From Candidatus Thorarchaeota archaeon (GTDB lineage: Archaea > Asgardarchaeota > Thorarchaeia > Thorarchaeales > Thorarchaeaceae): a stretch of DNA of 10,121 bases. Positions within the stretch are counted from its first letter, which is position 1, and each line of letters starts with the position of its first letter. The notes beneath the pieces are model-generated. The model searched no databases. It saw only the letters and a program-made list of their open reading frames with translations, and was not told the origin of the DNA. The stretch covers positions 1 to 10,121 of the forward strand of contig JAOUFI010000083.1 in the NCBI GenBank assembly GCA_029858305.1, given 5' to 3'. Of this stretch, positions 1 to 10,121 are shown piece by piece. Made by a program: the position numbers and the translations under genes.

Positions 1-175
1 TAAGAATTAGGATAATAATTGCACCGATAACCCTCATAGATACTCCTCAATTGGACGTATATTGAATCATGGATATTAGTATTTCTAGAGAAGAAGTGGC
101 GCCGCCGGTAGTATCATCCTCAATATACGTCCTTGACAGGAATATGCAATCCGCTATCACAATAGAACCGGGCGT

Positions 176-370
176 GTGTCTGTAGCTTGGACTGCTGAAC
201 CGCAAGGGCTCATTGAATCTATTAAACTGGGTATGGTCGCTTCGCCCAATGATGTTGTAAAGAAGAATTCTGTGAAGCAAGTTATAGAAAGCCATCCTGA
301 GTATGCGACAGAAGCAATACAACAGCTCAAAGATTCTGGGATTGAAGTAGACAAATGGTGGGATTTCTAA
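176..370 (+). CDS. Short hypothetical protein or 3' remnant of a degraded gene
   Basis: 64-aa GTG-started ORF with protein-like composition, ending 12 nt before the 3' end of the convergent tRNA-Asn. The same frame upstream has several stops. No recognisable motif. Confidence 0.35.
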   Translation: MSVAWTAEPQGLIESIKLGMVASPNDVVKKNSVKQVIESHPEYATEAIQQLKDSGIEVDKWWDF

Positions 371-405
371 GAAGGGAGAAGGCGCCATCGGGAGGGCTCG
401 AACCT

Positions 406-435
406 TTGGCCGTACGCTACGAAGTGTAGCGCACT
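406..435 (-). other. tRNA intron 3, non-canonical position 50/51 (T stem), 30 nt
   Basis: GGUC/GGCC 4-bp central helix, 3-nt bulges GG^A and AA^A, 9-bp intron stem GTGCGCTAC-ACTTC-GTAGCGTAC. Excision restores the T stem GGAGG/CCTCC. Confidence 0.85.
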
Positions 436-442
436 CCGACCA

Positions 443-472
443 TTCGTCACGCACCACGAAATGTGATGCGTT
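443..472 (-). other. tRNA intron 2, non-canonical position 43/44, 30 nt
   Basis: Relaxed BHB: AGUU/GACG helix (one A-G mismatch), bulges GU^A and AA^U, 9-bp stem ACGCATCAC-ATTTC-GTGGTGCGT. Excision leaves a normal 5-nt variable loop TGGTC. Confidence 0.8.
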
Positions 473-478
473 ACAACT

Positions 479-506
479 GTCTGGCTCTCAACCAGCGGGT
501 GAGAGG
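479..506 (-). other. tRNA intron 1, canonical position 37/38, 28 nt
   Basis: CUGU/CCAG central helix (one mismatch), bulges UA^C and AC^A, intron stem CTCTCA/TGAGAG, closed by the anticodon stem ACAGC/GTTGT. Confidence 0.9.
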
Positions 507-537
507 TAACAGGCTGTCGCTCTACCTAGCTGAGCCA

Positions 538-588
538 CGATGGCACAATCAGGGAGTCGGCCGGGAATGCAATATTAACGTTGCTGTT
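538..588. repeat. Direct repeat copy 1 (first 7 nt of tRNA-Asn + leader + promoter)
   Basis: 46/51 identical to 2040-2090 by manual ungapped alignment. Confidence 0.9.
572..584 (-). promoter_or_regulatory. BRE/TATA promoter of tRNA-Asn (GCAACGTTAATAT)
   Basis: TTAATAT lies about 28-34 nt upstream of the mature 5' end. An identical 13-mer lies upstream of the CAT tRNA (7706-7718). Confidence 0.75.
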
Positions 589-702
589 TGGAACCAAGAG
601 TAACATCGCGCTCTTGTTAACATTGAAATAACTCAAGGACGATAATGGATGCAGGGGATATGACTGAGAAATAAAAGGCAGAATACGATTATCGTAGCGG
701 TA

Positions 703-1212
703 TTGATTGGTTTTCTAATTTTATTATCAGGAATAGTAATCTACATTTCACAACCTGGACTTTACTCCCTGTTGTATCCAGTTCCTCCCAGCGAAACACC
801 TCCAGAGGATTATGACACTGTTGAAACAATTCTAGTAGGGCCATTGCTACTGAATGCAACTGCAAATGCAACAGGAAGTATTCCGCACCAAGGACCCATT
901 ACAATCAGAATGAATCTCAAGATCAACATTACAAACACAGGGAATGAGAGCGTCACTAGTTTCCGAGCTATAAGAATGAGCGTATACAATGCTGAATCCG
1001 AATTGTTCTACACTTTCAGCTTTCAATATGATTGGAATGCCACCATTCCTTTTGGCGAAACCGTGATCTTGATTTACCAGAATCATGAAACTACGATTAT
1101 GGCTCCGTACGAGCCGTTTCACATCTATGCCAGAGTCTTGGTCACATTTGATACTGATTATGAAACAGTCCTCACAACTCCTCTCATTAACGGTATGTTT
1201 GCAATTGAGTAG
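703..1212 (+). CDS. Exported / membrane-anchored hypothetical protein, probably a beta-rich surface glycoprotein
   Basis: N-terminal hydrophobic helix, Pro-rich linker, several N-x-T/S sequons (NAT, NIT, NES). The frame is open from 664 (LRNKRQNTIIVAVLIG), so the true start may be earlier. Confidence 0.75.
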   Translation: MIGFLILLSGIVIYISQPGLYSLLYPVPPSETPPEDYDTVETILVGPLLLNATANATGSIPHQGPITIRMNLKINITNTGNESVTSFRAIRMSVYNAESELFYTFSFQYDWNATIPFGETVILIYQNHETTIMAPYEPFHIYARVLVTFDTDYETVLTTPLINGMFAIE

Positions 1213-1455
1213 TCTAAACCCATCTTAAAAATAGAAATGGGGATGCATCGTCTGGCGACATTATTATTGGATAATATACCATCCCCCATAGTAACCACTG
1301 CGGTTCTACTAGTTCATTATCGATGCAGAGCCATAGCAATTAGTGAAAATGGAGTTTTTCGCAATGAGTGCTGCAATTCAAAAGAGATGACAATGACAAT
1401 AGTCGTATCACTTAATACATCGTTGGCAAATCGAATCCTAAGGTAGGTTCTGGAA

Positions 1456-2019
1456 ATGGTCGAGAACAAAGAGAAACAAGATAGGCACTTTCCTGTTTTT
1501 GCACAGGATAACTTACTCAGAAGATTACTTAGTAACTCCAAGAAATTCAATCCCTATGTTACAGATGGTCAAGTGGTTGCTGACCTTGGCTGTGGTCCAG
1601 GCTATTTCACACTCCCTTTAGCTGAGTGTGTTGGCCCCCGTGGCAGGGTCTATGCAATTGACTCAAATGAAAAAGCCATCAGAGCATTGGAAAAGAAGGC
1701 AAACAAACATGGGTATAGCAACATCGAGGCCTACGCCTCATCCGCATCTGACCTGAGTTTCATTAAAGACGGATCGGTTGACTTTGTACTTGCCAATGGC
1801 CTGCTTTGTTCCATGGCACCGCAACATCACGAGTCAACTGTCAACGAAATAAAGCGTGTCCTCAAGCCAGAAGGACAGGCGTATATTGCTGTGGACAGAG
1901 GTCGATTCAGTTATGTGGGAGAATCGGAGTGGGAGAGAATACTTGAAGGATTCAGAATCGAACGCAGGGGCGATCCCAAGATGGGGGATAGGTGGGCTGT
2001 TGTGTCCATAAAACCGTAG
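1456..2019 (+). CDS. Class I SAM-dependent methyltransferase (UbiE/Methyltransf_31-like)
   Basis: Motif I VADLGCGPG, post-I VYAIDS, motif II SVDFV, motif III RVLKPEG. AGGTAGG SD-like sequence upstream. Confidence 0.9.
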   Translation: MVENKEKQDRHFPVFAQDNLLRRLLSNSKKFNPYVTDGQVVADLGCGPGYFTLPLAECVGPRGRVYAIDSNEKAIRALEKKANKHGYSNIEAYASSASDLSFIKDGSVDFVLANGLLCSMAPQHHESTVNEIKRVLKPEGQAYIAVDRGRFSYVGESEWERILEGFRIERRGDPKMGDRWAVVSIKP

Positions 2020-2039
2020 TAATCCTTTGCAGAATCCTG

Positions 2040-2090
2040 CGACGGCATAATCAGGGAGTCGGCAGGGAATGCAATATTGATGTTGCTGTT
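2040..2090. repeat. Direct repeat copy 2: orphan tRNA-Asn promoter + 7-nt tRNA start
   Basis: 46/51 match to 538-588. The TATA element is altered (TTAATAT to TCAATAT on the minus strand) and no tRNA body follows. Confidence 0.9.
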
Positions 2091-2155
2091 GAACATAACA
2101 AGATACAAACACAACAAGAATGAACAAGTTCTCTTGATGTATCCCAAATCATTCT

Positions 2156-2195
2156 AAAAAGAAGAGCGCTGCCCCGACTTTGCGAGGTCGGAGCA
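2156..2195 (-). terminator. Putative hairpin + U-tract terminator after the 2225-3127 gene
   Basis: Minus strand reads TGCTCCGACCT-CGCA-AAGTCGGGGCA followed by GCGCTCTTCTTTTT, about 30 nt after the stop. Confidence 0.5.
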
Positions 2196-2224
2196 AGCAA
2201 TAATTCCTATAGATTCAGACTATC

Positions 2225-3127
2225 CTATTGAGCAGAGATTTCCTGTTGAGCTAGTTTGCCTGTTACAGACAGGTAGATTCTCGTAAATACGAGAAACATG
2301 GCTGGTAGAGCGAACAGGATGAGCACGAAGGCTCCGATGGCCGCCCATGCTATGGTAATTGAAAAACCGAGATCAATCACGCCTGGAGTCATAAAATAGA
2401 CTGCATAGACAGCTACTGGTAAGAAGAAGATTACAATGAGGACTACGAAGATGGTCCAAGCACCAAACACCCTCACTAAATTCTCCTTTGTCAGTCTGAA
2501 CGAGGCCTTGAGACTCTCGATAGCACCCAGACCGTTTGTGGACGCAGGAAGATGCAGCATCAAGAAACCACCAACGATATAGATGTAGATGAAGGTGAGG
2601 ATAGCCACAGGCAGACCCCATCCTGCCGGGAGGCTCGAGAAGCCAGTCAGAGCTGTAGCTGCAAGACCGACAAGCCACAATGGAACGAAGAAGACTAGTG
2701 ACCAGAGCACCCCAGCTCCAAGATATGACCGCAGATTCTTCCTAAGATATCCGAATGCACTCTCTGCATGAGTACCACCAGTCAATATTATCTCATTTGA
2801 CATTCCATAGATTGCACCAAATATCCAAGTCCCGATGGCGAAGATAGGAATGAGGAATAGGAGTCCGATTGCACCGCCACCAAATAATCCTGCTAGTGGA
2901 TTGGAGCCCATAAAGCCGCTGAGCCCCTGGAAGTATGACGCAAGGGCAAGGCCAAATGCCTCCGGATCACCTGGATTGGCAAGCCACGCCATCACGAGTA
3001 ATGGCGAGATTACAATCATGAATATAATTCCCACAAGTATTACTAAACCAAACATTGCTAACAAGAAACTCAACATGTTCTTCTTAGCGTATCCAAAACT
3101 TATTTTCACATCATCCATGAAAGACAT
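2225..3127 (-). CDS. Polytopic integral membrane protein, function unknown
   Basis: 300 aa with about 6 hydrophobic helices. The segment GAIESLKASFRLTKENLVRVFG is typical of DUF975/DUF7544-like membrane families. Canonical SD GAGGTGA before ATG. Confidence 0.85.
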   Translation of the reverse strand: MSFMDDVKISFGYAKKNMLSFLLAMFGLVILVGIIFMIVISPLLVMAWLANPGDPEAFGLALASYFQGLSGFMGSNPLAGLFGGGAIGLLFLIPIFAIGTWIFGAIYGMSNEIILTGGTHAESAFGYLRKNLRSYLGAGVLWSLVFFVPLWLVGLAATALTGFSSLPAGWGLPVAILTFIYIYIVGGFLMLHLPASTNGLGAIESLKASFRLTKENLVRVFGAWTIFVVLIVIFFLPVAVYAVYFMTPGVIDLGFSITIAWAAIGAFVLILFALPAMFLVFTRIYLSVTGKLAQQEISAQ

Positions 3128-3291
3128 GCTTTCACCTCAAACAAAATGAAACTAAAACGCATAGTCTTCTTTCAATAAAAAACTTAGGGTAGAGCTCTAC
3201 AGTGCTCGGTAGAATTTTCGCTTTACCTGCTGAGTTACTATAACCAATCAGAGAGTTTACAGTAAATGCAATAACAACATTGTCGTTTTGC

Positions 3292-4089
3292 TTACCCTCC
3301 AAACAAAAATGTAAACACATTATCCAGTGACATCATAACAAGGAATCCGACCATCAATCCCCATGTAGCTAGCCGTTCATTACCGCCTGCATGACTCTCC
3401 GGAACCATCTCATCCCCGACGACAAAGACCATTGCGCCCGCGGCAAACGCTAGTCCATAGGGCAAGAGACCTATCGCAAAGGTGACAACAGACACTCCTA
3501 AGAAACCTCCTATAGGTTCTACCAATCCAGTAATCAGGGCAAGAACCGCAGCGTACTTTCTTGAATAACCTTCACGTACAAGTGGTGCAGCTACTGCTAG
3601 TCCTTCAGGAACATTCTGCAGACCTATCGCCACAGCCACAGACATACCAACAATTGTATCCCCGCCCCCATAAGACACTCCCACAGCAAGACCCTCCGGA
3701 AAATTATGTATTGTGATGGCAATTACTAATAACCATACTCTTGCCAATCGTGAAGATGGTCCCTCAGGTCCCTTCTTGAAATGCTCATGCGGCAAGTACT
3801 TGTCCGTCAGATGGACGAATACAGCGCCAAGTGTGAACCCGAGACCAACAATGGTGAATACACCAACCCAGCCACTCTCCTTAACCACAGAATGATCAAA
3901 AGCCGGAACAAGGAGACTGAATGCAGAGGCTGCAAGCATCACTCCTGCAGCAAATCCAAGCATCAGGTCAAGTGTTCGTCTACTAAAGTCCTTCTTAACA
4001 AAGATAGGCAGAGCTCCGAGCCCCGTAGCTCCACCAGCCAAGAGACTAGCCAAGAGTCCCATAGAGAATGGATCGGAGAATAGCTGCAT
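3292..4089 (-). CDS. zupT: ZIP family divalent metal transporter (ZupT/GufA-like)
   Basis: LGFAAGVML, loop PHEH, TM4 HNFPEGLAVG, TM5 QNVPEGLAVA, GLVEP, EMVPESH. GAGGA SD. Confidence 0.95.
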   Translation of the reverse strand: MQLFSDPFSMGLLASLLAGGATGLGALPIFVKKDFSRRTLDLMLGFAAGVMLAASAFSLLVPAFDHSVVKESGWVGVFTIVGLGFTLGAVFVHLTDKYLPHEHFKKGPEGPSSRLARVWLLVIAITIHNFPEGLAVGVSYGGGDTIVGMSVAVAIGLQNVPEGLAVAAPLVREGYSRKYAAVLALITGLVEPIGGFLGVSVVTFAIGLLPYGLAFAAGAMVFVVGDEMVPESHAGGNERLATWGLMVGFLVMMSLDNVFTFLFGG

Positions 4090-4408
4090 GTGTAATTCCT
4101 CAAATAGCCAAGGAGACTACCTTGAGGTATAAGGCAATTACTGTTAGTGTTTGGAGAACGGAACTCGAATCAAAGGTATAGAGTTGGCCTCAGTTTCCCG
4201 AGGCCAGAGAAAAGACAAACGAATTGGGGGTGGTTGCAGTTGATGTTATTTGATTCTCACCAAAGTACCTCCAAACACCTTGTCATCATGGTATAATCTG
4301 TAAGATGCCTTATTAGCTCCTATCTTGGTCATATTGAGCCAAACAATCACGGAAGGGTCAATATGTAGGTTTGTGTATATGGTAGTATGAAGAACTAATA
4401 TTTGGAGT

Positions 4409-4906
4409 GTGGAAGTATTGTCCGAAGGAGACCGAGAAACACCAAAGGAGCGTTGGCGTAGATCGCCTGAGCTTCTTGCTGATGCGTTTGCAGTCTGGAA
4501 AAAGGCTGGCGGAGAGCTCAACCCAAGCTCTGTTGTTGCTACAATCGATGAAGATGGTGCACCAAGAGTTGCGCCTTTCGGAAGTATGCGAGCGGTCACT
4601 CCACAACTTCTTCGGTTCATTGCTCATCGGTATCACGATACCCTTGCCAATCTGAAACGCGACCCTCGAATAATGGTAGCCATGATATGCTCACCAGACA
4701 TTGCTGTGAGTGTTCGTGGCCGTGCAAGAGTGGTCGAGGAACCATTCTCTCTTGACCAGAACTATGCCCTGGTCGAGATTGACATAGATGAGGTGAAGAA
4801 TGATATGCCGGTGAGAATTGGAATAGATACTGGCATCTCTATCTCACCAAGTGGACCCTTTGTAGCCTGGTGGAATAATCTCTGGGAGAGAATGGAGAAA
4901 AAATAA
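4409..4906 (+). CDS. Pyridoxamine 5'-phosphate oxidase-like, FMN-binding split-barrel protein
   Basis: VVATIDEDGAPRVAP, TLANLKRDPRI and VSVRGRARVV motifs. The start may be TTG at 4418. Confidence 0.85.
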   Translation: MEVLSEGDRETPKERWRRSPELLADAFAVWKKAGGELNPSSVVATIDEDGAPRVAPFGSMRAVTPQLLRFIAHRYHDTLANLKRDPRIMVAMICSPDIAVSVRGRARVVEEPFSLDQNYALVEIDIDEVKNDMPVRIGIDTGISISPSGPFVAWWNNLWERMEKK

Positions 4907-4957
4907 GTAATGGACGCACTATAATGCAAATGAATCGTTCTAGCTGGACGAAATATA

Positions 4958-5506
4958 CTATTCCGGCACTGATAACAGCTCTTCATATCGAACAGCAGGT
5001 TGACCATCTTTACGTCTAGAACACCAGATTCCAAGAAGGCAGATACCAGTAACCCCGACCAAAATTCCTACGAAAAATGGTGTGACTATTGATGATTGAA
5101 CATACGTGGTGATTTGGGTCTGCGTCGTACCAGTCTGATCAATATAATATATTTCAGCATGCAGATTGATCGTTGCCGCTGAGATCGTGTTCGAAAAGAT
5201 GACATACCAGTCATCGTCATAGGGAACCGTGAAATTAAGACTGTGACTAGTAGCTTCAATGTGCTCATACAACAATGAAGTCTGATTATTCAGCCACCTA
5301 CTGTAGTTGCCGCTGTCACAAATCGCGAACTCGATAGTGATATCAGCTGAAAAAGTTCCTACAATCCTCCAGCCACTGCTTGCATTTCTATGAACTGTAT
5401 AAAACTGTCCGTAGCCAAGATTCACATCTATATCGTGAGCATAAACCCCCATTGGTAACAGAAAGATACCTAACAGGACTATAGTAAGTAATATCTTCTC
5501 TCTCAT
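4958..5506 (-). CDS. Type I membrane protein (signal peptide, beta-sandwich, C-terminal TM), possibly p24/GOLD-like
   Basis: Signal peptide ending VYA, beta-rich ectodomain (FTVPYDDDWYVIFSN), sequons, single C-terminal TM and short tail. ATG 5506 is preceded by GGGGA. The GOLD call comes from recalled similarity only. Confidence 0.75.
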   Translation of the reverse strand: MREKILLTIVLLGIFLLPMGVYAHDIDVNLGYGQFYTVHRNASSGWRIVGTFSADITIEFAICDSGNYSRWLNNQTSLLYEHIEATSHSLNFTVPYDDDWYVIFSNTISAATINLHAEIYYIDQTGTTQTQITTYVQSSIVTPFFVGILVGVTGICLLGIWCSRRKDGQPAVRYEELLSVPE

Positions 5507-5668
5507 GAAAGTCCCCAATATACATTCACAAGGAAGGATTTCTGATTTGTCTCCTAGGAATATTCATTCTACCAGAGTCAAGCCATAAAATTATCGTGGA
5601 CTTTAGGGGACTACTGTGCCTAGGAAGCATCTACACCTCATTCGAGCCTCTTCACTGTCGCAATGTTT

Positions 5669-6049
5669 CTACTCAAAAGGTCGTTCTGCTGGACGGCGGG
5701 ATGTTGTACGACCACCACTATCGACGCGTTTCAGTGCATTCCTTATTTCCCTTTCTGCCCATCCCTCTGCCCCGTTCTCAGCCCCCCAGAAATCCAGACG
5801 GAACAACCCCTCTCGTCCACCGCTGGCAAGAACAGTCACAACTAATTCTCTCCAAGTGGCTTTGTGTTCTACGATTACTGTAACTGTTAGTGTCTGTGAA
5901 TTTCGAAGCATTAGTTTGTCACGGATGAATACACCGACTGTACCTTCTTCAAAGTCCCAGACTCTACTGTACTTATTTGCAAAGCCACTGTGCAAGAATT
6001 CCAGTAGAGGCGTCAGGCAGTAGTCTTCAGCTCGAATTTCGATTGGCAT
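5669..6049 (-). CDS. Conserved hypothetical protein, DUF6054-like
   Basis: 126 aa from ATG 6049 (SD GAGAGGGAG). The pattern MLRNSQTLTVTV...SGGREGLFRLDFWGAE resembles DUF6054 as I recall it. The longer N-terminus in the ORF track looks non-coding. Confidence 0.7.
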   Translation of the reverse strand: MPIEIRAEDYCLTPLLEFLHSGFANKYSRVWDFEEGTVGVFIRDKLMLRNSQTLTVTVIVEHKATWRELVVTVLASGGREGLFRLDFWGAENGAEGWAEREIRNALKRVDSGGRTTSRRPAERPFE

Positions 6050-6374
6050 CCAAATCTCCCTCTCATCACGGTCTAATCTTGCTTTACACGGTCCTGTTCT
6101 CTGAACAGTTTCTGCAAAGCGCGTTTTCTCATGAAATCTTTTGAATGAAAGAAGAAAAGGATTTGCAGACAAACTGCTCTTTCCAATGTAGGTGCTCTTT
6201 GTAGATACGATGCTGTACATAAGTAAGTGGTGAGCCCGGTGCGACTTGAGTTCAAAACCAATAGAGTCGTTTAGAGAATATGAATTAGCTATCCCTCCAT
6301 AGAGAAGTCTCTCTATGGTACAAAAATACAAAAATAAGCTATCTATATTATCAAAGGATATCGGGGAGATTACC

Positions 6375-7568
6375 TTGGCGACCTATGACCTAATTGTTGT
6401 TGGCGGAGGTCCAGCAGGTGCTACCTGTGCCCGAAGAGCCGCTCAACGTGGGCTTGAAGTATTGGTTCTTGAAAAGGCACATCATCCACGGCGAAAGGCC
6501 TGTGGTGGGGGTATCACAGTCAGAGTGAGGGATGCCCTAGACTTTGATTTGTTCTCTGTGATTGAGCGCGAAGTATACGGAGTGAGAATATACTCTCCTG
6601 GCGGATTGATTATCGAGCAGTCGTGTTCAGAGGCTTCCGGATTCACTGTTCGTAGAGAAGACTTTGACTCTCTCCTTCTTGATAAAGCCAAAGAGGTAGG
6701 AGCAGAGGTCATTGAAGGAGCTACGGTCACAGATGTCATAGAGGAGTCTGGTTCAGTCCTTGCAGTCACCGAGGATGCGACATACAATGGTCGTCTACTT
6801 GTGGGGGCTGATGGTGTCAACAGCGTTGTTGGAAGGAAAACGGGTATCAATAACGGTTGGCGAGATGATGAGGTGGGTCTCTGTATAGAAGCATCTGTCC
6901 CCTTGGATTCCTCCGAGATCTCAAGGATTGTACATGAGAAGTCCCTCGTTGAGATCTACTTTGGGCCAGTTCTCTATGGCTATGCATGGGCTTTTCCCAA
7001 GAAGACAGAGTTCAGTCTTGGTATAGGTGTACGCATTAGCAAAATGGAAAATTTCAAGGACGAGTGGAAGAGGTTTGTTGCTGGTTTTGAAGAGCGTCAT
7101 TCAGTCAAGTGTGACATGCGTGATGCCACTGCAGCCAGACTACCACTACGCGGTTCAATTAGGAACACGTGTTCTAAGAGAGTTATGCTAGTTGGAGATG
7201 CCGCTGGATATGTAGCTCCTGTCACCGGTGAGGGAATCATTTACGCAATTGAATCTGGAAAAATTGCCGCTGAGGTAGCTAGTGAAGAAGCACCAAAGGC
7301 ACAGAATGCAAATGTGTTCTCATATGAACAGAGATGTAAGGCGGCTTTCAACCAGGACCTAGTTATAGCTCAGTCATTAGCCAAACTTCTCCTGAAATCC
7401 AACAAGAACATGGAGTTAGCCTGTCAAGCAGCATATACTGACCAAGTTATGAGAGAGTATGTCATGGAACTCGTAATGGGCATAAGAGCATACAAAGAGT
7501 CAAGAGATCGCATTGTCAAACGCTTACTCAAAAGACATCCTATGAAGGCATTGAAACTAGTGGTATAG
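6375..7568 (+). CDS. Geranylgeranyl reductase family FAD-dependent oxidoreductase (DGGR-like)
   Basis: YDLIVVGGGPAG, PRRKACGGG, LVGADG, YAWAFP (YxWxFP), LVGDAAG..PVTGEGI. Likely TTG start at 6375 after GGGGAG. Confidence 0.93.
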   Translation: MATYDLIVVGGGPAGATCARRAAQRGLEVLVLEKAHHPRRKACGGGITVRVRDALDFDLFSVIEREVYGVRIYSPGGLIIEQSCSEASGFTVRREDFDSLLLDKAKEVGAEVIEGATVTDVIEESGSVLAVTEDATYNGRLLVGADGVNSVVGRKTGINNGWRDDEVGLCIEASVPLDSSEISRIVHEKSLVEIYFGPVLYGYAWAFPKKTEFSLGIGVRISKMENFKDEWKRFVAGFEERHSVKCDMRDATAARLPLRGSIRNTCSKRVMLVGDAAGYVAPVTGEGIIYAIESGKIAAEVASEEAPKAQNANVFSYEQRCKAAFNQDLVIAQSLAKLLLKSNKNMELACQAAYTDQVMREYVMELVMGIRAYKESRDRIVKRLLKRHPMKALKLVV

Positions 7569-7590
7569 ACCTCGAAGATTCGGTGCACGA

Positions 7591-7667
7591 TGGTGGGCCC
7601 GGGGCGACTTGAACGCCCGACCTACAGGTTATGAGCCTGCTGCTCTACCAAGCTGAGCTACGGGCCC
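7591..7667 (-). tRNA. tRNA with CAT anticodon, most likely tRNA-Ile2; intronless, CCA encoded
   Basis: GGGCCCG TA GCTC AGCTTGGTA GAGC A GCAGG CTCATAA CCTGT AGGTC GGGCG TTCAAGT CGCCC CGGGCCC A CCA. The GGGCCC acceptor is the archaeal Ile type, and it lacks the A1-U72 pair and three G-C anticodon-stem pairs of initiator Met. Confidence 0.9.
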
Positions 7668-7705
7668 AGGCAGTCACTTGGTGAAGGTTGAGCAAGTGAT
7701 TTGGG

Positions 7706-7718
7706 ATATTAACGTTGC
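7706..7718 (-). promoter_or_regulatory. BRE/TATA promoter of the CAT tRNA (GCAACGTTAATAT)
   Basis: Identical to the tRNA-Asn promoter 13-mer; about 40 nt upstream of the mature 5' end. Confidence 0.7.
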
Positions 7719-7879
7719 GAATGGAAACTCAAACTCGGAAGTAGAGTAAGTTACCAGTTCATCATATGCTACACTCCGATTCTAAAAAACCTACGAGTGC
7801 AATGAAATATAGCTGCAGGAATTCTCCGACTTTATATTCCCGAATCAAAACTACGAGAAAACTACTAGGGTTTGCTCAT

Positions 7880-8230
7880 ATGATTCTCATGTTCACTTCT
7901 GAGCATTGTGTGTGGTGTGATATACTCAAGAGGATGCTTAATGAAGAGTCAGAGGAGCTTGGCGGTCTCCAACCAATTTTTGAGGTAGATGTCGATAGAC
8001 ACCAACACATAACAGAAGCCTATGGGATTCTTGTTGTCCCAACTCTTGTTGCAGGTATGCAAAAGATCTCTGGGGTTCCAACGCAGTCTGACTTGAGGTC
8101 CTTTCTCCTCCACCTGAATCCTGTACCACAATCTCAGTCAGAACGTGCAGCTCCGAGTCATGTGTTACGCGAAGTACATAATTTGAGAGGATCTCAAGGG
8201 GAAGAGAAATCTGTCGTGCGAACATTGTAG
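7880..8230 (+). CDS. Thioredoxin-family protein (CVWC) with a C-terminal extension
   Basis: MILMFTSEHCVWC, FEVDVD, YGILVVPT (cis-Pro motif). TTTATAT TATA at 7831-7837 supports a start at 7880 rather than 7766. Confidence 0.88.
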   Translation: MILMFTSEHCVWCDILKRMLNEESEELGGLQPIFEVDVDRHQHITEAYGILVVPTLVAGMQKISGVPTQSDLRSFLLHLNPVPQSQSERAAPSHVLREVHNLRGSQGEEKSVVRTL

Positions 8231-8267
8231 CAATTTATAGATCTCAAACTCCTTTGTAGCCTCCTGC

Positions 8268-8280
8268 GCAATCTTAATAA
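8268..8280 (+). promoter_or_regulatory. BRE/TATA promoter of tRNA-Glu (GCAATCTTAATAA)
   Basis: Matches the GCAAnnTTAATAW pattern of the other two tRNAs; about 29-35 nt upstream of the mature 5' end. Confidence 0.7.
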
Positions 8281-8308
8281 CTACTTAGCAAAGTTCGCTG
8301 TCCAAACA

Positions 8309-8386
8309 GCCCCGATGGTGTAGTCCGGCCCAGCATCTAGGGTTTTCGACCCTATGACCCGGGTTCGAATCCCGGTCGGGGCACCA
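8309..8386 (+). tRNA. tRNA-Glu(TTC), intronless, CCA encoded
   Basis: GCCCCGA/TCGGGGC acceptor, TAGGG-TTTTCGA-CCCTA anticodon arm (TTC at 8345-8347), CCGGG-TTCGAAT-CCCGG T arm, ACCA end. Confidence 0.97.
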
Positions 8387-8609
8387 TTTTCCATTATATC
8401 ATTCAAAAAGGAGATTTTGAGATTTCCTTCACTTTCTGTAAAGATAGATAGACAAGAATCTCAATCAGTTCCCGCATGTGCTATGTGCAGAAGGGGAAAT
8501 ATAACAAGAGTAGGATAAGTAACTCATTTTTGAATCACACCAGAGAGTGATTCTAGCAACACTTTTTTGGATGAGCGACTAGGAGTTCTAAGATGAGGGC
8601 ATAGATACC

Positions 8610-9896
8610 ATGACAATTATGCTTACGTACACGAAAGAGGATGGTACACAAGAACAGGTCGAGTATGAAGAGTATGTTGAAAATATTGCACTCCATTTAC
8701 ATGGGATAGCCAGTATTGATCTGACCCCTCTTGCTACCTGCACCAGCCTGAAGGACCTCTATCTGCGTACGAATCAGCTCAAGTCGATAGACCTGAGTCC
8801 TCTGGCCACCTGCACCAGTCTACAGTACCTCAATCTGAACAGTAATCAGCTCAAGTCGATAGACCTGACCCCTCTTGCCACCTGCACCAGTCTGGGAGCC
8901 CTCGATTTGGAATATAATCAGCTCGCGTCAATAGACCTGACCCCTCTAGCCACTTGCACCAGCCTGAAGGCCCTCAATCTGGGTTCGAATCGGCTCCAGT
9001 CGATAGACTTGACTCCTCTTGCTACCTGCACCAGTCTACTGAGACTATTTCTGGACAGAAATTATCTCCAGTCGATAGATCTGACTCCTCTGGCCACCTG
9101 CACCAGACTTCAGGAACTTAATCTAGACAAGAATGAGTTTCAGTCCAAAGATGCACTATATTCATGGCTCAATCTTTATGAGTATAAGTTCCAGTTCAAC
9201 GATGCACTATATTCATGTCTCAAGCACTTGAAAGTCATATACAAAATACCAATCAATACCTACCCGTGGTCCTTTCTGTACAGAATTACTGAACTATTCG
9301 GGAAAGACTATCGCGTGCAGCAGGACATCCTCTATGCAATGGGATTCAGGAACTATGGGTTCATCGACTGCGACCTATCTGACTTCTTTCTCTCCATCCC
9401 TGCAGACACTCCTATTGATCTGGCTCGTGAGCAGGTTAGAGATAAACTGCTGGAGGATGTCGTTCAAGCCATTGACCAAGGACGAACAACAACAGGTCTC
9501 AATGTTGAAGAGATGAGCGCTCAGCACGTGGAGATAGCAGAGAGGTCTCAACGAATCAGCGATCTTCGAAAAGCAGAGATGAAACGAGTTTCTGTCGAAG
9601 TGAGTCGACCTAGGGGAACTAAGAGAACTAAGGAGGTGTACCTATGGGAACTATGGTTCACCGCCCATGGCTATGAAGTCCTGACCGCTCTTGAGATGGG
9701 CTACAGTACTGGTCTCAAAAGTAAACGTTTTGAAGAAGTCAAAAAAGCCTTCAAAGAGTTGGGATTCAAGCTGAAGACTGGCAAGAGATCAGGGGTAGAG
9801 ATGAGTGAGGAATTGAAACAGGCTATCTGGTGGATTATTGAGCACAAAGGACTCTCGTGGGAAATTCCTAATAGATGGGTCGGTCATTTACGATAG
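8610..9896 (+). CDS. Leucine-rich repeat protein with a helical C-terminal domain
   Basis: Six 24-aa repeats IDLTPLATCTSLxxLxLxxNxLxS; GAGGG SD. The C-terminal region (YPWSFL, YGFIDCDL, LWFTAHG) resembles the Thorarchaeota LRR family as I recall it. Confidence 0.95.
   Translation: MTIMLTYTKEDGTQEQVEYEEYVENIALHLHGIASIDLTPLATCTSLKDLYLRTNQLKSIDLSPLATCTSLQYLNLNSNQLKSIDLTPLATCTSLGALDLEYNQLASIDLTPLATCTSLKALNLGSNRLQSIDLTPLATCTSLLRLFLDRNYLQSIDLTPLATCTRLQELNLDKNEFQSKDALYSWLNLYEYKFQFNDALYSCLKHLKVIYKIPINTYPWSFLYRITELFGKDYRVQQDILYAMGFRNYGFIDCDLSDFFLSIPADTPIDLAREQVRDKLLEDVVQAIDQGRTTTGLNVEEMSAQHVEIAERSQRISDLRKAEMKRVSVEVSRPRGTKRTKEVYLWELWFTAHGYEVLTALEMGYSTGLKSKRFEEVKKAFKELGFKLKTGKRSGVEMSEELKQAIWWIIEHKGLSWEIPNRWVGHLR
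8715..9146 (+). repeat. 6 x 72-bp tandem repeat encoding the LRR units
   Basis: GACCTG at 8790 and 8862 shows the 72-nt period. Constant blocks are near-identical, separated by divergent codons. Confidence 0.95.
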
Positions 9897-9937
9897 TCGA
9901 CCCTATGACCCGGGTTCGAATCCCGGTCGGGGCACCA
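9897..9937 (+). repeat. tRNA-Glu 3'-half duplicate (attR-like)
   Basis: 41/41 identical to 8346-8386; lacks the tRNA 5' half. Confidence 0.97.
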
Positions 9938-9957
9938 CCTTTTCCAGACTTGTTTTA

Positions 9958-10121
9958 CTAATTAAGCGACAAACGCATATTGAAATTTGGGGAGCTATAG
10001 GAGTGCGTGAGGGCTCCTGAAGAGATGATGTCAATTGTGTTTCGCGCATAATCTCGTATGTTCTCTTCACTAATTCCTCCAGAAACCTCGAGAATGACTT
10101 TCTTTCGGAGACCTTCATTCT
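9958..10121 (-). CDS. nadC: Quinolinate phosphoribosyltransferase (nicotinate-nucleotide diphosphorylase), 3' end only
   Basis: Manual translation from 10119: NEGLRKKVILEVSGGISEENIRDYARNTIDIISSGALTHSYSSPNFNMRLSLN*. LEvSGGI and ISsGALTHS are NadC C-terminal motifs. The gene runs off the window edge and is absent from the ORF track. Confidence 0.9.
   Translation of the reverse strand, partial: NEGLRKKVILEVSGGISEENIRDYARNTIDIISSGALTHSYSSPNFNMRLSLN

Follow-up and report, generated by a model that had tools for sequence, protein, structure and literature searches.

Positions 383 to 544 of a Candidatus Thorarchaeota archaeon contig (JAOUFI010000083.1; the window, meaning the whole stretch of 10,121 nt that was analyzed) raise the question of whether a tRNA gene split into four exons, two of them only a few nucleotides long, can still yield a working tRNA, and how its introns came to be there. 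The first-pass annotation of this DNA had proposed a tRNA-Asn gene with three introns of the bulge-helix-bulge (BHB) type. We consider it very likely that nucleotides 544-383 form a functional tRNA-Asn(GUU) gene, the only one detected in the genome, that is driven by a promoter, spliced by EndA, and ligated by RtcB.

Anatomy of the gene and its spliced product

The tRNA-Asn(GTT) gene, read from 544 to 383 on the minus strand, contains three short introns (I1 to I3) and four exons (E1 to E4), including micro-exons of 6 and 7 nt:
383..544, minus strand: tRNA-Asn(GTT) gene of 162 nt, divided into four exons by three introns, 3' end at discriminator G73
507..544, minus strand: E1, 38 nt; acceptor 5' strand, D-arm, anticodon-stem 5' strand, and anticodon-loop positions 32-37 with the anticodon GTT
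479..506, minus strand: I1, 28 nt, in the canonical position 37/38
473..478, minus strand: E2, the 6-nt micro-exon AGTTGT; position 38 and anticodon-stem 3' strand 39-43
443..472, minus strand: I2, 30 nt, at the 43/44 site, with a relaxed motif
436..442, minus strand: E3, the 7-nt micro-exon TGGTCGG; variable loop 44-48 and T-stem 49-50
406..435, minus strand: I3, 30 nt, at the 50/51 site, with a canonical BHB core
383..405, minus strand: E4, 23 nt; T-stem 51-53, T-loop, T-stem 3' strand, acceptor 3' strand, and discriminator G73

The spliced 74-mer was assembled from the coordinates before it was scored with ARAGORN. Removing 506-479, 472-443, and 435-406 gave a 74-nt product that the program recognized as tRNA-Asn(gtt) with all stems paired in a perfect cloverleaf (21/21 stem pairs and a 7-nt anticodon loop with GTT at 34-36). 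The exon and intron coordinates first proposed, together with the sites 37/38, 43/44, and 50/51, proved exact; the micro-exons at 473-478 and 436-442 were likewise as described, and introns do make up more than half of the gene (88/162 nt). Moving the boundaries of I3 by +1 or +2 left the spliced product identical. The G directly after the acceptor 3' strand is discriminator G73, which is an identity element of tRNA-Asn. The 3' flank of the gene reads CCT, so CCA is incompletely encoded. The D-loop comprises 9 nt, which shifts the tRNA numbering.

Detection by standard tools and other tRNA genes of the genome

The expectation that standard scanners would miss or mis-call such a gene was borne out for ARAGORN and Rfam. 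Default ARAGORN missed it, the Rfam tRNA model gave no match to the unspliced gene at E<=1, and the intron mode of ARAGORN (-i) mis-modeled it with a single 68-nt intron. The intron-less ortholog of genome G018, which departs from the spliced gene in acceptor pairs as well as in a single T-stem pair and a single base of the D-loop, reached 71.2 bits against the Rfam tRNA model (cut-off 29), and the bits dropped to 50.8, 52.3, and 35.8 when one or two introns were present.

Searches with blastn (precursor and spliced form), ARAGORN -i, and a structure-based scan detected no further tRNA-Asn in the 88.9%-complete assembly; a second one may lie in the missing part. About 36 host tRNA genes were found, of which seven measured 129-142 nt and the 162-nt tRNA-Asn gene was the longest; overall, the tRNA genes of this genome are interrupted only to a moderate degree. 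The structure-based scan skips genes with an interrupted T-stem, the tRNA-Asn gene included, so its count is a lower bound.

Orthologs support the exon junctions

Eighteen orthologous genes from the same genus carry 54 introns in total, distributed over 7 sites. The number per gene ranges from zero (one gene) through one (one gene), two (four), three (five), and four (five) to five (two genes, in the congeners G001 and G003). All 18 spliced forms have the cloverleaf fully paired (21/21) and share the same 7-nt anticodon loop, which rules out a chance cloverleaf. I2 is absent from 14/18 orthologs, I3 from 13/18, and I1 from 2/18, and in each case the exons are joined precisely at the proposed boundaries. 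In addition, a metagenome DNA contig connects window position 405 to position 507 through 13 letters corresponding to E2 plus E3, and it therefore represents an intron-less allele. The T-stem pair 50:64, which bridges E3 and E4, covaries between species (G:C, T:A, and C:G). At the level of sequence comparison with orthologs, the junctions are confirmed independently of the splicing motif. Compensatory changes in the inner helices were found at seven positions in the I1 family, one in the I2 family, and three in the I3 family, those of the I1 family being drawn from 13 distinct orthologous introns.

Ortholog junctions were taken from an anchored alignment, since a whole-locus spliced alignment gave spurious long "introns" where acceptor stems differed. 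The ortholog set left out a second copy in G016 with a diverged 3' part (L018), members of other families in the phylum (L019, L023, and L037), tRNAs with a CTT anticodon (L024 and L025), and loci with no clean Asn gene (L030-L036 and L038). Seven of the 25 genomes of the genus (G004, G011, G012, G013, G017, G019, and G022) yielded no Asn ortholog with this query.

Splicing motifs of the three introns

The motif of I3 is a canonical BHB, with 4/4 pairs in the central helix and an inner helix of 9 bp. It was the best of 169 registers scored and is already present in the minimum-free-energy (MFE) fold of the precursor. I1 was also the best of 169 registers; its outer helix has 5 bp, its inner helix 6 bp, and its central helix 3/4 pairs (T35 opposite C), a pattern shared by 16/16 of the 37/38 introns of the orthologs. 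This motif is near-canonical, short of a strict BHB. I2 has 3/4 central pairs (with an A38 opposite G mismatch), an inner helix of 9 bp, and an outer helix of 0-1 bp, and 2-3 of 168 shifted registers outscored the proposed one, making it a relaxed HBh'-type motif with a competing register. By the strict definition of preprint 10.64898/2026.10.13.758758 (four central pairs with a flanking helix), I3 alone counts as a BHB. The first-pass statement that folding requires the removal of three BHB-type introns thus needs qualifying as to intron class: one motif is strict, one near-strict, and one relaxed. Genus-wide, at least 3/4 central pairs were present in 51/54 introns, and the register was the best in 42/54.

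The competing register of I2 would shift both cuts inward by one base (+1,-1), leaving the gene, I1, and I3 unchanged. It can form a canonical BHB (4/4 central pairs, bulges of 3 nt, and A38:T44 as the closing pair) and would give a 76-nt tRNA with two extra A and a 7-nt variable loop, yet the 14/18 orthologs without I2 show the 5-nt variable loop TGGTC, which is reproduced only by the product of the proposed (0,0) register. The (+1,-1) register scores higher (16 vs 13 in the precursor, and 15 vs 12 with the other introns removed), and the (0,0) register was the best in 0/4 of the orthologs bearing a 43/44 intron; however, the register score applies no penalty to pairable bulge bases, so shifts into the long hairpin are artificially favored. 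The (0,0) register of I2 is also homologous to the canonical cut sites of I3, with the same layout, and the I2 pair 2:24, which forms only in this register, has changed from A:T to G:C in one ortholog in a compensatory manner. We thus judge the (+1,-1) register to be quite unlikely and retain the (0,0) register.

The motifs of I1 and I2 overlap at gene positions 68-70, where the I2 central helix and the I1 outer helix (the anticodon stem) use the same three bases of the E2 micro-exon. The two motifs compete for these bases, and splicing therefore requires either a change of conformer in the precursor or a set order of intron removal. Each motif calls for a conformer within 0 to 3.4 kcal/mol of the MFE.

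Upstream element, tRNA-Asn remnant, and contig integrity

Alignment of the upstream regions of the 18 orthologs revealed one conserved element:
571..588, minus strand: AACAGCAACGTTAATATT, the conserved upstream element, covering -44 to -27

Within this element, 17/18 columns were conserved at >=80% in the 18 orthologs and the flanks were not; two matches occur in the window against 0 expected. The element is probably a BRE/TATA-like promoter.

The locus has been rearranged, as is shown by a truncated remnant of a tRNA-Asn gene at a distance of 1.5 kb. We considered that the gene itself might be a decaying or non-functional tRNA-Asn copy that retained its insertions, with the working gene in the unassembled 11%. 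Yet its promoter element matches the genus consensus exactly, whereas the copy belonging to the remnant has two mismatches. On the other hand, the gene lacks an encoded CCA, which 14/18 orthologs possess, and the only RNA run sharing words with the window (0.09 share) had no contigs matching it; its exons nevertheless form the 21/21 cloverleaf with the same anticodon loop as all orthologs. Moreover, compensatory changes are present both in intron helices and in intron-spanning stems, indicating purifying selection on splicing. The assembly is incomplete, but three methods found no other Asn gene in it. A non-functional copy is extremely unlikely on this evidence, and we continue to regard 544-383 as the working gene.

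A separate question is whether this allele belongs to this genome. The contig depth reaches 95-137 over 530-580, with 6.95 and 14.2 on the two sides, and the promoter/5'-exon segment is common to co-occurring relatives. As the link crosses this shared segment, we are surer that the gene exists than that its allele belongs to this genome. The allele could derive from a co-occurring G003-like Thorarchaeota strain that was mis-assembled through the promoter/5'-exon repeat: the gene body is 92% identical to that of G003 (query positions 30-162), and the sister genome G007, which is 96% identical in RtcB and in the GGR-like neighbor, has another intron set. The leader (545-570), however, resembles the leaders of G007 and of the remnant and differs from that of G003. 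Furthermore, a DNA contig covering 330-551 with 0 differences ties the whole gene to seven leader bases, a second one covers 532-594 with 0 differences, and the remnant-bearing organism needs a tRNA-Asn, with the second promoter copy facing the gene. We therefore hold mis-assembly to be unlikely, though not negligibly so, and treat the allele as belonging to the host genome.

Host and splicing enzymes

The host is a Thorarchaeota (Asgard) MAG, as a neighboring gene shares 96% and 82% amino acid identity with two Thorarchaeota MAG records; this settles the affiliation in favor of Asgard, as first suspected, and not Thermoproteales. A PF01974 profile search found two EndA loci in this genome, one on contig C44 (about 5259-5825, minus strand) and one on contig C5 (about 14052-14753, plus strand). 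The alpha subunit (188 aa) aligned over its full length with the catalytic subunit 3P1Z_B of A. pernix (151 bits), keeps the catalytic residues Y126, H134, and K165, and places K43 opposite APE K44 in an ungapped alignment, which corresponds to the L1-loop lysine. The second paralog is beta-like and has an Asn at the position of the M. jannaschii catalytic His. Provided that the TTG start is genuine, its N-terminus would also carry an acidic extension of ~60-70 residues.

The EndA enzymes of A. pernix (3P1Z/3AJV), S. tokodaii (2CV8), and P. aerophilum (2ZYZ) are (alpha-beta)2 enzymes with an L1/CSL loop. The host proteins resemble the A. pernix enzyme in the full-length alpha alignment, in the retained Tyr/His/Lys and loop lysine, and in a second paralog without the catalytic His. 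In contrast to the crenarchaeal enzymes, the beta-like paralog matches EndA of M. kandleri (E 2e-26) and M. jannaschii (4e-17) more closely in sequence than it does the crenarchaeal beta subunit 3P1Z_A (0.005). The sequences suggest a two-paralog, broad-specificity (alpha-beta)2 enzyme whose assembly and substrate range are predictions, in line with the type of EndA that the first-pass annotation had linked to such tRNAs. RtcB is also encoded in the host genome (587.5 bits).

From the anatomy of the gene, its comparative junctions, the geometry of the motifs, and the presence of both enzymes, we infer a processing pathway. Transcription would probably start from the BRE/TATA-like element at 571-588 and give a precursor of ~165-170 nt. 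EndA would then excise the three hairpin introns at 37/38, 43/44, and 50/51, and RtcB would join all four exons, the micro-exons of 6 and 7 nt among them, into the 74-nt tRNA, with CCA addition after ligation. The precursor may be processed in order, for example with I2 leaving before the anticodon stem locks, or it may switch between conformers.

A possible intron cassette

I2 and I3 lie 7 nt apart within the gene and have a common layout (1+9+5+9+4+2). In the host genome (G000), the two are identical at 17/30 positions, a value matched in 523/20,000 shuffles and thus weakly significant alone; the claim of homology rests on a family-level test and not on this pair. Elsewhere in G000, the search for copies of the cassette gave only chance matches of 12-16 nt. 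We see roughly even chances that a single 30-nt hairpin cassette is present twice, as I2 and as I3, and that the pair is a direct trace of a BHB intron gained through local copying. In the simplest case, copying would have proceeded from I3 to the 43/44 site. The central-helix strand of the 43/44 copy would then have drifted from a GGCC-like sequence to GGCG (G014 and G001) and to GACG (G000 and G003), a change that would improve pairing with the new exon context.

RtcB was used as the tree marker, giving a single-gene tree without G003. The GGR-like neighbor was dropped as a marker, as paralogs exist and the syntenic ortholog occurs only in G007, G005, and G014.

Discussion

Multi-intron tRNAs were reportedly described in Thermoproteales (Pyrobaculum and Thermofilum) by Sugahara in 2008 and Fujishima in 2010. 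The gene studied here resembles that system, with up to three introns per gene, non-canonical sites, BHB dependence, and an (alpha-beta)2 EndA with a specific loop; it differs in that the host is an Asgard archaeon and not a member of TACK, and in having a related intron pair 7 nt apart in one gene.

The triple-intron tRNA was initially considered notable for an Asgard genome, but a claim of novelty does not survive comparison with the literature. PMC5829648 already reports an Asgard (alpha-beta)2 EndA with an L1 loop, naming K44, and its predicted tRNAs of a Thorarchaeota MAG include a "multiple introns" category. In Atabeyarchaeia and Freyarchaeia, 92-95% of tRNA genes bear introns according to PMC11291895, and preprint 10.64898/2026.10.13.758758 describes up to five introns per gene in 90 Asgard genomes. 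Since these sources came before, the gene is a fresh example of a kind already known. The main text of the preprint has 0 occurrences of the string "Thorarchae", and its supplement may include Thorarchaeia. It finds little intron copying between tRNA types (1.5% vs 0.6% shuffled) and does not describe copying within a gene, although its supplementary tables and those of PMC11291895 may list such pairs.

As in Atabeyarchaeia and Freyarchaeia/Jordiarchaeia, several BHB-associated introns of ~20-30 nt occur per gene at canonical and non-canonical sites. The genes are partly missed by standard annotators and the host has two EndA paralogs, as in the Asgard multi-intron set, whose maximum of five introns is equaled in the congeners G001 and G003. 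The differences from Atabeyarchaeia, Freyarchaeia, and Jordiarchaeia are the Thorarchaeota lineage, the moderate degree of interruption in the genome, and the within-gene copying suggested by I2 and I3. What is added here is the proposed cassette homology of I2 and I3 and the truncated tRNA-Asn remnant 1.5 kb away.

For annotation, the consequence is that an essential tRNA is lost here by default ARAGORN and Rfam. The gene illustrates the degree of fragmentation that an essential single-copy tRNA gene can reach in an archaeon related to the ancestor of eukaryotes. It also offers a concrete substrate for the range and order of Asgard EndA action, which the discussion of preprint 10.64898/2026.10.13.758758 describes as lacking biochemical demonstration, while the 18 orthologs with 54 introns and one intron-less allele form a comparative series for intron gain and loss. 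How Asgard tRNA introns arrive is a question left open in the main text of that preprint. If the cassette reading is true, this question would find a natural system in the genus's tRNA-Asn locus, with its cassette pair, its 0-5 introns spread over 7 sites among congeners, and the truncated ancestral tRNA-Asn nearby.

Gene structure and annotation

The tRNA-Asn(GTT) gene comprises four exons and three introns, which account for 88 of its 162 nt:

544-507, minus strand: tRNA-Asn exon (E1)
506-479, minus strand: intron at 37/38 (I1)
478-473, minus strand: micro-exon (E2)
472-443, minus strand: intron at 43/44 (I2)
442-436, minus strand: micro-exon (E3)
435-406, minus strand: intron at 50/51 (I3)
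405-383, minus strand: tRNA-Asn exon (E4)

When the four exons were concatenated from these coordinates, ARAGORN called the 74-nt spliced product as tRNA-Asn(gtt), with a 7-bp acceptor stem, a 4-bp D stem, 5-bp anticodon and T stems, a 5-nt variable loop, and a discriminator G. The boundaries and intron positions proposed in the first-pass annotation were exact, and its expectation that scanners would miss or mis-call the gene was borne out. Default ARAGORN and Rfam at the gathering threshold missed it, matching only tRNA-Met and tRNA-Glu in the window; Rfam at E<=1 gave no match at the unspliced gene, and the ARAGORN intron mode recovered the locus and anticodon but modelled a single 68-nt intron. 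We regard a functional, EndA-spliced, triple-intron tRNA-Asn with these junctions as highly probable. A mechanical ORF (136 aa, GTG start, 47-457, minus strand) overlaps the gene across its 3'-terminal 75 nt; it matched no Pfam family and probably starts further downstream or is not a gene.

Upstream of the gene, at 571-588 (-44 to -27), lies an 18-nt block that was conserved across the 18 aligned orthologous upstream regions, unlike its flanks; it is a putative BRE/TATA-like promoter. CCA after G73 is encoded in 14 of the 18 orthologues but not in the window gene, whose flank reads CCT.

The host assembly (G000; 3.04 Mb, 205 contigs, 88.9% complete) yielded no second tRNA-Asn by precursor blastn, spliced-form blastn-short, or ARAGORN -i (41 calls, one Asn), in answer to whether this is the sole tRNA-Asn. 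The window corresponds to positions 1-10121 of its contig C113. A neighbouring 417-aa FAD-dependent reductase shares 96% and 82% identity with records titled Candidatus Thorarchaeota archaeon. Thirty Rfam tRNA matches in G000 exceeded the cut-off, ten of which were 105 nt or longer, and a structure-based scan added five candidates. Among the approximately 36 tRNA genes, seven measure 129-142 nt and the longest is tRNA-Asn at 162 nt; the genome is moderately interrupted, with tRNA-Asn the most interrupted tRNA gene detected. The window genes tRNA-Met(CAT) (7594-7667) and tRNA-Glu(TTC) (8309-8383) lack introns and scored 69.4 and 59 bits, respectively, so interruption is gene-specific within G000. 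The tRNA-Glu gene and its 60-nt upstream region have a near-identical copy at contig C43:222-296 (one difference in the 60 nt), which suggests that the bin contains redundant strains or that the segment is duplicated.

Orthologues and junctions

BLAST of the 162-nt gene against 40 relatives revealed orthologues that lack precisely one or more of the introns, so that pieces of the query adjoin. Anchored spliced alignment of the loci yielded 18 clean tRNA-Asn(GTT) genes, each from a different one of 25 congeneric genomes. Boundaries were refined independently of the splicing motif, after which each of the 18 spliced products formed 21 of 21 cloverleaf pairs and had an identical 7-nt anticodon loop. 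Their 54 introns occupy seven sites (22/23, 28/29, 37/38, 43/44, 50/51, 57/58, and 59/60); one gene has none, one has one, four have two, five have three, five have four, and two have five. In the five-intron genes, from G003 and G001, two introns enclose a micro-exon of 5-6 nt in the region of the D stem and position 26. The intron-less gene of G018 scored 71.2 bits against the Rfam tRNA model, and one- or two-intron orthologues scored 50.8, 52.3, and 35.8 bits. Separately, a remnant resembling the one described below for the window, made up of a promoter block with approximately the first 22 nt of tRNA-Asn, lies about 1.39 kb upstream of that intron-less gene (G018:C112) and precedes an inserted ORF. 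For the single T-loop intron of G009, placed at 57/58, no BHB could be recognised at any of the equivalent boundaries (2/4 central pairs, inner helix 0).

Stems spanning introns covary between species, at acceptor pairs and at T-stem pair 50:64, whose joint change ties micro-exon E3 to E4. In metagenome run X1, a low-depth contig joins window position 405 to 507 through 13 letters equal to E2 plus E3. This contig represents a co-occurring relative whose allele lacks introns, and it constitutes DNA, not RNA, evidence.

Splicing motifs

BHB geometry at each junction was scored and compared with that of the 168 alternative registers obtained by moving either boundary by up to 6 nt. I1 has three of four central pairs, an inner helix of 6 bp, and an outer helix of 5 bp that is the anticodon stem; I3 has all four central pairs, an inner helix of 9 bp, and an outer helix of 1-3 bp, and its motif is present in the minimum-free-energy (MFE) fold. 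For neither did any shift score higher (0/168). I2 has three of four central pairs (the fourth being A opposite G), an inner helix of 9 bp, and an outer helix of 0-1 bp, and was outscored by two shifted registers in the full precursor and three with the other introns removed. The best alternative, cut one base further in on each side (+1,-1), gives a fully canonical motif, but the variable loop would gain two A residues. We prefer the original register (0,0), since its product has the same 5-nt variable loop as the 14 orthologues lacking I2, intron pair 2:24 shows a compensatory A:T to G:C change, and this register is homologous to the canonical cut sites of I3.

Across the genus, 51 of 54 introns had at least three of four central pairs and 42 were in the best register. 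Two-sided inner-helix changes (covariation) occurred at seven positions in the 37/38 family, one in the 43/44 family, and three in the 50/51 family. Section 2.4 of the 2026 preprint 10.64898/2026.10.13.758758 cautions that chance often yields relaxed motifs; under its strict rule, I3 alone of the three introns is canonical.

Gene positions 68-70 (G39-T41, in E2) serve both the I1 outer helix and the I2 central helix, so the I2 motif cannot coexist with a complete I1 motif. In predicted folds, enforcing a motif cost 3.4 (I1), 3.1 (I2), and 0.0 (I3) kcal/mol relative to the MFE of -73.7 kcal/mol; the three cores together, I1 being without its outer helix, cost 6.5 kcal/mol. The precursor would therefore switch conformers or be spliced in an order.

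Splicing enzymes and published Asgard tRNAs

The PF01974 profile identified two loci in G000. The 188-aa product (contig C44) aligned over its full length with the Aeropyrum pernix (A. pernix; APE) catalytic subunit 3P1Z_B (151 bits) and keeps the Tyr, His, and Lys, the His being the residue changed to Ala in entry 3AJV. Its Lys43 aligns with Lys44 in the specific loop of the APE subunit, a residue named in PMC5829648. The 233-aa product (contig C5) matches EndA of M. kandleri and M. jannaschii and retains the Tyr and Lys, with Asn at the catalytic His position; we read it as a putative structural, beta-like partner. Provided that its TTG start is genuine, its gene (C5:14052-14753; L002:1105-1806) would encode an acidic, Asp/Glu-rich extension of about 60-70 residues at the N-terminus. 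On both sides of the gene lie tRNA candidates (C5:12311-12385 and C5:16076-16204, the latter 129 nt). RtcB was also found (587.5 bits). The pair agrees with the statement in PMC5829648 that Asgard archaea have an (alpha-beta)2 EndA with an L1 insert.

The available text of PMC5829648 (2018) also covers tRNAs predicted in a Thorarchaeota MAG, includes a 'multiple introns' category, and takes incomplete tRNA sets to imply undetected disrupted genes. PMC11291895 (2024), in its available text, gives introns in 92-95% of tRNA genes of Atabeyarchaeia and Freyarchaeia, with several in over half. That of the preprint covers 90 Asgard genomes, with up to five introns per gene, the number in the G003 and G001 genes, and gives 2.2 introns per gene in focal families, 0.91 in other families, and 25-30% missed by tRNAscan-SE; it describes splicing as not shown experimentally and the route of intron arrival as open. 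The literature searched contained no paper devoted to Thorarchaeota tRNA introns. This kind of gene is therefore already known and the window gene adds an example; the first-pass interpretation is supported except for its novelty, which the literature has overtaken.

Origin of the introns and of the allele

The 43/44 and 50/51 introns, compared using window 443-472 and 406-435 plus extracted loci L008-L013, are all 30 nt long and share one layout (1 nt, 9-bp stem, 5-nt loop, 9 nt, 4 nt, 2 nt). Over 20 cross-species pairs, identity between the two families averaged 20.1/30 and reached 25/30; most other intron-family pairs share 3-13/30 bases. In permutations keeping architecture and sequence relatedness, the observed mean was reached in 2 of 20,000 and the maximum in none of 20,000. 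From these alignments we conclude that I2 and I3 are homologous; copying would have run from I3 to I2, with the 4-nt strand adapting later. A length of 30 nt also occurs in the 59/60 introns and in one 22/23 intron, which have lower identity to these cassettes (means approximately 11-14/30).

A tRNA-Asn remnant at 2090-2040 (minus strand) consists of a degenerate promoter block (2073-2090, two mismatches), a leader, and no more than the first 7 nt of the gene. These 7 nt have the acceptor sequence of sister genome G007 and differ from the intact gene. Two ORFs separate the remnant from that gene:

703-1212, plus strand: ORF without a Pfam match
1456-2019, plus strand: ORF, SAM-dependent methyltransferase

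Synteny with G007 begins right of the remnant and breaks at it: window 3293-7613 is colinear (88.8% nucleotide identity), and 1-2039 is not, except for the gene and promoter. The G007 downstream flank maps to G000 contig C48. A tree of RtcB, a single gene, places G000 and G007 as sisters (support 92/85), yet their tRNA-Asn genes share the 37/38 intron only, whereas the G000 gene body is 92% identical to that of G003. An incoming G003-like allele carrying about 1.5 kb of cargo may have replaced the ancestral gene; differential loss from an intron-rich ancestor and an assembly mis-join are possible explanations too. Contig depth at the promoter/5'-exon segment was 95-137, versus approximately 7 and 14 on its two sides, although contigs with zero differences do cover 330-551 and 532-594. 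The existence of the gene is secure, its assignment to G000 less so. In this genus, recombination or integration may recur at the 5' end of tRNA-Asn.

Follow-up and report, generated by a model that had tools for sequence, protein, structure and literature searches.

The window, that is, the whole stretch of 10,121 nucleotides that was analysed, constitutes the entire contig C113 of a Candidatus Thorarchaeota assembly and carries, between an intact tRNA-Glu(UUC) gene and the 3' end of nadC, a single gene for a leucine-rich-repeat (LRR) protein that is enclosed by two copies of a direct repeat (Table 1). The contig ends 184 nt past the second copy. The original prediction described a perfect 41-bp duplication of the 3' half of the tRNA from the anticodon onwards, a distal copy that begins directly after the TAG stop codon of the enclosed gene, and a leader of about 220 bp plus one LRR gene between the copies; all of this anatomy was recovered. 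An exact-string search returned the identical 41-mer twice in the window at a spacing of 1551 nt, the leader measures 223 nt and the ORF encodes 428 aa. The anticodon ttc lies at gene position 37 of the tRNA, corresponding to 8345-8347 (ARAGORN), and a gapped extension of the repeat adds TTTTCCA after a 2-nt indel, yielding 96% identity over 50 columns (8346-8393 versus 9897-9946). Across the 3.04-Mb assembly three occurrences of the 41-mer were found, namely the two window copies and one in the tRNA of a second contig, C43; chance is no issue.

Table 1. Features of the window, with positions counted from its first nucleotide.
Feature	Position	Strand	Basis
Second, unrelated 51-bp direct repeat (partner 2040-2090, 90%)	538..588	+	self-blast
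tRNA-Met (CAT), left neighbour	7591..7667	-	ARAGORN; Rfam tRNA 69.4 bits
Thioredoxin-like gene, left flank	7766..8230	+	Pfam Thioredoxin E = 9.1e-06; syntenic in relatives
Intact tRNA-Glu(UUC), encoded CCA, attL side	8309..8386	+	ARAGORN; Rfam tRNA 59 bits
Direct repeat copy 1, tRNA 3' part from second anticodon base to CCA	8346..8386	+	repeat and exact-string search
Cassette leader, 223 nt	8387..8609	+	homology to family upstream regions
Cargo LRR gene, 428 aa, stop TAG at 9894-9896	8610..9896	+	ORF list, Pfam
72-nt periodic LRR-coding repeats within cargo gene	8715..9146	+	four copies, 216-nt reference, 72-nt step
Direct repeat copy 2, orphan tRNA-Glu 3' half, attR side	9897..9937	+	starts at base after TAG
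nadC 3' end (quinolinate phosphoribosyltransferase), right flank, cut by contig end	9958..10121	-	ORF list; C43 match

The part of the leader proximal to the gene (8492-8609) is homologous to the region upstream of a member of the same family in another genome, where window positions 8492-8791 are matched at 79% identity (G010:C154). In addition, the leader holds the conserved motif of the family and a GAGGG directly before the ATG, as became apparent from the upstream regions of seven family loci. Apart from the LRR gene itself, no ORF of at least 60 aa was found between the repeat copies outside the span of the cargo gene, and apart from the two tRNAs Rfam returned for the window, leader included, a single match, which stayed below threshold. 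The composition profile of the cassette is devoid of an evident anomaly. On the left flank, the thioredoxin-like gene is given as its longest ORF, and an internal ATG may be its true start. Further upstream, the unrelated second repeat and its partner bracket three ORFs, a methyltransferase among them, and a minus-strand tRNA suspected near 430-545 was confirmed by neither ARAGORN nor Rfam.

The cargo protein and its family

In the cargo protein, an LRR domain at the N-terminus is followed by a conserved C-terminal domain of about 230 aa, whose predicted fold is without known match. Pfam LRR_8 covers residues 46-105 (E = 7e-18, 64.6 bits, cut-off 27) and LRR_4 scores 60.5 bits, while the structure model exceeds a pLDDT of 90 over residues 1-140 and retrieves LRR structures as top Foldseek matches (E about 1e-10). 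By both its Pfam matches and its modelled solenoid fold, the cargo is a leucine-rich-repeat protein. For the C-terminal domain, which AlphaFold models at a pLDDT of 81, Pfam returned nothing above cut-off and structural relatives were found neither by Foldseek (best E = 1.5) nor by VIA-align (best Z = 4.3). The idea that the cargo protein might itself be a recombinase received no support from these searches: a Pfam RRXRR match stayed below threshold (E = 0.0043, 17.4 bits, cut-off 25), a PDB profile search reached E = 0.077 at best and the protein atlas held no usable match; the protein may still be an enzyme of a novel type.

The expectation that LRR paralogs are generally followed by tRNA halves was not borne out. 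Two of the nine LRR ORFs in the genome are flanked by repeats, and both encode the conserved C-terminal domain; the tRNA half flanks the one in the window, while the other, which is the sole full paralog of the cargo gene (C26), lies between two copies of a rubredoxin 3' end. Throughout the family defined by LRR and C-terminal domain, flanking repeats score above all 306 mismatched controls at four of 18 non-redundant loci, and the flanking repeat of L050/L051 lies outside the 900-nt frame used. Flanking repeats are consequently not a property of every family member, as 13 of the 18 loci are devoid of them. An 18-bp repeat in L045/L046/L048, considered as a candidate att site, turned out to be the family leader motif in tandem paralogs.

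The tRNA-Glu/nadC interval in relatives and other samples

A predicted empty site, in which the tRNA would lie about 20 bp from nadC, exists within the same assembly. Contig C43 carries the order thioredoxin, tRNA-Glu, 20 nt and nadC at 98-99% identity to the window (C43:1-308 versus 8088-8393, 98%; C43:259-480 versus 9897-10118, 99%). It features a single tRNA, which is identical to that of the window in 78 of 78 positions and is followed after 20 nt by the end of nadC, an ORF at 320-1177 (-) with the Pfam domains QRPTase_C (4.5e-58) and QRPTase_N. Judged by match coordinates, 10 of the other 24 genus members have nadC directly next to the tRNA, and for the nearest relative (G007) the empty site was confirmed base by base. 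The left neighbourhood is likewise maintained, with a tRNA-Met left of the thioredoxin gene in six of seven relatives' loci inspected and a call of tRNA-Val in the remaining one (G002). Filled and empty alleles are hence both visible, and the LRR gene is present in part of the natural population and absent from the rest. The empty allele could, on the other hand, represent a never-occupied ancestral state, in which case reversibility of the cassette would not be demonstrated.

The original prediction had also proposed to look for different or tandem inserts in this interval in relatives, and additional tRNA-Glu 3' fragments were indeed seen there in three of them (G022, G002 and G009). Two of these loci were inspected in full, and there the fragments bound other one-gene inserts, two units in each case: in G022 the tRNA is followed by a 99-aa ORF, a 31-nt fragment (100%), a 116-aa ORF and a further fragment, and in G002 by a 295-aa ORF, a fragment, a homolog of the 99-aa ORF and again a fragment. 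The newer insert of G002 adjoins the tRNA, and the distal fragments are more decayed. The 99-aa cassettes of the two genomes are 76% identical, compared with 79% for the flank; this gives no sign of transfer between them, and by their sequences the cassettes look vertically inherited rather than recently mobile. An integrase-containing element at this position, which the original prediction had named as one of the findings that would speak against it, was seen in none of the relatives examined: neither an integrase nor a larger element occurs there in any of the 16 genomes of the genus for which the site is resolved.

Contigs of individual sequencing runs, outside the MAG, cover parts of the insert. 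These contigs were built with k=31 and collapse the 41-bp repeat; no skip joint over the cassette, back joint or circular form appeared among them, and the right junction as well as such joints lie beyond their resolution. In run X3, a 440-nt contig bridges the left junction (8115-8554) without differences, taking in the complete tRNA, flanking sequence to its left and 168 nt of leader, and in run X1 a 1570-nt contig covers 8357-9926. Run X5 yields a copy of 8844-9937 that is about 7% diverged (61 other letters, 20 gaps) and nevertheless ends in the tRNA half, featuring the same junction between gene and tRNA half in another sample; neither flank is covered at 90% likeness in this run, which is uninformative and is not taken to indicate horizontal transfer. 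Moreover, the tail of a related protein (P0004, 85% identical), ...SIVDP, would, as judged from the protein sequence, be consistent with reading on into this tRNA half in a different frame. Read depths in X1 (9.8 for the cassette contig versus 14.9-24.8 for flank contigs) and X2 (2.3-4.4 for identical cassette pieces versus 17.6-25 for SNP-bearing flanks) fit a mixed population, yet they are per-contig means and not copy numbers and are not counted as evidence. The zero mismatches between the repeat copies had been taken as a mark of recent insertion; this argument is weak, since a tRNA half is conserved anyway and the diverged X5 copy shares the junction.

Gene 3' ends as targets and the probable route of insertion

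Contrary to the original prediction, the geometry of the tRNA-Glu insert is not specific to LRR genes, as non-LRR genes display it at the tail of an mvhD-like gene, at the 16S rRNA trailer and at other tRNAs. Within one genome, the targets encompass the genes of tRNA-Glu, Tyr, Leu, Ser, Ala and Gly, the 16S trailer, and the mvhD-like and rubredoxin tails. The 16S rRNA trailer in the genome of the window (G000) bears an array of six intervals between seven repeat copies. The duplicated tail of the mvhD-like gene, a name given from its sequence, brackets an MFS gene; in G000 the copy on the working gene ends in NPIRM-stop, while the displaced distal copy ends in NPIRL-stop, which is also the ending in four of four relatives inspected. 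These endings support the arrival of a replacement end with the insert. Repeat lengths range from 24 to 218 nt, and in C5 the repeat extends 190 nt past the tRNA end. In several independent inserts the distal repeat starts 0-3 nt from the stop codon of the cargo; among 21 filtered repeat pairs the stop of the enclosed ORF lies at most 1 nt from a repeat copy in four, to which L047 from another genome adds one, whereas the gap amounts to +93 nt in L003 and to 11-75 nt in other pairs. Where repeat copies differ, the differences are nearly all synonymous, as in L040 (about 20 in about 93 nt, counted from the sequences) and C177 (four of four). The window insert appears to be one of many very small gene cassettes attached to gene 3' ends in this group.

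The absence of an integrase from the single-gene unit, part of the original prediction, extends from the unit to the whole bin, and a stand-alone tyrosine recombinase, for which the MAG was to be searched, was not found either. Searches of G000 for tyrosine and serine recombinases, Y1 and DDE transposases and reverse transcriptases were without result (PF00589, PF16795, PF00239, PF01797, PF00078 and PF01609, no match at E <= 0.01); the MAG is 89% complete, which limits the absence of a recombinase. Contigs of mobile elements are often left out of bins. PF00589 is likewise unmatched in G002, G022 and G009. Tyrosine recombinases do exceed the Pfam cut-off in eight of 28 genus genomes, and the ten integrase loci examined in the genus contain neither a tRNA nor a tRNA fragment; a recombinase acting on the tRNA-Glu half was identified in none of the places searched.

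The insert is probably best understood as a non-autonomous, strain-variable one-gene cassette that entered by single-crossover (Campbell-type) recombination. Accordingly read, its 1,551-bp unit would consist of one tRNA-Glu 3' half, the 223-nt leader with putative expression signals of its own and the LRR gene. We infer that incoming DNA bearing a copy of the tRNA-Glu 3' half would recombine with the chromosomal tRNA-Glu(UUC) gene, a crossover that would regenerate the tRNA on the left and put the displaced half at the right end. A further crossover, between the two 41-bp copies, could excise the unit again, which would explain the coexistence of filled and empty alleles. The enzyme may be either a site-specific recombinase supplied in trans or the host machinery of homologous recombination. 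A tyrosine recombinase acting in trans had been favoured in the original prediction; since the targets are numerous and varied and no recombinase was found, homologous recombination is an equally good candidate. Taken together, the original interpretation is partly supported, namely in its anatomy, its empty site and the recurrence of inserts at the site; the link between LRR genes and tRNA halves is not upheld, and a tyrosine recombinase in trans and a recent event stay conjectural. Several points run against the single-crossover reading itself: no circular or excised form was seen, no recombinase acting on the tRNA half was identified, the start of the repeat 0-3 nt from the stop codon is left unexplained by it, and the 99-aa cassette of G022 and G002 appears to have been inherited vertically.

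Repeats reaching from the anticodon or from the T-arm to the 3' end of a tRNA gene are classical footprints of tRNA-targeting integrases. The insert might be the decayed remnant of a larger element that had entered tRNA-Glu with its own tyrosine integrase and was reduced by deletions to a cargo gene between two att sites, a CIME (cis-mobilizable element) in the bacterial sense that would be immobile save for loss via its repeats. The tRNA-derived repeat matches such a footprint, tyrosine recombinases do occur in the genus, the 99-aa cassette has the appearance of vertical descent, and CIMEs are by definition elements that retain attL and attR after losing the genes for integration and transfer (PMC5704250). 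Nevertheless, this origin is rather doubtful. All 16 resolved sites in the genus are free of an integrase or larger element, and the four genomes with inserts or fragments at the site (G000, G002, G022, G009) are without any PF00589 match. Moreover, the deletions would have had to stop exactly at the cargo stop codon, repeatedly and in independent inserts elsewhere, and the diverged copy in X5 keeps the junction between gene and tRNA half.

Still less probable is a recombinase-independent process that is tied to gene 3' ends, and possibly to transcripts, in which template switching during replication, or a step guided or templated by RNA, would add a promoter-plus-ORF unit, duplicate the last 25-220 nt of the target gene and terminate at the cargo stop. 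Such a process would be in line with the many unrelated targets within one genome, with the variable repeat lengths, including the extension beyond the tRNA in C5, and with the ORF stops that lie within 1 nt of a repeat. It is at odds with the missing reverse transcriptase in G000 and with the stop-codon rule, which is not universal. It is further opposed by the nearly exclusively synonymous differences between repeat copies in L040 and C177, which are better accommodated by a homologous end imported from another lineage than by duplication in situ followed by decay. Finally, that the 41-bp repeat merely led the assembler to thread an unrelated LRR contig between tRNA and nadC is highly improbable, for although the contig stops shortly past the second copy, C43 covers the same flanks and the right junction exceeds the resolution of the k=31 contigs, an independent run (X3) bridges the left flank, tRNA and leader with zero differences, the junction of LRR-gene end and tRNA half recurs in X1 and, diverged, in X5, and the P0004 tail would suit reading on into the tRNA half.

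Extending the single-crossover reading to the genus, one may tentatively propose an integrase-free cassette system in which one-gene units, each equipped with its own promoter and a copy of the conserved 3' end of a housekeeping gene, such as a tRNA half, the 16S trailer or the mvhD-like or rubredoxin tail, pop in and out at that gene, build arrays and swap accessory genes between strains and species, with the cargo stop set against the repeat. In this proposal the LRR cassette would count as a member that is polymorphic at present, and the accessory genes concerned would comprise LRR proteins, transporters, toxin-antitoxin-like pairs and small membrane proteins.

Relation to known systems

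Interest in Asgard archaea stems from their position as the closest prokaryotic relatives of eukaryotes, and how their accessory genes move is little known. The locus offers a clear example in this regard: both alleles can be seen, the gene is enclosed by a duplicated tRNA half, and no recombinase is in sight. If one mechanism underlies the inserts, it would provide a route of cassette exchange that is functionally integron-like and anchored on conserved gene ends, and it would help to explain the expansion of variable LRR families in these genomes; if the inserts are decayed islands, they amount to ordinary genome archaeology. Literature searching, which was not designed to prove absence, turned up no account of Thorarchaeota cassettes tied to tRNA halves or gene tails. 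Among known kinds, the locus comes closest to CIMEs, tRNA islands and integron cassettes.

The structure of the window insert is the one produced by pop-in/pop-out procedures in archaeal laboratory genetics, where single-crossover insertion duplicates a homologous segment on both sides and recombination between the copies removes the insert. To our knowledge, pop-in/pop-out has not been described as a natural cassette system, and as a model for the present locus it does not explain where circles with a tRNA half would come from. Islands and proviruses integrated into tRNA genes by tyrosine recombinases share the repeat of the tRNA 3' part, the regenerated tRNA and the empty site in relatives, and where such islands accrete in tandem, new inserts likewise lie beside the tRNA and older ones distally. 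In contrast to them, the window unit, the sites of the examined relatives and the whole bin are without an integrase, and the inserts measure 0.4-1.6 kb and hold one gene instead of extending over several kb or more.

The dif modules of Acinetobacter plasmids, which according to PMC6449649 and PMC12907356 are flanked by 28-bp Xer sites and are thought to be moved by XerC/XerD of the host, resemble the present cassettes in their small size, their one or few genes and the lack of a recombinase of their own. They differ in that the bin contains neither an Xer-type protein nor a dif-like site and in that the repeats are gene 3' ends. CIMEs are known from streptococcal ICE families and are flanked by attL and attR, with their integration and transfer genes lost (PMC5704250). 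By definition they derive from an ICE or IME, and it is accretion with a live element that moves them. The window unit likewise keeps attL and attR without integration and transfer genes; unlike CIMEs, it resides in an archaeal host, is accompanied by neither a parent element nor a helper among the sequences searched, and shows a geometry that recurs at many targets.

In Asgard archaea, an enrichment of integron gene cassettes and CALINs has been reported (PMC9668308). As in the present inserts, single-ORF units are arranged in arrays that are often devoid of an integrase, and a site-like repeat abuts or overlaps the end of each ORF. Unlike the attC hairpin, however, the repeat described here, as judged by reading the sequence, duplicates the 3' end of the resident gene next to it, be it a tRNA half, a gene tail or the rRNA trailer; IntI, attI and Pc were not found (PF00589 being absent from G000, G002, G022 and G009), a tRNA gene stands at the head of the array, and the LRR cassette possesses a conserved leader of its own. 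Arrays such as that of C205 in G000 (128.8-137.7 kb) may already be among the CALINs counted in the survey of PMC9668308.

Anatomy of the filled locus and its empty allele

The window constitutes the entire contig C113 of the MAG G000 (205 contigs, 3.04 Mb, 88.9% complete, 42.8% G+C), and relatives of its proteins carry the name Candidatus Thorarchaeota in their sources. As described in the original prediction, a perfect duplication of the tRNA-Glu 3' half encloses a leader and one LRR gene, with zero mismatches between the copies, and the second copy indeed starts directly behind the TAG of this gene. Beside the LRR gene, the ORF listing shows no other notable ORF inside the cassette; the cargo protein features an N-terminal LRR domain (Pfam LRR_8, E = 7e-18). 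Elsewhere in the window, a 51-bp direct repeat (90%; 538-588 and 2040-2090) encloses ORFs 703-1212 and 1237-1446 as well as a methyltransferase gene (1456-2019), the stop of which lies 20 nt ahead of the second repeat copy.

Features of the tRNA-Glu/nadC locus in the window
Feature	Position	Strand	Remarks
tRNA-Glu	8309-8386	+	anticodon TTC at 8345-8347; ARAGORN and Rfam concordant
Direct repeat copy 1	8346-8386	+	final 41 bases of tRNA-Glu
Leader	between tRNA-Glu and LRR gene		223 nt
LRR gene	8610-9896	+	ends in TAG; repeat copy 2 from the very next base
Direct repeat copy 2	9897-9937	+	41/41 match to copy 1; spacing 1551
nadC	right flank, convergent	-	both QRPTase domains in the full gene on contig C43 of G000

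The empty site that had been predicted is present in the same assembly as well as in relatives. A third copy of the 41-mer in G000 resides on the 3.7-kb contig C43, where positions 1-308 correspond to window 8088-8393 at 98% and positions 259-480 to 9897-10118 at 99%, yielding a single intact tRNA-Glu with the nadC end 20 nt downstream. Since C43 is empty and the window filled, the bin comprises the two alleles, contributed by a pair of closely related strains.

The possibility that the filled locus is an assembly artefact is unlikely in view of four sequencing runs, of which the k=31 contigs were compared, and of protein P0004, taken together. In X3, a 440-nt contig spans 8115-8554 with zero differences and takes in the left flank, the entire tRNA and the leader; the likely source run, X1, holds a 1570-nt contig equal to 8357-9926, and X2 three identical cassette pieces. 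The 1122-nt contig of X5 over 8844-9937 (61 differences, 20 gaps) reads as a diverged copy of the LRR gene, with the tRNA half likewise at its end. This agrees with P0004 (85% identical), the tail of which, ...RWVGRSFSIVDP, looks, as judged from the protein sequence, like translation continuing past the end of the window gene into the tRNA half in a different frame.

The tRNA-Glu/nadC interval in related genomes

The tRNA-Glu/nadC site is a recurrent landing place for inserts. The search for the locus took in 24 further genomes of the genus; in eight of them, the site could not be resolved. By match coordinates, the tRNA adjoins nadC in ten (G001, G003, G006, G007, G008, G012, G013, G015, G016 and G024), including the closest relative, G007 (84% flank identity), whose empty site was checked base by base. 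Additional tRNA-Glu 3' fragments occur at the site in three genomes (G002, G009, G022), while three others (G005, G011, G014) feature added genes without a detectable fragment. Absent, different and tandem small units, for all of which the original prediction proposed to check relatives, are seen, the last two in G022 and G002. In G022, the tRNA is followed by a 99-aa membrane-protein ORF, a 31-nt fragment identical to the tRNA 3' end and touched by the TAG of this ORF, a 116-aa ORF on the opposite strand, a fragment in a more decayed state, a block of three genes and nadC. The order in G002 is tRNA, 295-aa zinc-ribbon ORF, fragment (93.5%), homolog of the 99-aa ORF and a second fragment (88%), which the TAA of the homolog touches. 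Because the 99-aa unit is 76% identical between both genomes, compared with 79% for their flank, it appears to be old, and the tRNA-adjacent unit of G002 to have been gained later. The repeat start within the tRNA varies from position 38 in the window to ~48 in the 99-aa unit and ~55 in other units.

In G009 (L025:1286-1421) and G014 (L026:980-1087), the tRNA-Glu gene is overlooked or misnamed by ARAGORN; additional sequence interrupts it behind the anticodon arm and again within the T arm, and may represent non-canonical introns.

The cargo family and repeats at other gene ends

The C-terminal domain of the cargo (~230 residues) belongs to no Pfam family; its predicted structure is confident (pLDDT 81, pTM 0.78) and found no match among solved structures. 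It defines a small family of 14 clusters among 5.8 billion proteins, each LRR-bearing or partial; a further 7 loci come from species genomes and 18 from metagenomes. The LRR unit count differs among members, the leader immediately 5' of the ATG is conserved family-wide, and some contigs (L045, L044, L049, L039) hold two to four copies, mostly in one orientation, with an in-frame stop in the copy at L049:771-1385.

Within G000, the proposed tie of LRR paralogs to tRNA halves did not extend beyond the window: flanking repeats occur in two of its nine LRR ORFs, solely those with the C-terminal domain of the cargo, and the second involves a rubredoxin tail. This paralog (C26:12609-14561, minus strand, locus L001; 565 aa) comes after a rubredoxin gene (Pfam 6.6e-25) and is enclosed by an 86-bp direct repeat (92%) comprising the last 31 nt of that gene plus a terminator hairpin, with the distal copy beginning at the TAG of the paralog. 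Among 18 non-redundant family loci, four (window, C26, L003, L047) have repeats stronger than all 306 mismatched controls; that of L003 covers 166 columns at 78% and begins 93 nt past the stop, that of L047 (106 bp) begins within the TAG. In L050/L051, the family ORF reads into a rubredoxin-like tail.

Unrelated single genes on the metagenome contig L047 (2250-8290) are set apart by a 23-codon ORF, present 7 times in 6 kb and equipped with a terminator hairpin and a Shine-Dalgarno-like site. Its copies differ mostly by synonymous changes, and the most similar two (93%) are those flanking the LRR family gene. At L040 (the L003 locus), both flanking repeats (3637-3789 and 5140-5325) end in the same 31-aa peptide plus stop, differ by ~20 synonymous changes in our own count and lie outside any long ORF. 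The pair represents either small genes in their own right or gene tails that were imported.

Genome-wide, G000 contains 84 pairs of short-range direct repeats, and in four of the 21 examined after filtering the stop of the enclosed ORF lies ≤1 nt from a repeat copy. One of these four, at C177:2658-4186 (L058), is an MFS-transporter gene enclosed by a 39-bp tail copy derived from the upstream gene, which was termed mvhD-like by eye from its sequence. Every difference between these tails is synonymous; NPIRM* closes the working gene, and NPIRL* the displaced copy as well as the gene in four of four relatives read. Among the relatives (loci L060, L062, L064), G001, G012 and G016 carry other small units with tail copies at this site, namely a RHH/PIN-like pair, by our own reading, and a zinc-ribbon ORF. 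Fragments of the 3' end likewise lie 0.2-3.5 kb downstream of tRNA-Tyr, Leu, Ser, Ala and Gly. Behind tRNA-Tyr at C5:5771-7144, the tRNA 3' end recurs in two copies that enclose a 236-aa ORF, one repeat (218 bp, 98.6%) extending 190 nt past the tRNA end. At C205:128849-137705, seven copies of a ~90-nt repeat, spaced 0.8-2 kb apart, delimit six intervals in 9 kb, in which unrelated genes point either way. The trailer immediately 3' of the 16S rRNA gene (end at 137705, minus strand) constitutes this repeat, whose fold is the more stable one on the rRNA strand; the six intervals hence seem attached to the 3' end of the 16S gene. C34:45909-49984 holds four tandem tRNA-Arg-like genes, one called Val(AAC), with small membrane-protein ORFs between them and partly repeated flanks.

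Possible routes of insertion and relation to known systems

An incoming circle with its own copy of the target 3' end would recombine with the target by a single crossover, which would regenerate the target and push its native end to the distal side. The observed structure is what such a crossover would give, and the mvhD-like case has exactly this polarity, the displaced copy being the native ending. In coding tails, the repeat copies differ almost exclusively by synonymous changes, which favours a homologous end evolved as a gene elsewhere over duplication in situ followed by decay.

One candidate for this crossover is host homologous recombination. In its favour are the many targets that bear no relation to one another, repeat lengths that vary (24-218 nt), units that are all tiny, and the lack of any recombinase. 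Dedicated integrases provided in trans are the other candidate, favoured by repeats at classical tRNA sublocations. Under neither route is it explained why the stop codon of the cargo is so often in contact with the repeat. The stand-alone tyrosine recombinase sought under the original prediction did not emerge, and neither did a serine recombinase, a Y1 or DDE transposase or a reverse transcriptase: PF00589, PF16795, PF00239, PF01797, PF00078 and PF01609 gave zero matches at E ≤ 0.01 in the 88.9% complete G000 bin, and the TnpB zinc-ribbon model only a sub-threshold match. As the bin is incomplete, a recombinase gene may have been missed. PF00589 exceeded the cut-off in 8 of 28 genus genomes, G000, G002, G022 and G009 not being among them, and the 10 integrase loci fetched from the genus contained no tRNA fragments. 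This Phage_integrase model, which covers XerA-type dimer resolvases as well, failed to match at E ≤ 0.01 in 19 of the 28, compared with matches in 14 of 14 control genomes.

In its workings, the cassette resembles a tRNA-integrated island cut down to a single gene, and it corresponds to the descriptive definition of a CIME as given in PMC5704250, but without a known parent element. It is also similar to integron cassettes and integrase-less attC clusters, the latter being enriched in Asgard archaea according to PMC9668308, but differs in that its repeat copies the end of a resident gene and its head is a tRNA. The tiny excising elements known from another Asgard lineage use an 11-bp motif, in integrase-bearing hosts. 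We file the cassette under an already known kind, as a variant that is itself new; that it belongs to a distinct integrase-free cassette system is less likely than not, yet has a real chance.
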